Notes under the pieces: generated by a model
Databases searched by the model: none
What the model was told of the DNA's origin: nothing
The model's input: only the letters and a program-made list of their open reading frames with translations
Made by a program: the position numbers and the translations under genes
NCBI GenBank assembly: GCA_041641305.1
Contig: JBEPYN010000001.1
Location: 6,498-70,497, forward strand
DNA: 64,000 nt
Reading direction: 5' to 3'
DNA from: Nitrososphaerota archaeon
Lineage (GTDB): Archaea; Thermoproteota; Nitrososphaeria_A; Caldarchaeales; Caldarchaeaceae
Shown here: in pieces, positions 1 through 64,000 of the stretch
How the letters are laid out: each line of letters opens with the position of its first letter
How positions within the stretch are numbered: the stretch's first letter is position 1

Positions 1-1036
1 TACCCTCCTTCGCCTCTTTATCCACGGAAAGAATTGCTACAAAATGTGTTCCCCATACAGGGAAATTGATTGCTTTCACCTCAGGTATGGATTCTTTGAG
101 TTTTTTGTACAAGTTGGCCTGCATCGGTAATCCACCTAGCAGTAGATGTTCGGATGAGTTGGCGGGGATAATGGTGTGAAAAATTGGTTTTTGTCGATGT
201 GTGATGCAGTCGATGATCATTACGTTGCGGGTGGAGCGGCCTGAGACATAGCCGGTGTATTCGGAGAAGGGGCCTTCGTCTTCGTAGACATCGGTCAAAA
301 TCCGGCCCTCGAGAACTATCTCCGCGTTGTGGGGCACAAGGATGTCATTCGTTTCGCATTTAACCAGCTCAACCGGCTCTGATGCAAGGGCGCCAGCCAA
401 TTTGTATTCATCGGTTGTCCTAGTGGCTGCTGCGAGATAAAGTGTCGGATGACATCCTATGACGACGGAGACGTGTAGCCAAGGTCGCCTGAGCTCGACG
501 GCTCGGTTAAAGTATCTCCAGAGGTTGCCTCGAGAATGTATGCTAACGCCTAGTCTGTTCCTGCCTTTAACCATGAGTCGGGCAAAGCTCAAGTTCACTT
601 CTCCGGTTTCGGGATGGTTTGCCACAACAATTCCCGACGTTATGTATCGTCCACCATCCTCCAAGAAAAACTTCTGAGCAGGTAACATGCCTAAATCAAC
701 GTCGCCGTAAAAATGCTTCACCTCCTTGACAGGCCCCGTAGAAACAACCTCTGGCTCAACCGTAGCACCGGTTTTCTCGAGCCATCTATCATAAAAATTC
801 AATGCATCTGAGCCAATCATCCGCGCGACACGATTCCTAGAGCCAAAGATGTTTGCCACAACTGGCATGGTGTAGTCAGAAACTTTTTCAAAGAACAGAA
901 CAGGGCTGCCTCTCTGCTCAAACATCCTCCAGACAGCTGTTATCTCATAATCAGGTGAGACCGGTTCGGAAACTTTCACAAATTCCTCCGGATAGTTTTG
1001 TCTGAGGTCTTCGAGATATTGACGCAGGTCTTTCAT
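1..1036 (-). CDS. UbiD-family (prenyl-FMN dependent) decarboxylase, partial (C-terminus beyond window edge)
   Basis: Manual minus-strand translation from ATG at 1036: MKDLRQYLEDLRQNYPEEFVKVSEPVSPDYEITAVWRMFEQRGSPVLFFEKVSDYTMPVVANIFGS... Frame stays open to position 1, so it is absent from the ORF track. N-terminal region is typical of UbiD/4-hydroxybenzoate decarboxylase family. Confidence 0.7.
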   Translation of the reverse strand, partial: MKDLRQYLEDLRQNYPEEFVKVSEPVSPDYEITAVWRMFEQRGSPVLFFEKVSDYTMPVVANIFGSRNRVARMIGSDALNFYDRWLEKTGATVEPEVVSTGPVKEVKHFYGDVDLGMLPAQKFFLEDGGRYITSGIVVANHPETGEVNLSFARLMVKGRNRLGVSIHSRGNLWRYFNRAVELRRPWLHVSVVIGCHPTLYLAAATRTTDEYKLAGALASEPVELVKCETNDILVPHNAEIVLEGRILTDVYEDEGPFSEYTGYVSGRSTRNVMIIDCITHRQKPIFHTIIPANSSEHLLLGGLPMQANLYKKLKESIPEVKAINFPVWGTHFVAILSVDKEAKEG

Positions 1037-1108
1037 CAGTCGAAGGGGTGTCGCGGTGTTTTTATCTATTATGAATCATTATAAACGAGCAGCCCGCGTC
1101 CAGTTGCT

Positions 1109-2062
1109 GTGCGGCTTGGCATCGCTCTTGTTCCGGAGTTTATTGGAAGGGTGAGGATGGTTTCCACCGGTGTCTCAGCGGAAAAGGTTGGTTACGATTC
1201 TGTGTGGGTCCCTGAGCATCTGAACGGCGGCGAGGCCTTCTCTCTGCTCGGTGCGATAGCAGCTAGGACTTCGAGGATAAAGCTCGGAACTGCAGTGGTT
1301 AGCATAAACCTCCGCCATCCATCACTTACAGCCTTGGCAGCCGCGACGCTGAGCGATGTCTCAGGAGGACGCTTCACTTTAGGCCTTGGTTTGGGAGATC
1401 TGACACAGCTGAGAAACTCCTTCGGCATAGTGGACGAAAAACCGGTGAGGTCGATGATTGAAGCTGTTAAAATTTGTAGACAAATCTTCCAGGGAAAGTC
1501 AGATTTTGAAGGCGAAAGGTTTCAATCACATCTTCATCAACTAGTTAAGCCGGCGAAGCCTCCGAAAATATTCATGGCAGCTGTGGGTGATCAGATGCTC
1601 AGAGCAGCCGGGAGACACGGAGACGGAGTAATCTACTCAGTCTTCATGTCGCCTGAATCTATTGAAAAATCAAACGCAGTAATAAAATCTATGCCGATGT
1701 TCTCGCGTAGAAGTGATGATTTCGTGTTTATGGGATTGTTGGCAACAGCTTCAGAGAAGAATCGCCAGCAATTGAGGGAGTTGGCGGCTGTTTTTCTCTC
1801 ATGGCCACGCAGAGCTGAGCAATCTCTTTCAACTTGGTTACTTCATAAAATAGATGTGGAGAAGATAAGAATGCTTCTGTCAAGAGGTGAAACAAGAAAA
1901 GCCGGTGAAATGGTGGACGACGAGGTGCTCGAGAGTTTCGCATGCATAGGCAACTTCAAAACAATACACAGGAAAATCAGAGAGTTTCTCGATGCCGGGA
2001 TAACATATCCTGTCCTGTATCCTGTGGGCGATGCCAAACATTTTTTGGAGAGAAAGGTATAA
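1109..2062 (+). CDS. LLM-class (luciferase-like) F420/flavin-dependent oxidoreductase
   Basis: 317 aa, GTG start. MRLGIALVPE...VWVPEHLNGGEAFSLLGAIAARTSRIKLGTAVV resembles luciferase-like monooxygenase / methylene-H4MPT reductase-like TIM barrel proteins. Confidence 0.65.
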   Translation: MRLGIALVPEFIGRVRMVSTGVSAEKVGYDSVWVPEHLNGGEAFSLLGAIAARTSRIKLGTAVVSINLRHPSLTALAAATLSDVSGGRFTLGLGLGDLTQLRNSFGIVDEKPVRSMIEAVKICRQIFQGKSDFEGERFQSHLHQLVKPAKPPKIFMAAVGDQMLRAAGRHGDGVIYSVFMSPESIEKSNAVIKSMPMFSRRSDDFVFMGLLATASEKNRQQLRELAAVFLSWPRRAEQSLSTWLLHKIDVEKIRMLLSRGETRKAGEMVDDEVLESFACIGNFKTIHRKIREFLDAGITYPVLYPVGDAKHFLERKV

Positions 2063-2085
2063 AGCGTGAGGTAAGCTTGCAGTAT

Positions 2086-2556
2086 GTGTTGAGGGTTCTG
2101 TATTTAGGTGTGACTGCTGTTGTTGCAGCCGCTGCTGTAATAGCCTTGGTTTTCGGTGTGGGTTCTCTTCCAGAGGTCTCAGACATATCTATGAGAAAAG
2201 GCACTAACAGCGCTGGTATCTTTTTCGACCTTCACAACAGGGGATTTCTGCCTGACTGTGTTGTCGATGTGGAGGTGCTGGGCGAGGCTCACATGGGTGA
2301 GCAGGCTCTTCGGGCCGAGCTCCATAGAACGGTCATGGAGGACAACGTGATGAGGATGGTTAAGGTTGATAAGGTCTGTGTCCCACCCTTCAGCACAGTC
2401 AAATTGAGAGGTGCCGAGGGAGAAGGGTACCACATCATGGTCTTCGGGGAGGTGGAGCATTTCGACAGCTTCCACGTTCATCTTAAGATGGAGAGCGGTA
2501 AGGTTATACATTTCGATGTCCAGCCCCTGGGGACAGGGTATCAGCACAGCCATTAA
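2086..2556 (+). CDS. hypothetical membrane-anchored protein (N-terminal TM helix)
   Basis: ORF 1942..2556 overlaps the upstream gene. An in-frame GTG at 2086 precedes a hydrophobic helix LYLGVTAVVAAAAVIALVFGV, followed by a ~130 aa soluble domain. No recognisable family. Confidence 0.35.
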   Translation: MLRVLYLGVTAVVAAAAVIALVFGVGSLPEVSDISMRKGTNSAGIFFDLHNRGFLPDCVVDVEVLGEAHMGEQALRAELHRTVMEDNVMRMVKVDKVCVPPFSTVKLRGAEGEGYHIMVFGEVEHFDSFHVHLKMESGKVIHFDVQPLGTGYQHSH

Positions 2557-2601
2557 ACCAGCCCTTATCTGAAAATTTTTTGGGTCTGAGAGAAGGCATA
2601 C

Positions 2602-2609
2602 TATATAAA
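2602..2609 (+). promoter_or_regulatory. TATA box (tatataaa) ~23 nt upstream of tuf ATG; leaderless-type promoter
   Basis: Sequence ctatataaagggggaattatcaaggattgacgATG; spacing typical of archaeal TATA-to-start for leaderless mRNAs. Confidence 0.5.
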
Positions 2610-2632
2610 GGGGGAATTATCAAGGATTGACG

Positions 2633-3928
2633 ATGTCGGCAAAACCACACATGAACCTTGTGGTCATAGGGCACGTTGACCACGGAAAATCGACGACGAT
2701 GGGCCACTTTCTCTACAAGATGGGGGCAATAGACGAACGAACTCTGAAGACCTACGAGGAGGAGGCGAAGAAGATCGGCAAGGAAAGCTTCAAGTTCGCC
2801 TGGGTTCTTGACAGGGTTAAGGAGGAGAGGGAGCGAGGATTAACCATCGACCTCGCCTTCCAAAAGTTTGAGACCAGAAAGTATTACTTTACGCTCATTG
2901 ACGCACCGGGCCATAGAGACTTCGTCAAGAACATGATTACTGGCGCAAGCCAAGCAGACGCAGCGATAATGGTTGTTTCAGCAAAGAAGGGTGAGGCGGA
3001 AGTAGGTATAGCTCCCGGCGGTCAGACGCGGGAACACGCATACCTCTCCTTCGTTCTCGGGATTCGGCAGTTGATCGTTCTGATAAACAAGATGGACGAC
3101 AGCTCTGTCAACTGGTCGAAGGGAAGGTATGAAGAGGTTAAGCAGATGGCTGGTGACCTTCTCAAGACCATCGGATACAACATCGCCAAGATAAACTTCA
3201 TACCTGTTTCAGGGTGGCTGGGAGACAACCTTACTGAGAAAAGCACCAACATGCCATGGTATAACGGCCCAACACTGTTAGAGGCTCTTGACATGCTCGA
3301 GGAGCCGCCTAAGCCAATAGACAAGCCACTGAGGATACCGATTCAGGGCGTCTACTCCATCAAAGGTGTAGGTGTTGTCCCAGTGGGGAGAGTTGAGCAG
3401 GGTGTTTTGAAGCCCGGAGACATCGTGGCCATCTATCCTGGAGGGTTGAAGGCAGAGGTCAAGTCAATCGAGATGCATCACCAGTCGCTTCAGCAAGCCA
3501 TACCCGGCGACAACATCGGGTTCAACCTCAAGGGTGTTGAGAAAAACCAGCTGTCCCGCGGCATGGTCGTGACCAAGCCCGAGACACCCGTACCCGTTGC
3601 AAAGGAATTCATCGGCCAGATATACGTTATCTACCATCCGACTGCGATAGCCGTTGGATACACGCCCGTTCTCCACATACACACGGCTCAGACAGCGGTG
3701 AAATTTGTTGAGCTGATACAGAAGATGGACCCGAGGACGGGACAGATAACCGAGAAGAACCCCTCTTTCCTCAAGACCGGCGACGTTGCTGTTGTGAGGC
3801 TGAGGCCCCTTAACCCGGTTGCTCTGGAGCCAGCCAGCATATCGCCAGAGCTGGGCCGCTTCGCCATAAGAGACAGCGGCTTGACTGTTGCAGCAGGTGT
3901 CGTTAAAGAGATAACCGAAACCGCTTAA
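2633..3928 (+). CDS. tuf: translation elongation factor aEF-1 alpha
   Basis: MSAKPHMNLVVIGHVDHGKSTT...DAPGHRDF...NKMD: G1/G3/G4 motifs, 431 aa. The ORF track starts at TTG 2627; I chose ATG 2633, which gives the canonical N-terminus. Confidence 0.95.
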   Translation: MSAKPHMNLVVIGHVDHGKSTTMGHFLYKMGAIDERTLKTYEEEAKKIGKESFKFAWVLDRVKEERERGLTIDLAFQKFETRKYYFTLIDAPGHRDFVKNMITGASQADAAIMVVSAKKGEAEVGIAPGGQTREHAYLSFVLGIRQLIVLINKMDDSSVNWSKGRYEEVKQMAGDLLKTIGYNIAKINFIPVSGWLGDNLTEKSTNMPWYNGPTLLEALDMLEEPPKPIDKPLRIPIQGVYSIKGVGVVPVGRVEQGVLKPGDIVAIYPGGLKAEVKSIEMHHQSLQQAIPGDNIGFNLKGVEKNQLSRGMVVTKPETPVPVAKEFIGQIYVIYHPTAIAVGYTPVLHIHTAQTAVKFVELIQKMDPRTGQITEKNPSFLKTGDVAVVRLRPLNPVALEPASISPELGRFAIRDSGLTVAAGVVKEITETA

Positions 3929-3942
3929 ACAACTTTTTTCCT

Positions 3943-4260
3943 TTACTTTGTTGTCATCTGCATCTCAATAGCGACATCGTCGGGTATCTGTATACGCATT
4001 ATCTGCCGCATAACTCTCTGGTCAGTTATTCCGAGGTCAATGAGCCTGCGGTGAATACGCATCTGATGTTTTCGCCATGTTTTCGTGCCTTCGCCGCATG
4101 GGGATTTACGTGTAGGTATGACGAGCTTTTTGACTGGAAGAGGTATGGGCCCAGATATCTTGGTTCCCGTTTTCTCGGCTATTTCCTTGATCTCCCTGCA
4201 TACCTCCTCGAGCTTGGTGAGGTTCGTGCTGGTAACCTTGATTCTCACTATCTGCGTCAT
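3943..4260 (-). CDS. rps10: 30S ribosomal protein S10 (uS10)
   Basis: 105 aa. MTQIVRIKVTSTNLTKLEEVCREIKEIAEKTGTKISGPIPLPVKKLVIPTRKSPCGEGTKTWRKHQMRIHRRLIDL matches archaeal S10. Convergent with tuf. Confidence 0.9.
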   Translation of the reverse strand: MTQIVRIKVTSTNLTKLEEVCREIKEIAEKTGTKISGPIPLPVKKLVIPTRKSPCGEGTKTWRKHQMRIHRRLIDLGITDQRVMRQIMRIQIPDDVAIEMQMTTK

Positions 4261-4308
4261 CTCGGTCTAACCTTGTATGCGGCTTGAACCAAGGTAAAAA
4301 CCTTAACT

Positions 4309-5070
4309 TCAAAGAGCCCTACGTGTGACGTCGCTGTGCCTAAACCGGAGCCACGCGACGAGGAAAAACACGGCAGAGTATATGAGAAGACTTGAGACTG
4401 CGGTCCAAAGATTCTCTGCCCCGAATCCAATGAATGGTGCCCCCGGTGTGTTTATGCTCAGTCCGACGGAGTCGGTTAAGATGGTCGGTGTCAACCCGGT
4501 AGCAGCCCATGACGGCAACAATTTCACAACCTCGCGGAGCGTCAGGTCTCCGGAAATTAGGGCGACAAAGTTAGCATAGGTCTCGACCAAGACCGATGCG
4601 AAGAAGACCGCTCCAGCTACGATGGTTGACATCATGCTTCTCCTGAGAAGCTCTCCAAGGGCCAGTCCTAAGGCATAGAAGGGGGCTGCCGAGGCTATGG
4701 ATGCGGCGAGAGCTATGGGAAATGTCTCGACCCGGGCCTGTGGGCCGAAAACGTACCAAGACACCGCGAGCGAGAGTATGGAATATGTGAAGATGATGAG
4801 GGAAAGTAGGACGAGGCCGCCGACGGTTTTGCCGAGGAAGTAGCTGCTTCTCTTCAGGGGCCGCGTCATCCAGTAATCGGCTGTTCCCAATTCATACTCT
4901 TCCGCTGACGTAGAAGAGCCTATGGTGAGAGCGAGGACATGGAGAAGGCCTGCCGAAGGAGCTATTATCCCCAGAGTCCAAGCGGCTCCTGAAAAAGCTT
5001 GAATAAACTGAGGAGGAAGCCTCGTCAACACAAGATACACGCCCAATTCAAGCAGAAAAGTTGTGGCCAA
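4309..5070 (-). CDS. ABC-2 family transporter permease
   Basis: 253 aa, about 6 hydrophobic helices, immediately downstream of the ABC ATPase gene. Confidence 0.6.
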   Translation of the reverse strand: MATTFLLELGVYLVLTRLPPQFIQAFSGAAWTLGIIAPSAGLLHVLALTIGSSTSAEEYELGTADYWMTRPLKRSSYFLGKTVGGLVLLSLIIFTYSILSLAVSWYVFGPQARVETFPIALAASIASAAPFYALGLALGELLRRSMMSTIVAGAVFFASVLVETYANFVALISGDLTLREVVKLLPSWAATGLTPTILTDSVGLSINTPGAPFIGFGAENLWTAVSSLLIYSAVFFLVAWLRFRHSDVTRRAL

Positions 5071-5137
5071 GAGAATTAGAACCCGTCTCCGGGCGAGACT
5101 CTTCCGCAGCTCATACTCGATGAGGATGAGATGGATC

Positions 5138-6082
5138 TTAGCCGCCGACAGATTCCCTCACCTTGTTTATGAAAACTTCTTCAAGTGAAGTTTGTGATAG
5201 CTTGAGCTCCCTCAACCCGTATCCAAGTTTCACTATTGTTTCGGCGATTTTTTCACGTGGGTCAAGTATTGGGTCGATACGTATGATAACCGTGTTTGCT
5301 TCGCTGCTGACTTCGAGCACGCCGGTGATTTCTCCAAGGGCCTTGGCGAGTTTGCCATCAGGCGTGGAGCCAAGCTCCGCGACGACTTGGGCCTGTCGGC
5401 TGTTGCTCAGTATGTTGGTGACCATGTCTTCGAATACTGTTTTTCCCTTGTAGATCATGGCAACGCGGTCTGATAGTCTCTGAACCTCGTAGAGCTCATG
5501 GGATGAGAAGATGATGGTTTTGCCTTGTTTCCTGAGCTCGAGGAAAACATCTCGTATATGGGTTCTTCCTACAGGGTCTACGCCGAGCATCGGCTCGTCG
5601 AGGACAAGTAGAGGGGGGTCGCCCACGAGGGCTTGCCCGATGGATAGACGCTGCACCATGCCTTTCGAGAAGTTCCCGATTTTTCTGTCGGCGTGGTTAA
5701 CCAAGCCCGTCAGGTCCAGAATCCGTCTTACCTCGTTGTCCGCATCTCTGCCGAAAATTTGTTTCATGCCGCATGTTACGCGGAGAAGTTTCTCAGCTGT
5801 GAAGAAAGGTGGATAGGTTGGAATTTCTGGAGAGTATCCTATCTTCTGGTTGACTTTCTCCGGATGGTTGTAGGGGTCTAACCCATAAACCGAAACCTTT
5901 CCCCCAGTTGGTTTAAGCAGACCAAGTATGGCGCGGAGGGTGGTTGTTTTGCCTGAGCCGTTCGGCCCCACAAGCCCAAACGCCGCGCCCTCATACACAG
6001 TCAAGTCGATAGGGCCTATCTTAGCCCGGTCCCCGTAAACTTTGGTAAAAGAGTTGACAACGACGACTGGGTGCTTAGACAT
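5138..6082 (-). CDS. ABC transporter ATP-binding protein
   Basis: Walker A GPNGSGKTT, signature-like FSKGMVQRLSIGQAL, Walker B LLVLDEP, H-loop SSHEL. 314 aa. Confidence 0.85.
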   Translation of the reverse strand: MSKHPVVVVNSFTKVYGDRAKIGPIDLTVYEGAAFGLVGPNGSGKTTTLRAILGLLKPTGGKVSVYGLDPYNHPEKVNQKIGYSPEIPTYPPFFTAEKLLRVTCGMKQIFGRDADNEVRRILDLTGLVNHADRKIGNFSKGMVQRLSIGQALVGDPPLLVLDEPMLGVDPVGRTHIRDVFLELRKQGKTIIFSSHELYEVQRLSDRVAMIYKGKTVFEDMVTNILSNSRQAQVVAELGSTPDGKLAKALGEITGVLEVSSEANTVIIRIDPILDPREKIAETIVKLGYGLRELKLSQTSLEEVFINKVRESVGG

Positions 6083-6911
6083 AGTGGGCTTTTTTCTCCC
6101 CAGGCTCGGTAGCTGTTCCCTTTCTCCGCATGCTTAGGAATGAGACCGCAGCTATCGTAGCCAACCCAGCGGCCAGCACAACCCAAATTCTGTCAAAGTA
6201 ACCCGAGGATGATGTTGAAGGCTCCTTGGCAACATCCACTCTATCACTCATTTCGAAGAATTGTCCTGCGCTGGGTGGAAGACCTGATAGGAAGGAGGCC
6301 TGAATAGCTGTCAATTCTGTTGGTGAGATGACTCTCGTTGTGTTGAATGCCGAGAGGTCTATGTTGCTTGTCTCAAGAGTGAGTTTAAGAGATGTTCTCT
6401 TCCCTCCTGGGCCTGTATGGATGAGGTCGAGGCTGTAAAGAACTTTTGAAGGTGTTATCGTTTCGATGACTCCTTCAAGCTTGGAATCATCCCCATCTCT
6501 CCCAACAGATGCTGTGACTCGATAAACCTCAGTAACATACTCAAACCCTGAAACGGTTCGACGCTCCTTACCAACCTTCTCTACAGAAAGTTCGAGGCTG
6601 AGGTTTCCTCTCCGATAACTGTAAACACCCTCGTAGGCCGCCAAATCCACAGAAGGAGGTGAGAAATAACTGCTTGGAAGGTTCTTCTCCAGAGTCGCCA
6701 CACCGTCGTTGAATGTTGCCTCGCTTCTTATACGCAGTCTTCCATCGGACAAAACATCTACAACAGAGACTGAGAATCCTCCGGAAACAGCTTCTCCACC
6801 ATCCGAGGTGAAAACATAACTGTATGAGAAGTAATCGCCCTGCTCAAACCCTTCCACCGTCGAGAGAAACATGATAGCGACCAGGGCTATCGTGAAAAGG
6901 ACTTTCATCAT
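6075..6911 (-). CDS. secreted/extracellular protein with N-terminal signal peptide and C-terminal TM anchor
   Basis: MMKVLFTIALVAIMFLSTVEG signal-like N-terminus; C-terminal IWVVLAAGLATIAAVSFLSMRRKG anchor. Its stop overlaps the start of the ABC ATPase gene (6075-6082). Confidence 0.55.
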   Translation of the reverse strand: MMKVLFTIALVAIMFLSTVEGFEQGDYFSYSYVFTSDGGEAVSGGFSVSVVDVLSDGRLRIRSEATFNDGVATLEKNLPSSYFSPPSVDLAAYEGVYSYRRGNLSLELSVEKVGKERRTVSGFEYVTEVYRVTASVGRDGDDSKLEGVIETITPSKVLYSLDLIHTGPGGKRTSLKLTLETSNIDLSAFNTTRVISPTELTAIQASFLSGLPPSAGQFFEMSDRVDVAKEPSTSSSGYFDRIWVVLAAGLATIAAVSFLSMRRKGTATEPGEKKAHYV

Positions 6912-6967
6912 TTACCCCTCTTGGGAGAACAATTTAAAGGTAGCCAGATTACATCATTTGGACAGCT

Positions 6968-8374
6968 ATGGCGAATGATTTGTCCGCGTTACGGGAGGAG
7001 TCGCGGCGTCTCGCGGTGGAGCTTGTTAAGATTTTGGCTGCACGAAGAGAAGTGGTGAACAAAATCGCCGACCTTAAGAAAGCATCGGGACAGCCATTAG
7101 TCGTGCCCAACGTTGAGGCCGAGGTTAGAAAAGCCATGCTCGAAGAAGCTGCTAAACACGGTTTATCAGTGGAGACGATCAACCGGATAGCGACGATCGT
7201 ATTCTCGGACGCTGTTGAGCAGCAGCAGGCAAAGCCGAAGCCGGCTCTCACGCATTTTGACATTTTGAGAAGAGCGGTCGAGCTTCAGAAGAATGGACGC
7301 GAGGTCCAGAGGCTTGAAGTCGGTGAACCAGATTTAGGCGCTCCGCCAGAGGTTAGAAACTCTACGGCAAACGCGGTCTTAGAGGGGTATGCGAGATACA
7401 TAGATTCACGTGGTCTCGCGGAGCTCCGTGCCGCTATTGTGAAGACCGTGTATGAGAGGTATGGCCTCGAGATTTCGCCGGAAAACGTTATCGTCACTCC
7501 AGGTGGGAGATTCTCCATCTACCTCGCTGCCAAAACTTTGCTGCGGGAAGGTGATGAGCTTCTCGTCATCGACCCGTCGTGGCCGATGTATAGACAGGTA
7601 GCACCATTTGTTGGAGCGAGGTCCATACATGTTAAGACAAGGTTGGAAGACGGCTGGACACCGTCACTGAACGAGATCGAGAAACACATAAGCCCGTCAA
7701 CCAAAGCAATCATCCTCAACTACCCCAACAACCCTACTGGAAAAATTCTCGACCGCATAACCTTCAACAAACTCGTAGAATTCGCCACAGAACACGGCAT
7801 CACCATCATAAGCGACGAGGTCTACGCAGACTATGTCCGAAACGGTCATGTCAGCATACTCGATAACGAGCTCGGTAAACAACATGTCCTGATACAATCC
7901 TTTTCAAAGAGCTACGGAATGACCGGCTACAGAATAGGATATGTGATAGCCGACAAAAACCTGATAGCTAAGATGGCGTCTATAATCGGGCTCATCATAA
8001 CATGCGTCCCCGAGTTTATTCAGATGGGGGCTTTGACAGCTCTTGCACTCAAAGATACTCCGAAACAGTATGCGGCGGTCATGATGAGGAGGATGGAGCT
8101 GGCGGTTAGAGAGCTTGAGAAAATAGGTGCAGAGTTTTACAGACCTGATGGAGGGATGTATGTCTTTCCACGGATAGGGAAACTTGGTGACGACGCGATG
8201 GCTACGGCTTTTGAACTGCTTGAGTCAAAAGGTGTCGCTGTGGCCCCCGGATCAATCTTTGGAGGATACGACGAATTTGTTAGAATATCGCTGGGAGCAT
8301 CTGATGAGTCCATAGCTAAGGGCATCAGGCTTCTAGGCGAGTTTATCACCGAGAAAGGTTCGAAACGTGGTTAA
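6968..8374 (+). CDS. bifunctional chorismate mutase (AroQ-type N-domain) / class-I PLP aminotransferase fusion
   Basis: N-terminal ~90 aa LSALREESRRLAVELVKILAARREVVNKIADLKKASGQPLVVPNVEAEV resembles an AroQ CM helix bundle. The remainder has NYPNNPTGKI and SFSKSYGMTGYRIGY (Lys-containing PLP motif) of Asp/aromatic aminotransferases. Confidence 0.7.
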   Translation: MANDLSALREESRRLAVELVKILAARREVVNKIADLKKASGQPLVVPNVEAEVRKAMLEEAAKHGLSVETINRIATIVFSDAVEQQQAKPKPALTHFDILRRAVELQKNGREVQRLEVGEPDLGAPPEVRNSTANAVLEGYARYIDSRGLAELRAAIVKTVYERYGLEISPENVIVTPGGRFSIYLAAKTLLREGDELLVIDPSWPMYRQVAPFVGARSIHVKTRLEDGWTPSLNEIEKHISPSTKAIILNYPNNPTGKILDRITFNKLVEFATEHGITIISDEVYADYVRNGHVSILDNELGKQHVLIQSFSKSYGMTGYRIGYVIADKNLIAKMASIIGLIITCVPEFIQMGALTALALKDTPKQYAAVMMRRMELAVRELEKIGAEFYRPDGGMYVFPRIGKLGDDAMATAFELLESKGVAVAPGSIFGGYDEFVRISLGASDESIAKGIRLLGEFITEKGSKRG

Positions 8375-9200
8375 GAAAAAGGCGCTTGTTCTTGGAGCAG
8401 GCCCCATGGGCCTCTGGATGGCCCGGCATCTCGCAAAGAGAGGTTATCATGTCACCGTATATGACAAGGACAGAAAAAAGCTGCGAAACCTGGAAGGCGG
8501 AAGAATTTCGGCAGCAAAAAACCTCACAGAAGCACTCAACAACAGCGCCTTAATCGTTCTAGCCATCGGTTCGTCAAACACGGTAGACCTTCTTCCACGA
8601 CTCATCTCAAAAACAGATGGGAAGACATTCCTCGATATTTCATCGGTCAAAACACCCATCGCCAAAGCTCTGGCAAGAAGCAAGATAAAGAATAATGTGG
8701 TCGCCCTTGTTCACCCACTATTTGGACCCGGCGCCAAGAAACTGAACGACAAATACGTTGTGTTAACCCCTTTTCGCAGACCGGCGGCAGAGTATCGTGT
8801 TTGTAGGGAGATTTTCCATCCTTGCACAATTCTCCGAATGAGTGTCACGAGGCATGACTGGGTGATGGCGTCTGCGATGGCTTTGCCAAGGCTTCTGATG
8901 CTGACCCTCCTCAACGGATGGAGAATGGAAAAGGTTAAGCCACTCACCGTCAGCCAAAGAGCCCTATTAGTTGCCGCTGCCCCAATACTTAGCGAAAGCC
9001 CCACACTTTTCAGAGAAATAATAGAAAAAAATCCCTATACTAGACAAACTCTTTCAAAAACAATCAAAACACTAAACCGCATGAGAAAAAACCCATCAAC
9101 GGCATCGTCAATCTTCAAGCGGTTTCGGAGAAGAATAGGCTTCGAAAGCTACTTCAAAATCTACAAACTTCTCGAGGATGCCGCGTCTAATTCAAGGTAG
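8367..9200 (+). CDS. tyrA: prephenate dehydrogenase
   Basis: MVKKKALVLGAGPMGLWMARHLAKRGYHVTVYDKD Rossmann N-terminus followed by a TyrA-like dimerisation region. GTG start overlaps the upstream stop. Confidence 0.65.
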   Translation: MVKKKALVLGAGPMGLWMARHLAKRGYHVTVYDKDRKKLRNLEGGRISAAKNLTEALNNSALIVLAIGSSNTVDLLPRLISKTDGKTFLDISSVKTPIAKALARSKIKNNVVALVHPLFGPGAKKLNDKYVVLTPFRRPAAEYRVCREIFHPCTILRMSVTRHDWVMASAMALPRLLMLTLLNGWRMEKVKPLTVSQRALLVAAAPILSESPTLFREIIEKNPYTRQTLSKTIKTLNRMRKNPSTASSIFKRFRRRIGFESYFKIYKLLEDAASNSR

Positions 9201-9232
9201 ACGTTAATAACATGCCACACAATGTCCAAGAC

Positions 9233-9754
9233 ATGGCGACCCATGATTGTCTGAAGATGATTTATTCGAAAAGAGAGACCCGGATGTTTCTCGACAGACC
9301 CGTTGAAACCGAGGTAATAAACAGAATACTTGAGGCGGGGCGTCTTGCGGGAAGCGCCAAAAACAGGCAGCCTTGGCAATTCATACTGATAAGAGACAAG
9401 GAAAACCTCGAGAAGCTCTCGTCCTATGGACAGTTTGCCCAGCACCTGCCCAGCGCAGCATTCGCCATAGTTATAACAATACCTGACGCATATTTTCAGG
9501 ACAGGTTCGACGCGGGCAGAGCTGCACAAAACATGATGCTCGCCGCATACATTCTCGGCCTCGGCTCATGTCCAATAACCCTCCACAACGAAGAAGGGGC
9601 CAAAACCCATCTCAACATACCGGAAGACCAACGCATAGCCATTTGCATAGCCTTCGGATACCCCAAGCCATCCAAACCACTAGGCAAAGTAATCAGAAAA
9701 TCCATCCAAGAAATACTACACATCGAAAAATACGGCAACCAGCCAAAAAGCTAA
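9233..9754 (+). CDS. nitroreductase-family protein (FMN-dependent NAD(P)H oxidoreductase)
   Basis: RETRMFLDRPVE...AGSAKNRQPWQFILIRD is a characteristic nitroreductase motif. The ORF track starts at 9212; an alternative ATG lies at 9233. Confidence 0.65.
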   Translation: MATHDCLKMIYSKRETRMFLDRPVETEVINRILEAGRLAGSAKNRQPWQFILIRDKENLEKLSSYGQFAQHLPSAAFAIVITIPDAYFQDRFDAGRAAQNMMLAAYILGLGSCPITLHNEEGAKTHLNIPEDQRIAICIAFGYPKPSKPLGKVIRKSIQEILHIEKYGNQPKS

Positions 9755-9795
9755 GGTTTTTAGACAACATACCAAACATACATCTGACCAAGGAA

Positions 9796-9878
9796 GCCGG
9801 GGTCCCCAAGCCAGGTATGGGGCTGGTCTGCTAAACCAGTGGCCTTTGGCCGCGCGGGTTCAAATCCCGCCCCCGGCG
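9796..9878 (+). tRNA. tRNA-Ser (anticodon GCT)
   Basis: Hand-folded: acceptor GCCGGGG/CCCCGGC, 3-bp D stem, anticodon stem CTGGT/ACCAG, loop CTGCTAA (GCT), long variable arm TGGCCTTTGGCCGC, T arm GCGGG-TTCAAAT-CCCGC, discriminator G. No intron, CCA not encoded. Confidence 0.85.
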
Positions 9879-9901
9879 GCTGAGAGGCACCGCAGAGACG
9901 C

Positions 9902-9919
9902 CTCGGAGACGTCTCCGAG
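9902..9919. repeat. 18-bp perfect palindrome ctcggagacgtctccgag followed by T-tract; candidate bidirectional terminator or binding site
   Basis: Seen directly. It lies between the 3' end of tRNA-Ser and the 3' end of the convergent minus-strand gene, and a ttttta tract follows at 9925-9930. Confidence 0.4.
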
Positions 9920-9969
9920 ACACCTTTTTAGTAAAGCAGCTGAACGGAAAAGGTGCCCGGTTGACGTCT

Positions 9970-10827
9970 TCAGGTTTTGCGACTTTTGACGAGGATTAGT
10001 GAGAGGATTACCAGTAGAGTTAGCAAAACGGATTGGGCTATCAGCATTATTAATGTGTATGTCTGCTCGGGTGTGGTAGGTTGTTGTGGACCTGGTGTTT
10101 GGGTAGTGTTGTCGGCTCTTTGTGGCGGGAGTTTCACTATGCATGCGGAGAAGACCTTTATGTAGTTTCCAGAGGTGTCGACGTTTTCGGGGCTTAGTTT
10201 CTTCGAGCTGATGACTAGGTAAAAGTTCTCGCCCGTAACTTTTGGATAGCCGTAGGTGAGGACATTTACGTCGTTCACAAAGAATCTTATGATGGTTTCG
10301 TCATCTACCTCTGAATAAACCGCCTTGAGGGTGTAGGTCTTCTCTATTCCGAGAGGTATGTCATCAAGCGGGAATTCTCTGAAAAACTCAGGTATCCTCG
10401 GCGACTGGATGTAACCATTTATCGTGGACGATTTTTGCCGTATCACGAATCCAAACTCATCTCCTGTGAAGACTTTCGTGTCGTCGGTGACGAATACGGC
10501 GAACTCATCCCTATCACTTGGCGAACGATTCTCCATGTATATGCTTATCCGCGTCGAGAGGGCGAATGTTCTGCTAGCCTCGATGGATGTGATGGCTAAC
10601 GCGTCTTGGTAAACGTTTGTGGCGCGGCTTCCCGTGAACAGGTAGTGGTCGCCGTTGTAGACCGGTTGTGGGCCCATGGTGTTGTACCATTTGAAGTTTC
10701 TGTCGTAGGCTGTTGCTAGGTCTAGACATAATTCTCTGGGCTGGTCTTCTCTATGGGCTACGGCGGTGGAGGAGATGAGTAGGAGGGCGAGTAACATGGG
10801 TAGCAGTTGAACCTGTTTTAGCTTCAT
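9970..10827 (-). CDS. secreted protein with signal peptide, Thr/Pro-rich linker and C-terminal TM anchor (candidate synthase partner subunit)
   Basis: MKLKQVQLLPMLLALLLISSTAVA signal; ...TTQTPGPQQPTTPEQTYT linker; LIMLIAQSVLLTLLVILSLILVKSRKT anchor. 5 nt downstream of the GT2 gene. Confidence 0.55.
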   Translation of the reverse strand: MKLKQVQLLPMLLALLLISSTAVAHREDQPRELCLDLATAYDRNFKWYNTMGPQPVYNGDHYLFTGSRATNVYQDALAITSIEASRTFALSTRISIYMENRSPSDRDEFAVFVTDDTKVFTGDEFGFVIRQKSSTINGYIQSPRIPEFFREFPLDDIPLGIEKTYTLKAVYSEVDDETIIRFFVNDVNVLTYGYPKVTGENFYLVISSKKLSPENVDTSGNYIKVFSACIVKLPPQRADNTTQTPGPQQPTTPEQTYTLIMLIAQSVLLTLLVILSLILVKSRKT

Positions 10828-10831
10828 GTTC

Positions 10832-12562
10832 TCAGTCGTCCTTCTTTATGACCTCAAAACCTTTCGGAGGGTTTATGAGAGCATACCATGGTGCGCAGGC
10901 CTCAAGCATCATTCCGCCGATAACGGCGAATATTATTCTGTACCTTCTACGGTGTCCTCTTTTTTCGGGACCTGTGAGATAAGCATCATTCAACTTGTAG
11001 CCGCCTGCGTGGTAGCGGTATAGCGAGTACCATGTGAATCCTGCTATGATTCCTGAGGCGGGGAAAAGCCCTCCTGTAGGGTAGATTATGCTTACAGCGA
11101 ACGCTATCAGGGATGGTAGTGCCGACATCCAGCTGACCACGCCGTATAGTGCTGCGAGCCTGTACCTCAGCCTGATTCTCTTGTCAAACACTATCTGCAT
11201 GGCTCCGTGGGCCCATCGTCTTCTCTGTTTTAGGAGGTCTTTGGTCGTGAGAGGGGGTTTCTCGTAGCCGTATCCTTTTAGAATCGTCTTTCCAGGCCTA
11301 TACCGCTGCCACATCATTAAGCCGAACATCCAATCCTCTGTCTTAACATCTCCGAAGTCCCATCCAACGGCGGCTTCGACGTCTGCTCTCACGAGTAGAT
11401 GTGAACCGTGGTGTCCAAACGATAGTTTACCGTTTGTCTTGGTTGTGAGTAGTATTCGGAAGTCGTCGTAGCTACGGGAGGGTTCCTGGGCCCTTGAAGG
11501 GGTGTAGGTCAGGGAGTCGGCGTAGTTTATTATGCCGGCGGCGTAGATGTCGTGGTCGCCCGCGTTGATGATGTAGTCCATTATCCCCAGTATCGTGTCT
11601 TCACCAACTTTTGTTTCATCATCCTGATGATATATCCATGTGTCTTTGTTTACGAGACCTTCCTCAGCCATGACTTTATTGGCGTAGACAAGTGCTCTCG
11701 CCTTGTACCTTGTCCCGTTAACTGTGTTGAACTCGCGTGGGACAATTATTACTCTCGCGCCTATGGAGGCCAACTCACTGTAGCCTTTCACGTTCGCTTC
11801 ATAATCATCTTGTTCGCAGATGATCCATTGGGAAATATCCACCATTTTTCCATGTTTCAGTTCGATGATTTCTTTCCAGAAATTTGCGGATTCTACTGAC
11901 ATTTTTACGGTGACGTTGTTCCCGCCTTTGGTCGGTAAAATGAAGATGACGTGTTTATTCTTCAATTGCGCAGCGTTTTTCGTGATGTTTTGCTCATTTA
12001 TGAGAAAATCATCTTTGCCGAATGAGAGGTATCCGATGTTTTGGAGTATTAAATGCGGGGTGCCGATCAGCCAGCTATACTTTAGGCTGTGTGCCACAAA
12101 CTCTATTCCTGTTGTGACGGCTGGGGCGCCGGAGAACAAGGTGCCCATTAGGAAAGAGAAGCCGACCAGGTCAACTACATGTTGCCGTTTCTCGTCAAAA
12201 ACCGTATCGATTGATTGGTTGAAATTATCGACCGTGTATCGTAGGTAGGCCGGGTTGCTCAGTTCCTCGTGTAGGGGCCTGTGGTGGTTGAGGCTGTTGT
12301 CCATGTTTCTGTTGTTTGCAACTACTAAAACTGCTGCGATGGATGATAGTGAGAGGTCCATCAGCAGGATTACCGACGACGGGGAAGACCTCTGCATATT
12401 CTCGTAAGCCCATTGGAAGACGGAGTTGGAGTAGAGGGCCCATGGTCTCAGGTTGGCCAGTTCATAATTGGGTATTAGTGCTGGGAAAAGGATTGAGAGC
12501 ACGATTACGGCTAAGACCCAGAAGAATAGCCGGGAAAAAGTCCTGAACAGGGTTAGCTGCAT
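10832..12562 (-). CDS. processive family-2 glycosyltransferase (cellulose/chitin-synthase-like, multi-TM)
   Basis: 576 aa with N- and C-terminal TM helices. Motifs IFILPTKGG...QDDETKV (DxD), TEDW (TED), KQRRRWAHG (QxxRW). Confidence 0.75.
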   Translation of the reverse strand: MQLTLFRTFSRLFFWVLAVIVLSILFPALIPNYELANLRPWALYSNSVFQWAYENMQRSSPSSVILLMDLSLSSIAAVLVVANNRNMDNSLNHHRPLHEELSNPAYLRYTVDNFNQSIDTVFDEKRQHVVDLVGFSFLMGTLFSGAPAVTTGIEFVAHSLKYSWLIGTPHLILQNIGYLSFGKDDFLINEQNITKNAAQLKNKHVIFILPTKGGNNVTVKMSVESANFWKEIIELKHGKMVDISQWIICEQDDYEANVKGYSELASIGARVIIVPREFNTVNGTRYKARALVYANKVMAEEGLVNKDTWIYHQDDETKVGEDTILGIMDYIINAGDHDIYAAGIINYADSLTYTPSRAQEPSRSYDDFRILLTTKTNGKLSFGHHGSHLLVRADVEAAVGWDFGDVKTEDWMFGLMMWQRYRPGKTILKGYGYEKPPLTTKDLLKQRRRWAHGAMQIVFDKRIRLRYRLAALYGVVSWMSALPSLIAFAVSIIYPTGGLFPASGIIAGFTWYSLYRYHAGGYKLNDAYLTGPEKRGHRRRYRIIFAVIGGMMLEACAPWYALINPPKGFEVIKKDD

Positions 12563-12716
12563 GTTTTCACATCCAATTCACGTGCAAACTATCGCCGCGT
12601 GGTATAATAGGGTTTTATTGATGTAGCATGATGGATGTTGGGCTGAAGATATTTAGAAGGTTTTAGACGTTTGGCGGGCTGGCGGATGTGCCGAGATTGG
12701 CGTCTGTCTGGAGAGC

Positions 12717-13685
12717 CTATTGCTTCCACCATATTTCAGTTAATCGTTTTTTGATTAAGAGAGGCTTTAGGTATTGGATGGTTTTCTCCAGTCCATCCTC
12801 TTGGCTCATCACTGGGTCTTCGTGCTCATAGCTCATGACGTAGTCATAGCCAACTTCCGCGAACGCTGTAATGACTCTTTTCCATGGAACCTGTCCCCAT
12901 CCCGGTATCCTGAACCTGAAGCCTCTATCGGGCCGTAGCCAGCTCCCCGTGGGAATGGCCCCTGATGTAGACAAGTTTTCGGCCACAAGCTCCCCATCCT
13001 TCGCATGAGAGTGGAAAATTCTCTCTCCGAATTTTTTGATGAAGACAACTGGGTCAATAAGCTGCCAAACTAAATGGCTTGGGTCAAAGTTGAAACCAAA
13101 CTCTTTCTTCCAATTAATTGCCTTAAGCGCTTGCTCCGCTGTTTCCACATTATAGGCCAGTTCTTGTGGATGCACTTCATGAGCGAACTTTACGCCGCAG
13201 CTGCTATAATAGTCCAGTATCCCGCCCCATCGTTCAGCGAACAGTTCAAAATAGGATTCAAAAATCTTGTCATAACCAAACGGAAAGTTGTACCATGCAC
13301 CCCAGTTGGGGCATCCGATAAAACCTACTACAACAGGCACATCAAGTAGGCTGGCCACGTCGCATGTCTTTTTCATTCTATCGATGCCATACTTCACCTT
13401 CTCTTCATGGCTTCCCATATAGACGCCATCCGTCGACGCATCATGAGGCCCTAACACCAACTGGCCCTCCAGATGATTCGATATAGCCGAAATAAGCAGA
13501 CCGTTGTTTTCTACCACTCGCTTAATTTCCTGAGCTCCTCCGCCCAACGCTTTATCAATGTCTAAATGCCGGCTACCACGCCAGCACGCAATCTCAACAG
13601 CCTCGTAACCAAGAGAAGAAATCTGGGCTGCAACTTTTTCTAATGGAACTTCGTTGTACAGTACCGTGAAAACCCCTAACTTCAT
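12717..13685 (-). CDS. sugar phosphate isomerase/epimerase (xylose-isomerase-like TIM barrel)
   Basis: 322 aa, MKLGVFTVLYNEVPLEKVAAQISSLGYEAVEI..., typical of the AP endonuclease 2 / xylose isomerase-like fold. TATA ttttaaaatatata ~30 nt upstream on the minus strand. Confidence 0.6.
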   Translation of the reverse strand: MKLGVFTVLYNEVPLEKVAAQISSLGYEAVEIACWRGSRHLDIDKALGGGAQEIKRVVENNGLLISAISNHLEGQLVLGPHDASTDGVYMGSHEEKVKYGIDRMKKTCDVASLLDVPVVVGFIGCPNWGAWYNFPFGYDKIFESYFELFAERWGGILDYYSSCGVKFAHEVHPQELAYNVETAEQALKAINWKKEFGFNFDPSHLVWQLIDPVVFIKKFGERIFHSHAKDGELVAENLSTSGAIPTGSWLRPDRGFRFRIPGWGQVPWKRVITAFAEVGYDYVMSYEHEDPVMSQEDGLEKTIQYLKPLLIKKRLTEIWWKQ

Positions 13686-13714
13686 AAAACCTCACCGCAT
13701 CTGCTAGACCCATG

Positions 13715-13731
13715 GCATATATATTTTAAAA
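13715..13731 (-). promoter_or_regulatory. TATA element (minus strand ttttaaaatatata) ~30 nt upstream of ATG 13685
   Basis: Seen in sequence; leaderless-type spacing. Confidence 0.45.
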
Positions 13732-13794
13732 GTGGGAAAAACCATAAGCGGAGCTGGATTTTTGGGTGTCAGGTTTGAAGCCAGTTTCCTCTGC

Positions 13795-13869
13795 CGGGCC
13801 CGGTGGGACTTGAACCCACGACCTACGGCTCCGAAGGCCGCCGCGCTGTCCATTCTGCGCCACGGGCCC
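13795..13869 (-). tRNA. tRNA-Arg (anticodon TCG)
   Basis: Hand-folded reverse complement: acceptor GGGCCCG/CGGGCCC, D stem GCGC, anticodon stem GCGGC/GCCGT (one G-U), loop CTTCGGA (TCG), T arm GTGGG-TTCAAGT-CCCAC, discriminator G. Confidence 0.8.
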
Positions 13870-13914
13870 CGAGGCTGAGTGGTGCTGCCCGTGGTTATAA
13901 ATGGTGGGGTTGGT

Positions 13915-16077
13915 TTAGAGGGTTATCAGTCCGTAAATGAAGAGGGGTATGAAGACGAGGCTTAACGTGTTGAGGAGTTTGATGAGGATGTGGAGGCTTG
14001 GTGCGTAGGTGTCTTTCATGGGGTCGCCGACCGTATCGCCTACAACCGCTGCCTTGTGCGCGTCTGAGCCTTTCCGTCCAGCTATCTCGAGGTATTTTTT
14101 GGCGTTGTCCATCGCGGCTCCTCCATAGAAGCCTAGAATAGCCAAAGGTATTGCTGAGACTGTTGCGCCGATGACCAGTGCGCCGACGGCTCTCCAGCCG
14201 AGGAATATTCCGACGATTATGGGCGTGAGTGTAACTATCAGTGTTGGCGCCACCATGAGCTTAAGCGCTGTTCTTGTGGAGATGTCTACGCATCTTCCAT
14301 ATTCTGGCCTGGCCTTGCCCTCGAGTATGCCTTTTATTTCGCGGAACTGTCTTCTAACCTCTTCCACCATTTGGAATGCTCCTGTGCCGACCGCTCTAAC
14401 GGCATATCCGGAGAAGAGGTAGGGGAGCATCGCTCCTACGAAGAGGCCTATCAGGACGGCGGGGCTGTTGAGCTGTAGCTGGGTCGAGAGCTGCTCGATG
14501 TTGCTGAGGAGTTTGGCTGAAAGCTCGGGTGTGAGGTGGCTCAGCTCGATAATGCCGGCCATGTATCTTCCAACTTCGAGTAGGAATGCTTGGAAAAGAA
14601 GCAGGGCTGCGAGGGCCGCGGATCCCATGGCATAGGATTTTGTCAGCGCCTTTGTTGTGTTGCCGAGTGCGTCGAGGGGCTCGAGTCTATCACGTATTGT
14701 TTTCGGCGCGTTAGCCATCTCAGCTATCCCGCCAGCGTTGTCCACAATCGGGCCCAAGCCATCCATCGTGAGGACGAAGCCTGCTGTGGAGAGCATACCC
14801 ATCGTGGCCATGGTTGTGCCAAACACGCCGCCGAGGAAGAGGTCGGGCAGGCCGACGGCCCGCGCCCATTCTATACCGAGCAGGAAAGATATGGCTATTG
14901 CGACGACCACAGTTATCACCGGCAGGGCCGTGGAAACCATTCCGACTGAGAGGCCTGAGACGACTGTTAGTGCGGGGCCTGACTCGCTGTTTGTGGCTAT
15001 TAGGCTGACGTGTCGTGATTTTAGGCTGGTGTAGATTTCGCTGTAGAACATGATGAGTATTCCCGCGACCAGTCCAACAAGCATCGTGACGAAGAGGGGT
15101 AGGAAGCCGCCTCCGAAGACAATGCTCGTCACAACATACATAAGTATAGCTGCAACGATTGATGTGACGATTAAGCCGTTGCGCAAGGGTTCAATAGATT
15201 CTTTGAAGCTTTTCTGGTATAGGGCCCATCCCACGCCTGCTAGCGTCGCGACTACACCGACCGCTCTCACCACAAGGGGGAGAACGACGTATGTTTCGTT
15301 GATTTTCTCAAAAAGTATGATGGATATGATGAGTGCTACAATCATTCCCCCGAGGTTTTCGGCTGTAACTGATTCGAAGAGGTCGGCGCCTCTTCCGGCT
15401 TCGTCTCCGACGTTGTCGCCCACTTGGTCAGCGATCACCGCGGGGTTGCGGGGGTCGTCTTCGGGTATTCCTGCTTCAACTTTGCCAACCAAGTCGGCTC
15501 CGATATCCGCGCTCTTCGTGTAAATTCCTCCACCAAGCTGTGCGAACAACGCGGCCAAGCTGGCGCCGAAGCCGAAGCCCGCCAAAACACCCGGGTCGCG
15601 GAAAACGAGGTAAAGAATCGTAAGCCCGAGCAGGCTCATGGCTATGACCGCGAGGCCGAGGGCCGCACCACCCATGGTCGCTACGCGGAGAGCGCTCACC
15701 GAGTCTTTTGAGGCGGCGTATGTTGTGCGGACGTTGGCCCGTGTCGCGGAGTCCATGGCTATTGTTGCCGCGATGAGGGAGAAGGCGACTCCGAGGAGGA
15801 AGCTGCCACCTATCTGGAGACCGTAGACCAGCCCACCCATCTGTGGAAAAGCCGCGAAGCTGACTATGATGAGTATGAAAATGAATATGCTTATGACGAA
15901 GATGGTTCTGTACTGGCGTTTTAGGTATGCGATGGAGCCTTCTCTGATGGCTGACCAAACCGAGACAAACTCCGGCCCACCCTTTGGGTAGCGGTTTACC
16001 AACGCGACGAAGCCGACGGCAGACAGCGCACCCAGCGCGCCGAGGAGCAGAGCGACTGTGAGAAAATCTACCATCAT
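13915..16077 (-). CDS. hppA: membrane-bound H+-translocating pyrophosphatase
   Basis: 720 aa polytopic protein. GGIYTKSADIGADLVGKVEAGIPEDDPRNPAVIADQVGDNVGD is the H+-PPase signature. Confidence 0.95.
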   Translation of the reverse strand: MMVDFLTVALLLGALGALSAVGFVALVNRYPKGGPEFVSVWSAIREGSIAYLKRQYRTIFVISIFIFILIIVSFAAFPQMGGLVYGLQIGGSFLLGVAFSLIAATIAMDSATRANVRTTYAASKDSVSALRVATMGGAALGLAVIAMSLLGLTILYLVFRDPGVLAGFGFGASLAALFAQLGGGIYTKSADIGADLVGKVEAGIPEDDPRNPAVIADQVGDNVGDEAGRGADLFESVTAENLGGMIVALIISIILFEKINETYVVLPLVVRAVGVVATLAGVGWALYQKSFKESIEPLRNGLIVTSIVAAILMYVVTSIVFGGGFLPLFVTMLVGLVAGILIMFYSEIYTSLKSRHVSLIATNSESGPALTVVSGLSVGMVSTALPVITVVVAIAISFLLGIEWARAVGLPDLFLGGVFGTTMATMGMLSTAGFVLTMDGLGPIVDNAGGIAEMANAPKTIRDRLEPLDALGNTTKALTKSYAMGSAALAALLLFQAFLLEVGRYMAGIIELSHLTPELSAKLLSNIEQLSTQLQLNSPAVLIGLFVGAMLPYLFSGYAVRAVGTGAFQMVEEVRRQFREIKGILEGKARPEYGRCVDISTRTALKLMVAPTLIVTLTPIIVGIFLGWRAVGALVIGATVSAIPLAILGFYGGAAMDNAKKYLEIAGRKGSDAHKAAVVGDTVGDPMKDTYAPSLHILIKLLNTLSLVFIPLFIYGLITL

Positions 16078-16141
16078 CTCGGCTACTGAGGTTTTCCTTC
16101 TTCTATAAGAGTTTAATGAATTGCGTGATGCAGGGTAAGCG

Positions 16142-16149
16142 ATATATTA
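16142..16149 (+). promoter_or_regulatory. TATA box (atatatta) ~22 nt upstream of GTG 16172
   Basis: Seen in sequence. Confidence 0.4.
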
Positions 16150-16171
16150 GACTCCATGCTGTAACCCGTTT

Positions 16172-16786
16172 GTGGATACGGGTCTCCCTCCGGGCCAGGT
16201 TTGGGCGAGGAACTGGGTTATTTACTCAGCCTTGGGAACACCGAAAATTGATGCTGAAAGCTATAGGCTACGTGTCACGGGTCTTGTTGAGGAGCCGCGT
16301 GAATACAGTTATCATCAGCTTCTCGAGATGGCTGATGTCGAATATGTCAAATCCTTCCACTGCGTGACCAAGTGGAGCATCAAAGACGTTAGGTGGACAG
16401 GGGTGAGTCTGAAGAAACTGCTTGAGAACTCGCGGGTTAAGAAAGAGGGTAAATGGATTATGTTTGTGTGTGCGGATGGGTATACGGCTCCTGTGCCTTT
16501 GGAGGATGCTTTGTCGGATGACGCGATTGTCGCCTTGAAGATGGATGGGCGACCGCTTGAGATTGATCAGGGTTTTCCCGCGAGGCCGTTTATTCCTCAT
16601 CTCTATGGGTGGAAGAGCGCTAAGTGGCTTACTGAGATTGAGGTGTTGCCGGCATATGTGGATGGTTACTGGGAGATGTATGGATATCATGAGAGGGGTA
16701 ATGTTTGGGCTGAGGAGAGGTTTAAGGGCATGGGCTTCAGACACGCATTACGGAAGGCGGCGGGCATCATTCAGCGGGGAATTTGA
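16172..16786 (+). CDS. molybdopterin-binding oxidoreductase (sulfite-oxidase/YedY-MsrP-like Moco domain)
   Basis: LPPGQVWARNW...RLRVTGLVEEPREYSYHQLLEM...FHCVTKWSIKDVRWTGVSLKKLL is the conserved Moco-domain core with Cys ligand. GTG start. Confidence 0.7.
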   Translation: MDTGLPPGQVWARNWVIYSALGTPKIDAESYRLRVTGLVEEPREYSYHQLLEMADVEYVKSFHCVTKWSIKDVRWTGVSLKKLLENSRVKKEGKWIMFVCADGYTAPVPLEDALSDDAIVALKMDGRPLEIDQGFPARPFIPHLYGWKSAKWLTEIEVLPAYVDGYWEMYGYHERGNVWAEERFKGMGFRHALRKAAGIIQRGI

Positions 16787-17339
16787 CAAACTTGGGCCAG
16801 CCAGGCCTCGCAGACCCGATGTAAAGCACAGGTTTGTAAACCCTAAGCATCCAATACTCGCCGAAATCATCCGAAGCCCGTGCATCAACAACCTTCGCCA
16901 CGTAAAGCATGTGGTCACCCGTGTCAAGACGTGCCGAGACCCTGCACTCGAGATATGCGCTTGCGTCGACGAGGATAGGAGCTCCCGTGTTTTCTCCTGG
17001 CCTGTGCATCAATCCACATTCCTTTAGCTTGTCAACTGTTGTGGGCGCCGCGGGTTTTGCAAGTAGCTCCATCTTTTCAACGTGTTCGTGGGAGAGCCAG
17101 TTGACAGAGAAGGTTTGTGACTTCTCCACAAGTTGTGTCGTGGTGTGGTTTTTTCCAAGGGCCGCTGCTACTTTGGGCGGGTTGAATGAGACGGGCATAA
17201 CGCTCGAGGCTAGAAGTCCCCCAACCTTTTCCCCATCCGTTGCAGTTACCACAGCGGCTACCTGCGGATAAAAGAGCCTATGAAACCTCTCAAACGGCAC
17301 CTTCTTCAACATCCATCCTCTTCTCCAAGAATTTGACAC
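16767..17339 (-). CDS. flavin reductase family protein (HpaC-like NAD(P)H:flavin oxidoreductase)
   Basis: 190 aa. FNPPKVAAALGKNHTTTQLVEKSQTFSVNWLSHEH...LYVAKVV is flavin-reductase-like beta-barrel sequence. Confidence 0.65.
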   Translation of the reverse strand: MSNSWRRGWMLKKVPFERFHRLFYPQVAAVVTATDGEKVGGLLASSVMPVSFNPPKVAAALGKNHTTTQLVEKSQTFSVNWLSHEHVEKMELLAKPAAPTTVDKLKECGLMHRPGENTGAPILVDASAYLECRVSARLDTGDHMLYVAKVVDARASDDFGEYWMLRVYKPVLYIGSARPGWPKFVKFPAE

Positions 17340-17860
17340 GCTTCGTCGAGCGACGCGATTCTTTTGATGTTTGGCGCAGGCTTGACCTTCTTGTTCCAGT
17401 TCTGGTCATACAGTAGAACCATGCGCTGTGTGTTGGCTAGCTTCTCGGCTAGATGCGGCGAATCATCTATGTATACGTCGTAGACGAAGCTGGCTTTGCT
17501 TGCTTTAAGAGGAACCCAGATGAAGCGTCTATAGTTTATGCCGTGGTGTTTGAGCCATTGCTTGACGTATTCGATTGTCTCTGCGGGCCGCTGCGTCAAG
17601 ATATCCACCTCCCCGACCATGTTCAGTTTCTCAACATCCTCGGCAACATCATCCTCTATGGGCATAAGCTCAGTCCATCTCCTCCAGCTCCGGGTGATCA
17701 ACTCGATGAACTCTTGACGCGTCATGGAGAGCTTAACCCAGAACTCCCACTCAGTTATCATGTCACGAGATAGACGACGCCCCGTATCCTCTTCATACAG
17801 CTTGATAATCATACCAGCGAGGTCGGCGAGCACACCGTCAACATCAAGCGCTATTTTCAT
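17306..17860 (-). CDS. HAD-superfamily 5'(3')-deoxyribonucleotidase-like phosphatase (NT5C family)
   Basis: MKIALDVDGVLADL (DxDGV motif I) ...DVYIDDSP (motif IV). The ORF track starts at 17938; I prefer ATG 17860 (MKIALD...), which overlaps the helicase 3' end by 17 nt. Confidence 0.6.
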   Translation of the reverse strand: MKIALDVDGVLADLAGMIIKLYEEDTGRRLSRDMITEWEFWVKLSMTRQEFIELITRSWRRWTELMPIEDDVAEDVEKLNMVGEVDILTQRPAETIEYVKQWLKHHGINYRRFIWVPLKASKASFVYDVYIDDSPHLAEKLANTQRMVLLYDQNWNKKVKPAPNIKRIASLDEACQILGEEDGC

Positions 17861-20800
17861 AACTGGCAGCCTCCAACTGTTTCGCCAACAGAGCCGCGAT
17901 GTAAACGCTTCTAGCCTCCTCCCTGAGATATGATTCAAGAGTCGCCACGAACCTTGATGGCTTCGACCTTATCAGACGCATGCTGGGTCTCCTCCGTTTC
18001 TCCAAAAGGGCTCTTGTGAGCAAGTCAGCGGGGCTGATGCTCCTCGAGAGATTGAGAGATCTCTCCACAGTATCGAGAGGTAATTCGGTTGAAAGCTTTT
18101 CCTCCAGAATGTTCAACACATTCAAGAGCTGGCCGCTCTGCTCCAGTCCATTAAACAGAGCCCGAATACTAGATAGGCCTACTTCGTCGAGGACATTCCT
18201 CATTTTTTCGTTACTGTAGACAGCAACGGTGAATCCTTTGTCAACCAAGTTGCTCAACTCCGCGAGAATGGGTGAAGTGGATTCGGTGGTTGAACCCATT
18301 TCAAAAACCCCGGTGAAAACCTTCTCCTCCTCCCCGTCGAAAAAACCTACACCATACAGACCTGCTTTCAGATCATCTCTGAGGAGCAGGGCAACAGCAG
18401 CGACTGAAAGAAGCTTCAAAGCCTTGGATGGTTTTGGGAGGCTGATAACCTTCTGGCCCAGCTGCAGCGCAATCCGGTCACGAGCCAATATGTAGTCGAT
18501 AATTTTGAGGGCATAATTTCTTGCGGTCTCCCAGTCCAGTTTCCGAGCCAGAAAATCGGCATAAACCTCCTCATCGATCTGCTGCAGAATTATCTCGTCA
18601 AGCTCATCTGGCATATATTGCTCGACATCTCTGCGGAGATTTGCCCAGTCTATTTTCGGGAGATGGCCAGCGCACTCCCCTTCATAGAACCTGACAAACT
18701 TTCTCTCCGCCAAGACAATCATGTCAAACTTCATGATCATGAGAGATAGGTGGTGAACTCTCCTCATCACTATGAGGATGAATGACGCGCCGAGACGGAG
18801 GAGTGCAGTGTCGTCGAGGGGAGAGGCTTCGACAGCGTAGCCGTATGTGTAGTCGCCGTAGACACCGTATGTAGGCGTGGGAACTTCAACAACTTTTGCA
18901 TCCCTTGTAACGTAGGTGCGATCACCTATCGTAAGCAGCTTTCTCCGGCCCGAGTAGATACGCCACTCAACCCTCTGCGGAAACTCTGTAAACTGTCCGA
19001 AGCCGTTTGACGGGAGCTGCGCGACAAGATGTATAACTGATTTTATGTTTCCCCTGTGAAAATCACGGACAAGGTTAGGCTCCTCACCCCATCTGAGCTT
19101 GGTTCTCTGATATTCTTCGAGAACAGGTGCTAGGGCATCGTGTCGGCGCAGCCGGCTTTCATAAATCGAGTCAACCACCACGGCTGTGACAACTCTTCCG
19201 TTTTTGCCGCCTGTCCTCATCTCTACTACGACGCCGTCGCTGCTCGGGTCAAAAGCACCAGGCTGAAACTTCTCCACCAAGTTGACATGTGAAATGTCCT
19301 CGAGGTTCCTTAGACCACCATCCTCCGTTGTTCTCCACCTCTTCACGCCATACGGCGGCGCAAACTCGTAAAAATTCATCTTAACCCATGCCAATTTCCC
19401 CGTGTAGGTTAGTTCACCGTCTTTTTCGAGTCCGAGACGTCTGAGAAAAAGCACATCCTCGCGGGGGAGCTTTGCTCTACGTTGAGGCGATTGATAGTCA
19501 AAAAGTGTTTTGAAAAGGCGTCTGTACTCGTTGTCGCGGTGTGCGAGTGTTTTCTCGAGTGGCAGCTCTGTCCATTTGCGGAAAACCTCTATGCCTCGGC
19601 TGAGTAGGTCTCTATCCCACTGGCTAAACGGTATGACTATCGTCTCTGTCCACGGTATCTCGGGCCTCCTGCCCTTACGTCCCTCTCTCTGCCAGAATTC
19701 ACGCACCGTTTGGGGAAGCCCGAGGTGAACAACCCTACGTATTTGGCCTATGTCTATCCCCTGGCTGAGTGTCCGCGGTGTGAAGATGAGTTTTATTTCT
19801 CCATCCCGGGCGGCCTGCTCTATCTCTCGCCGCTGTGCCCTGAGAAGCAGATGATGATGACTTGCAACACTCATAGATACACCGAGTTCATTACGAACTT
19901 TACGTGCAAATTCCTCGGCCGAAGCTATGCCTGAGGTGAACACAAGTGTCAACGCCTCGTCTTCTGCATAATGTTTGATGAGTTCCGCCGGGTCTCCGAA
20001 GTAGTCGGGGAAATCGGCTCCAGCCGCTTTGGCCGCCTCCACAACCTTGAAGAAGTTGCGGCGAAACTCCTGAAAGTCGTCGAGTGCTTTGAGGACATCA
20101 CGCCCCGCTCCCGCCTGTATGAGCTTATCACGCTGACCAGCAATAGTTGTCCAGATTTTTCTGAGCGATTTTCCCAAAACAAGATACGTCCTGTTTTCAC
20201 ACCTATACGGATGGCCGTCCACTATTGCTGTTCTTCTTCCGTTGATCTCGGTTAGAATTTGTGCAACCTCCGCCGGGTCCGCTATCGTGGCTGTCATGAT
20301 AACAAGCTGGAATCCCGGGTTGACGTATTCGTGTAGAGCTTGCATCATTCCGAGAAGGATGGCGATGGAGCGCGGCCCGTAGAAGTCGAACTCGTCGAGA
20401 ACAACAAGCCCCACCTTAGCGAGAAAATCTCTCAAAAAAGCTGGTTTACCCGCCCCGATTCTCTTCAGCTCGTTGAGTAGGTAGGCTGGATTTGTTATGA
20501 CTAGGTCGGCTTCTTTAACCATGTTCCGCACAGCCCTGGCCCCATTTCTCCGCACCAGCTCCTCCTTCCGCAACGCATCAACAGCGACGGCCTTCAGACC
20601 CAGCGATGAGCAGTAGTCGCTTAGCCTCTCGATCTGGTCATTGGAGAGTGCGAGGGTCGGGTAAACAGCTAGCGTTTTGACACGACGTGAGGCTGTGTAG
20701 AGAAACCATGCCTCAGTCTTTCCGCTTCCCGTGCCAGCCTTGAGAACAAGGTTCTCACCATGTGCCAGAGCATCGAGGGCTTCTTTCTGGTGGATGTATA

Positions 20801-20978
20801 GATTTTTTTCGGCAAGGTTTCTGCTTCTGACGTTTTCGGAGAAGGCGAGGCCTGGGAGGATATCGACGAACTTTTCACGGGCCAACTGAGGAGAAACAGC
20901 TGGTGTAACAAACTTAACATAGTCAAACCCAAGCTTTTCGAGAAGTGCTTCAGAGTCTATCAAACTCCAGCTCTTCAC
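17844..20978 (-). CDS. SF2 DEAD/DEAH-box helicase, MrfA/YprA-like core, with ~590-aa uncharacterised C-terminal extension
   Basis: 1044 aa. LYIHQKEALDAL..GENLVLKAGTGSGKTEAW (motif I), LAVYPTLALSNDQ, LVVLDEFDFYG (motif II), VIMTATIADP (III), QREGRKGRR (VI). No Cys4 DUF1998-like cluster after the core; the C-terminal half has no motif I can recognise. Confidence 0.7.
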   Translation of the reverse strand: MKSWSLIDSEALLEKLGFDYVKFVTPAVSPQLAREKFVDILPGLAFSENVRSRNLAEKNLYIHQKEALDALAHGENLVLKAGTGSGKTEAWFLYTASRRVKTLAVYPTLALSNDQIERLSDYCSSLGLKAVAVDALRKEELVRRNGARAVRNMVKEADLVITNPAYLLNELKRIGAGKPAFLRDFLAKVGLVVLDEFDFYGPRSIAILLGMMQALHEYVNPGFQLVIMTATIADPAEVAQILTEINGRRTAIVDGHPYRCENRTYLVLGKSLRKIWTTIAGQRDKLIQAGAGRDVLKALDDFQEFRRNFFKVVEAAKAAGADFPDYFGDPAELIKHYAEDEALTLVFTSGIASAEEFARKVRNELGVSMSVASHHHLLLRAQRREIEQAARDGEIKLIFTPRTLSQGIDIGQIRRVVHLGLPQTVREFWQREGRKGRRPEIPWTETIVIPFSQWDRDLLSRGIEVFRKWTELPLEKTLAHRDNEYRRLFKTLFDYQSPQRRAKLPREDVLFLRRLGLEKDGELTYTGKLAWVKMNFYEFAPPYGVKRWRTTEDGGLRNLEDISHVNLVEKFQPGAFDPSSDGVVVEMRTGGKNGRVVTAVVVDSIYESRLRRHDALAPVLEEYQRTKLRWGEEPNLVRDFHRGNIKSVIHLVAQLPSNGFGQFTEFPQRVEWRIYSGRRKLLTIGDRTYVTRDAKVVEVPTPTYGVYGDYTYGYAVEASPLDDTALLRLGASFILIVMRRVHHLSLMIMKFDMIVLAERKFVRFYEGECAGHLPKIDWANLRRDVEQYMPDELDEIILQQIDEEVYADFLARKLDWETARNYALKIIDYILARDRIALQLGQKVISLPKPSKALKLLSVAAVALLLRDDLKAGLYGVGFFDGEEEKVFTGVFEMGSTTESTSPILAELSNLVDKGFTVAVYSNEKMRNVLDEVGLSSIRALFNGLEQSGQLLNVLNILEEKLSTELPLDTVERSLNLSRSISPADLLTRALLEKRRRPSMRLIRSKPSRFVATLESYLREEARSVYIAALLAKQLEAASYENSA

Positions 20979-21418
20979 CTCTCAACCTGTGCCTTAACAC
21001 TTTGTATGATGTCTTCGCTGTATCCTAGCTTTCTCAAGCCCTTTAACACGAGGGCCAGGTATGATGCTGAGGGGGTGAGCTTTGGACGCGGGTTAGTGGC
21101 GACGTAGACATAGGCCTCGAGAGGTTTTCCACTGGCCTCCACCGTTATCTTGCGCCTGTGATATAGATGGGGGACACCTTCATACTTGTCGAGTTTTTCA
21201 AGCTGAGATTCCTCCAGAAGATATACTGCACCATACACAACCGAGCTAGGTGATTCTTCTATGTTTGCAACTCCTCCGCGCCAGCTGCTTGAGAAAACAT
21301 TGAAGACGAGTCTGTAGCCTCTGAGGATGGCGGGTTTTAGGTCAAGCCAGCCACCAACCCGCCTTCTCATACCTTCCTGATCAAGGTTAGAGCCATACGC
21401 GAAATACCAAACAGCCAT
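20975..21418 (-). CDS. gamma-glutamyl cyclotransferase (GGCT/AIG2-like) family protein
   Basis: MAVWYFAYGSNLDQEGMRRRV...YEGV...: YGSN hallmark and conserved Glu. 147 aa; stop overlaps the helicase start (ATGA-type 4-nt overlap). Confidence 0.65.
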   Translation of the reverse strand: MAVWYFAYGSNLDQEGMRRRVGGWLDLKPAILRGYRLVFNVFSSSWRGGVANIEESPSSVVYGAVYLLEESQLEKLDKYEGVPHLYHRRKITVEASGKPLEAYVYVATNPRPKLTPSASYLALVLKGLRKLGYSEDIIQSVKAQVER

Positions 21419-21427
21419 ATCCAGCCT

Positions 21428-22741
21428 CTACAGGATAAAGTATTCTTTATCAACTCTTCTGTTTTCAACCCCGAGTCTCGACACCTCGAACTTTACCCCC
21501 CCATGCAGTATTGCGTATTCTTTCCCAAAGAGTGCTGCTTCGGCTATTCTACCTATTGCGTCAGACTTCATAACGCCGCTTCCGCTTGCCCCAGTTACGA
21601 CGAGGCAGTTGAGAAACCTGAATATTATGGGGTTTCCGTCGAGGTAGTTCATGGAGTATGTACCGGCCCACATGGCCGAAGGCCTTGCGTTGAGGAACTG
21701 TGGATAGTATTTCACGAGTGGGGGGTAAACGCTGTCATGATAGTAGCTTGGCTCAGGCTCGTCGTCCAGCCCGAATCCTCTGCCTACTTCGTCGGTGAGA
21801 CTGACCCAGAAGGCTTTTTCCCTGGTTCTCGGAACTATGTAGAGTCCGTTGGGGAAAAACATCATGGGCATGGGTCTTCCACCGTCCCACGTGTTGTGTA
21901 GGAGGCTGTAAAGCTGCCCTTCCGCGGAGACAACAAACAACTGTCTTTTCTTAGCCTTGATGAAGCAGTCGACACCCAGCGGGTCGAGGAGCTGCGGCGT
22001 CCATGAACCAGCTGCGACAACCAATCTCCCAGCCCTGATAACATCCCCGTCTGCAACCACTCCACCCACTTTAGCTTTCTGCCAGGCCCTCGGCTCACGC
22101 GGAATGCCGAGGGAATTCTCAGCCTCGAGGATTAGTCTCTCAACCTTTTTGCCGAGTATGAGTTCAACACCTGCGCTGAGACATCTTTTTTTGTAGAGGT
22201 TTACAACCTTCTCCACGTCGAGGAAACCGCATCGCGGAGCGAACAACCCCGCCCTGATGCTGCTCAAACCCATCAGCACAGCTTCCTCATCACCCGAAAA
22301 ATCAGTCTGCATGAGAAGTTTTTTTGACAAGTCTTCCGCTTGGAGGAGGATTGCCTTCCCTTCATGCAAAAAGGTTTCAACCACGTTTCTCACTCTGTTT
22401 AATCTATCGTCGTCCATTAGAATGAGATATCCTACTTCCCTCATGTTTAGCGTTGTTTCCCCGCTTGCCTCAGCTTCCCTCAAATGCTGAATCGTTGTTT
22501 CGGCGAGAACTCGGTTTACGTAGGATGTGAATATTCCCTGTCTGTATCCGCCGACGCTTTTGGCGGTGTTGGCCTGCCCAACGTCTCTGTCACGCTCTAT
22601 GATTGCCACCGAAAGCTCCCTGTGAAAGGTCTTGATGTAATAGGCTGAAGCAAGCCCCAAAACACCTCCTCCGATCACAACAACGTCAAAATCTGGCACG
22701 GCAATTAAGAAAAATTCTCGGCAAAAAGGGTTTATCAACAT
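21428..22741 (-). CDS. FAD-dependent oxidoreductase (DAO / glycine-oxidase-like)
   Basis: DFDVVVIGGGVLGLASAY dinucleotide-binding motif near the N-terminus. The ORF track starts at 22945, but the first 68 aa are Arg/Ser/Leu-rich and unlikely to be coding; ATG 22741 or GTG 22699 are the likely starts. Confidence 0.6.
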   Translation of the reverse strand: MLINPFCREFFLIAVPDFDVVVIGGGVLGLASAYYIKTFHRELSVAIIERDRDVGQANTAKSVGGYRQGIFTSYVNRVLAETTIQHLREAEASGETTLNMREVGYLILMDDDRLNRVRNVVETFLHEGKAILLQAEDLSKKLLMQTDFSGDEEAVLMGLSSIRAGLFAPRCGFLDVEKVVNLYKKRCLSAGVELILGKKVERLILEAENSLGIPREPRAWQKAKVGGVVADGDVIRAGRLVVAAGSWTPQLLDPLGVDCFIKAKKRQLFVVSAEGQLYSLLHNTWDGGRPMPMMFFPNGLYIVPRTREKAFWVSLTDEVGRGFGLDDEPEPSYYHDSVYPPLVKYYPQFLNARPSAMWAGTYSMNYLDGNPIIFRFLNCLVVTGASGSGVMKSDAIGRIAEAALFGKEYAILHGGVKFEVSRLGVENRRVDKEYFIL

Positions 22742-22773
22742 ACATATTAGGCGCCGAAGCTGAGTGGGCAAGG

Positions 22774-23853
22774 ATGCAGATAATAAACAACTACCGCATC
22801 GAGCTCGAGGAGGCTGTCGAAAAGCTAAGAGAGATAAATGCATCAAAGTTACTGGTCCAGTCTCCGTTGGGCCTCCGCGCGGTAGCCGCATTAGTAGCCG
22901 AGCAACTGAAAAAGAGAGGCTATGACGTGATTTTATCAAGCTCAAACTGCTGGGGAGGATGCGACATAGCTCATACCGAGGCCAAGCATCTGAACGTGGA
23001 AGCCATCATCCATCTTGGACACAGCCGCTTCATTAATCAAGAGCAGGTTCCGACAATATATCTCGAATGCCGTTATGCCGACCCATCACCAGTCTACGCG
23101 TTGCTGGAGAAGGTTGCGGAGGCGCTCAAAGGATTCTCAAAAGTTGGGATTGGGGCGAGTGTTCAGTGGCTCGACTATGTACCCCTTGTGAAGGAAAATC
23201 TGGAGCATGTAGGTGTTAAAGCCTTTACCGCCAAACCCGACATGTTCTCTCAATATGATTCACAGGTGCTCGGATGCGATGTTTCGGCCCTCAAGAGGCT
23301 CGAGGAAAAAGTGGATAGCTTCCTCGTTCTGGGGAGCGTGTTCCATGCACTTGGGATGGCTGTGTCAACCAGAAAGCCCGTATACGCCGCCGACCCACAT
23401 ACACAGACGGTTAAAAACCTTGACAAAATGAGAGAAAATATCCTCAGACAACGCTACGCACAAATTACACGATTCCGCCAAAGCAATTCTATAGGCGTCC
23501 TAGTAAGCATCAAACCAGGGCAGAAAAGGTTAGGTCTCGCAAAGAGAATTAACCAGATATTAAACACTCATGGAAAAAATAGCACAATTGTCTCAGCCGA
23601 TGAGATAACTCCAAGCACAATTTTGGAAAACCGCTTCGAGGCATTTGTAAACACCGCCTGTCCAAGACTTAGTATAGAGGATCAAGCGCAGTTCGCAAAG
23701 CCTGTGCTGCTTCCTGTGGAGACTCTCGTGGGCCTAGATTTGATTGATTGGAGCGAAGTGGTTGAGCATGGTTTCCTAATGTATCCATGGGGATGGCACA
23801 ATCAAGAGGTGGGTGAAAGGTTTTGGAGAAAAATGAGGCTGGCTCAGGTTTAA
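22774..23853 (+). CDS. dph2: diphthamide synthase subunit Dph2 (2-(3-amino-3-carboxypropyl)histidine synthase)
   Basis: LLVQSPLGLR...IIHLGHSRF...QVLGCD...FHALGMAV...ACPRL: conserved blocks of archaeal Dph2. 359 aa. Confidence 0.8.
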   Translation: MQIINNYRIELEEAVEKLREINASKLLVQSPLGLRAVAALVAEQLKKRGYDVILSSSNCWGGCDIAHTEAKHLNVEAIIHLGHSRFINQEQVPTIYLECRYADPSPVYALLEKVAEALKGFSKVGIGASVQWLDYVPLVKENLEHVGVKAFTAKPDMFSQYDSQVLGCDVSALKRLEEKVDSFLVLGSVFHALGMAVSTRKPVYAADPHTQTVKNLDKMRENILRQRYAQITRFRQSNSIGVLVSIKPGQKRLGLAKRINQILNTHGKNSTIVSADEITPSTILENRFEAFVNTACPRLSIEDQAQFAKPVLLPVETLVGLDLIDWSEVVEHGFLMYPWGWHNQEVGERFWRKMRLAQV

Positions 23854-24422
23854 GGAAGAGGCTCGTGGTGCCGGGTGAGGTTCTCTGCGTCACGGAAGAG
23901 TTTCTACCGCGTCTAGGCGCTTTTGTAAACGGTGATGGAAACGTGAAAGCAAGAGTGGTCGGGGAAGCGGTTTACGACCTCAAGGCTAAGGAGGTGAGTG
24001 TGAAGCCCGTTAAGGAGATAATTGACATCAGGCCAGGAGACCGCGTTATTGCCGAGATTAAGGATGTGCAGGAAAAGATAGCCGTTGCGGAGGCCTTTGT
24101 CAAACTGCCAAGCACTCCTCTGAAATATAGGCGGACTGGAATAGTGGTTGCGAAGAGAAACGATGTTTTAGAGAATATGCTCAGCGTAGGGGACATAGCC
24201 ATCCTAGCTGTCAGAGGCGTTTACCGAGGATTGAATACATTTGACATCTACTCCCCCGGATGCGGTGTGATGCTCGCTATTTGCAGCGTCTGCGGAGGGG
24301 TCTTGGATAAAAGGGACAACTTCCTCACATGTGGTAAATGCGGTAACCGCGAGAGGCGGAAAACAGTGTTAAAATACGGGAACTTGGATATTCTAAAACA
24401 GCTTGTCGGTGAAGCACTGTGA
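23823..24422 (+). CDS. csl4: exosome complex RNA-binding subunit Csl4
   Basis: LVVPGEVLCVTEEFLP N-terminal domain, S1 domain (IVVAKRNDVLENMLSVGDI), C-terminal Zn ribbon CSVCGG...CGKCG. Start uncertain (overlaps the dph2 end). Confidence 0.75.
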   Translation: MEKNEAGSGLRKRLVVPGEVLCVTEEFLPRLGAFVNGDGNVKARVVGEAVYDLKAKEVSVKPVKEIIDIRPGDRVIAEIKDVQEKIAVAEAFVKLPSTPLKYRRTGIVVAKRNDVLENMLSVGDIAILAVRGVYRGLNTFDIYSPGCGVMLAICSVCGGVLDKRDNFLTCGKCGNRERRKTVLKYGNLDILKQLVGEAL

Positions 24423-24697
24423 AGATGAAAATCATAGAGGAAAGCGGAGATTTTCTGGCGATAGGTTTGAGGGACGTTGATCAGTCGATTGTCAACCTGT
24501 TCACAGAAACCCTGAATAACATCGATGGGGTGAGCTACGCTGGGTATAGAGTCGAGCATCCACTCACAGGAGAAATAACAGTTTCGCTAAAAGTTGAGCC
24601 ATCTAAGACAACACCTTGGAAAGCTGTTCAGAAAGCTCTCGAGCAACTTGAGGAAATCTTCAAGTCCCTTGACAAGAAGCTTGAAGCGTTGAGGTGA
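24419..24697 (+). CDS. rpoL: DNA-directed RNA polymerase subunit L (Rpb11-like)
   Basis: 92 aa. MKMKIIEESGDFLAIGLRDVDQSIVNLFTETL...GYRVEHPL. Conserved Csl4-RpoL neighbourhood. Confidence 0.8.
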   Translation: MKMKIIEESGDFLAIGLRDVDQSIVNLFTETLNNIDGVSYAGYRVEHPLTGEITVSLKVEPSKTTPWKAVQKALEQLEEIFKSLDKKLEALR

Positions 24698-24701
24698 GAG
24701 C

Positions 24702-25034
24702 ATGGAGTTTTGTCCAAAGTGTGGGAAAACATTGTCGCCCTCGAGAGTAGGAGGCAAGGCCATGCTTGTGTGTAAGAGATGTGGTTATCAGAAGCCACTT
24801 GAGGGGGAGAAAGTGGTTGTTAAGGTGGAGCGTGAAAACACTGGCTCAAAAAGCGTCACTGACATAATCGAGGCCGAGGAGGCGCCTCTACCCACAACAA
24901 CTGATGTTGTCTGTCCCCAGTGTGGACATAATGAGGCAAAGTGGTGGACGGTTCAAACGCGGTCGGCCGACGAGCCGATGACACAGTTCTTTAGATGCGT
25001 GAAATGCGGCCATACATGGCGTGAATACGCCTAA
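24702..25034 (+). CDS. tfs: transcription factor S (TFS; RNAP subunit M-like)
   Basis: N-terminal Zn ribbon CPKCG..CKRCG and C-terminal TFIIS-type ribbon CPQCG...QTRSADEPMTQFFRCVKCGHTW. Confidence 0.85.
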   Translation: MEFCPKCGKTLSPSRVGGKAMLVCKRCGYQKPLEGEKVVVKVERENTGSKSVTDIIEAEEAPLPTTTDVVCPQCGHNEAKWWTVQTRSADEPMTQFFRCVKCGHTWREYA

Positions 25035-25735
25035 TACGTCACGAAGTTCAAAATCTTTCCGAACTGAAAAGGCTTGACGTTTCTCAGAAAGTCTTGAGAA
25101 GCCGCAATAGCGCAGACACCCACCATCTCACCCCGTCCAGAGACAAGCTGTGCCCTTAGTTCTTTCAATGGGACATGAGTATCCAGGACCCCAGCCATGA
25201 CAAGGAGATGATGTTTAAACGCCTCACGAGGGACAAAAAGTCTCTGAACAATACGTGCCTGCCTGTTTTTGTATCTGATTTCAATCCATCTGTCGGAAAT
25301 ATATGCCTCAGTACTTTGTGCGTAGTAAACTTTTTTCAGCGTAGATAAACCGAAACCGGTTGCAACCACTATCCCCGCCCTGTCCACTCCGAGAACCGCG
25401 TCGACCCTATATCCAGAGAATTCTTTCAGCATGTAGGCGACGAGCAGCTCCACCAAGCTGCTTTCGGAAACTATCTGTGAAACATCAACTTCATCCTCGG
25501 TCACAACCACACGTTGATTTATGATTGCTTGAATATCCAGCTTAGAGATAAGATTATCTATCAAGGCTTGGGCACGTTTTCCATGTGGGATAGTTTTGTT
25601 GGTAACGTATCTTGTCAAAGTTGATACGGGTATGCCTGTTTGCTTGGAGAGGATCTTATAGTCCATGCTGGTTTTGAGTGTTTTCAAAATCTGTACAGCA
25701 AGGTATGATAAGTAGGCGTTCGATGCTTTCTTCAA
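25031..25735 (-). CDS. transcriptional regulator: N-terminal HTH plus C-terminal phosphoribosyltransferase (PRT)-like domain
   Basis: YKILSKQTGIPVSTLTRYV (HTH), then a PRT-like fold with a degenerate PRPP loop (HLLVMAGVLDT). Divergent from the xanthine-dehydrogenase-family large subunit. Confidence 0.5.
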   Translation of the reverse strand: MKKASNAYLSYLAVQILKTLKTSMDYKILSKQTGIPVSTLTRYVTNKTIPHGKRAQALIDNLISKLDIQAIINQRVVVTEDEVDVSQIVSESSLVELLVAYMLKEFSGYRVDAVLGVDRAGIVVATGFGLSTLKKVYYAQSTEAYISDRWIEIRYKNRQARIVQRLFVPREAFKHHLLVMAGVLDTHVPLKELRAQLVSGRGEMVGVCAIAASQDFLRNVKPFQFGKILNFVTY

Positions 25736-25783
25736 ACCTCCTCAAGAGGAATTTGCCCAAATATAGGATTTTCAAGATCGAAA

Positions 25784-28009
25784 ATGGTAAAAACTAAATA
25801 CATTCAGCAAAGATATGTAGGTGGTTTGCGAAGGGTTTACAGCGCGTATGATGCGGTGCGTGGGGCTCCAATATACACCGAGGACATAGTACCTGAGAAC
25901 GCTCTCCGTGTTAAGGCTCTAAGGTCTGAGTATCCGCATGCGTTGATAAAACGTGTAGATGTCTCAGCTGCTATGCAGGTGCCCGGCGTGGTCGCGGTCT
26001 TCACCGCCCTAGATGTACCGGGTCAAAACATAACGGGTGCGGTTGTGCTGGACAGGCCTTTCCTCGCATATAACAAGGTTAGATGCCTGGCTGACCCCAT
26101 AGCGCTTGTGGTCGCGGTTGATGAGGAAGCCGCAGACAAGGCGATTGAGAAGATAGTTGTCGACTATGAGGTTTTCGAGCCCGTCTACGATCCTGTTAAA
26201 GCGCTTGAGGAATCGGCTCCAAGGGTGCATGAAAATAATCTGCTCCGCCACTATAGGCTACGTAAAGGAGACATAACTCGTGGCTTTAACGAGTCAGACA
26301 TCATCGTGGAGGAGGAGTTTAGGACGCAGATGCAGGACCCGGCTCCTCTCGAGACTGAGGCTGCATACGCTGTCCCCGAGGAAGACGGCAGCCTAACAAT
26401 CTACGGCAGCATCCAGAACCCCTTCTATGTGCTAACAGGTGTCTCGAGAATACTTGGTCTACCGCGTGAAAAAATTAACCTGGTTGTGATGGCTATTGGT
26501 GGGACTTTTGGAGGAAAATCCGACGAGGCGCCTTGGGATGTCTGCGCAATGGCTGGGCTTGCCGCACTAAAGACAGGGAAACCTGCAGCATGTATCTACG
26601 GTCGCGACGAGTCAATGATAGCTCATTCTCATCGACACCCAGCCGTAATGCGCTATAAGGTCGGAGCAACTATGGATGGCAGGCTAAAGGCATTGGATGC
26701 CGACCTCTTCTTCGACACAGGAGCCTATGCCTCTGTCGGCCCACTCGTCATGCTCAGAGCGGTGACCCACGCAGCCGGGCCATATGTTGTGGAAAACGTA
26801 AGAGTAGACTCCTACCTCGTTTACACAAACAATTTGACGGCTGGGTCGATGAGAGGCTTTGGTTCCCCCCAGGTTCACTTCGCTGTTGAGTCTATGATGG
26901 ATATTCTTGCGGAGAAGCTTGGAATGGATCCTGTTGAGCTTCGGCTGAAAAATGCTTGGAGACAGGGAGTAGTAACCGCAAGCGACGCTGTCTTGATGGA
27001 TAATCCAGATTTTGGCATATTGGCTGAGAAGGTGTGCGAGAGGCTGGGATGGAGGCACGGAGAGAAAAATCCGGACGAGGGTGTGGGCATAGCTTTCATG
27101 GCTCATGGCAACAGCCTCGGTCCAGAGGGTGAAGACAAGTCCTCGGCAACGGTTAGAATATCGTCCGATGGCATGGTCCACGTCGCCACCTCTTTGACTG
27201 AGTATGGCACAGGCGCTTCACGCGGGTTTGCGAAAATAGCTGCATCTGTTCTGGGTGTGCCCGAGGAGAGGATCGTTGTGGACCGTGTTGAGACAAAGAA
27301 AGTCCCTGACTCGGGTGGAACGTTTGCATCCCGCTCCACCCTCATGGGCGGAAACGCCGTCTATCTTGCAGCCAAGAAACTGAGGGAAAGGGTTGAGCAG
27401 TTGATCAAAGAGTCTGGCCAAACAGGTGTGAACGTCGCAGATTTTGTCCGCGACATCCTGCGTGAAGAGGTATCTGAGTATGCGGAGTTTAAGTTACCCG
27501 CATGCGATTACGATCCCGAAACTGGAAAGGGAACGCCCTATCTTCAATACACCTATGGTGTTGTGGGTGTGCGTGTAAAGGTTGACAGGGAGCTTGGTAT
27601 TGTGAGGGTGAAGGATATTGTGGCTGCTTTTGATGTTGGACGCGTGGTCAACAAAGGGTATTTGACGGCTCAGCTGGAGGGCGGGATCACTCAGGGAGTC
27701 GCTTACGGCCTTCTCGAAGAGCTTGTAATCGGGAAAAAGCATAAGGTTCTCAACCCCAACCTCGCCGACTACCTTGTCCCCACCGCAGCCGACATGCCTC
27801 GTGTAGAGGTCATCGTCGTCGAAAACCCCAGCCCACTAACGCCCATCGGGACAAGAACCGCAGGCGAACCGGGGATAGACGCACCCGCAGCAGCCATAGC
27901 CAACGCCGTCCACGACGCCCTCAAAATCAGAATAACATCTCTCCCAATAACCCCGGAGAAAGTATTGGTTGCTTTGGAGAAAGCTCAAGCTATTGCCGCA
28001 ACTGTTTAA
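25784..28009 (+). CDS. xanthine dehydrogenase-family molybdopterin-binding large subunit (aldehyde oxidase/CoxL-like hydroxylase)
   Basis: 741 aa with a/b hammerhead and MoCo-binding domains: GSMRGFGSPQ, TYGVVGVRVKVDRELGIV, GEPGIDAPAAAIANAV. Confidence 0.85.
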   Translation: MVKTKYIQQRYVGGLRRVYSAYDAVRGAPIYTEDIVPENALRVKALRSEYPHALIKRVDVSAAMQVPGVVAVFTALDVPGQNITGAVVLDRPFLAYNKVRCLADPIALVVAVDEEAADKAIEKIVVDYEVFEPVYDPVKALEESAPRVHENNLLRHYRLRKGDITRGFNESDIIVEEEFRTQMQDPAPLETEAAYAVPEEDGSLTIYGSIQNPFYVLTGVSRILGLPREKINLVVMAIGGTFGGKSDEAPWDVCAMAGLAALKTGKPAACIYGRDESMIAHSHRHPAVMRYKVGATMDGRLKALDADLFFDTGAYASVGPLVMLRAVTHAAGPYVVENVRVDSYLVYTNNLTAGSMRGFGSPQVHFAVESMMDILAEKLGMDPVELRLKNAWRQGVVTASDAVLMDNPDFGILAEKVCERLGWRHGEKNPDEGVGIAFMAHGNSLGPEGEDKSSATVRISSDGMVHVATSLTEYGTGASRGFAKIAASVLGVPEERIVVDRVETKKVPDSGGTFASRSTLMGGNAVYLAAKKLRERVEQLIKESGQTGVNVADFVRDILREEVSEYAEFKLPACDYDPETGKGTPYLQYTYGVVGVRVKVDRELGIVRVKDIVAAFDVGRVVNKGYLTAQLEGGITQGVAYGLLEELVIGKKHKVLNPNLADYLVPTAADMPRVEVIVVENPSPLTPIGTRTAGEPGIDAPAAAIANAVHDALKIRITSLPITPEKVLVALEKAQAIAATV

Positions 28010-28460
28010 GGGCCGCCGACACAGCGTCGACGATCTTTGTGTATCCGCCGCATCGGCAAATGTTGGCTATGAGTATGTGTCTGATTGTCTGCTCATCGGC
28101 GTCGGGGTAGTTGTCGGCGATGTATTTCGCTGTTACAACGATGCCTGGTATGCAGAAGCCGCACTGGGATGCTGTGTACTCGAGGAGAGCTGACTGTATA
28201 GGGTGAAGGCTTTCCCCAGGTGTGATGCCCTCCAAAGTTGTTACATTTTTTCCACGGACTTGGACGGCGAGCATCATGCAGGAGTTGATGAGCTTGCCGT
28301 CGACGATGACGTTGCATGAGCCGCAGTCCCCTGTGCCACAGGCCTCCTTCACACTCTTCATGCCGAGACGGCGGAGAAGATCCATCAACCGCTCGTTACC
28401 ACGCAGCTCCGCTGAGACAGGCTTACCGTTAAGCACAAACTCAATCCTCATCAAAACCAC
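27990..28460 (-). CDS. (2Fe-2S)-binding small subunit of xanthine dehydrogenase-family enzyme
   Basis: CGTGDCGSCNV plant-type ferredoxin cluster and CGFCIPG second cluster. 156 aa. Confidence 0.9.
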   Translation of the reverse strand: MVLMRIEFVLNGKPVSAELRGNERLMDLLRRLGMKSVKEACGTGDCGSCNVIVDGKLINSCMMLAVQVRGKNVTTLEGITPGESLHPIQSALLEYTASQCGFCIPGIVVTAKYIADNYPDADEQTIRHILIANICRCGGYTKIVDAVSAALKQLRQ

Positions 28461-29319
28461 CCCTCATCAAGTAGCTCCAGCAAAACTCGAGACCACGCCT
28501 CAGCAAAACTTTTGAGACATGTTTTCTGAAGCTGCTGGAGGCCCTGAAGTCTGACGCAGGCCGTATCCTTGACACGCTTTCTTCAACAGCCTCCCTTAGC
28601 AGACTTGGGTTAATCGCCTTCCCTATCAACGCATTTTCTAGGTCTGTGAGCCGACCCATCTGTCTGCCTTCAACCCTGTTCAAAACAATCCTCAGCTTCT
28701 TAACTATGCCGTCAACAGCCTTCATGGAGACTGCGGCCGTCACAACCCCTATGCCGTTGGAGGCTCTCTTCTCAAACTTTGAGAACCATGAGACCGATCC
28801 AGGGCCCCAGTCACGGAAAACAGCCTCAGCAACAACTTCGCCACGTCGCAGAGAAAGCTCAAGCGGCCCCGCAACCCTCTCACCCTCAGGGCCAACAATC
28901 TTCACCTCCCCGTCGAGAGAGGCCATTATAGCGGGAATGTCTCGCTCACCGCCTGAGGCGAGGTTGCCCCCAACGGTTGCCATGTGTCGGGTGGTCTCTG
29001 CTCCGAAGTATTTGCTGAGCCAGCGTATGGATAAGTAGTTCCTCGGAATTGCTGGGGAGTTGGCGAGTTCATGCACCGTCGCCAGCCCGCCTACTCGGAT
29101 TATCTCCCTCTCCCTCTTCACATATCGTAGCTCATTCACACCCGACAGATCGATAACAGCCCGCGGCCGAATTTTTCCACGCCGCATAAAAGGCATCAAA
29201 TCCGTGCCACCTGCGTACAGCACAACATCACCGTCAAGACGCGAATATAGACTGATAACCTCTCGAAGCGACGAAGGAGTGTAGACCTCGAAGCTGGGGA
29301 CAGCCTTCAACCAAATCAT
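28441..29319 (-). CDS. FAD-binding medium subunit of xanthine dehydrogenase-family enzyme (CoxM-like)
   Basis: VLYAGGTDLMP...GGLATVHEL: FAD-binding PCMH-type domain. Overlaps the small subunit gene by 20 nt. Confidence 0.85.
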   Translation of the reverse strand: MIWLKAVPSFEVYTPSSLREVISLYSRLDGDVVLYAGGTDLMPFMRRGKIRPRAVIDLSGVNELRYVKREREIIRVGGLATVHELANSPAIPRNYLSIRWLSKYFGAETTRHMATVGGNLASGGERDIPAIMASLDGEVKIVGPEGERVAGPLELSLRRGEVVAEAVFRDWGPGSVSWFSKFEKRASNGIGVVTAAVSMKAVDGIVKKLRIVLNRVEGRQMGRLTDLENALIGKAINPSLLREAVEESVSRIRPASDFRASSSFRKHVSKVLLRRGLEFCWSYLMRGGFDED

Positions 29320-29393
29320 TTTTGTTACGGATGAATATAAGGAAATGGCTGACCGTCTCTACATCGTTATATTTCCGTGTAGAGGTTATTGTT

Positions 29394-30788
29394 GTGTTGG
29401 CGAAAGACGGATTCGATCTCATGGTTCGTAACTGTAGGGTAGTGGATGTGGATGGTGTTTACGAGGCTGACATAGCTGTCGCTGGCGGAAGGATTGCGGC
29501 CATCGGCCGCAGACTGGAGGCACGTGCCGAGAAAATATACGATGCAGGCGGACGCTATGTTTTTCCTGGAGCGATAGACGGCCACGTCCACTTCAAGCTC
29601 AAGTATTTCGAGAACGTCTACACAGCCGACGATTTTTACACGGGAACAGTTGCGGCGGCATGTGGTGGGGTCACGACGATAATCGACTTCGTGACACCTG
29701 AGACCAAGGACTATGTTGAGGATTTTCGGAGACGGAGAGCCGAGGCAGATGGAGAGGTAGTCGTAGATTATGGGCTCCACATGAGCGTGACGGACTACGA
29801 CGAAAAGATAGAGAGGATGCTCATTCACCTTTTTGAGAATGAAGGTCTCGCTAGCGTGAAGATGTTCACCGCCTATAGCCGCAGAGGCCTCATGCTCGAC
29901 GACGGAAAAGCATACAGGCTGATGAAGCTCTGCGGTGAGAAAAACGTCCTGGTCATGGTTCATGCCGAGAACGAGCATCTCATCAACACTTTTGTGGAAG
30001 AGTTTGTTTCACAGGGCAAGACCGAGCCTATTTACCATTCGCGGAGTAGACCAGATTTTGTGGAGGCCGAGGCGGTGAACCGGGTCGCTTTCTTATCTGG
30101 TTTGACGGGTGCCGAGATACTTATTGTCCACGTCTCCTCGGCGATGGGTCTCGACGCGATACAGGAGGCGAGGCAGAAAGGTGTGAAGATTCATGGGGAA
30201 ACTTGTCCACACTATCTTATGTTCACTGAAGATGTGTATTTGAAACCTGACGGAGCGAAGTTCATTATGTCTCCTCCTCTTAAGAAGGAGCATGACAGAG
30301 AGGTGTTGTGGAAAGGCGTTTTGACCGATGGGTTTTCAGTGGTTGGAAGCGACCACGCCTGCTTCAACTTGTCACAGAAACTTGGACACAAAAGCTTTAC
30401 AACTGTTCCAGGCGGTGTGGCTGGGACCGAGGTGATACCCATGATACTTTTCTCAGAAGGTGTTGTGAAGCGGGGGATGCCTCTTAGCCGCTTCATCACT
30501 TTGACAGCTCTAAACCCAGCCAAGCTATATGGCGTCTATCCGCGGAAAGGTGTCATCAGGGTTGGCGCGGACGCCGACTTCTACATCCTAGACCCATCGC
30601 AGAAAACACGTCTTACAAGGGAAAACCTTCACAGCAACATAGACCACTCGATATACGAAGACGTCGAGGTCAGCTGCCGCATAGTAGCCACCTTCTCCCG
30701 GGGAGAACAGATAGTTGAAAACGGTGAATTCATCGGGAAACGGGGCAGAGGACAATACATCCCCATGAATAGAGGCGGAGGTGGATGA
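29394..30788 (+). CDS. cyclic amidohydrolase (dihydropyrimidinase / D-hydantoinase-like)
   Basis: AIDGHVHF (HxH), SVKMF (carbamylated Lys), VHAEN, GSDHACF: metal-ligand set of dihydropyrimidinase/hydantoinase/allantoinase. The ORF track starts at 29322; I prefer GTG 29394 (…VLAKDGFDLMVRNCRVVD). Confidence 0.75.
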   Translation: MLAKDGFDLMVRNCRVVDVDGVYEADIAVAGGRIAAIGRRLEARAEKIYDAGGRYVFPGAIDGHVHFKLKYFENVYTADDFYTGTVAAACGGVTTIIDFVTPETKDYVEDFRRRRAEADGEVVVDYGLHMSVTDYDEKIERMLIHLFENEGLASVKMFTAYSRRGLMLDDGKAYRLMKLCGEKNVLVMVHAENEHLINTFVEEFVSQGKTEPIYHSRSRPDFVEAEAVNRVAFLSGLTGAEILIVHVSSAMGLDAIQEARQKGVKIHGETCPHYLMFTEDVYLKPDGAKFIMSPPLKKEHDREVLWKGVLTDGFSVVGSDHACFNLSQKLGHKSFTTVPGGVAGTEVIPMILFSEGVVKRGMPLSRFITLTALNPAKLYGVYPRKGVIRVGADADFYILDPSQKTRLTRENLHSNIDHSIYEDVEVSCRIVATFSRGEQIVENGEFIGKRGRGQYIPMNRGGGG

Positions 30789-31639
30789 AGCCCCGAAGAC
30801 GACCAGCGGTAGCCGGATACTTCTACGAGGGCTCCAGAGAAGCTCTTCTGAGACAGGTGGAAAACTGTTTCCTATCATCACACGGCCCGGGAAAAACACC
30901 TACAAAAGAGTGGAGCACCCGTCGTCCACCTGCTCTCATCTCTCCACATGCGGGTCTGATGTACTCGGGGCCTGTCGCGGCCCACGGATACTATGAGCTG
31001 ACAAAATATGCGGCGCCTGAGTCTGTTGTTGTTTTCGGGCCCAACCACTACGGAGTGGGGACAGTTGTTTCAATATACCCGGGAGGAAGCTGGTTGACCC
31101 CTCTCGGAGAGGTCAAAATAGATGATAAGCTCGCGGCGGAGATCGCTGGACAGCGTGAGTTTTTCTACTTGGATGAAATAAGCCATGCACGTGAACACAG
31201 CATCGAGGTACAGTTGCCTTTCCTCCAGTACCTGTATGGCGAATTCCTGTTTGTACCAATCTGTATTAATGACCAAAGCCTCGAGACTTGTGTGGAGATT
31301 GGGGAGGCTGTTGCAGAAGTTGTCGATAGAAGAAACATTCTCATGATTGCGTCTACCGATTTCACGCATTATGAGCCGCATGAAACGGTGTTGAAAAAGG
31401 ACAGGCTCGCTCTTGAGCGTATACAGCAGCTTGACGTCGAAGGCCTTTACAAGGTGATTGAGAAGTATGACATAACTATGTGTGGGTACGGAGCTGTGGC
31501 GGCGTTGTTGGTTGCCGCAAGAAAGCTCGGGGCAGTCGAGGCCACGGTCTTGAAACAGGCTACAAGCGGCGATACAAGCGGGGATTACGAGTCTGTGGTC
31601 GGCTACGCGGCCTGTAAAATTGAGCTGCCTGAAAAATGA
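30785..31639 (+). CDS. Memo-like (AmmeMemoRadiSam system protein B family) protein
   Basis: PAVAGYFYEGS...ISPHAGLMYSGPVAAHGY...IASTDFTHY: Memo1-family signature. 4-nt overlap with both neighbours. Confidence 0.75.
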   Translation: MKPRRRPAVAGYFYEGSREALLRQVENCFLSSHGPGKTPTKEWSTRRPPALISPHAGLMYSGPVAAHGYYELTKYAAPESVVVFGPNHYGVGTVVSIYPGGSWLTPLGEVKIDDKLAAEIAGQREFFYLDEISHAREHSIEVQLPFLQYLYGEFLFVPICINDQSLETCVEIGEAVAEVVDRRNILMIASTDFTHYEPHETVLKKDRLALERIQQLDVEGLYKVIEKYDITMCGYGAVAALLVAARKLGAVEATVLKQATSGDTSGDYESVVGYAACKIELPEK

Positions 31640-32595
31640 GGAAGCAGGTCAAAGTATTCGCACCGGGTAAAGTCATACTTTATGGAGAACACTTTGTCGT
31701 CTCAGGCTACCCAGCCATCGTAACAGCAATAGACCGTGGCGTAACTGTCACAGCGAGAAAAGTAGAGGACAAGTTTGTCATAGTTTCAAAACATTCAGCC
31801 GCGGCGTGGGATATTTCCGGAGAGCCCATTGCCGCCAGCTCACATACCCTTGCCCCGCTCTACAACATGGTTAGAGAGATATGTTTGGACAATGGTGTGC
31901 CGTGCACAGGGTTGGCTGAGATAGAGTCAGACCTAGTTAGCGGCGGAGGACTCGGCTCCTCTGCAGCTGTCTCCGTCGCGCTTGCTAAGGCCGTGTCGCT
32001 TCTGCATGAAATCGAGCTAAGCCGAGACCAGCTTATACAGTATGCTCTCAAGGCTGAGAAAGAGTTCCACGGCAGACCGTCTGGAATAGACCCGACAATA
32101 TCCGCGGTAGGCGGAACCATTGCCTACCAAGGCCTTGGAAAATACACAGGCATTGAGATAGGTGAACCCCTAGACCTAATAATAGTCTTCAGCGGCAGAA
32201 AAAGGAAAACATCTAAGATGGTCGATATTGTGCAGAGGTTTGCTGCTGAGAAGAGAAATGTTTTCACGGAGCTTGTGAAACTTTATTCATATATATACGA
32301 GGAGGCGAAAAAGTCCTTGGCTCAAGGAGACCTTGAGACCATCGGCCAACTTTTCACACTCAACCATCTTCTTCTAAAGACAGTCGGTGTCTCGGCAGAG
32401 GTTCTGGAGAACATAGTGGATAGGTTGAGGAGCTTATGTGTCTACGGGTCTAAGCTGACGGGAGCGGGTGGCGGCGGTTGCGTAATCGCAGTAGCGGGTG
32501 AAAGAACCGCGGATATTGTAGAAGAGATGTCAAGGCTTTATCCAGGGGCTTGGTTAAGCAGGATAGGGGTAGCCGGAGTAGGTGAAAAGGTTTGA
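31636..32595 (+). CDS. mvk: mevalonate kinase
   Basis: GHMP kinase: VFAPGKVILYGEHFVV (motif 1), GGGLGSSAAV (motif 2), KLTGAGGGGCVIA (motif 3). Confidence 0.85.
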   Translation: MRKQVKVFAPGKVILYGEHFVVSGYPAIVTAIDRGVTVTARKVEDKFVIVSKHSAAAWDISGEPIAASSHTLAPLYNMVREICLDNGVPCTGLAEIESDLVSGGGLGSSAAVSVALAKAVSLLHEIELSRDQLIQYALKAEKEFHGRPSGIDPTISAVGGTIAYQGLGKYTGIEIGEPLDLIIVFSGRKRKTSKMVDIVQRFAAEKRNVFTELVKLYSYIYEEAKKSLAQGDLETIGQLFTLNHLLLKTVGVSAEVLENIVDRLRSLCVYGSKLTGAGGGGCVIAVAGERTADIVEEMSRLYPGAWLSRIGVAGVGEKV

Positions 32596-33374
32596 GCAAC
32601 CTTGTAATCCTCAAGATAGGTGGCTCAGTCATCACAGACAAAACGAGAGAAAACTTCTTCAGACAAGAAGTTATGGCGAGAATAGCGAAGGAGATTGCGA
32701 GATGCTGGCCCACGCCTATGATAATAATACATGGAGCAGGCTCTTTCGGACACCCCATCGCCAAACAGTACAGAATTGACGAGGGTTATAGGGAGCAGGG
32801 GCAGTTGGAGGGGTTTGTGAAAACCCTTCAATCGGTTAAGACCCTAAACCAGCATGTCGTCAATACACTCATCGAAACTGGTATAGGAGCTGTTGGCATG
32901 CCTGCGTCTACACTTTTCATCACGCGGAAAGGCGTCATAGAAACCGCTCATCTTGACATGTTCTTCTCGGCCCTCGACCTGGGAGTAATACCGGTCACAT
33001 GCGGTGATGCAGTTTTTGACCGAGAGCTAAAGTTCACAGTAGCCTCGGGGGATCAGATAGCCATCCACCTCGCAAAATCTCTGAGAGCCTCGCGGATAGT
33101 TTTCGCCAGCGACGTTGACGGTGTTTATGAGGTTGACAGGGAGACGGGTGAGAAGAAGGTGCTTGAGAAGCTTGATTATAGGAGACATTCAACCCTCTAC
33201 TATGGAGGTGTTGAAGGCGAGGATGTTACAGGAGGGATGTTCTACAAGGTTGAAATGGGGTTTGAGGCTGTGAAAGCTGGTGTAGACGTTGTGATAGTCA
33301 ACGGCCTCGTCGAAGGCAGGATAGAAGCCGCTGTGAAGGGAAAGCCTGTGAAAGGGACAACGCTGGTGATGTAG
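32592..33374 (+). CDS. ipk: isopentenyl phosphate kinase
   Basis: Amino-acid-kinase fold. LVILKIGGSVITDK...IIHGAGSFGH. Located between mvk and fni as in archaeal MVA clusters. Confidence 0.8.
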   Translation: MSNLVILKIGGSVITDKTRENFFRQEVMARIAKEIARCWPTPMIIIHGAGSFGHPIAKQYRIDEGYREQGQLEGFVKTLQSVKTLNQHVVNTLIETGIGAVGMPASTLFITRKGVIETAHLDMFFSALDLGVIPVTCGDAVFDRELKFTVASGDQIAIHLAKSLRASRIVFASDVDGVYEVDRETGEKKVLEKLDYRRHSTLYYGGVEGEDVTGGMFYKVEMGFEAVKAGVDVVIVNGLVEGRIEAAVKGKPVKGTTLVM

Positions 33375-33375
33375 C

Positions 33376-34452
33376 GTGAGCATAGAGGCGAGGAAAAGCG
33401 ATCACATCAAGATAAGTCTCGAAAAAGACGTTTCCTTCAAAAAATCAACATGGCTCGAATACGTGGAGCTTGTACATCAAGCCGCTCCGGAGATAGATCC
33501 CGGAGATATCCAAACCGAAACCATTTTCCTTGGCCGCAGGTTCAGCCACCCACTGATAATAGAGTCGATGACGGGGGGCACATCTGAAGCGGAGAAGATA
33601 AACGCCAACCTCGGGCAGGCAGCCGCGGTTTTCAAGGTGCCCATGGGCGTAGGCAGTCAGAGAGCGGGAATAGTCAAGCCTGAGACAGTTCGCACATTCA
33701 GGGCTGCGCGTGACCATGGTCCAGACGCTTTTCTCATCGGCAACATAGGGGCGGTGCAGCTGGTGGAAAACGGTGTGGAGATGGGTTTAAAGGCGGTTGA
33801 GATGATAGACGCCGACGCCCTCGCCGTCCACCTCAACCCTCTCCAAGAAATCATACAGCCAGACGGAAAAGCACGGTTCAGAAACCTCTCAAAAACACTT
33901 GAGAAGCTGCGGAAAGAGTTGAGCATACCAATTATTTTGAAGGAGATTGGATGCGGGTTGTCGAGGGAGGTTGTGGCGATGGCTGATAGAGTAGGTTTAG
34001 ATGCTTTTGACGTGGCCGGCTCAGGGGGAACAAACTGGACGATGATAGAGATGATACGTGCAGAGGAAATGAAAGACAGCGAGAAAAGGGCGCTTGCAGA
34101 GGTTTTCCTCGAATGGGGCATCCCGACAGCGGCCGCCGTCATGGAGGCTGTTGACACAACAACCAAGCCTGTGATAGCCTCCGGAGGGTTAAGGACAGGA
34201 CTCGATGCAGCAAAAACCCTGGCCCTCGGAGCATCCATGGCTGGTCTGGCGAGACCATTCCTCAAACCGGCCACCAATTCTGCCGAGGACGTACTGGCGA
34301 CGCTAAGTAGATTGTCTAACCAGCTGAAGACAACGATGTTCTTAACAGGATGTAAGACAGTAGATGAGCTACGAAATGCACCCAAAGTGGTTATGGGGCC
34401 ACTGCGTGAATGGGCTGCACAGAGGCTCAGTCGTGGCAGTAGACAAACCTGA
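33376..34452 (+). CDS. fni: isopentenyl-diphosphate delta-isomerase type 2 (FMN-dependent)
   Basis: RKSDHIKI...ESMTGGT...GVGSQRA...ASGGLRTGLD: IDI-2 conserved blocks. Confidence 0.85.
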   Translation: MSIEARKSDHIKISLEKDVSFKKSTWLEYVELVHQAAPEIDPGDIQTETIFLGRRFSHPLIIESMTGGTSEAEKINANLGQAAAVFKVPMGVGSQRAGIVKPETVRTFRAARDHGPDAFLIGNIGAVQLVENGVEMGLKAVEMIDADALAVHLNPLQEIIQPDGKARFRNLSKTLEKLRKELSIPIILKEIGCGLSREVVAMADRVGLDAFDVAGSGGTNWTMIEMIRAEEMKDSEKRALAEVFLEWGIPTAAAVMEAVDTTTKPVIASGGLRTGLDAAKTLALGASMAGLARPFLKPATNSAEDVLATLSRLSNQLKTTMFLTGCKTVDELRNAPKVVMGPLREWAAQRLSRGSRQT

Positions 34453-36151
34453 GCTCGTTAGGGCTGTCCCGCCTCACAAACCCATAGCGCTCAAACTGCA
34501 CAACCTCATCAAAAACAACACTCTCGACAGCGGCCTCAGCCAATCCCCCCTCAACCCACAGGCTATCCTTATCTACTGAGCCGTCCTCGCTAAACAGCGG
34601 CCTATACCTGATGACTCTGACAAAACGGTTGTCGTCCGAAACCCACTGAATGATCTTTCCTTCCTTGATTGGAGGGCCTCCAACGACTTCGCCCACCACC
34701 TCTTCATCACGCTTCTCAACAACCCTTATGTTTCCGAGCAGTTTGCAGCGAAAAACTTCTCCTACAACCAGTTTTTCAGCGTCCTGCCCCGAGATATAGA
34801 GTGTTCCTCCTGCCCTGATCACCCTCTTACCCATATTGGCCGATGGATGAAATGGAACCTCGACATCGGCTCCGTCGAAGTTAACAAGTCTTAACTTAAC
34901 GGGAGAAGATACGAACCAGAGACGCCTGGCGACGGGGTCCACCAGTTTTCTGTTGATGCTGTGTAAGAGGCTCCAGTCAAATTCTTTTTTTGCCTGTGTG
35001 ACCCCGGCATAGGTGAGTGTGAATTCGCGAATAGCCTGTGGTCTAATCCCTCTTCTCTTCACGGCTTCAATTGTCGAAAGTCTCGGGTCATCCCATCCAG
35101 AGACAACACCCTCCTCAATCAAGCCCCTTATCTCTCTCTTAGATGTAGTGGCCCCACGAAACTCGAAACGTGAAAACTCGACGTAGACAGGGTTACTTAA
35201 TCCGAGGATTCCTCGTATCATGTTTTGGAGCTCATCTCGGAAAGCGAACTCGCTACTGCGGAGGACATGGGTGACACCACATAAACCATCCTGCACAGCG
35301 GCGGCGAAGTCGTAGGTTGGCCAGACAACGTATTCACGTCCCTTGAGTGGGTGAGGGTGGTCAACTATCCTGAACATGACGGGGTCGCGGAGTGCTGTGT
35401 TAGGGCTGGCCACGTCGCCAACCAGCCTGAAGGAGACCTCTCCCTCCCTGTATGCCCTGTCGAGAGCCTTTTCCCACACCTCAAGCCCCTTCTCCCTAAC
35501 CATGTCGCGATGCACACAGCCAACCCCGTGAGAACGCTGGCGATGCATCTCATCGGGGCTGCAGAAACACGGGTAAAGAAACCCCTCCTTAATCATCTTC
35601 TCAGCAAACATGTAGTATTTCTCCATGTCGTCGGAGTTGTTTTTCTCAAAATCCCATTCTATTCCGAGCCATCGGTAGCCTCTGCGGAAGCTTTCATAAA
35701 ACTCGAGACGAGCTTTCCGCGGGTTGGTGTCCTCGAACCTGAGCCAGAGCTTGCCTCCATATCTTCTCGCGTAGTGTTCGTTGATGAGGCCTGCTAGTGC
35801 GTGTCCGAGATGCATGTAGCCGCTCGGCTCGGGCGGAAGTCTGGTGACAACTTTTCCCTCGACAGCTCCGGGTAAAGGGGGAGGTAGACGCGTCTCTCCG
35901 ATATCCCTATGTCTGACAGGCTCTCTCACGCCGAATTTATCTGCCAAAACATGTTTCTGCTTCTCAAGCTCCATAGAGTTGACTTCTGCCACTACTTCTT
36001 CGACAATCTGCCTTACCTCGGCGACCTGTTGACGGAGAGCGGGGTCTGAGCCGAGAAGCTTCGACAGAACGGCCTTAGCGTCAGCCTTACCACCGTGTTC
36101 GACGGCGTTACGCAACGCGAGTTCCAGCGCCCTATCCCGGAGTGAGCTCAT
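34427..36151 (-). CDS. gltX: glutamyl-tRNA synthetase (archaeal type)
   Basis: 574 aa class-I aaRS. VTRLPPEPSGYMHLGHA (HIGH) and archaeal/eukaryal GluRS-type C-terminal anticodon-binding barrel region. Confidence 0.8.
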   Translation of the reverse strand: MSSLRDRALELALRNAVEHGGKADAKAVLSKLLGSDPALRQQVAEVRQIVEEVVAEVNSMELEKQKHVLADKFGVREPVRHRDIGETRLPPPLPGAVEGKVVTRLPPEPSGYMHLGHALAGLINEHYARRYGGKLWLRFEDTNPRKARLEFYESFRRGYRWLGIEWDFEKNNSDDMEKYYMFAEKMIKEGFLYPCFCSPDEMHRQRSHGVGCVHRDMVREKGLEVWEKALDRAYREGEVSFRLVGDVASPNTALRDPVMFRIVDHPHPLKGREYVVWPTYDFAAAVQDGLCGVTHVLRSSEFAFRDELQNMIRGILGLSNPVYVEFSRFEFRGATTSKREIRGLIEEGVVSGWDDPRLSTIEAVKRRGIRPQAIREFTLTYAGVTQAKKEFDWSLLHSINRKLVDPVARRLWFVSSPVKLRLVNFDGADVEVPFHPSANMGKRVIRAGGTLYISGQDAEKLVVGEVFRCKLLGNIRVVEKRDEEVVGEVVGGPPIKEGKIIQWVSDDNRFVRVIRYRPLFSEDGSVDKDSLWVEGGLAEAAVESVVFDEVVQFERYGFVRRDSPNELRFVYCHD

Positions 36152-36266
36152 CTAAAGATTGGTTATGCAGGGGTAATTTATGCATGCGTCGTGAGGTATG
36201 CTAAAAACCTTGTCACAATAGCTTTAAGTTATACACCTCTGCCAGAGTTCAAGGAGATGAAGGCCT

Positions 36267-36638
36267 ATGCCTAATCCATACTACCAAACCTTCACACCCC
36301 CAGAAGAGCTTGTGACAGCGTCTCTTGAAGCGGTGAGACTTGCGAGGACATCAGGTAAAATAAGAAAAGGCGTCAACGAGGTAATCAAGGCTATTGAGAG
36401 AGGTCAAGCAAAGTTCGTGCTGATAGCGACCGATGTTGATCCACCTGAGATTGTAGCCTTTCTGCCGACGCTTTGCGAAGAGAGGAAGATAAGCTACATC
36501 TTTGTCAACTCCAAGTCGCAACTGGGCGAGGTCGCTGGCCTCTCTGTTCCAGCAAGCTCCGTAGCCGTCGTCGACCCTGGCGAGGCAAAGGGTTACATCG
36601 AGGAGATCGTCAAGAAGATACAGGAGATCAAGAAATAG
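36267..36638 (+). CDS. rpl7ae: 50S ribosomal protein L7Ae (kink-turn binding)
   Basis: ELVTASLEAVRLARTSGKIRKGVNEVIKAIERGQAKFVLIATDVDPPEIV. Confidence 0.9.
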   Translation: MPNPYYQTFTPPEELVTASLEAVRLARTSGKIRKGVNEVIKAIERGQAKFVLIATDVDPPEIVAFLPTLCEERKISYIFVNSKSQLGEVAGLSVPASSVAVVDPGEAKGYIEEIVKKIQEIKK

Positions 36639-36649
36639 GGTGAGTAGCC

Positions 36650-36874
36650 GTGAGCGCCAAGGCGCCGCCGAAAATAGAGGAACCAGTGCCTGCAGTGGTC
36701 GAGCAGGTTGTGGGAAGAACCGGTGTAACGGGGGAGGTTACCCAAGTACGCGTACGCATACTGAAGGGTAAAGACGAGGGTAGAGTGATTTCGCGAAACG
36801 TCAAGGGACCCGTCAGAGTCGGCGACATTCTAATGCTCCTTGACACAGAGAGGGAAGCAGAGAAGATAAAGTGA
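36650..36874 (+). CDS. rps28e: 30S ribosomal protein S28e
   Basis: [49 protein letters not shown]. Confidence 0.9.
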
Positions 36875-36881
36875 GCAGCAA

Positions 36882-37055
36882 ATGGTCAGAACGCATCGCT
36901 GCTCTTTTTGCGGACGGGAGTTCACACATGGAAAAGGCATGCTCTACGTGAAAAACGACGGAACACTTCTATGGTTCTGCTCACGAAAATGCCGAATCTA
37001 CTTGGTTGAGCATGGCAAAGACCCGCGTAAACTGAAATGGACTAAATCAAGGTGA
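36882..37055 (+). CDS. rpl24e: 50S ribosomal protein L24e
   Basis: 57-aa ORF below the ORF-track cutoff, translated by hand: MVRTHRCSFCGREFTHGKGMLYVKNDGTLLWFCSRKCRIYLVEHGKDPRKLKWTKSR (C4 zinc ribbon, L24e). Confidence 0.85.
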   Translation: MVRTHRCSFCGREFTHGKGMLYVKNDGTLLWFCSRKCRIYLVEHGKDPRKLKWTKSR

Positions 37056-37062
37056 TCACAAG

Positions 37063-37479
37063 TTGGATAGGACATTTGTCATATTGAAGCCAAGCGCGGT
37101 CTCACGCGGTCTCGTGGGCGAAATTATTTCGAGGTTTGAGAGAAAAGGGCTGAGACCTCTCGCTATTCAGCTTAAACAGTTGACAAGGGATGAGGCGGCC
37201 AGGCTCTACGAGGTTCACCGCGGTAAACCATTTTACGAGGATTTGCTAACAGCCATAACGAGGGGTCCAGTCGTGCTCCTTGTTCTAGAGGGCCGGCAGG
37301 CCGTGGAAGTGGTTAGGAAACTAATAGGCGCGACCGACCCCGTAAAAGCCGAGCCCGGAACAATTAGAGGAGACTACGGACTTGACATAACAGACAACCT
37401 CGTACACGCCTCCGACAGTGTAGAATCATTTCAAAGGGAATCGGCCATATTTTTCCCTAGTTTAGAGAAAACACATTAA
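37063..37479 (+). CDS. ndk: nucleoside diphosphate kinase
   Basis: TFVILKPSAVSRGLVGEIISRFERKGL...NLVHASDS (active-site His). TTG start per ORF track. Confidence 0.85.
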   Translation: MDRTFVILKPSAVSRGLVGEIISRFERKGLRPLAIQLKQLTRDEAARLYEVHRGKPFYEDLLTAITRGPVVLLVLEGRQAVEVVRKLIGATDPVKAEPGTIRGDYGLDITDNLVHASDSVESFQRESAIFFPSLEKTH

Positions 37480-37503
37480 GAGCTTTATATCCGAGTTGGT
37501 GAA

Positions 37504-38742
37504 ATGGCGTTCCCTAAGCAGCCAGAGGTCAACATAGGCACTCTCGGCCACGTTGACAACGGGAAGAGCACAATCGTCCAGAGCATAACGGGTGTATGGA
37601 CGGCGAAGCACAGCGAGGAGCTTAAACGCGGGATAACCATACGAATTGGATACGCTGACGCAGCCATCTACGTCTGTCCACGATGTACACCGCCGTACAA
37701 CCATTACTCGGTCGAGAAGTGTCCCATCCATGGAACAGCAAACGAGTTTCAGAGAGTCGTCTCCTTCATAGACTGCCCAGGTCATCACTCTCTCATGGTC
37801 ACTATGCTTTCTGGTGCTGCATTATTCGACGGCGCCATTTTCGTGACAGACGTTAGACAAAAGTTCCCGCAGCCCCAGGACGGCGAGCATCTACAGGCAG
37901 CGAAAATCCTCGGAATAAAGAACTTGATTATTGCTCAGAACAAAATCGACCTCGTCGACAAGAGAAGGGCTGAGGAGAATTATGAAGAGATTGTCAGCTA
38001 TCTTGAGGAAAACGGCTTCGAGAAACCACCGATCATACCTGTGTCTGGACAGCACGGAGTCGGCATAGAACCACTGCTTTATGCAATACAGCAGGTTATC
38101 AGGACCCCGCAGCGTGACCCGTCGAAACCGTCGCGCATGCCTGTGCTTAGGTCATTCGATGTCAACATCCCAGGCACACCTGCGAAAAACATTAGAGGCG
38201 CTGTAATCGGCGGCTCCATTACACAAGGGGTTTTGAGGGTTGGTGACGAGATTGAGATACAGCCCGGCTTAGGGAAACAGAAGATGGGCAAAACGGTTTA
38301 CGAGCCTCTCTACACCGAGGTGGCGAACCTCGTTGCAGGTGGAAAAAACGTGAAAGAAGCTTACCCTGGAGGGCTTACGGGTGTGGAGACGACACTGGAC
38401 CCGTCTCTGGGAAAAGGAGATGGGCTGGTCGGAAATGTCGCGGGCAAGCCAGGCACCCTGCCCCCTGTCTGGAGCACCTTAACCCTCGAGTATCATTTGT
38501 TTGAAAGAGTTCTCGGCATAGAGGGGAATGTGGCGGTGAAGCAGATTGCGGAGAAAGAGGCTCTGGTCATAAACGTGTCATCTGCTGTTTCCAGCGGCGT
38601 TGTCTCTAAAAAAACCTCAAGCAAAATCGAAGTTGTTTTGTCTCGTCCACTTGTGGCGGAGCCTGGAAGCAAAGCAGCCATCTCAAGGAAAGTGGGTGCC
38701 GGATGGCGTCTCATCGGTTACGGCATCATAATGGGGAGCTAA
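37504..38742 (+). CDS. eif2g: translation initiation factor aIF-2 gamma subunit
   Basis: NIGTLGHVDNGKST...zinc knuckle CPRC...CP...DCPGH...NKID. 412 aa. Confidence 0.9.
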   Translation: MAFPKQPEVNIGTLGHVDNGKSTIVQSITGVWTAKHSEELKRGITIRIGYADAAIYVCPRCTPPYNHYSVEKCPIHGTANEFQRVVSFIDCPGHHSLMVTMLSGAALFDGAIFVTDVRQKFPQPQDGEHLQAAKILGIKNLIIAQNKIDLVDKRRAEENYEEIVSYLEENGFEKPPIIPVSGQHGVGIEPLLYAIQQVIRTPQRDPSKPSRMPVLRSFDVNIPGTPAKNIRGAVIGGSITQGVLRVGDEIEIQPGLGKQKMGKTVYEPLYTEVANLVAGGKNVKEAYPGGLTGVETTLDPSLGKGDGLVGNVAGKPGTLPPVWSTLTLEYHLFERVLGIEGNVAVKQIAEKEALVINVSSAVSSGVVSKKTSSKIEVVLSRPLVAEPGSKAAISRKVGAGWRLIGYGIIMGS

Positions 38743-39126
38743 GTGAAGGTACTGGTTGACACGAGCTTTTTGCTATTTTGTGCGGAAAAGGGTGTGGACT
38801 ACCTCTCTATCCTCGAGAATAGGTTGGGTGACAAGCTTGAGCCCGTGGCTCCTGTCTCTGTTATTGCTGAGTTGAAGAGGCTGGCCGACAAGAGAGGGCG
38901 GAAATCAATGCTGGCCAAGGCCGCTCTGGAAATGTTGAAAAACATGGAGCAACTGCCGGGAAAATCCGGCGTCGTTGACGAGGTCTTGATTGAGCTGGCA
39001 CGTGAGACAGGGTACCCTGTTTTGACGGTGGATACTCGTCTAATGCGGAGGCTCGGGTTAAGAAATCTCGAGTATCTCGGGGTTTCGGCGACGGGTAAGC
39101 CAATAGTTAGGCTTAAATTCCGTTAA
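38743..39126 (+). CDS. PIN-domain protein of the conserved aIF2gamma-RpoE-Spt4 operon
   Basis: MKVLVDTSFLL...VIAELKRLA...VLTVDTRL acidic residue pattern of a PIN fold. 127 aa. Confidence 0.65.
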   Translation: MKVLVDTSFLLFCAEKGVDYLSILENRLGDKLEPVAPVSVIAELKRLADKRGRKSMLAKAALEMLKNMEQLPGKSGVVDEVLIELARETGYPVLTVDTRLMRRLGLRNLEYLGVSATGKPIVRLKFR

Positions 39127-39172
39127 ATAAGGCTCAATACATACTTGCTGACAAGGGATAGGGTGTGTAATC

Positions 39173-39736
39173 TTGTTCATGCTGGTTGAGGTTTCGGAGA
39201 TTGTTGGAATTCCACCGGCGGACTTTGATAAGCCGCTGGAGAAGGTGGTTCTCAACGAGTTGAGAAAACGCTACGAAGGGGCGGTGGATGAGGAGCTGGG
39301 ATACATCATCATGGTGACCGACGCTAAAGTGGATAAAGTGGGCAGAATACTCCCCCGCGACGGCTCCACCTACCATAGAAGCACTTTTACACTTCTAACC
39401 TACATGCCGCTGCTCAACGAGGTGGTGCTTGGCGAAGTGGTCGAGATAACAGACTTCGGCTGCTTCGTCAGAGTGGGCCCTCTCGACGGCTTGATACACA
39501 TATCACAGATAATGGATGACTATATTACATATGACGAGAAAAACAACATGCTTGTCGGAAGGAAAACTGGCCGTAAACTCTCGGTGGGCGACGACGTTAG
39601 AGGCCGGATAAACGCCGTTTCTTTCGCAGGAGGCGCGGGTGGAAAGGTGTCTCTAGTGACGCGGCAGCCTATGATGGGCTCTCTCAAATGGATAGAGGAG
39701 GATTTGGCGAAGACGGTGCAGTCAAGTGTCGGCTAA
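39173..39736 (+). CDS. rpoE: DNA-directed RNA polymerase subunit E' (Rpb7-like)
   Basis: N-terminal RNP-like domain plus S1 domain (GEVVEITDFGCFVRVGPLDGLIHISQIMDDY). Confidence 0.85.
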   Translation: MFMLVEVSEIVGIPPADFDKPLEKVVLNELRKRYEGAVDEELGYIIMVTDAKVDKVGRILPRDGSTYHRSTFTLLTYMPLLNEVVLGEVVEITDFGCFVRVGPLDGLIHISQIMDDYITYDEKNNMLVGRKTGRKLSVGDDVRGRINAVSFAGGAGGKVSLVTRQPMMGSLKWIEEDLAKTVQSSVG

Positions 39737-39917
39737 GCCGAGGGCGTGTAGAAACTGCAAAAGAATAGTTGTGGGAAAGACCTGCGACGTATGCGGTTCA
39801 TCAAACCTTAGCACCAGCTACTCCGGTCTCGTGATAATCCTCGACGTGGAGAACTCGGAGATTGCGAAGGAGCTGGGAATAAGGAAATCGGGAAGATACG
39901 CGGTCAAAGTTGACTAA
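39726..39917 (+). CDS. spt4: transcription elongation factor Spt4 (RpoE'')
   Basis: CRNCKRIVVGKTCDVCGSSNLSTSYSGLVIILD: Zn-ribbon Spt4. Confidence 0.85.
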   Translation: MSAKPRACRNCKRIVVGKTCDVCGSSNLSTSYSGLVIILDVENSEIAKELGIRKSGRYAVKVD

Positions 39918-40416
39918 CCTCTGGAGCAGACGCATATCCTTCACCGAAGACATGAAGAACCGTGTGCGGACACCGCTGGGTGAACTGAGACTCGGTGATC
40001 TGACATATTCTAAGGACCTTGCGGAAGCTAAGCCGCTTGTAGTTGTAGGGGACTACACCTATAAACAGATGATTAAAGCAGGTTTGAGGCCGGATGTCGT
40101 GGTAGTGGATGCGAGGGTAATGCGAGATGCTGCGGAGCCGCCTTCGCTCGAAGGCTACGAGGTTACACATGTTAGGAACATGGCTGGAGTAATTGAGCCT
40201 GCCGCCGCCGAAGCCGTTGTCACAGCTGTACTCAGAGGCCGGGGCGCTGTCTTTGTAGACGGGGAGGAGGATCTTCTGGCTTTGCCCGCTATTCACGCTC
40301 TACCCGAAGGTGGAGTGGTTGTCTATGGACAGCCAAAGCAGGGATACGTTGTGGTCAAATCTTCCCCAGAGGTCAAAAGGCTGGTTGAGGAAATTATTTC
40401 GCCTGCTCCTGTTTGA
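39910..40416 (+). CDS. DUF359/COG1909-family protein (proposed GTP-dependent dephospho-CoA kinase)
   Basis: 168 aa. LVVVGDYTYKQMIKAGLRPDVVVVDARVMRD. Position directly after spt4 matches the conserved archaeal neighbourhood. Confidence 0.5.
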   Translation: MTNLWSRRISFTEDMKNRVRTPLGELRLGDLTYSKDLAEAKPLVVVGDYTYKQMIKAGLRPDVVVVDARVMRDAAEPPSLEGYEVTHVRNMAGVIEPAAAEAVVTAVLRGRGAVFVDGEEDLLALPAIHALPEGGVVVYGQPKQGYVVVKSSPEVKRLVEEIISPAPV

Positions 40417-40564
40417 ACTTGGTGTAACCGCATTTCCCGCATGTATATCTGTTGCCGTGGTCTGCCATAAAGTATCCGACACCGCATCTCGGGCATGAGA
40501 CCAAAGTTTTCTCGATGCGCCCATCCTTCACCACATACCTTTTCCAAAGACCTTGTTTCGTCAT
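40394..40564 (-). CDS. rps27ae: 30S ribosomal protein S27ae
   Basis: 56-aa ORF below the ORF-track cutoff, hand translated: MTKQGLWKRYVVKDGRIEKTLVSCPRCGVGYFMADHGNRYTCGKCGYTKFKQEQAK. ATGA overlap with the rps24e stop. Confidence 0.85.
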   Translation of the reverse strand: MTKQGLWKRYVVKDGRIEKTLVSCPRCGVGYFMADHGNRYTCGKCGYTKFKQEQAK

Positions 40565-40860
40565 TTCTTCGGCCTCTCCGCGAGCTTGTTCCTGATAAGT
40601 ATATGAAGCGGCTCAAAGACCTTGATTTCTTCAGCCTTGTTGTAGACATTTGCATAAACATCCACTATTCTCGAGCCTGTGCGGTAGAGGAGTTTTCTAA
40701 TGACTACTCTGGATGGGTCGATGTTGAGATGCGCTGCTATAAGCTGCTTGGCCTCGTCACGTGTAATAGGGTTGGTGTATGAAATTTTGGCTGTTATCTC
40801 ACGTCTGCCCACCAGCTTGTTTTCCACAAGCTTCGAGTCAACCAGCGACATCCTCTTCAC
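40561..40860 (-). CDS. rps24e: 30S ribosomal protein S24e
   Basis: EITAKISYTNPITRDEAKQLIAAHLNIDPSRVVIRKLLYRTGSRIVDVYANVY. Confidence 0.85.
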   Translation of the reverse strand: MKRMSLVDSKLVENKLVGRREITAKISYTNPITRDEAKQLIAAHLNIDPSRVVIRKLLYRTGSRIVDVYANVYNKAEEIKVFEPLHILIRNKLAERPKK

Positions 40861-41263
40861 CTCTCTTGACGAGGACGGCGTTTATCTGAGCTATCGCCTC
40901 GCTGATCGTGTCTCCCCTAACTGTGACACGTTTCCTTAACCCCTTAATCAGCCGTCTGGCCCTCTTCTTCTTCCTCTTGGAGGGAGGCTTCCGCCGCGGA
41001 TGAAACCCAGGTCCCCCTGAGAGCAAAACCCTCACCTTACGAGGACCTGAGACGTCTGGACGCATGGGGAGCCCGTCTTTGTCAGTACCTCCGGTTATCC
41101 TTATCAAGTATCCTTTGTAGCCGAAAACTCCCCCGTCAACAGTCTCCCCAATTCTTTTGCCAATCAAAAGCGTGAGCTGCTGAGGTGTAAGTTGGATGGT
41201 CGAGGCTTTCTTCTGGACAGGGTCTGACAACACCATTCGAGGGCCAGCTGCTTGCTGCGACAT
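40838..41263 (-). CDS. rps6e: 30S ribosomal protein S6e
   Basis: IGETVDGGVFGYKGYLIRITGGTDKDGLPMRPDVSGPRKVRVLLSGGPGF, basic C-terminus. Confidence 0.85.
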   Translation of the reverse strand: MSQQAAGPRMVLSDPVQKKASTIQLTPQQLTLLIGKRIGETVDGGVFGYKGYLIRITGGTDKDGLPMRPDVSGPRKVRVLLSGGPGFHPRRKPPSKRKKKRARRLIKGLRKRVTVRGDTISEAIAQINAVLVKRGEEDVAG

Positions 41264-41302
41264 CTAAACACCATCGCCTATGCTCAGCAATTTAAACATG
41301 AG

Positions 41303-43549
41303 CTACCTCGCCCACAGGGGGTTCTTCACACGCATTATCTCCACAAGCTCCTCCAAAGTTTTGAGGGCATGAGGCTCCAGCATAGCGGCATAGTTTGTGA
41401 GCAGCTGGCGGGCGTCGCGTTCGGGGACAGCGACATAGAGCTCCTCGTCGCCGTGAATAGTTCGGCCGACCACAGCGTCTCGGATGGAGACGGCCACCTT
41501 CATTCCAGCTTTGGCGAGGCTTATCGCCTGTCCTCTATCCTGTATCTGTGAGAGCTGCCCCACGGTCTTGCCCAATTTATTGACCAGCTGCACACCCGGA
41601 CGAATTTCGCCAGCCAAAACCTCCACACCCACTATAGCAGGCTCACTACGTCTGAAAATGAAGTCCTTCAGTATCTTTATCTTGCCAGGCTTCACAAGCG
41701 ACTCAAACTCAGCCGCTTGCCTGGCTCTAACGGTTTCGGCGACCCAGCTCTCATATTCTTCTACAAGGCGGAAAAGGACATCGTTTTTGAAGATGCGGAC
41801 ACCCTTCGAAAGAGCTTCACGCTCCAGCTCTGGGTCAACTCGCACCCCGTAAGCCAAGATTACGCCTAGGAGCTCATCCTTCAAGTGGACGACATGGGCT
41901 TCGACTATGTCGCGTTTGGAGACATCCCCGATGTCAGCCATTCGTATTAACACACCTTTGTCACGAAGATAGTTGACCGCTGCTTCCAGTGTTCCAAGTG
42001 CATCGGCCTTGACCACAACCCCTATTTTGTCTGTCGAGAGAATAAACTCCTGAGCCTCCTCCGCAACACGCCTAAGATCCTCTACCTCGTTTTTCACAAC
42101 CAGTAGAGGTGATCCGGCTACGGCGTCCTCAAGCATTTCGGCAACCATTTTGACGCCAGCAGCCGCCGAAATCTGGTCGATGCTCTTCAGCCTATCACGT
42201 GGGTCGCGTATCTCGTCAAGTGGTTTGGGCAACAGAAGCGCCTTGACTTTCGACGTTGTAGGGCCTCGGCGTGTGAGAAAAGCAACCTTTTCGCCAACCC
42301 TTAATGTTCCTGTGTGAATAAGAATGTTAGCTGTGGCGCCGAAGCCCTCTTCCTCTACAATCTCGAGGATGACACCTTCACATCTGTCCTCCCTTTTCAT
42401 TAGACGCTGCTTCATAAACTGCTGAGCAAGTCCGAGGAGAAGCAAGAGGAGGTCGGGTATGCCTTCGCCTGTCTTAGCGCTGACGGGAATGATGGCTACG
42501 GTGTCTGTGAACGACTTTATCCTAGTGTAGAGGTCTGACCTGAAGCCGAGGAAACTGAGGTCCCCCATCAGGTTATAAATCCTGTTGTCGAGGTCTTCGG
42601 CGACGGCTTTCTGCTGGTTGTTGTATGTTTTTATGAATGGGGCGTTGGGCGTAGGCCGCCATCCGGGTATCATGTCTATTTTGTTGGCGGCTACCACGAA
42701 GGGTGTTTTCCTAGAGCGAAGAAGCTGGATGCTTTCCCTTGTCTGTTCTTGGACACCTTTCATGATGTCGATGACGAGGATGGCCATGTCGGCGACGGAG
42801 CCTCCCCGTTTCCTGAGGTTGGAGAAGGCCGCGTGCCCCGGTGTGTCGATGAAGAGGATGCCGGGAATTTCCAGCTTGACTTTGAGCTCTCCCAGTAGCT
42901 GTCGACATGTCTCCTCTATTGCCTTTATGGGGAAGATCGTTGCCCCGATGTGCTGTGTTATGCCACCGGCCTCCCTGGCGGCGACGAGGGTTCCCCGCAT
43001 CTTATCAAGAAGGGAGGTGTTGTGGAGAATGATTTCTTGTGCTTCGTAGAAGTGTGTCGGGGGCACTGTGAAGTCGTAGACGTAGCGGTAGCTGGGCTTG
43101 GTTTTTTCGATGGCTTCTACAGTTACGAATGTGACTTGTTTTCCTCGCAGGCTTAGCAGCCTGTCTCCCGGCTTTAGCCTATCAGCTCTTACGAAGACAT
43201 GTAGAAAGTTGTTCACAGCCTTTGCGTAGGGATGCTCGGGTGTTGTTTCGACGGTTTCTCCGTTGGAGAGATATATTCGGGTCATGGTTTTTGGTGCACG
43301 TCTTCTCCAGAGCAGCATAGCCTCGGCCTCGCGATTATCTGTCAGGGTCACGAGGGTTGGTTTCTTCTGCGGCTCCACAGCCACCCCATCGGAAACATGG
43401 TAGACTTTTCCACCTCTGGCGTATGTTCTGAACATATCCTCGGCGGAGACATAACCTTCCCCAGTTTCGTGTATGAGTGTCCATGGGGCAACGCATTTTC
43501 CATGGTCCACATGGCCCAGAACAACCACTATCGGCTCCCTGTAGCGCAT
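41303..43549 (-). CDS. infB: translation initiation factor aIF-5B, interrupted in the P-loop by an in-frame mini-intein
   Basis: MRYREPIVVVLGHVDHGK|C...intein...HN|TSLLDKMRGT...; downstream G domain, domain II, and C-terminal beta-barrel typical of aIF5B. 748 aa precursor. Confidence 0.9.
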   Translation of the reverse strand: MRYREPIVVVLGHVDHGKCVAPWTLIHETGEGYVSAEDMFRTYARGGKVYHVSDGVAVEPQKKPTLVTLTDNREAEAMLLWRRRAPKTMTRIYLSNGETVETTPEHPYAKAVNNFLHVFVRADRLKPGDRLLSLRGKQVTFVTVEAIEKTKPSYRYVYDFTVPPTHFYEAQEIILHNTSLLDKMRGTLVAAREAGGITQHIGATIFPIKAIEETCRQLLGELKVKLEIPGILFIDTPGHAAFSNLRKRGGSVADMAILVIDIMKGVQEQTRESIQLLRSRKTPFVVAANKIDMIPGWRPTPNAPFIKTYNNQQKAVAEDLDNRIYNLMGDLSFLGFRSDLYTRIKSFTDTVAIIPVSAKTGEGIPDLLLLLLGLAQQFMKQRLMKREDRCEGVILEIVEEEGFGATANILIHTGTLRVGEKVAFLTRRGPTTSKVKALLLPKPLDEIRDPRDRLKSIDQISAAAGVKMVAEMLEDAVAGSPLLVVKNEVEDLRRVAEEAQEFILSTDKIGVVVKADALGTLEAAVNYLRDKGVLIRMADIGDVSKRDIVEAHVVHLKDELLGVILAYGVRVDPELEREALSKGVRIFKNDVLFRLVEEYESWVAETVRARQAAEFESLVKPGKIKILKDFIFRRSEPAIVGVEVLAGEIRPGVQLVNKLGKTVGQLSQIQDRGQAISLAKAGMKVAVSIRDAVVGRTIHGDEELYVAVPERDARQLLTNYAAMLEPHALKTLEELVEIMRVKNPLWAR
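43019..43495 (-). mobile_element. mini-intein (159 aa, no homing-endonuclease domain) in aIF-5B P-loop
   Basis: Starts with Cys immediately after GHVDHGK and ends ...EIILHN followed by Thr (+1). Block B TxxH present (TTPEHPY). The flanking extein residues reconstitute the canonical GHVDHGKT-SLLDKMRGT junction. Confidence 0.8.
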
Positions 43550-43608
43550 CCCAGTGGAAGTAACAACAAGTATAACTAAAAGTTATCACAAAACTTGTTA
43601 GCAAAGGT

Positions 43609-44589
43609 TTGACGATAGTTCTGGGCATCGAATCCACAGCCCATACATTCGGAGTCGGCATAGCGACCGACGATGGTAGGATACTGGCTAACATCCAGAA
43701 AATCTATAGGCCGGCTAAGGGTGGGATACATCCGCGGGAGGCTGCGCAGCACCACGCCGCCAAAGCACCTGAAGCCTTGAGAGAAGCCCTGACGCAGGCT
43801 GGAATAAGGCCCTCGGAGATTGATGCAGTCGCCTTCTCACAGGGCCCCGGCATGGGCCCATGTCTACGCACCGGCGCAACCGTCGCAAGAACGATCGCAA
43901 CAGTTCTAAAGAAACCGTTGATAGGTGTGAATCATGGAATAGCTCACATAGAGATCGGGAAGCTTGTTACCGGGTGCGGAGACCCCGTAGTGCTTTATGT
44001 TGCCGGCGGCAACACCTTGTTAACAGCGCTTGTCAACAAAAGATACCGCATTCTCGGCGAAACCCTAGACATCGCCGCGGGAAACTGTCTCGATTCTTTT
44101 GGAATAACGGCGGGTATAGGTCCTATGCCAGCTCCAGAGATTATGTCTAGTGAGGGTGACACGATTTACGAGCTACCTTACAAGGTTAAAGGAATGGATG
44201 TCTCCTTCTCCGGCATATTGACCGCCGCGGAGAAGTTGCTACAGCAGGGTAGGCCGCTTCCAAATGTCTGTCTATCCCTGACCGAGACTGTATACAGTAT
44301 GTTGACCGAGGTGACTGAAAGGGCTCTTGCTATGCTTGATAAACGTTCTCTTCTTCTTGTCGGGGGTTTGGCGAGAAGCAGACGACTGTATAACATGCTT
44401 GAGACGATGTGTAGAGAGCGTGGAGCAAGGGTTTACGTGGTTCCAGACGAATACGCGGGCGACAACGGCGCCATGATCGCTTGGACAGGTGTGCTCATGC
44501 TCCAATGCGGAGCCACAATTCCTGTTGAACAGAGCCATGTGAATCCCCGGATGAGGATTGACGAGGTGGAGGCTTGCTGGAGCAGTTAG
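43609..44589 (+). CDS. kae1: tRNA N6-adenosine threonylcarbamoyltransferase Kae1 (KEOPS)
   Basis: MTIVLGIESTAHTFGVGIATDDGRILANI... two His metal ligands (HxxH region GVNHGIAHIE). ASKHA fold. 326 aa. Confidence 0.9.
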   Translation: MTIVLGIESTAHTFGVGIATDDGRILANIQKIYRPAKGGIHPREAAQHHAAKAPEALREALTQAGIRPSEIDAVAFSQGPGMGPCLRTGATVARTIATVLKKPLIGVNHGIAHIEIGKLVTGCGDPVVLYVAGGNTLLTALVNKRYRILGETLDIAAGNCLDSFGITAGIGPMPAPEIMSSEGDTIYELPYKVKGMDVSFSGILTAAEKLLQQGRPLPNVCLSLTETVYSMLTEVTERALAMLDKRSLLLVGGLARSRRLYNMLETMCRERGARVYVVPDEYAGDNGAMIAWTGVLMLQCGATIPVEQSHVNPRMRIDEVEACWSS

Positions 44590-45218
44590 ATTTTGTGGAG
44601 AACCGCGTCATCAGAGTTGGTGCAGAAGCCGTCATAAAGGAGATGCGCTGGAAGGGGTTAAGACTTGTCGCAAAGCATAGGGTTCCCAAAGGCTACCGAG
44701 CGGCTGCCATAGATGAAAAAGTGAGGAGAAGCCGTACACTCCACGAGGCCAAAATGCTCTCCCATCTATCGGAAAACGGGTTACCTGTTCCCCTTGTCCT
44801 TTTCATAGACCTTGCCAACAGCATTATCTACATGCAGTTTATCGATGGGGTTGAGCTCCGAACCCAACCTAGCCCAGAGAGATACGCTGAAAGGCTCGGA
44901 GAAATTATGGCATCTATGCACGACATGGACATCGTTCATGGCGACCTGACCCTTGCAAACATAATCGCAGACGGCGACACAGGGATTTGGCTGGTTGACT
45001 TCGGCCTCAGCGCCTTCAACGCAGACCTCGAGGAAAAAGCGGTCGACATCCATCTCCTCGAACGCTCGGCCACAAGCACCTTTCCAGAAAAAGCCCGAGA
45101 ATTCACGCATCTGTTTCTACGGGGGTACAGTGGAGTTGTCGGCCGCGAAAAAGCCAGAGAGGTTCTCGAAAAAGTTAAGGAGATTAGGAGCAGGGGCCGT
45201 TATGTTGACCGTGGATAA
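44574..45218 (+). CDS. bud32: KEOPS kinase/ATPase subunit Bud32
   Basis: 214 aa atypical small kinase: ...GAEAVIKEMRWKG...VHGDLTLANII...DFGLS. Confidence 0.8.
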   Translation: MLEQLDFVENRVIRVGAEAVIKEMRWKGLRLVAKHRVPKGYRAAAIDEKVRRSRTLHEAKMLSHLSENGLPVPLVLFIDLANSIIYMQFIDGVELRTQPSPERYAERLGEIMASMHDMDIVHGDLTLANIIADGDTGIWLVDFGLSAFNADLEEKAVDIHLLERSATSTFPEKAREFTHLFLRGYSGVVGREKAREVLEKVKEIRSRGRYVDRG

Positions 45219-45783
45219 CCTCATCTTCGTAACCTCCAACCCTCACAAGGCCGAGGAAGTGCGGCGAATCTTTCGAAAACATGGACTAAAGCTCCACATC
45301 CATAGTATGAAAACTCTCGAAGTGCAGTCGACCAGCCTCGCCGAGATAGCGTGTCTAAGCGCAGCCCAGGCATACGCAAACCTTGGAAAACCGCTCTTCG
45401 TAGAGGATTCCGGGCTCTTCATAGACGCTCTAAGAGGCTTCCCAGGCCCCTACTCTTCCTACGTCTATTCGACTATTGGGGTTGAAGGCGTTTTGAAACT
45501 GGTTGGGGAAAATCGTGAAGCGGTCTTCAAATCCGTCATCTGCTTATACGGTGTAGGGGATAAACCGCTTTTCTTCACCGGAGAATCACGCGGAAAAATA
45601 GCTGATGAGTCGCGGGGAAAGCGCGGGTTCGGCTTTGACCCCATTTTCATACCGCGGGGAAGCAGGAAAACTCTTGCAGAAATGTCTCTTGACGAGAAAA
45701 ACCGGCTGAGTCACAGAGGGAGAGCTGTGGAGAAAATGGTGGAATGGATTTATAAGGTCCGCGGCAGGTTAGCTGGAAGGTAG
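45202..45783 (+). CDS. rdgB: non-canonical purine NTP pyrophosphatase (RdgB/HAM1 family)
   Basis: LIFVTSNPHKAEE...FVEDSGL...GFGFDPIF: HAM1 motifs. ATG 45202 chosen; the upstream part of ORF 44995.. overlaps bud32. Confidence 0.8.
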   Translation: MLTVDNLIFVTSNPHKAEEVRRIFRKHGLKLHIHSMKTLEVQSTSLAEIACLSAAQAYANLGKPLFVEDSGLFIDALRGFPGPYSSYVYSTIGVEGVLKLVGENREAVFKSVICLYGVGDKPLFFTGESRGKIADESRGKRGFGFDPIFIPRGSRKTLAEMSLDEKNRLSHRGRAVEKMVEWIYKVRGRLAGR

Positions 45784-45787
45784 TAAC

Positions 45788-46222
45788 ATGGCTAGAATGC
45801 ATGCGTCGAAGAGAGGCAAGTCGGGTTCTACGCGGCCACTGAGCAAGGTTCCTCCACCTTGGCTGAAGCTGACGCCTGAAGAGGTTGAGTCGCTTGTCGT
45901 CAAGTATGCAAAAGAGGGTATGCCGCCAAGCATGATAGGCGTGGTTCTCCGCGACCAGCACGGCGTCCCCTTGGTCAAAACGGTAACAGGCAAAACTGTT
46001 CTGCAGATACTTGAAGAACACAATCTCAAGCCTCCTATCCCAGAGGATCTTCAAAACCTTATGGAGAAAATCAGACGCATGCGGATACATCTTCAGAAAA
46101 ACAAATCCGACGGGCACAACATTCACAGACTGCAGCTGGTGGAGTCCAAGGTTCGGAGACTTCTCAAATACTACAAGTCACGTGGCATACTACCGCTTGA
46201 GTATGATCCGTTGAAGGCTTGA
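45788..46222 (+). CDS. rps15: 30S ribosomal protein S15 (uS15/S13e)
   Basis: MARMHASKRGKSGSTRP...RLQLVESKVRRLLKYYKSRGILPLEY. Confidence 0.9.
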   Translation: MARMHASKRGKSGSTRPLSKVPPPWLKLTPEEVESLVVKYAKEGMPPSMIGVVLRDQHGVPLVKTVTGKTVLQILEEHNLKPPIPEDLQNLMEKIRRMRIHLQKNKSDGHNIHRLQLVESKVRRLLKYYKSRGILPLEYDPLKA

Positions 46223-47685
46223 AAGAGTTGGAGGGAGATTTACAGGGATTTGTTAAAGAGGCTGAAAAAGCGGCTGAGAGAATACGAAGTTGGATTGCTC
46301 AAGGAGAGTTCATAGACATCTTCACACACAACGACGCCGACGCCCTCTCCTCAGCGGGAATAGTTGCGGCCGCTCTCAGGAGAGAGGATGCCCGGTTCAG
46401 GGTGAGGTCGCTTAACCGCATAGATGACTTCATCGAGCTCTTTAACAGCGGCTACATTGAGGCAAAATGCATAATTTTCACAGACATGGGCAGCGGCTAC
46501 ATACCGGAGCTTGCACAGCTCATTAGCAGAAGGTCTGTCGCCATCCTCGATCACCACGCTCCTGCCCAAGCTTCACTCCCGCCTGACTGGGTGCATGTCA
46601 ACCCGCATCATCACGGCTTCGACGGAGCACGAGAGATCAGCGCCTCAGGAGTGGCCTACTTTGTCGCAAAGGCCCTCAACCCAGCTAACGTCGAACACTC
46701 CCCAATCGCGGTGGTGGGCGCGCTCGGAGACCTGCAAGACAAAAACTCTCAGAGAAAACTTCACGGACTCAACGAATACATAGTCGCCGAAGCCGTAGAA
46801 AACCAGCTCTTAGAAGTGAAGGATGACATAATACTCTATGGACGAACCTTCAGGCCACTGCATGTCTCACTCGCTATGACAACAAGCCCCTACATACCTG
46901 GTCTAAGCGGCAACGAGCAAGCTGCCTACAGTTTCCTGATATCCCTTGGAATCGAGGTGAAGGAGGGGGAGCAGTGGCGTACTTTGGCAGACCTATCAGA
47001 GGATGAGAAGAAAAAACTTTACAACGGCCTGATTGAGTATCTCATTTCCAAAAACCTGCCGACAACAATAGCCAACGAACTCATAGGTAAAACATACGAT
47101 CTCGTCAAGGAATCTGCATGGACATATCTAAGCGATGCGAGAGAATTCTCAACCCTCCTCAACGCATGTGGAAAATCGGGTAAGGCATGGGCTGGAATAC
47201 TTGTGGCCATGGGGGCCCGTTCGGAGGCTTTGGAGGAGGCTCAGAGAGTGCTCGAAGAATACCGTCTAAGCATAGCACGGGCCATGGATTATGTTTCCCA
47301 ACCAGGCGTGCTCGAGGAACTTTCTCACATAGTGGTTCTCAAAGGCGGAGATGTGATTGATTACAGGCAGATAAGCTCGGTGGCGTCCATACTATCTTCA
47401 TCGGGGCTTTTGCCGACGGATAAACCCTTGATAGCTTTGGCTAACGCGGGTAAGACAGTGAAAATATCGGCCCGCGCATCCAAGCAGCTTGTTGACAGGG
47501 GCCTAAACCTCGGAGCTATTCTCAGCCGACTGGGTGCACAGTTCGGCGGAAAGGGAGGTGGCCACAACATAGCAGCCGGCGCCGAGATACCCTACGACCA
47601 CATGATAAAGTTCTTGGCCGAGCTTGACAAGGCGGTGGGAGAAGATGTCGCATCCTCTAAAAGTGAGATCACGCATCACGATTAA
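46219..47685 (+). CDS. DHH-family phosphoesterase, RecJ/Cdc45-like (GAN-type)
   Basis: DHH motifs (IFTHNDADALSSAGI; DHH at AILDHHAP) and a DHHA1-like C-terminal region (GGGHNIAAGA). rps15-recJ linkage is typical in archaea. Confidence 0.75.
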   Translation: MKELEGDLQGFVKEAEKAAERIRSWIAQGEFIDIFTHNDADALSSAGIVAAALRREDARFRVRSLNRIDDFIELFNSGYIEAKCIIFTDMGSGYIPELAQLISRRSVAILDHHAPAQASLPPDWVHVNPHHHGFDGAREISASGVAYFVAKALNPANVEHSPIAVVGALGDLQDKNSQRKLHGLNEYIVAEAVENQLLEVKDDIILYGRTFRPLHVSLAMTTSPYIPGLSGNEQAAYSFLISLGIEVKEGEQWRTLADLSEDEKKKLYNGLIEYLISKNLPTTIANELIGKTYDLVKESAWTYLSDAREFSTLLNACGKSGKAWAGILVAMGARSEALEEAQRVLEEYRLSIARAMDYVSQPGVLEELSHIVVLKGGDVIDYRQISSVASILSSSGLLPTDKPLIALANAGKTVKISARASKQLVDRGLNLGAILSRLGAQFGGKGGGHNIAAGAEIPYDHMIKFLAELDKAVGEDVASSKSEITHHD

Positions 47686-47926
47686 GCCAAAAAATAGCCA
47701 AGACGCCGCGGTCATCTACCACGCTTTAAAGCCTGACGACAAACCTCTACCAAAGGGTCTTTTCGTCGACACTAGGCTGGAAAACGACTTGGTCGTGATA
47801 GAGGTTGTATGCGAAAGAGGACTCGCCTCTTTTCTCGCCACGGTTGACGACATACTTAGGAGCGCCTCTTTATCTGAGAAAGCAGCCGAAATGGTCCGGA
47901 CAAATAGCTATATAAAGAAAGAGTAA
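47645..47926 (+). CDS. pcc1: KEOPS subunit Pcc1-like protein
   Basis: ~93 aa. SRITIKPKNSQDAAVIYHALKPDD...VVIEVVCERGLASFLATVDDILRSASL fits the Pcc1/CTAG family pattern. ATG 47645 chosen (the ORF track uses TTG 47624). Confidence 0.5.
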   Translation: MSHPLKVRSRITIKPKNSQDAAVIYHALKPDDKPLPKGLFVDTRLENDLVVIEVVCERGLASFLATVDDILRSASLSEKAAEMVRTNSYIKKE

Positions 47927-47941
47927 CCCCATAGACCAGAG

Positions 47942-48556
47942 TTGTCGAGAAAACCGAGTGAGCAGAAAAAGCCCAAGAAAACCTACGAGATCTATGCTCC
48001 ACCATACTTTGGCGGACGATGGCTTGGGTCAACGATGGCCGACGATCCTTCAAAGGTTTTGGGCCGAGTGTTGAGAACAAGCCTTTACGCCATAACCGAC
48101 GACTTCACCAAGCAATACATGCTATTGCGTTTCAGAGTAATCGATGTCAAGGACAGCGTCTGCAACACCATATTCTACGGACATGAATATGGCCGAGAAT
48201 ATTTGAGAAGCCTCGTCAAACGTGGAACTAACAAGATAGAATACATCTTCGACGTGGCCACCAAGGACGGCTTCGTCATACGCGTCTACCCTATCGTGTT
48301 CACCACCTCCCGAATATCATCCTCCAAGAAAAAAGCCATCAGGAAAATTATGCGCGAGGTTTTGGAGGAAACTGCTGCTAACCTGTCTCATGATCAGCTT
48401 GCTCAGGAGCTTGTGCTCGGAAAAACCGCGTCCGACATATACAACAGGGTTAAGAAGATTGTGCTCCCCCGTCACGTCGGCGTATACAAGAGCAAGATAA
48501 TCAAGCTGGGTAAAGTAGAGACGGCTCCGCCCCTAGAGCAGGAGGCGTCAAGTTAA
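47942..48556 (+). CDS. rps3ae: 30S ribosomal protein S3Ae
   Basis: KKTYEIYAPPYFGG...LRFRVIDVKDSVCNTIFYGHEY... Confidence 0.85.
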   Translation: MSRKPSEQKKPKKTYEIYAPPYFGGRWLGSTMADDPSKVLGRVLRTSLYAITDDFTKQYMLLRFRVIDVKDSVCNTIFYGHEYGREYLRSLVKRGTNKIEYIFDVATKDGFVIRVYPIVFTTSRISSSKKKAIRKIMREVLEETAANLSHDQLAQELVLGKTASDIYNRVKKIVLPRHVGVYKSKIIKLGKVETAPPLEQEASS

Positions 48557-48886
48557 TTGGAGATGGATGTTGAGGAGTTTAGGCGGCGTTTTCCAAACCT
48601 CTACAGGGAGATAGTGGAGAGGAGGATGGCTATCCGTGTCTCTGGTGTGAGGAATATGAAAAATTTCGCTGAAGAGGATGCATCTTCCAAAACTCCTTCT
48701 GTCATTGATTATCTGCGACGATGCGACACCGATGACCAGGGACGTGAGGTCATCAACTATCTGCGCCGGAGAGGAGAGATCTCTAAGGAGGCGGCGGAAA
48801 GCCTGCTCAAGCAGCTGGATGAAAAAGGGATAAGAAGCTTCGGTTCACGGAAACAGCCTGGACATTATTTACGGGAGGGCCTTTAG
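48557..48886 (+). CDS. conserved small hypothetical protein
   Basis: 109 aa, charged/helical; MEMDVEEFRRRFPNLYREIVERR...; no family recognised by eye. Confidence 0.4.
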   Translation: MEMDVEEFRRRFPNLYREIVERRMAIRVSGVRNMKNFAEEDASSKTPSVIDYLRRCDTDDQGREVINYLRRRGEISKEAAESLLKQLDEKGIRSFGSRKQPGHYLREGL

Positions 48887-50091
48887 CCCCTTTTCTTTGC
48901 GGAGACGATAGATATAACTTCGCTGGGTTTTAACAGGTGGTCATCGGCGAGTCTTAACCCCGTCCTCGCATCAACCGCATAGAGATAACTTTCTCCAAGC
49001 TCTGTGTGTATTTTGTAGGCAAGCTGCCGTGGTGTAGAGTTGCGGGGCATCAAGTATACGTCTGGGAGGATGCGGCCCTCGTGGTCTGTGAGGGTGTGTG
49101 GGTTCTCGACAGGGTAGACAGGTATGTAGCCTAGTTTTTCAAGGTAGGCCATGTTAACCAGCTTCTGTACACCTGTTCCACCCCATTTCTCGAAGACGTT
49201 CTCCCTGATGTATTCGAGTGCCTTTTTCTGCTGCGGCGAAAGCTTGGACTCGTCAACCACCTCGAAGCCGCTGTCGCCTGGGACGTATTTCACCAAGCCT
49301 TTTGAGGCCGCGAGGCGCAGGGTTCTCTCAGCCTCTGCAGAAATGGGAACCACGTCATATCCTCTTTGAACAAGCTTCTCCACGTTTTTCTCCGAGCCTT
49401 TAACATCAGCCTTGTTAGCGGCCACGATGAAAGGCTTTGACCTTCTCCGTATCATGGTTGCCAGTCTGAGAAGCTCCTCATCTCTCCAAGACACGGGCTT
49501 AGACCTGTCTAAACCTGCCGCGTCAATCGCATCTGAAACCATGTTCTCATCAACACCCAGCCCCGAAAGCTTCCTTGTCAGCTCCAGCGTCAGCGAAACC
49601 TGCTTGGCTTCCGCGGCCCTCGATATCCTCGGCCAGTCTCGTGAAACAATCTCGGCCAGCCATGCGTCGAACTCGTCGAGAACCATTTCGACGTCTTCTA
49701 CAGGGTCGTGGGTGAAGGGCTCGGTTGGAGTGCCGTCTCCGAGTGTTGCACCAGAGGCGTCTGCAACTATGATTAGGAGCGAGGCCTGCCTTATCTCGTC
49801 GAGAAACTTGAGGCCGAGGCCCTTCCCTTTGTGAGCCTCACGTATTATCCCGGGGCAATCAATTATCTGTATGGGGACAAGCCTCACACCGTCTATGCAG
49901 ACAGAGTTTCTCGGATTGTCTCTGACACCGAGTTTTTTGCAGACGCATTCTACCCTTACATAAGTGACGCCGACGTTGGTTTTCTTGGTTGTGAAAGGGT
50001 AGTTGGCTATATCGACGTTTACCATGCTGAGGGCTGAGAAGAGGGTGCTTTTCCCGACGTTAGGTTTCCCAACTATACCGGCTATCTCCAT
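48883..50091 (-). CDS. OBG-family GTPase, YchF/Ola1-like with C-terminal TGS-like domain
   Basis: GIVGKPNVGKSTLFSALS (G1), ANYPFTT (G2), IDCPGII (G3), ...GKGLGLKFLDEIRQASLLI; 402 aa. Confidence 0.65.
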   Translation of the reverse strand: MEIAGIVGKPNVGKSTLFSALSMVNVDIANYPFTTKKTNVGVTYVRVECVCKKLGVRDNPRNSVCIDGVRLVPIQIIDCPGIIREAHKGKGLGLKFLDEIRQASLLIIVADASGATLGDGTPTEPFTHDPVEDVEMVLDEFDAWLAEIVSRDWPRISRAAEAKQVSLTLELTRKLSGLGVDENMVSDAIDAAGLDRSKPVSWRDEELLRLATMIRRRSKPFIVAANKADVKGSEKNVEKLVQRGYDVVPISAEAERTLRLAASKGLVKYVPGDSGFEVVDESKLSPQQKKALEYIRENVFEKWGGTGVQKLVNMAYLEKLGYIPVYPVENPHTLTDHEGRILPDVYLMPRNSTPRQLAYKIHTELGESYLYAVDARTGLRLADDHLLKPSEVISIVSAKKRG

Positions 50092-50093
50092 AT

Positions 50094-50537
50094 CTAGTGA
50101 GTCTTAACCGCTGGGTGACTGGGGTCTAGGGCTACAACTTCATACCATCGATATAGTGAATCCTGTGCTAGGGGGTAGGCTCCGAGTGGCTTGAGGTTGG
50201 GGAAGTGTTTGCGAAACCTTTGAACCGCCTCCTCCTTAATCGAGACGTTGACCTTGTGTCTGACCACACCGATTGCTTTTGGTCTTCTTCCAGACCTTGG
50301 CCTCGGCTTGCTGAACCCGCCTCTCCGGACCCTCACCAGAGCGACAACATAGCCTTGTTGAGCTTTGTAACCAAGGGCTCTGGCGCGATCCATCCTCAAG
50401 GGTTTCTCTACACGCTCAACCGCTCTCATCCTCCGCCAAGCAACCATCCTCTTCCTCAGCAGGGAGCGGAGAACCTCGGGCCTCTCGCGCCAAAGCCTCT
50501 GCATCATCTTATACATGGATGTCAAGCTAACATCCAT
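50094..50537 (-). CDS. rpl15e: 50S ribosomal protein L15e
   Basis: MYKMMQRLWRERPEVLRSLLRKRMVAWRRM...GYVVALVRVRRGG. Confidence 0.9.
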   Translation of the reverse strand: MDVSLTSMYKMMQRLWRERPEVLRSLLRKRMVAWRRMRAVERVEKPLRMDRARALGYKAQQGYVVALVRVRRGGFSKPRPRSGRRPKAIGVVRHKVNVSIKEEAVQRFRKHFPNLKPLGAYPLAQDSLYRWYEVVALDPSHPAVKTH

Positions 50538-50582
50538 TGGAAAGGGTTGTTCTTAAACCTTGAAAACCTAATAACGCGTAAG

Positions 50583-50999
50583 ATGCGAAAAGTCTGGATG
50601 CTGAAGCTGGTTAAACTTACCTGCAGAACACATGTCTACTCGACTGAGAGCATCGAGAAGGTCAAAAAAGCAGTCCAAAATATCTTAGGCGAGACAATCC
50701 TGCAGTCAAACAAGACAAGCCTCACAGGCCATTTCGGAGACAGTATAACCGTTCTGGAATATGTAGGCGAAGACCCCGAGCAAGTGGGCCTGATCTTCAG
50801 ACGTGTTGTCTCAAAGGTCGGTATGGGAGTTGTAGGGGTCGAGGAAAGAGGAGCTGGAGGCGGAAAACTACACATTCGTCTCGACAAGCAAAAAGCCTAC
50901 CTAGGCGAGGTTGCGGCGGAAGACATCGACCCGATCAAGCTCGAGTTCACGTACGTCGGTGACTGGCGAGAGGCGTTGAAATGGCAAAGCAATACGTAG
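50583..50999 (+). CDS. UPF0201/COG1931-family protein (predicted RNA-binding)
   Basis: MRKVWMLKLVKLTCRTHVYSTESIEKVKKAVQNI..., conserved position between rpl15e and rnp3. Upstream part of ORF 50205.. is antisense to rpl15e and rejected. Confidence 0.5.
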   Translation: MRKVWMLKLVKLTCRTHVYSTESIEKVKKAVQNILGETILQSNKTSLTGHFGDSITVLEYVGEDPEQVGLIFRRVVSKVGMGVVGVEERGAGGGKLHIRLDKQKAYLGEVAAEDIDPIKLEFTYVGDWREALKWQSNT

Positions 51000-51592
51000 A
51001 TTTTTACGTAAAGAGGCTCACCGCGGAGATGGCGTCTGCTCTGAGCCTCCAAGGGTTCGAAGCTGTCTGCGTAGAGGAACGCGTGTCCGATGATGTGTTG
51101 AAGGGCATGGATGGATTGAGGGTTTTCCAAAAGGCAGTTGTTGATGCTTATAACAGAGGCGAGGTTTTGGAATTCGCCCGGAAACATTACGGTAAACGGG
51201 TTATAAGTGTGAGGCCTTTTTCCCGCGAAGCCTTGATGACGGCTGGGCGAGATGAAAGGGTTGCATCGGTGATAGTCCACGGCGAAGTTGCTGATTTTGA
51301 TAGACATGTCGCCGAGGTATTGTTCAACCCGGTTGAAGTAACCGTGGCTGAGTTGGTGAAGTGTTTTCAGAACGTGAATAGTTGGGGAAGGGTTACGAGG
51401 TTCCTGCAACGCGCATCAGTTGTCGGGAAAAAGATAATTGTATCAAGCGGAGCCGCTGATACTGAGGAAATCCTACCGCCTCATCAGCTGGGATATGTGG
51501 CAGCGGCCTTGACCGGTGGAAAAAACCTTTACACGTTGCCCGTCTCGGGAACACCTTTGAAGATTTTGAGGGATAAGGTTTTTGGGCGTTAG
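50981..51592 (+). CDS. rnp3: RNase P protein component 3 (Rpp30, PHP-like TIM barrel)
   Basis: 203 aa; conserved neighbourhood L15e-UPF0201-Rpp30-Pop5; barrel-like alternation of hydrophobic strands. Confidence 0.55.
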   Translation: MAKQYVDFYVKRLTAEMASALSLQGFEAVCVEERVSDDVLKGMDGLRVFQKAVVDAYNRGEVLEFARKHYGKRVISVRPFSREALMTAGRDERVASVIVHGEVADFDRHVAEVLFNPVEVTVAELVKCFQNVNSWGRVTRFLQRASVVGKKIIVSSGAADTEEILPPHQLGYVAAALTGGKNLYTLPVSGTPLKILRDKVFGR

Positions 51593-51890
51593 AGTATACA
51601 GGATGAGGAAACGATACGTAGCCGTGACATGTAATAATAAGGTTTCTGGCGAGGCTCTTGAAAACGCTGTTAAAGAGTGTTTTACAAGGTTGTATGGGGT
51701 TGATGGGCTGTTGCAGTCTGGGTTGAGGAGGGTTAGCGTTGGTAGGCCGCATGTCTTCCTCTGTGGACATCTCTGGGTGCCTCGGCTCGTGCTTGCTCTG
51801 ACCCTTGTGCGACAAATTGGAGACACGCCCGTAGTCCTCAAGACCACAAAGGTTTCGGGGACGGTTAGAAGCCTATGGAGCACGAAATAA
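51582..51890 (+). CDS. rnp2: RNase P protein component 2 (Pop5)
   Basis: MRKRYVAVTCNNKVSGEALENAVKECFTRLYGVDG... (RxRY motif). 102 aa. Confidence 0.6.
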   Translation: MGVRVYRMRKRYVAVTCNNKVSGEALENAVKECFTRLYGVDGLLQSGLRRVSVGRPHVFLCGHLWVPRLVLALTLVRQIGDTPVVLKTTKVSGTVRSLWSTK

Positions 51891-52546
51891 ACCCAAGCCG
51901 AGAGATACGCGACATCTTGCTAACCATAGCTCTGGCCATGGCCACTCTCTACGCTGGCGGCTCAGCCGCGGCATTCATAGGCCTAAGCAGCATCTGGGCT
52001 CCTCAGCTGGCACTACTCGCCGTAGCTCTCGTCCTCAGCAGAACCGAGATGCTCGTCCCAAACCTCAGAAAACATCGAGGAATATTAACCGGGTTGGCTC
52101 TCGCCCCAGTCGCCACATTCTCAGCCATCATCGCTTCGCTACTTTGGTCAAACATTTTCCCCCAAACCCCCGCAACACGTCAACTAGCAGAGGCACTAAC
52201 CCCATCAACCACAGCCGAGTACCTTCTATACATCGGCCTCACTTTTCTCGTGGTGGCGCCTGCTGAGGAAATTATTTTCCGCGGAATTGTTCACGGCAAA
52301 TTATCAAAGATCATGAAAAGAGGTTTAGCCGATGTCGTTTCTTCAGCTATTTTTGCGGCGGTTCATATGGATTTGTCGAGGCTGGGGCCCACGTTTGTTC
52401 TCGGGCTTTTCCTCGCCTACAGCGTGGACAGAACCCGCTCCCTAACGCCCGCTATTCTAATTCACGCAATAAACAACACAGCCTACATCACCTTATTATT
52501 CCTGAGCTCTTCCACACTTGCTGCAGAAAATCTCGTTCTCCCTTAA
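51875..52546 (+). CDS. CPBP-family intramembrane metalloprotease (CAAX protease/Abi-like)
   Basis: EEIIFRG (motif 1), FAAVH (motif 2), HAINN (motif 3). Multi-TM. Confidence 0.8.
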   Translation: MEHEINPSREIRDILLTIALAMATLYAGGSAAAFIGLSSIWAPQLALLAVALVLSRTEMLVPNLRKHRGILTGLALAPVATFSAIIASLLWSNIFPQTPATRQLAEALTPSTTAEYLLYIGLTFLVVAPAEEIIFRGIVHGKLSKIMKRGLADVVSSAIFAAVHMDLSRLGPTFVLGLFLAYSVDRTRSLTPAILIHAINNTAYITLLFLSSSTLAAENLVLP

Positions 52547-53359
52547 CCCTGTTCCACAGAACTTGCAGTGGCCGACAATCATGTTTTGAAGCCTGTTCTT
52601 CTCAATTCTCTTAGCGATAAAGAGAGAAGACTCTATCAACAAGACGAGGGGTAGGAATAGGACGGCGTTTCCGACCAGCCAACCGTCTGGTGTTATGATT
52701 GCGACCAAGATGTAAAGAGCACCGTAGACATAGAGCCTGTTGCGGGTTATGATTTCAGTACTGATTATTCCGAACCTGACGAGGAGGACGAGGACTGCGG
52801 GTGAGGTGAAGACGACCCCGATCAGCAACACTGTGGTGAAGACGAGGCTGTAGAAATCCATGGCGCAAACGGTTGGTAAGACGCCGGCCAACTCGAAGAA
52901 GAAGATCATCGCCCTCATGATGAGAGGTGCTGCGACGAAGTAGCCGAACAAACCTCCAACGGCGAAGAGAGCCGCAAAACCAAGAGTAAACCCGTAGATG
53001 AGCCTCCTCTCATGCGGATACAGAGCAGGATCTACGTAAGCATATGTCTCATAACCTATAACAGGCATTATCGTGGCCAACGCGAGAAAAGCCGCTGCAA
53101 GAAAAATTATCTCAAAAGGGGAAGTCATGGAGCAGCCGATTATCTCGATTCTGTTCGCGGCTAGGTCTGTGACGATTCTTTTCAGTACAAGAGAGACCAT
53201 GGGTTCGTAAAACTCTGGGTTGAGCGTGATACCTGTCAAGTCTGCCGGAAAAGCCAACCAGAAAATGAGCGAAACAACGAAAGAAACAATCACAACCTTT
53301 ACTCGGTTCTTTAGCTCACGTAGATGCTCGATTAGAGGCATTTCCTTGTCTTTGCTCAA
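52496..53359 (-). CDS. tatC: twin-arginine translocase subunit TatC with C-terminal zinc-ribbon extension
   Basis: 6-TM TatC core (LIEHLRELKNRV...) followed by a cytoplasmic tail HCKFCGTGLRENEIFCSKCGRAQE (CxxC-x11-CxxC). Confidence 0.8.
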   Translation of the reverse strand: MSKDKEMPLIEHLRELKNRVKVVIVSFVVSLIFWLAFPADLTGITLNPEFYEPMVSLVLKRIVTDLAANRIEIIGCSMTSPFEIIFLAAAFLALATIMPVIGYETYAYVDPALYPHERRLIYGFTLGFAALFAVGGLFGYFVAAPLIMRAMIFFFELAGVLPTVCAMDFYSLVFTTVLLIGVVFTSPAVLVLLVRFGIISTEIITRNRLYVYGALYILVAIITPDGWLVGNAVLFLPLVLLIESSLFIAKRIEKNRLQNMIVGHCKFCGTGLRENEIFCSKCGRAQE

Positions 53360-53400
53360 CCCCTGTCATCCAGAAAAATCGATATAATTAACTTCTTTCC

Positions 53401-53694
53401 CTACGCGGCTTTCTGGGATTTTTCCACTATTTCTCTCGCTATCTGGTCTCTTGTTTTGCCCTCGGTTGAGATGTTGAGTGCTCTTGCGACCTCGAGAAGC
53501 TTATCATCTGGAGGTGTGGAGGGAGATGCTGCAGCCTTCGCCATCTCCTCCTCTAACCCCTTCTGAGCTTTCTCGAACTCGCGTTTAGCTTGTCCAATAG
53601 ACTTGGCGATTTTTGGCAATTTATCTGGCCCCCATAGGAAGAGGATTAACACTACGGCGGCCACAACAATCCATTCGACTCCCTGAATCGCCAT
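53401..53694 (-). CDS. tatA: twin-arginine translocase subunit TatA/E
   Basis: MAIQGVEWIVVAAVVLILFLWGPDKLPKIAKSIGQAKREFEKAQ: TM helix plus amphipathic helix. Confidence 0.85.
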   Translation of the reverse strand: MAIQGVEWIVVAAVVLILFLWGPDKLPKIAKSIGQAKREFEKAQKGLEEEMAKAAASPSTPPDDKLLEVARALNISTEGKTRDQIAREIVEKSQKAA

Positions 53695-53737
53695 TTTTTC
53701 TTCAGCAAAAATCTCCCGTTGCGGCTTTTAAATTTTG

Positions 53738-54511
53738 CTATCTTAAAACCGCTCCTCCATCAACTATGATGGCTTGGCCGTTTATGAAGCTCGCCATGTC
53801 TGAGCAGAGAAAGCCTGCTACCGCGGCGACCTCTTCAGGCTTTCCCATTCTACCCATGGGCGACTCGGTGGCGAGAGCCCTGTACTCTTCCTCCGTAAGA
53901 TGTTGGGTGGATGGTGTTGTTTCGATGCTGCCGAGAACAAGGCTGTAGGCCCTGATTCCGTATCGTCCATATTCGTAGGCGATGTGTTTTGTTAGGCCGA
54001 GGATGGCTGATTTGGCGAGGGTGTATGCAAGCCCTTTATCATAGCCGGTTATGGCGGGGGTTGAGCTAAAGTTGACGTATACTCCTCCCCTCTGCTTAAC
54101 CATCTGCTCAACGGTGTGTTTAACCATGTTGAAAGACCCGAGCAGGTCAACGCTCATCACCTCGATGATTTCCTGCGAAGTTGTTTCGGAGAGGCCCTTG
54201 TTCCAGAGCTTTGGCTCCAGAACATATCCTGCGACGTTGACAACGGCGTCGAAGCGTCTGAACCGTTCCAGCGTCTTCGCTACAAAGCTTTCCACAGACT
54301 TTTCGTCGGTGACGTTGAGGCTGTCCACATGAACCCTCTTTGAGCCAAACCGCGCAACCCAACCCTTTTCCAATTCACGGAGAACATGCAAACGCCTAGC
54401 ACCCGCCGAGACAAGCGCTCCCTGCTCCAGAAACCATTCAACAACAGCTCTTCCTATTTCGCCTGATGCACCCGTGACGATGCATACCTTGCCCTCTAAA
54501 ATGCCCATCAT
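53738..54511 (-). CDS. SDR-family oxidoreductase
   Basis: GKVCIVTGASGEIGRAV (TGxxxGxG); NVAGY; catalytic Ser...YxxxK (YTLAK). Confidence 0.8.
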   Translation of the reverse strand: MMGILEGKVCIVTGASGEIGRAVVEWFLEQGALVSAGARRLHVLRELEKGWVARFGSKRVHVDSLNVTDEKSVESFVAKTLERFRRFDAVVNVAGYVLEPKLWNKGLSETTSQEIIEVMSVDLLGSFNMVKHTVEQMVKQRGGVYVNFSSTPAITGYDKGLAYTLAKSAILGLTKHIAYEYGRYGIRAYSLVLGSIETTPSTQHLTEEEYRALATESPMGRMGKPEEVAAVAGFLCSDMASFINGQAIIVDGGAVLR

Positions 54512-54530
54512 GCAATCCCCATAGTTGGCA

Positions 54531-54540
54531 TATTTAAATA
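54531..54540 (+). promoter_or_regulatory. TATA box (tatttaaata) 23 nt upstream of rps13 ATG
   Basis: Seen in sequence. Confidence 0.45.
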
Positions 54541-54563
54541 GACCATGTGGTCATCTACATCGG

Positions 54564-55046
54564 ATGTCGAAAGACCTCCGCCTCATCGTCAGAGTGCTGA
54601 ACACAGACGTCGACGGAACTCTGAGAATTCCGTATGCACTTGCACGCATCAAGGGTATTGGTGTGAACCTTGGATATGCGATTGCAAGGGTGGCGGGTAT
54701 AGACCCTTCCACAAGGCTGGGACAATTAACCGATAAACAGATAGAGAAAATTGAGCAGATAGCGCGAAACCCAACACGCTTCGGCATACCTGCATGGCTT
54801 TTAAACAGACGGTTTGACCCGGTAACAGGAGAAGACCGGCACCTGACAGGAGCCGACCTCGAGCTGGCCATCAAAGAGGATATCCAGACTATGATGAGGA
54901 CAAAAAGCTGGAAAGGAATACGTCACTCGCTGGGTCTAAAGGTCAGAGGGCAGAGGACTCGAACAACCGGTAGAAAAGGCTTGACCGTAGGTGTTTCGAG
55001 GAAGGCGATCGCAGCTGCTACCCAGCCGAAAGAGGAGAAGAAATAG
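54564..55046 (+). CDS. rps13: 30S ribosomal protein S13 (uS13)
   Basis: MSKDLRLIVRVLNTDVDGTLRIPYALARIKGIG... ATG 54564 chosen (the ORF track extends to 54525). Confidence 0.85.
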   Translation: MSKDLRLIVRVLNTDVDGTLRIPYALARIKGIGVNLGYAIARVAGIDPSTRLGQLTDKQIEKIEQIARNPTRFGIPAWLLNRRFDPVTGEDRHLTGADLELAIKEDIQTMMRTKSWKGIRHSLGLKVRGQRTRTTGRKGLTVGVSRKAIAAATQPKEEKK

Positions 55047-55048
55047 TT

Positions 55049-56164
55049 TCAGCCTATTTCTTCCCTAGCCATAGCCGCGCCTAGGACAAGGTTGACCTGT
55101 TTCTGGTATGCAACATCCCAGCTGCGTGTGCGTAGGCCGCAGTCGTTACATGCAACAACTTTCTCCGGATCTCCCAGAGCCCTGGCAGCGTAAATGGCTC
55201 TGTCTCGGACAAGCTCAGGGGGCTCGATAAAGTCTGTGTGGACATCGACCAGCCCGGGAGCCAGTTTAAACCCAACATCATATTCCCTGAAGACCTTTAG
55301 AACCTCGAAACCTGTTCTCGCATCGGGGTCGATGCCAGGTTTTGTGGTGTCTGCGTTGGAGCAGGATATGGAGAGAACGTCTACCTTGAGCTCGAGTAAT
55401 GCGGGGAATAGTGCCTTATAATCTGTGTAACAGATGTGGACGGCTTTCTTGGCACCCACACCGCGGAATGTTTCGTTGATGCTTTCAACCACGAGCTCCG
55501 ATTCATGAGGTTTGGTTGCGGCGGCGGGCTCATCCAACTGTATGTACTCAACCCCTTCGCTGTCGAGAGCCTTGACAACTGGCCTCAACACCTCACTAAC
55601 AAGGTCGAACACAAATTCTCTTCGCGCAGAGCTCGATCTCGCAGCCAAATCTTCACCCTCTGCGTGTTTTACATAGTATTCGTCAAAAGACCAATCCGCC
55701 AAAGTGTAGGCAGCTGTAACCGGGACTTTCAACGGCTTTCTCGCATATCTCTTGTTGAACTGTAGTTCGTCTACGTGGTAGGGCTGCAGAAGCTTAGGCT
55801 TCTTTACTATAGCGGCTTTGCGGTAGAACTCGTTGTCCCAAACCCTGACCACACCACGGTACTCAAACCCATCGATGTATCTGAGCGGGTGCTCATACAT
55901 CTCGACCCTTCTCTGCTCACCATCATAAACAACATCCAATCCCGCGGACTCAAAAAACCTCAGCCCATAAATACATGCCCAATCAACCAACAAATCCTCA
56001 GAACCTTGGTTGTTTCTGAGCAGTTCGACCAGATCTTCATAATTCTCCACGCCTAGCAACTTTCCCCATTTCTCCGCCTGCTCAACAGCTCTGGACACGT
56101 CCCTAACCCGGAACGGGGCCTTGTTGAGGCTTCCAACCTCGATTACTGGAAACAGCTTGTTCAC
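55049..56164 (-). CDS. metE: cobalamin-independent methionine synthase, catalytic (MetE C-terminal-like) domain protein
   Basis: 371 aa UroD/MetE-like TIM barrel; Zn-ligand-like His/Cys/Glu/Cys positions (…HICYTD…, …CNDCGL…). Confidence 0.65.
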   Translation of the reverse strand: MNKLFPVIEVGSLNKAPFRVRDVSRAVEQAEKWGKLLGVENYEDLVELLRNNQGSEDLLVDWACIYGLRFFESAGLDVVYDGEQRRVEMYEHPLRYIDGFEYRGVVRVWDNEFYRKAAIVKKPKLLQPYHVDELQFNKRYARKPLKVPVTAAYTLADWSFDEYYVKHAEGEDLAARSSSARREFVFDLVSEVLRPVVKALDSEGVEYIQLDEPAAATKPHESELVVESINETFRGVGAKKAVHICYTDYKALFPALLELKVDVLSISCSNADTTKPGIDPDARTGFEVLKVFREYDVGFKLAPGLVDVHTDFIEPPELVRDRAIYAARALGDPEKVVACNDCGLRTRSWDVAYQKQVNLVLGAAMAREEIG

Positions 56165-57108
56165 ATCGATTCACCAGCCTTTTTCACTATCGCGCCTAAA
56201 ACATTCATCTTCTTCAAGGCATATTCATGGGGCAGATGCTCGAGTTCGCAGTTGGGTCCCAGATGTATCTCCCCACAGTTAGCGATGGAGGCTACTTTCT
56301 TAAGCAGAGTCAGGGATGAGGCGGGGTCTTCGAGTAACGTGTTTCTGCCGTCAACCAATCCGAGGAAAATGCTTTTCTCAGTATCGAGGCCGCGTAGAGA
56401 TTCCACCCGAGTCTTAAACATGTCCAAACCGATGACATCGACAGGAAAATCGAGGAAAGCATCTAGGTTTTTCTCAGCCGAGCCAAACTGGAGATGAAGC
56501 ATAACCTCCCCGCCAACCTTTTTCCTCAGTTTCTCGACAGCGGAGCGCGACATCTCCAACTCCTCTGAAGAAACCTCACCCATCACAAGGGAGGGTGCCG
56601 TCAGCTGAATCTGAGCAAATTCCCCCAATTTTTTCAGATATTGTGCCAAAGCATCAGCCACGTCGTGAACCAATTCATCAAATTTTCCGTAAAAATTGTT
56701 TACCGCGAGTTTAGAGAAGGTGAAAGGCTCGGGCACAACAATCTTCCTTTTCTCAACCTCGATGAGACGATGGAAAAAAAGAGTCCTGTCCACTCTGTTT
56801 CGTAGGTTGATTTTACCTTTGATTACTGGTGCTTTGTAGAAGAAGTTATTGTCAAACCATCGGCTCAATCCGTTGACCTCCACGTTTTCTAGGGATGATG
56901 CAAAGGGTCGGAGGAGGTCGTTCCAGCCGAGCATCCCGTCTATGAGGTAGGTGAAGCCGTTTTGTCGCTGAGCCTCCACAAAGGCTCTGGAGGTAGTCTC
57001 CAGCTCGTTTAAGAGAGCCTTGTCTGATATCTTGTTCTTCGCTCGGTCTCTGTAGGCTTTTATGAGAGCCTCTGTTCTGGGGAGAGGACCGACGAGGTAC
57101 ACCTTCAT
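56161..57108 (-). CDS. MetE N-terminal-domain-like protein (non-catalytic paralogue of methionine synthase II)
   Basis: 315 aa; same fold family as the downstream gene but lacking the metal-ligand set; 4-nt overlap with metE. Confidence 0.55.
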   Translation of the reverse strand: MKVYLVGPLPRTEALIKAYRDRAKNKISDKALLNELETTSRAFVEAQRQNGFTYLIDGMLGWNDLLRPFASSLENVEVNGLSRWFDNNFFYKAPVIKGKINLRNRVDRTLFFHRLIEVEKRKIVVPEPFTFSKLAVNNFYGKFDELVHDVADALAQYLKKLGEFAQIQLTAPSLVMGEVSSEELEMSRSAVEKLRKKVGGEVMLHLQFGSAEKNLDAFLDFPVDVIGLDMFKTRVESLRGLDTEKSIFLGLVDGRNTLLEDPASSLTLLKKVASIANCGEIHLGPNCELEHLPHEYALKKMNVLGAIVKKAGESM

Positions 57109-57109
57109 T

Positions 57110-58123
57110 CTACATCCTTCTCTCGGAGCTGTGGCCTGGGAAGTAGCCGGCCTTCGGATCGATGTAGTTTTTGGCCACGTTTACCGCTACGGCTGCTTGC
57201 GCAAACCCGATAACGAGGAGCGCTAGCTTCACAGAGTCTGGCTGAACCGCTATGTCTCCAGCGGCGTAGACACCTGGGATGTTAGTCTCACACCTGGCGT
57301 TGATTTTGATGGCGTTGCCCTCCATTTCTAGCCCCCATTTTTTGAAGAGAGAAACATCAACTATGTGTCCCAGCTGAAGCAGCAGCGCATCACATTCGAT
57401 TGTCGTTTCCTCTCCTGTTTTGTTGTTGTAGATCTTTATCTTTTCTAGGTGGTTGTCGCCGTATGCTTCTTTGACCTCGTAGGGTATGAGGACTTTAACT
57501 GCCGAGTGGAACAGCTCTATGACGCTGCCTTCATGTGCTCTGAATTCGCTGCGTCGGTGAACAAGGTAAATCTCAGAAGCTATGTCTTTTAGGTTGAGGG
57601 CCCAGTCAACCGCTGAGTCACCGCCTCCGACTATAACGACACGCTTGTTTCTGAACATCCATTTGTCCTTAACTGTGTAGTATACGCCTTTTCCCTCAAA
57701 CCGCTCGACAGAGGGGTTTCCGAGTTTACGGGGTGTAAATGCTCCGTGTCCTGCGGCTATGAGCACGGTTTTAGAGAAGTGAACACCCTTATCAGTGGTT
57801 AGCTCAATAATTCCACCGTCGAGCCGAGTCAAGTTAAGAACTCTTTCCGAGAAATGGAACTTTGGATTGTAGGCGCTCGCCTGCTCGAACAAGTTTTTCG
57901 CCAAGTCTTTAGAAAGTATCTTGGGGAAGCCTGCTACATCGTAGATGAATTTGTCCGGATAAAGGGTTGTCAGCTGGCCGCCGTAAGTGTCCAGAGCCTC
58001 AATAACCTTGGTCTTCATGCCTCTCATACCGGCGGCGTAAAACGCGGCGAACAGGCCCGTGGGCCCAGCGCCGATTATGGTCATGTCATACACATCGAAA
58101 GGCTCCATGGTCAACTCATTCAT
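57110..58123 (-). CDS. FAD/NAD(P)-binding oxidoreductase, ferredoxin-NADP+ reductase type 2 / thioredoxin-reductase-like
   Basis: MTIIGAGPTGLFAAFYA...VVIVGGGDSAVDWA...GVYAAGDIA, no CxxC redox disulfide. ORF track starts at 58207; in-frame ATGs at 58123/58108/58084 are more plausible. Confidence 0.65.
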   Translation of the reverse strand: MNELTMEPFDVYDMTIIGAGPTGLFAAFYAAGMRGMKTKVIEALDTYGGQLTTLYPDKFIYDVAGFPKILSKDLAKNLFEQASAYNPKFHFSERVLNLTRLDGGIIELTTDKGVHFSKTVLIAAGHGAFTPRKLGNPSVERFEGKGVYYTVKDKWMFRNKRVVIVGGGDSAVDWALNLKDIASEIYLVHRRSEFRAHEGSVIELFHSAVKVLIPYEVKEAYGDNHLEKIKIYNNKTGEETTIECDALLLQLGHIVDVSLFKKWGLEMEGNAIKINARCETNIPGVYAAGDIAVQPDSVKLALLVIGFAQAAVAVNVAKNYIDPKAGYFPGHSSERRM

Positions 58124-58137
58124 ACATAAATGCGGAT

Positions 58138-59130
58138 TTAAGTTTGCCCCAGCCCAATCGGTTTTATTGGAAGACTTAATTCTGCCACGTCGGCCAGGTC
58201 CTCGCAAACTCTCGCCAGATGGAAATGAAATTTATAGAGGGATGCGGTGTCACTTCGTCCCGGCATTCGTTTCAAAAAATCCTCACTATGTTTCATGAAC
58301 TCGCTTCTGAGCCCGGTAACCTTGGTGACAAGTGCAATCTCGTGGCTAAATAATGCGTCAATGGGTTGAAAACCAATTGAGAGCACTATGTTGGCGAGTT
58401 TTCTGAACTCTTGTTTAACCTCTTTGGCTAGGGGTTTCCTGTTTCTCAGCTTTTCCTTAGCCATTTCCGCTGCTTGGTCTCCCGCGTCTTCTATGAATTT
58501 GGCTGCAACCCTTAGGTCAAGGAGGTTAAGTGGCGTGATATTCAGCCTTTTGGCGAGGGCGGGGTCAACCAGAGCTGAGCGTAGAACTCGGACAAGCGTG
58601 AAATAAAGTCTATCAACCTCTTCGTCTCTTGTAACCGCCATCCTGCCGAGCGACAAATCATCCGTCACAACAGAGTTTACGGCATACTCAACCATACCGA
58701 TAACGAGGTTGTACTGTCTTCTTAGAAGCCTCTCAGGGGCCACAGTTTCCTCGTTAAGAACAATCTGCACCTCCACGCTTTTGTCAGCTTCGTCAACTAT
58801 CTCAGCACCTGCCAGTCCACGCACGATCCGCCTGACCTCTTCGAGCTGGGTGTCCGTGATAGAAGTTTCAGACACAATTCTTATGGTATCGTATCCGTAG
58901 AGGTAGGCGCCTACGAGCAGCTGGTTAATGTCGTCTGTAAACATAATTTCCACTTTCGAGACACGTCGAGAAACGGGTGTGTCAGGGTAGATATACAGCC
59001 CACCATCCTCCGATGGCTTAATAATAACCTGTGAACCCTTGGACAGCCCCATCCTTTCTACCCACTCCTTTGGAAGAGTAACCGTGAACGAGCTGCCACC
59101 GGTAAGCTGAACCGCTCTCCTGACCTCCAC
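58138..59130 (-). CDS. PhoU-domain protein with N-terminal AbrB/SpoVT-like DNA-binding domain
   Basis: VEVRRAVQLTGGSSFTVTLPKEWVERMGLSKGSQVII (swapped-hairpin AbrB-like) followed by PhoU-like helical repeats. The first 85 aa of ORF 58138..59385 are Ser-rich with no in-frame start; GTG 59130 chosen. Confidence 0.5.
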   Translation of the reverse strand: MEVRRAVQLTGGSSFTVTLPKEWVERMGLSKGSQVIIKPSEDGGLYIYPDTPVSRRVSKVEIMFTDDINQLLVGAYLYGYDTIRIVSETSITDTQLEEVRRIVRGLAGAEIVDEADKSVEVQIVLNEETVAPERLLRRQYNLVIGMVEYAVNSVVTDDLSLGRMAVTRDEEVDRLYFTLVRVLRSALVDPALAKRLNITPLNLLDLRVAAKFIEDAGDQAAEMAKEKLRNRKPLAKEVKQEFRKLANIVLSIGFQPIDALFSHEIALVTKVTGLRSEFMKHSEDFLKRMPGRSDTASLYKFHFHLARVCEDLADVAELSLPIKPIGLGQT

Positions 59131-59176
59131 AATAGGACATTCAATATGCTTGTTGTTAAGCCTTGCACAAGATACC

Positions 59177-59183
59177 TTTATAA
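59177..59183. promoter_or_regulatory. TATA element (tttataa / ttataaa) positioned between divergent PhoU-like and rpl22 start codons
   Basis: Seen in sequence: cctttataacatg; 36 nt upstream of rpl22 ATG 59219 and 47 nt upstream of GTG 59130 on the other strand. Confidence 0.35.
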
Positions 59184-59218
59184 CATGACTTAATGGGTTG
59201 GATAATTTAGACGCGAAA

Positions 59219-59677
59219 ATGCCGAGCTGGAGATACTCCACGACCGTCGGTGAAAAGGAGGACGAGGTCCGGGCGAGCCTCAGAGAGATAGATGTCTCTC
59301 CAAAATGGGCCCGGGAAGTGTGCAAAGCTCTCAAGGGCTTGACAATCCCAGAGGCCAAGAAATTGCTCGAAGACGTGATAAACAAGAAGAGGATGATACC
59401 CTATAGGCGATACAAAAAGAAACGGGCGCATCACGCGGAGACAAAGGGGCCCGGAGGCTACCCTGTCAAAGTCTCCAAACATCTTCTCAAGCTCGTTGAA
59501 AGTCTGGAGGCAAACGCAGAGTTTAAAGGCTTAGACCCGGAAAAAACAAAAATTGTCCATGCGGCGTCTCACAAAGGCAGAACTCTTCGGAAAAACATAG
59601 AAAGAGCCTTTGGGCGCTCAAGCCCATATAATCGGACTTATGTTCATATTGAGCTGGCGGCGGTGAGTGGTGGATGA
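59219..59677 (+). CDS. rpl22: 50S ribosomal protein L22 (uL22)
   Basis: MPSWRYSTTV...KWAREVCKALKGLTIPEAKKLLEDV... ATG 59219 chosen (ORF track TTG 59198). Confidence 0.85.
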   Translation: MPSWRYSTTVGEKEDEVRASLREIDVSPKWAREVCKALKGLTIPEAKKLLEDVINKKRMIPYRRYKKKRAHHAETKGPGGYPVKVSKHLLKLVESLEANAEFKGLDPEKTKIVHAASHKGRTLRKNIERAFGRSSPYNRTYVHIELAAVSGG

Positions 59678-60285
59678 CGCTGGTTAAACAGATTCTCGAG
59701 ACGAGGATTAAGAAGGCGGATATTGAGGAGTACCTGCGTGAGAAACTTAAGAACGCTTTCTTCGGCGGAGTCAGCATTAGCTTTACTCCTTTGGGTACGA
59801 GGGTCACAATCTATGCCATGAGGCCGAGTAGGGTCATAGGGCCTAAGGGCAAGGTTATCAAGGAAATCACGGAGACGTTGGAGAAACAGTTCGGGGTTGA
59901 GAACCCTGTGGTGACCGTGGTTGAGGTGGAGGTCCCCGAGCTCAACCCCTACGTCATGGCTGAGAGAATTGCCCAAGACCTGGCCCGAGGTCTCAGATAT
60001 AGAAGAGTTGGGTTCTGGGCCGTGAAAAGGATAATGGAAGCCGGTGCTAAGGGAGTGGAGGTTCACATAAGTGGGAAGCTCACTTCCGCAAGGGCGAGAA
60101 CCGAGAAGTTTACAGAAGGTTTTATGCCCAAGTCGGGCGAGCTAGCGATGAACTATGTCCTCGAAGGAAAGTCTTCGGTGCTGTTGAAAACCGGTCTCTT
60201 CGGCGTCAGGGTTCTTATTTACCCGCCTGACGCACCTCTTCCAGAGGAGATAAAGGTGAGGCAGAGTGAAGCTTCAAGAGCTTAG
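59674..60285 (+). CDS. rps3: 30S ribosomal protein S3 (uS3)
   Basis: KH domain VTIYAMRPSRVIGPKGKVIKEITETLEKQFG... Confidence 0.9.
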   Translation: MTLVKQILETRIKKADIEEYLREKLKNAFFGGVSISFTPLGTRVTIYAMRPSRVIGPKGKVIKEITETLEKQFGVENPVVTVVEVEVPELNPYVMAERIAQDLARGLRYRRVGFWAVKRIMEAGAKGVEVHISGKLTSARARTEKFTEGFMPKSGELAMNYVLEGKSSVLLKTGLFGVRVLIYPPDAPLPEEIKVRQSEASRA

Positions 60286-60466
60286 GGAACTTAACGAGAA
60301 AGAGCTGATTAAGAAGATTGAGGAGCTCAAGGCTGAGCTAAGACAAGTCATTTCGGAGATAGGGAAAGGAGGGATGGTTGAGAACCCGATGAGGAAAAGA
60401 GAGCTACGGAAAGAAATCGCGAGAGCCTACACGGTGTTGACGGAGAAGAGGCGACAGAGAAAATGA
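60266..60466 (+). CDS. rpl29: 50S ribosomal protein L29 (uL29)
   Basis: MKLQELRELNEKELIKKIEELKAELRQ... Confidence 0.85.
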   Translation: MKLQELRELNEKELIKKIEELKAELRQVISEIGKGGMVENPMRKRELRKEIARAYTVLTEKRRQRK

Positions 60467-60702
60467 CCAAGCCACTTAACATCTACATCCTTGGGAGAAG
60501 GGTCAAAGTAACCTACAACAATAGAACTTCAGAGGGAGTTGTCGTCTCTGAGACACGTAACATGGTCAAGGTGAAGACTATGAATGGTGAGAAAAGTTTT
60601 CCCAAGATCAATTCAGTTTTATGGATTGACGGCAAAGCAGTCGAAGGCTCTAGGCTGGTTGCCCGGCCTTTCGAAAGACTGTTGAGAGGTGGCGGAAAAT
60701 GA
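60463..60702 (+). CDS. rnp1: RNase P protein component 1 (Rpp29, Sm-like)
   Basis: ILGRRVKVTYNNRTSEGVVVSETRNMVKVKTMNGEKSFPKINSVLWIDG; canonical position between rpl29 and rps17. Confidence 0.65.
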   Translation: MTKPLNIYILGRRVKVTYNNRTSEGVVVSETRNMVKVKTMNGEKSFPKINSVLWIDGKAVEGSRLVARPFERLLRGGGK

Positions 60703-61028
60703 GCGAGGCCCGGAACATCGGCATCCCCGTTAAGCCTCCGAAGACAACCTGCAGCGACCGAGACTGCCCCTTCCACGGAAACTTGCCGGTGAGAGGCATT
60801 CTACTCAGCGGAGTCGTCTACAAAAAAAAGATGAACAAGACCGTGGTTGTGGAGAACGAGCACACGGTTTACGTCAAAAAATACAAGAGGTATATGCGGA
60901 GAAGGTCGCGGATTTCTGCGCATCTTCCGCCGTGCGTAGATGCTGAGGTGGGTGACCGAGTGAGGCTGGGTGAGTGCAGGCCACTGAGCAAGACCGTTAG
61001 CTTCGTGGTTCTGGAGAAGATGGGGTGA
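60699..61028 (+). CDS. rps17: 30S ribosomal protein S17 (uS17)
   Basis: CSDRDCPFHGNLPVRGILLSGVVYKKKMNKTVVVENEHTVYVKKYKRY. Confidence 0.9.
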   Translation: MSEARNIGIPVKPPKTTCSDRDCPFHGNLPVRGILLSGVVYKKKMNKTVVVENEHTVYVKKYKRYMRRRSRISAHLPPCVDAEVGDRVRLGECRPLSKTVSFVVLEKMG

Positions 61029-61032
61029 GAAA

Positions 61033-61467
61033 ATGGCGAAGCGAACACGTGCAGTTGCAGCGGTAGGCGTTCTCGAGAGAAGACCCAACATACCACGCAC
61101 CATAGTGCCAGGCTCCTTGATCACCTGCGCCGACAACTCCGGTGCGCAGATACTCAAGATAATACAGGTTCATGGAGTGTCTACACGGCTTCGCCGGGTG
61201 CCTGCTGCAGCGGTGGGGGATAAGGTGAGCGTGACAGTCAAAAAAGGTTCAGCTGACTTGAGGAAGAAGCCGATGCACGCCATAGTTATCCGCCAGCGGA
61301 AACCATATAGGAGAAGCGACGGAACATGGATATCTTTCGAGGAAACAGCTGCGGTGCTTGTCACACCTGAGGGAGACTTGAAGGGAACCGAGATAAAAGG
61401 CCCTGTAGCCAAGGAGGCTGCCGAACGTTGGCCAAGGGTTGCCAACGCGGCCAGCATGATAGTATGA
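61033..61467 (+). CDS. rpl14: 50S ribosomal protein L14 (uL14)
   Basis: LITCADNSGAQILKIIQVHG... Confidence 0.9.
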   Translation: MAKRTRAVAAVGVLERRPNIPRTIVPGSLITCADNSGAQILKIIQVHGVSTRLRRVPAAAVGDKVSVTVKKGSADLRKKPMHAIVIRQRKPYRRSDGTWISFEETAAVLVTPEGDLKGTEIKGPVAKEAAERWPRVANAASMIV

Positions 61468-61468
61468 G

Positions 61469-61837
61469 GTGAGAAGAGTGTCGTCAGCGTCTCCGAGGAA
61501 ACAGCGTCTCCGCCGCTACAACGCGCCGAAACACATAGTGGCAAAGTTTTTGTCTGCTCATCTTTCCCCGGAGCTGAGGAATAAATACCGCAGACGGAGC
61601 GTCAGGCTTAGGCAAGGTGACACGGTGAAGGTGATTAAAGGCACGTTCAAGAACATAGAGGGCAAGGTGAAGAAAGTGGATGTCAAAAGGCAGATGGCCT
61701 ACATCGAGAACGTTTCCATCAAGAAGGCAGACGGGTCGACGGTCGATGTCCCAATAAGGATACCAAACCTTATGATAACGCAGCTTAACCTCGACGACAA
61801 ATACCGTAAAGAGAAGCTGGAGGCGAAGACGGCATGA
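61469..61837 (+). CDS. rpl24: 50S ribosomal protein L24 (uL24, KOW)
   Basis: LRQGDTVKVIKGTFKNIEGKVKKVD... Confidence 0.85.
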   Translation: MRRVSSASPRKQRLRRYNAPKHIVAKFLSAHLSPELRNKYRRRSVRLRQGDTVKVIKGTFKNIEGKVKKVDVKRQMAYIENVSIKKADGSTVDVPIRIPNLMITQLNLDDKYRKEKLEAKTA

Positions 61838-62547
61838 CTCATCTAAAATCTCTCGCAGCCCCCCGCCACTATCCAAAAAAGGCCACCGTTTTCACGGTCA
61901 ACCCAAGTCCAGGACCACATCCCAAGAAAAAATCAATCCCACTTCTAATAGCGGTAAGAGACCTGCTAAAACTTGCAGATAACGCTCACACAGCGCGGAG
62001 AATAATCAAGCAGGGGAAGTTCCTTGTGGATGGACGGGTGATAAGGGATCCCAAGTTTCCGCTGGGGTTGATGGATGTTTTATCAATTCCAGAATTGGGC
62101 GAGAGCTACCGTGTGTTGATTAAGTTGGGTAAAGGCCTCTCACTTGTGAAGACATCCAGCGAAGAAGCCGGGTTCAAAGTCTGTCAAATAGTGAGAAAAA
62201 ACCATGTCCGCGGCGGCGGCTTGATGATAGGGCTTCACGACGGCAGAACAATCCTATTCAGGGGAGAGTCCCTTGAAAGAGGGAAGAGTCTTAAAACCTT
62301 GGACTCTGTCAAAATCGCGCTCCCCAGTCAGGAAATTATTGAAACCATTTCTCTCGACAACGGAGTATACGGCTATATTCACAGCGGCGCCCGCGCCGGG
62401 CTTCATGGGAAAATCCTAAAGATAAGGAGAGATGTGGTTTTCCCTGACAAGCCAACAGCCACTATTGAAACGAGTCAGGGAGCTGTCACAACTCTACTCA
62501 GCAGCATAATGCCAATAGGGGGTGAAGCACCATGGATAACACTTTAG
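61834..62547 (+). CDS. rps4e: 30S ribosomal protein S4e
   Basis: MTHLKSLAAPRHYPKKATVFTVNPSPGPH... Confidence 0.9.
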   Translation: MTHLKSLAAPRHYPKKATVFTVNPSPGPHPKKKSIPLLIAVRDLLKLADNAHTARRIIKQGKFLVDGRVIRDPKFPLGLMDVLSIPELGESYRVLIKLGKGLSLVKTSSEEAGFKVCQIVRKNHVRGGGLMIGLHDGRTILFRGESLERGKSLKTLDSVKIALPSQEIIETISLDNGVYGYIHSGARAGLHGKILKIRRDVVFPDKPTATIETSQGAVTTLLSSIMPIGGEAPWITL

Positions 62548-63053
62548 AACTGTTTCAGAAGCCGAGAATTGAGAAGGTCGTCGTCAACTGCGCGGTCGGC
62601 GAAGGAGGCGCGAGGCTTGAGAGAGCTCAGAAAATACTCGAATCTCTTGTTAACCAGAAACCAGAGGTTAGAAAGGCGAGGAAAACCATAAGAGGTTTCG
62701 GAATACACAAGGGAGAACCAATAGCGCTACGAGTAACACTTAGGAAAGCTGCTGCAGAGGAGTTTCTTAAAAAAGCTTTGATGGCGGTCAACAACCGAAT
62801 AAAGAAGTCCTCTATCGATAACATGGGCAGCTTCTCATTCGGCATCAAAGAACATCTCGACATCCCTGGCACACGCTATAACCCGGAGCTCGGGATAATT
62901 GGCATGGATGTCACAGTTCACTTAACTAAGCCTGGGTACAGGGTTTCTAAGAGGGCTTATCGACGGGCGCGAGTTGGGGTCAGGCAGCGTGTCACGGTTG
63001 AGGAGGCGGTCGAGTTTCTCAGGGAGATGGGTGTGGAGGTGGTTGAGGAGTGA
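62532..63053 (+). CDS. rpl5: 50S ribosomal protein L5 (uL5)
   Basis: PRIEKVVVNCAVGEGG...GFGIHKGEPIALRVTLR... Confidence 0.9.
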   Translation: MDNTLELFQKPRIEKVVVNCAVGEGGARLERAQKILESLVNQKPEVRKARKTIRGFGIHKGEPIALRVTLRKAAAEEFLKKALMAVNNRIKKSSIDNMGSFSFGIKEHLDIPGTRYNPELGIIGMDVTVHLTKPGYRVSKRAYRRARVGVRQRVTVEEAVEFLREMGVEVVEE

Positions 63054-63211
63054 AGCAAAAGCCTCCTAAGCAGAGGAAATTTGGCAAAGGTGTTCACGTG
63101 TGCAGAAGATGCGGCACAAGCGTGGGCGTTATCAGAAAATATGGCCTCTACATTTGTAGAAGATGCATCAACGAAATTGCTCCCAAGCTTGGTTTCAACG
63201 TCTATGATTAG
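63050..63211 (+). CDS. rps14: 30S ribosomal protein S14 type Z (uS14, zinc-binding)
   Basis: 53-aa ORF below the ORF-track cutoff, hand translated from GTG 63050: (M)KQKPPKQRKFGKGVHVCRRCGTSVGVIRKYGLYICRRCINEIAPKLGFNVYD. Confidence 0.85.
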   Translation: MKQKPPKQRKFGKGVHVCRRCGTSVGVIRKYGLYICRRCINEIAPKLGFNVYD

Positions 63212-63222
63212 GTGATGATGAT

Positions 63223-63606
63223 ATGACGGATCTTGTTTCAGCTTTGTTCACAACTTTGCAGAACAACGAGATGGTCAGAAACCGAGAATGCATAGTCAAA
63301 GCAAGTAACTTGGTAGCAGAGATATTGAAGGTTCTTCAGAGAGCAGGATATGTCGGAGCCTTTGAATACATAGACAACGGCCGCGGAGGTCTGTTTAGGG
63401 TTCAGCTTTTGGGCAGGATAAACAGGTCTGCCCCCATACGGCCGAGGATGAGCGTCAAAGCGAACCATTTCGAGATGTTTGAGCAACGCTACCTACCTGG
63501 GAGAAACGTAGGCATGCTGGTTGTCACAACACCGAAGGGTGTCATGTCTCACGAAGAAGCTAAAAAGATGAAAACGGGAGGGAGGCTGCTGGGCTATGTC
63601 TACTAA
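63223..63606 (+). CDS. rps8: 30S ribosomal protein S8 (uS8)
   Basis: MTDLVSALFTTLQNNEMVRNRECIVKASNLVAEILKVLQRAGYVGAFEYID... Confidence 0.9.
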   Translation: MTDLVSALFTTLQNNEMVRNRECIVKASNLVAEILKVLQRAGYVGAFEYIDNGRGGLFRVQLLGRINRSAPIRPRMSVKANHFEMFEQRYLPGRNVGMLVVTTPKGVMSHEEAKKMKTGGRLLGYVY

Positions 63607-64000
63607 GTTTCTGGAAGAAGAGTTCCAGATACCAGACAAAGTCAGGGTCCAGATGAGCGGGAATACTCTCGTCTTCGAGGGAGCCAAAGGCCGCGTCGCC
63701 AAGGATATAAGCCACATACCTGCGGATGTTAAAGTCGGGGATGGCAGGATTGTTTTCAAAGTTCCAGGAAAGTCTAGAAAAGCAAAAGCACTATTAGGAA
63801 CGCTTGTCTCCATCGCGAGAAACGCGGTGACAGGTGTCACCAAAGGATACGTCTATAAAATGAAGGTCGTCTCGTCACACTTCCCGATAACTGTGAAAGT
63901 GGTGGGTAACGAGGTTCATATAACAAACTTCATAGGAGAAAAATATGTCCGTAGGGCTAAGATCGTTGGAGACGTGAAGGTGCAGGTGAAGGGTGACGAG
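63596..64000 (+). CDS. rpl6: 50S ribosomal protein L6 (uL6), partial (continues past window end)
   Basis: Hand translation from ATG 63596: MSTKFLEEEFQIPDKVRVQMSGNTLVFEGAKGRVAKDISHIPADVKV...; open to the window end. Confidence 0.85.
   Translation, partial: MSTKFLEEEFQIPDKVRVQMSGNTLVFEGAKGRVAKDISHIPADVKVGDGRIVFKVPGKSRKAKALLGTLVSIARNAVTGVTKGYVYKMKVVSSHFPITVKVVGNEVHITNFIGEKYVRRAKIVGDVKVQVKGDE

Follow-up and report, generated by a model that had tools for sequence, protein, structure and literature searches.

Two open reading frames lie next to each other on the minus strand of the window, i.e. the whole stretch of 64,000 nucleotides that was analysed, and all of the features that are described below are located on this same strand. 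The first reading frame (10832..12562) encodes a family-2 glycosyltransferase of 576 residues, to which we refer as the GT2, and has been assigned through its match to the Pfam family PF13632, its AF2 model and its Foldseek matches; the second (9970..10827) encodes a partner protein of 285 residues, recognised through its homologues, its AF2 model and its Foldseek matches as a secreted, concanavalin-A (ConA)-like protein that is anchored to the membrane by its C-terminus. Both reading frames are found at the coordinates of the original prediction, and both are real genes, since homologues have been found for the GT2 (n=102, the closest at 97% identity) as well as for the partner (n=23, the closest being CSUB_C0403 of Ca. 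Caldarchaeum subterraneum, at 95% identity). The host is a hot-spring archaeon that is closely related to Ca. Caldarchaeum subterraneum.

The stop codon of the GT2 gene and the ATG of the partner gene are separated by a spacer of 4 nt (gaac, 10828..10831; the junction reads ...GAC GAC TGA gaac ATG...), and not by the five nucleotides that had been given previously. Because of this short gap, and because the stop and start codons overlap in relatives, co-transcription of the two genes, as had been proposed, is almost certain. The intergenic region at the 5' side of the GT2 gene (12563..12716) presumably serves as the promoter for both genes, and here an A/T-rich, TATA-like element, aataaaaccctattata, can be read about 45 nt ahead of the GT2 ATG. 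No sugar-nucleotide genes or other glycan genes adjoin the pair in the window.

Catalytic domain and membrane core of the glycosyltransferase

The GT2 belongs to family PF13632 (E 6.6e-15, above the gathering score), with weak matches to Cellulose_synt and MdoH/CelA. The pLDDT of its AF2 model is 88, and its best Foldseek matches among solved structures span 530-630 aligned columns, at moderate TM-scores: BcsA comes first, with E-values from 9e-11 to 6e-8 and a TM-score of ~0.45, and is followed by CesA, PcManGT, HAS, cyclic-glucan synthase and chitin synthase, with the match to PcManGT having an E-value of 8.5e-7 and a TM-score of 0.58-0.60 of the target. Because of its family, of the structural matches to BcsA, CesA and HAS, and of motifs that are in register with those of BcsA, the GT2 is a member of the membrane-integrated cellulose-synthase-fold GT2s, in a minimal version; its predicted cellulose-synthase-like identity has thus been borne out.

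The cytoplasmic GT-A catalytic domain (residues 204-433; 11264..11953) consists of alternating strands and helices that are modelled with pLDDT >90, and contains the invariant residues K287, R289, D314, H385, G386, D402 and D410. Its motifs have been aligned by an hmmsearch of the family profile against the PDB sequences and by hhalign against E. coli BcsA; the local hhalign alignment covers the motifs from HGS to QxxRW, and stops short of the DxD motif and of the gating loop. In the profile alignment, the HGS, ED and QRRRW of the GT2 are located opposite the FFCGS, TED and QxxRW of BcsA and CesA. The QxxRW motif that had been predicted is confirmed as Q446-R-R-R-W450 (11213..11227), located in the interface helix 440-459: it is invariant in the 67 aligned homologues, and it is in register with the QRGRW, QRIRW and QVLRW of BcsA/CesA. 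The predicted TED motif, i.e. T408-E409-D410 (11333..11341), the catalytic-base motif with which the "finger" helix begins, does align with the TED of BcsA and CesA, but only its "ED" core is conserved, with D410 being invariant, E409 kept in at least 90% of the homologues and T408 variable. The predicted DxD motif needs a similar correction: D314 is invariant, but with E316 kept in at least 90% of the homologues the motif is really D-D-E (D314-D315-E316; 11615..11623), and it can be equated with the DxD-type metal/nucleotide-sugar motif by position only, as it follows the β-strand where PF13632 begins and the alignments with BcsA stop short of it. A family-specific VGED (residues 319-322) is located downstream of the D-D-E. 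Apart from the DxD, the predicted motif matches are upheld by alignment and by predicted structure.

The N-terminal membrane region (residues 8-82; 12317..12541) is formed by two clearly hydrophobic helices (8-30 and 61-82) with an amphipathic helix between them; the region shows little conservation, its model is of low confidence, and distant homologues align with the GT2 only from about residue 100-200 onward. At the other side of the catalytic domain, the model, the hydrophobicity and the conservation indicate three C-terminal helices (465-493, 503-526 and 537-563; 10874..11170), of which the first, following QRRRW, is strongly hydrophobic and the other two are less so; with two N-terminal and three C-terminal helices, the flanking transmembrane "bundles" of the original prediction were overstated. 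Judging by their order and spacing, the C-terminal helices, in which several aromatic and polar residues are conserved (W478, SALPS, G508, Y518 and G521), probably correspond to TM5, TM6 and IF3 of BcsA.

The protein ends two residues after a gating-loop-like motif, F569-E-V-I-K-K574 (10841..10858), which has been recognised by its conservation and spacing: its family consensus, F[ED]V[IV]xK, is present in nearly all GT2 homologues, K574 is invariant, and the motif is located 123 residues past QRRRW, compared with the 124 residues from QRIRW493 to FNVTAK617 in E. coli BcsA. Motif and spacing suggest an equivalence with the BcsA gating loop FxVTxK, of which the Thr is replaced by Ile/Val in the GT2 family. 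The membrane helices of the GT2 total 4-5, compared with the six of the BcsA-type closed channel; equivalents of TM7/8 are missing according to the model, the hydrophobicity and the comparison of homologues, and neither the Pfam matches nor the model include a regulatory domain at the C-terminus, PilZ or other, for which a check had been advised, with the protein stopping at residue 576, just after the gating-loop-like motif.

The secreted partner and its linkage to the glycosyltransferase

The partner begins with a Sec-type signal peptide (residues 1-24; 10756..10827) that has the characteristic n-h-c layout, where MKLK is followed by a hydrophobic core and by a probable cleavage site, AVA/H; it is seen in the sequence, in the hydrophobicity and in the model, where residues 3-22 form a helix. 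An extracellular β-sandwich of the concanavalin-A/L-type-lectin fold follows (residues 31-232; 10132..10737), modelled with pLDDT >90, in which C34 and C229 are invariant and an acidic loop, D115-D116...D123-E124, is present. The sandwich is connected through a disordered, Thr/Pro/Gln-rich linker (residues 233-255; 10063..10131; pLDDT <50 for residues 239-252) with the C-terminal membrane anchor (residues 256-280, with the helix of the model extending over 253-284), which is supported by the model and by its hydrophobicity. Together with its basic tail, KSRKT, and the stop codon, the anchor occupies positions 9970..10062. The secreted, C-terminally anchored protein with a Thr/Pro-rich stalk that had been predicted is thus found in all of its elements. 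Conservation is unequally distributed among them, with the pairwise identity in the family being 66% for the ectodomain, 28% for the linker and 22% for the anchor.

The best Foldseek match of the partner is Emp47p (2.5e-9), and VIP36, ERGIC-53, legume lectins and GH16 enzymes are also among the 614 matches at E <= 1e-3. As modelled, the fold is that of a ConA/L-type-lectin β-sandwich, for which glycan binding is predicted; aromatic, acidic and amide residues are invariant in both the Caldarchaeales and the Aenigmatarchaeota versions. By sequence, the partner falls into none of the described families (Lectin_leg-like, Laminin_G_3 and DUF1080/3-keto-disaccharide hydrolase), with no Pfam match at E <= 1 and no match to PDB sequences at E <= 10. 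The family that it defines, a new and very narrow one of lectin fold, has 34 representatives in a total of 1.84 billion proteins. Two other assignments have been rejected: an hhalign comparison with the neighbouring Laminin_G_3 protein has a probability of 0.3%, and the UniRef name "DUF1080" is not reproduced. Of the BcsB-like character that had been proposed, the anchor and the position of the gene hold, but the sequence and the architecture, a single ConA-like sandwich, do not: the partner has no Pfam match to BcsB, and its hhalign profile comparison with E. coli BcsB also has a probability of 0.3%. The partner is unrelated to BcsB.

The linkage of the two genes has been followed in a genome scan for GT2 loci, seeded with a 37-sequence alignment that is less diverse than the full one of 67 sequences. 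At nine of the 11 loci of the Caldarchaeales clade the partner adjoins the GT2. [quoted passage not shown] No other neighbour of the GT2 family recurs as often as the partner, and the pair is kept in other genomes even though the remaining genes around it change from lineage to lineage, so that the conserved linkage on which the original prediction depended does exist. General synteny has been rejected as its cause, because the other flanking genes of the window never recur near the pair elsewhere. The GT2s that are linked to a partner form sister clades in the NJ tree. At the same time, the partner is absent from about 49 of the 62 GT2-family loci, and also from the two close relatives L009, which is intact, and L010, where no partner remnants were found beside the GT2; the linkage is strong but clade-restricted, and because of these absences the partner is a clade-specific accessory and not a general, obligatory subunit. 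A distant homologue of the partner (L071) is located on a contig of 1.9 kb, where its convergent neighbour is not this GT2 and the other side is too short.

In DPANN archaea, the pair sits beside pilus and adhesin-like genes. The Bathyarchaeial homologues of the GT2 form a co-directional row with the genes for a B12-radical SAM enzyme and for a polytopic membrane protein of GT-C-like type, which fits lipid-linked glycan chemistry; a DPM-type GT2 lies nearby.

Proposed role, alternatives and related systems

In the reading that we favour, to which we give somewhat less than an even chance, the pair would be a two-gene surface-glycan module of Caldarchaeales that combines synthesis by the GT2 with tethered, lectin-like capture by the partner. 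The GT2 would be an inverting family-2 enzyme, with its cytoplasmic GT-A domain fused to a minimal cellulose-synthase-type membrane core, composed of two N-terminal helices, the QRRRW interface helix, two more helices, the IF3-like helix and the terminal FxVxxK; it would take a cytoplasmic nucleotide sugar and add β-linked sugars to an acceptor at the membrane interface, held by the tryptophan of QRRRW, and the growing oligo- or polysaccharide would be passed outward through, or along, the conserved C-terminal helices. The partner, made from the transcript that it shares with the GT2 and secreted through Sec, would stay tethered through its C-terminal helix and its flexible Thr/Pro linker, while its lectin-fold domain would bind the emerging glycan and retain or organise it at the cell surface, doing the functional job of the carbohydrate-binding domains of BcsB, to which it is unrelated. 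We are more doubtful about a related reading, where the pair would be a hitherto unrecognised archaeal synthase-dependent glycan secretion system that is free of regulators, with a core that stops at the gating loop and lacks TM7/8 and a membrane-tethered, lectin-fold partner that replaces BcsB; the partner would then complete the exit path or capture the chain, and the pair would be common to Caldarchaeales and DPANN archaea.

Processive polymer synthesis by the GT2 is unproven, because the enzyme is minimal (4-5 membrane helices, no TM7/8, no PilZ) and because homologues of it bear the name "egghead". It is possible, though we favour it less than the surface-glycan module, that the GT2 is an Egghead-like, non-processive or oligo-processive lipid glycosyltransferase, adding one or a few β-linked sugars to a lipid acceptor that enters from the bilayer (e.g. 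a glycosyl-archaeol, a GDGT head group or a polyprenyl-phosphate-linked glycan), with the lectin-like partner recognising or using the glycolipid head group at the outer face. Extracellular carbohydrate-binding partners that are encoded beside a synthase are typical of polymer systems, which speaks against such a role, and we know of no glycolipid transferase with an extracellular partner of this kind; moreover, the top structural matches of the GT2 are polymer synthases, with the membrane part included, and a glycolipid that is made at the inner face would still need to be flipped. The likeness to Egghead comes only from source-given names, i.e. the "egghead" or "beta-1,4-mannosyltransferase" that JGI has given to seven GT2 homologues (P0002, P0021, P0023, P0034, P0035, P0037 and P0046), with the homologues so named being at 33-65% identity. 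These names are joined, however, by the small number of membrane helices, by a compact architecture that is common to eukaryotic (chytrid) homologues, by the strong structural match to PcManGT, a non-polymerising archaeal GT2, and by the Bathyarchaeial gene row with its GT-C-like protein and nearby DPM-type GT2. Egghead itself is non-processive, adding one mannose to a glycolipid in the conversion of GlcCer to MacCer (PMC6202054), and a single transfer is possible for enzymes that descend from the cellulose-synthase superfamily, which can glycosylate lipophilic aglycones once (PMC7669905).

A true, obligate complex of the BcsA/BcsB type, where the helix of the partner would pack on the synthase and be needed for catalysis and the ectodomain would serve as an exit conduit, appears improbable. 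The order and tight coupling of the genes are those of bcsA-bcsB, the partner has a C-terminal anchor like that of BcsB, adjacency is strict wherever the partner occurs, and in a GT2 that lacks TM7/8 an extra helix could complete the channel. However, the partner shows neither homology to BcsB nor its domain architecture, and it is separated from the membrane by 20-25 disordered residues; most members of the GT2 family lack a partner, among them L009, an intact close relative, and the cytoplasmic tail differs in the DPANN versions. Because the anchor (22% identity in the family, versus 66% for the ectodomain) and the linker are poorly conserved, and no partner-specific feature has been found on the GT2, a tight complex is not indicated. 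Even less probable is that the partner is an enzyme and not a lectin, i.e. a ConA-fold, GH16-like glycanase or transglycosylase that would trim or cross-link the product of the GT2, for which BcsZ and the fungal Crh enzymes provide a model. GH16 O-glycanases and kappa-carrageenase do occur among the fold matches, and E108 and E124 are invariant, along with several Asp residues; yet the fold is matched best by L-type lectins, which are non-enzymatic, the partner has no motif of the ExDxxE type, E108 and E124 start the two strands of one hairpin and are thus likely to be located at its opposite ends, and the acidic loop D115-D116...D123-E124 looks more like the metal/sugar loop of a lectin.

The ways in which surface or matrix polysaccharides are made and exported in archaea are little known, and the pair is a very small and self-contained candidate, with two genes and no regulator. 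Our literature search on archaeal Egghead-like or cellulose-synthase-like systems and on this gene pair has found nothing relevant, and as far as the searches show, there is no characterised case, in archaea, of a synthase-type GT2 that comes with an extracellular partner; if the secretion-system reading is true, the pair would be the first of its kind to be defined in archaea. As a possible minimal cellulose-synthase core, the GT2 bears on the number of helices that are needed for coupled synthesis and export; if it is a glycolipid transferase, it would provide a lead to the enzymes that glycosylate archaeal membrane lipids.

Among known systems, BcsA, the catalytic subunit of bacterial cellulose synthase (e.g. 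4HG6, 5EJ1 and 9B8V), and CesA of plants share with the GT2 a GT-A domain that is embedded in the membrane via interface helices, the FFCGS-like, (T)ED and QxxRW motifs, which are in register, and FxVxxK at the position of the gating loop, although the sequence similarity is marginal (E about 1e-3). Unlike BcsA, the GT2 lacks PilZ and TM7/8, ends two residues past the gating-loop motif, has only two, poorly conserved N-terminal helices, and has D-D-E as its DxD. PcManGT (6YV7), a membrane mannosyltransferase from Pyrobaculum calidifontis, is likewise a GT2 from an archaeon, and its membrane fold is cellulose-synthase-like and minimal, but it has ~350 residues, belongs to another sequence family and has no adjoining lectin-like partner. 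Egghead, the Drosophila β-1,4-mannosyltransferase that acts on glucosylceramide, is a PF13632-class membrane GT2 of compact, multi-pass architecture, to which the GT2 is likened through the JGI names of its homologues only; it is a eukaryotic Golgi enzyme that transfers one mannose, and no lectin partner accompanies it.

On the side of the partner, BcsB, the periplasmic cellulose-synthase subunit, is also encoded directly 3' of its synthase gene, is exported, has a single C-terminal membrane helix and contains β-structure of the carbohydrate-binding type; however, it has 779 residues, compared with the 285 of the partner, and is built from two carbohydrate-binding and two flavodoxin-like domains, compared with one ConA-like domain of ~200 residues, and it is the partner that has a flexible Thr/Pro linker and a poorly conserved anchor. 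The L-type lectins (Emp46p/Emp47p, VIP36, ERGIC-53 and the legume lectins) differ from the partner in that the latter is archaeal, has no detectable sequence similarity to them and is linked to a glycosyltransferase gene; they share with it the β-sandwich fold and an acidic loop at a comparable place, and the L-type-lectin cargo receptors are, like the partner, type-I membrane proteins with a C-terminal anchor.

A minimal synthase-type glycosyltransferase

The family-2 glycosyltransferase (GT2, 576 aa) and its partner (285 aa) are encoded on the minus strand, at 10832..12562 and 9970..10827 respectively, exactly where the original prediction had placed two open reading frames; the spacer at their junction (TGA-gaac-ATG) is 4 nt, not the five nucleotides that had been counted, and upstream of the GT2 gene is an A/T-rich spacer of 154 nt that contains a TATA-like element. 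In Candidatus Caldarchaeum subterraneum, a member of the Nitrososphaerota from the order Caldarchaeales, the two genes adjoin as well, with 97% identity for GT2 and 95% for the partner; both genes are real and conserved.

GT2 belongs to the Pfam family PF13632 (E 6.6e-15), its matches to the cellulose-synthase and OpgH/CelA families being weak. When the family profile was compared with the PDB sequences, cellulose synthases were the only matches, the HGS, ED and QRRRW motifs being in register with FFCGS, TED and QxxRW of BcsA and CesA; the hhalign alignment with E. coli BcsA has an identical register. The invariant residues among 67 homologues are Q446-R-R-R-W450, D314, D410, K287, R289, H385, G386, D402 and K574, and E316 and E409 are nearly invariant; the proposed DxD motif reads D-D-E, and the proposed TED motif is conserved as the core ED (E409-D410). 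Residues 1-100 excepted, confidence in the AF2 model is high (pLDDT 88), and the solved structures closest to it are those of BcsA (9e-11 to 6e-8), followed by CesA, PcManGT (an archaeal mannosyltransferase), viral and vertebrate hyaluronan synthases, cyclic-glucan synthase and chitin synthases. By family, motif register and best structural match, the description of GT2 as cellulose-synthase-like is upheld.

A C-terminal motif that the original prediction had missed, F[ED]V[IV]xK, is conserved across the GT2 family, its lysine being invariant; in the GT2 of the window it reads FEVIKK and is located 123 residues after QRRRW, and the gating loop of E. coli BcsA, FNVTAK, is located 124 residues after QRIRW. 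Because of their order and spacing, helices 440-459, 465-493, 503-526 and 537-563 would correspond to IF2, TM5, TM6 and IF3 of BcsA. GT2 ends at the position of the gating loop, with neither equivalents of TM7/8 nor a PilZ domain, and its catalytic domain is preceded by two poorly conserved helices only; it is therefore a minimal cellulose-synthase-type core, and a new, notably minimal member of a known superfamily.

In nine Thermoplasmata loci (L024, L025, L028, L030, L032, L035, L043, L045 and L048; L-numbers denote loci of the GT2 or partner family in other genomes), the match to GT2 begins at the equivalent of residue 200, where the immediately upstream gene ends; the ~325-aa product of the latter is low-complexity/coiled-coil in its N-terminal part, has two membrane helices towards its C-terminus and resembles an N-terminal membrane module that has been split off, the ORF calls being uncertain because these genomes are GC-rich.

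The lectin-fold partner

The partner is composed of a Sec-type signal peptide, a domain of ~200 residues, a disordered Thr/Pro/Gln linker and, at the C-terminus, a membrane helix followed by a short basic tail. For the domain, the model gives a high-confidence beta sandwich of the concanavalin-A type, whose nearest structures are L-type lectins: Emp47p (2.5e-9), then VIP36, ERGIC-53 and legume lectins. No match to the partner was found in Pfam or among the PDB sequences, and its family is very small: 23 clusters were retrieved from 5.8 billion proteins, and a threshold of E <= 1e-3 gave 34 representatives in a set of 1.84 billion. The family is new at the sequence level, its fold being known. 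The term "BcsB-like" is no more than an analogy, which applies to the topology and possibly to the function; no sequence homology to BcsB was found (hhalign probability 0.3%).

The ectodomain is well conserved, with a mean pairwise identity of 66%, unlike the signal peptide, linker and anchor (22-28%). The residues that are invariant across the Caldarchaeales and Aenigmatarchaeota partners are mostly aromatic, acidic or amide, and include an acidic loop (D115-D116...D123-E124); together, they may form a sugar- or metal-binding site.

In DPANN-like loci (L069/L070 566-7458; L065 5055-8330), the partner homologue is preceded by the gene of a Laminin_G_3 (ConA-like) protein, which has no match to the partner at the sequence level, and in L069/70 also by those of the ATPase (T2SSE) and two platform proteins (2x T2SSF) of a type-IV pilus; the DPANN versions of the partner have a cytoplasmic coiled-coil tail of 55-75 aa. 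In a Nanoarchaeota locus (L039 3432-3959), the gene that is convergent with GT2 starts like an archaeal pilin.

Linkage and genomic surroundings

Our scan of one genome per species has yielded 62 GT2-family loci. The partner is located directly downstream of GT2, on the same strand, in Caldarchaeales/Wolframiiraptor (L001-L008, L018), and adjoins it in convergent orientation in Aenigmatarchaeota (L055, L059); it is absent, with no remnants found, in two close relatives (L009, L010), and absent in ~49 other loci (Bathyarchaeia, Thermoplasmata, Sulfolobales, Desulfurococcales, Thermococcus, Methanothermococcus and other DPANN). In the search from the partner side, all contigs with sufficient flank (L064, L067/68, L065/66, L069/70, L072-74) have an adjacent GT2. 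Across the whole GT2 family, no other gene is found next to GT2 as often as the partner; the other neighbours of the pair vary by lineage, and none of the genes that otherwise flank the pair in the window is found again near it in other lineages. In the NJ tree, the GT2s linked to a partner in Caldarchaeales and those linked to one in Aenigmatarchaeota are sister groups. Since the adjacency is conserved despite changing neighbours, and given these sister groups, the pair is a genuine functional unit, confined to one branch of the GT2 family. Signal peptide, membrane helix and adjacency across lineages also confirm the proposed conserved, secreted, C-terminally anchored partner.

Several loci show local variation. 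The partner gene of Wolframiiraptor sinensis is interrupted by a frameshift (L018 7724-8420), and GT2 is split over two ORFs in L010 (412-2179), a Caldarchaeales-like locus in a MAG labelled "WOR-3 bacterium", so that this contig is probably mis-binned. In a Caldarchaeales relative (L067 724-3147), genes of a DegT-type sugar aminotransferase and an NTP_transf_4 protein are located directly upstream of the pair, on the same strand, possibly hinting at an amino-sugar donor. The Bathyarchaeial loci L011-L014 (e.g. L012 3185-7873) have a co-directional row of a B12-binding radical SAM enzyme, a 412-aa polytopic membrane protein with weak PMT_2/GT-C similarity (E 0.003) and GT2, followed by a convergent DUF420 membrane protein; in L014, a DPM-type GT2 is also nearby.

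In the window, a xylose-isomerase-like TIM-barrel (AP_endonuc_2) gene is located just upstream of GT2 (12717-13685 (-)), and a non-orthologous gene of this family is located just after the partner in Wolframiiraptor loci (L001 4816-5622 (-)); this recurrence may be a coincidence or a sugar-related link. tRNA-Arg(TCG) (13795-13869 (-)) is situated between the TIM-barrel gene and an H+-pyrophosphatase gene, and tRNA-Ser(GCT) (9796-9878 (+)) is situated 91 nt past the stop codon of the partner and convergent with it; thus, the TIM-barrel, GT2 and partner genes are flanked by two tRNA genes. In Ca. Caldarchaeum subterraneum (L072 7164-12740), the same row of H+-PPase, TIM-barrel, GT2 and partner is followed by phage-type integrase and Prim-Pol genes, in place of which the window has a nitroreductase gene; this suggests an integrated element at tRNA-Ser(GCT) in this relative.

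No other glycan genes were found beside the pair in the window, the remainder of which is ordinary archaeal chromosome: aEF1-alpha, eIF2-gamma, GluRS, aIF5B/IF-2 with an intein (41303-43549 (-)), and mevalonate kinase, isopentenyl-phosphate kinase and a type-2 IDI-like FMN enzyme in a row (31636-34452 (+)). At 6968-9200 (+), an aromatic amino-acid cluster is formed by a gene for a chorismate mutase-aminotransferase fusion (468 aa) and a prephenate-dehydrogenase-like gene, the former overlapping the start of the latter.

Possible function of the pair

We consider it established that GT2 is an inverting, cytoplasm-facing enzyme with cellulose-synthase-type acceptor and gating elements, co-expressed with a surface-tethered lectin-fold protein. 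According to the reading that we prefer, to which we give slightly less than an even chance, GT2 would build a beta-linked oligo- or polysaccharide and hand the chain outward, where the tethered lectin domain of the partner would bind and retain it. The main rival, somewhat less likely, is that GT2 resembles Egghead and is a glycolipid transferase for the addition of one or a few sugars: several GT2 homologues are named "egghead/beta-1,4-mannosyltransferase" by JGI, the helix count of GT2 is small, the non-polymerising PcManGT is also a good structural match, and the genes of the Bathyarchaeial homologues share their row with those of a B12-radical SAM enzyme and a GT-C-like membrane protein. 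Egghead itself converts GlcCer to MacCer (PMC6202054), and some members of the cellulose-synthase superfamily perform single transfers onto lipophilic acceptors (PMC7669905).

An obligate complex of the BcsA/BcsB type, in the strict sense, is unlikely, because the anchor of the partner is unconserved, its linker is flexible and many GT2-family members look active and have no partner. It is possible, with a still smaller likelihood, that the partner is a GH16-like enzyme, some GH16 glycanases being among its fold matches at lower rank.

The original interpretation is, overall, partly supported, GT2 being a candidate processive enzyme. In the literature searched, we have found no description of a synthase-type GT2 paired with a tethered lectin-fold protein; the pair is a good small target for biochemistry, and in principle no surprise. 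Compared with BcsA, GT2 has the matching motifs and a gating-loop-like motif in a protein that lacks TM7/8 and PilZ, and the role proposed for the partner, which has no homology to the carbohydrate-binding domains of BcsB, would parallel theirs.
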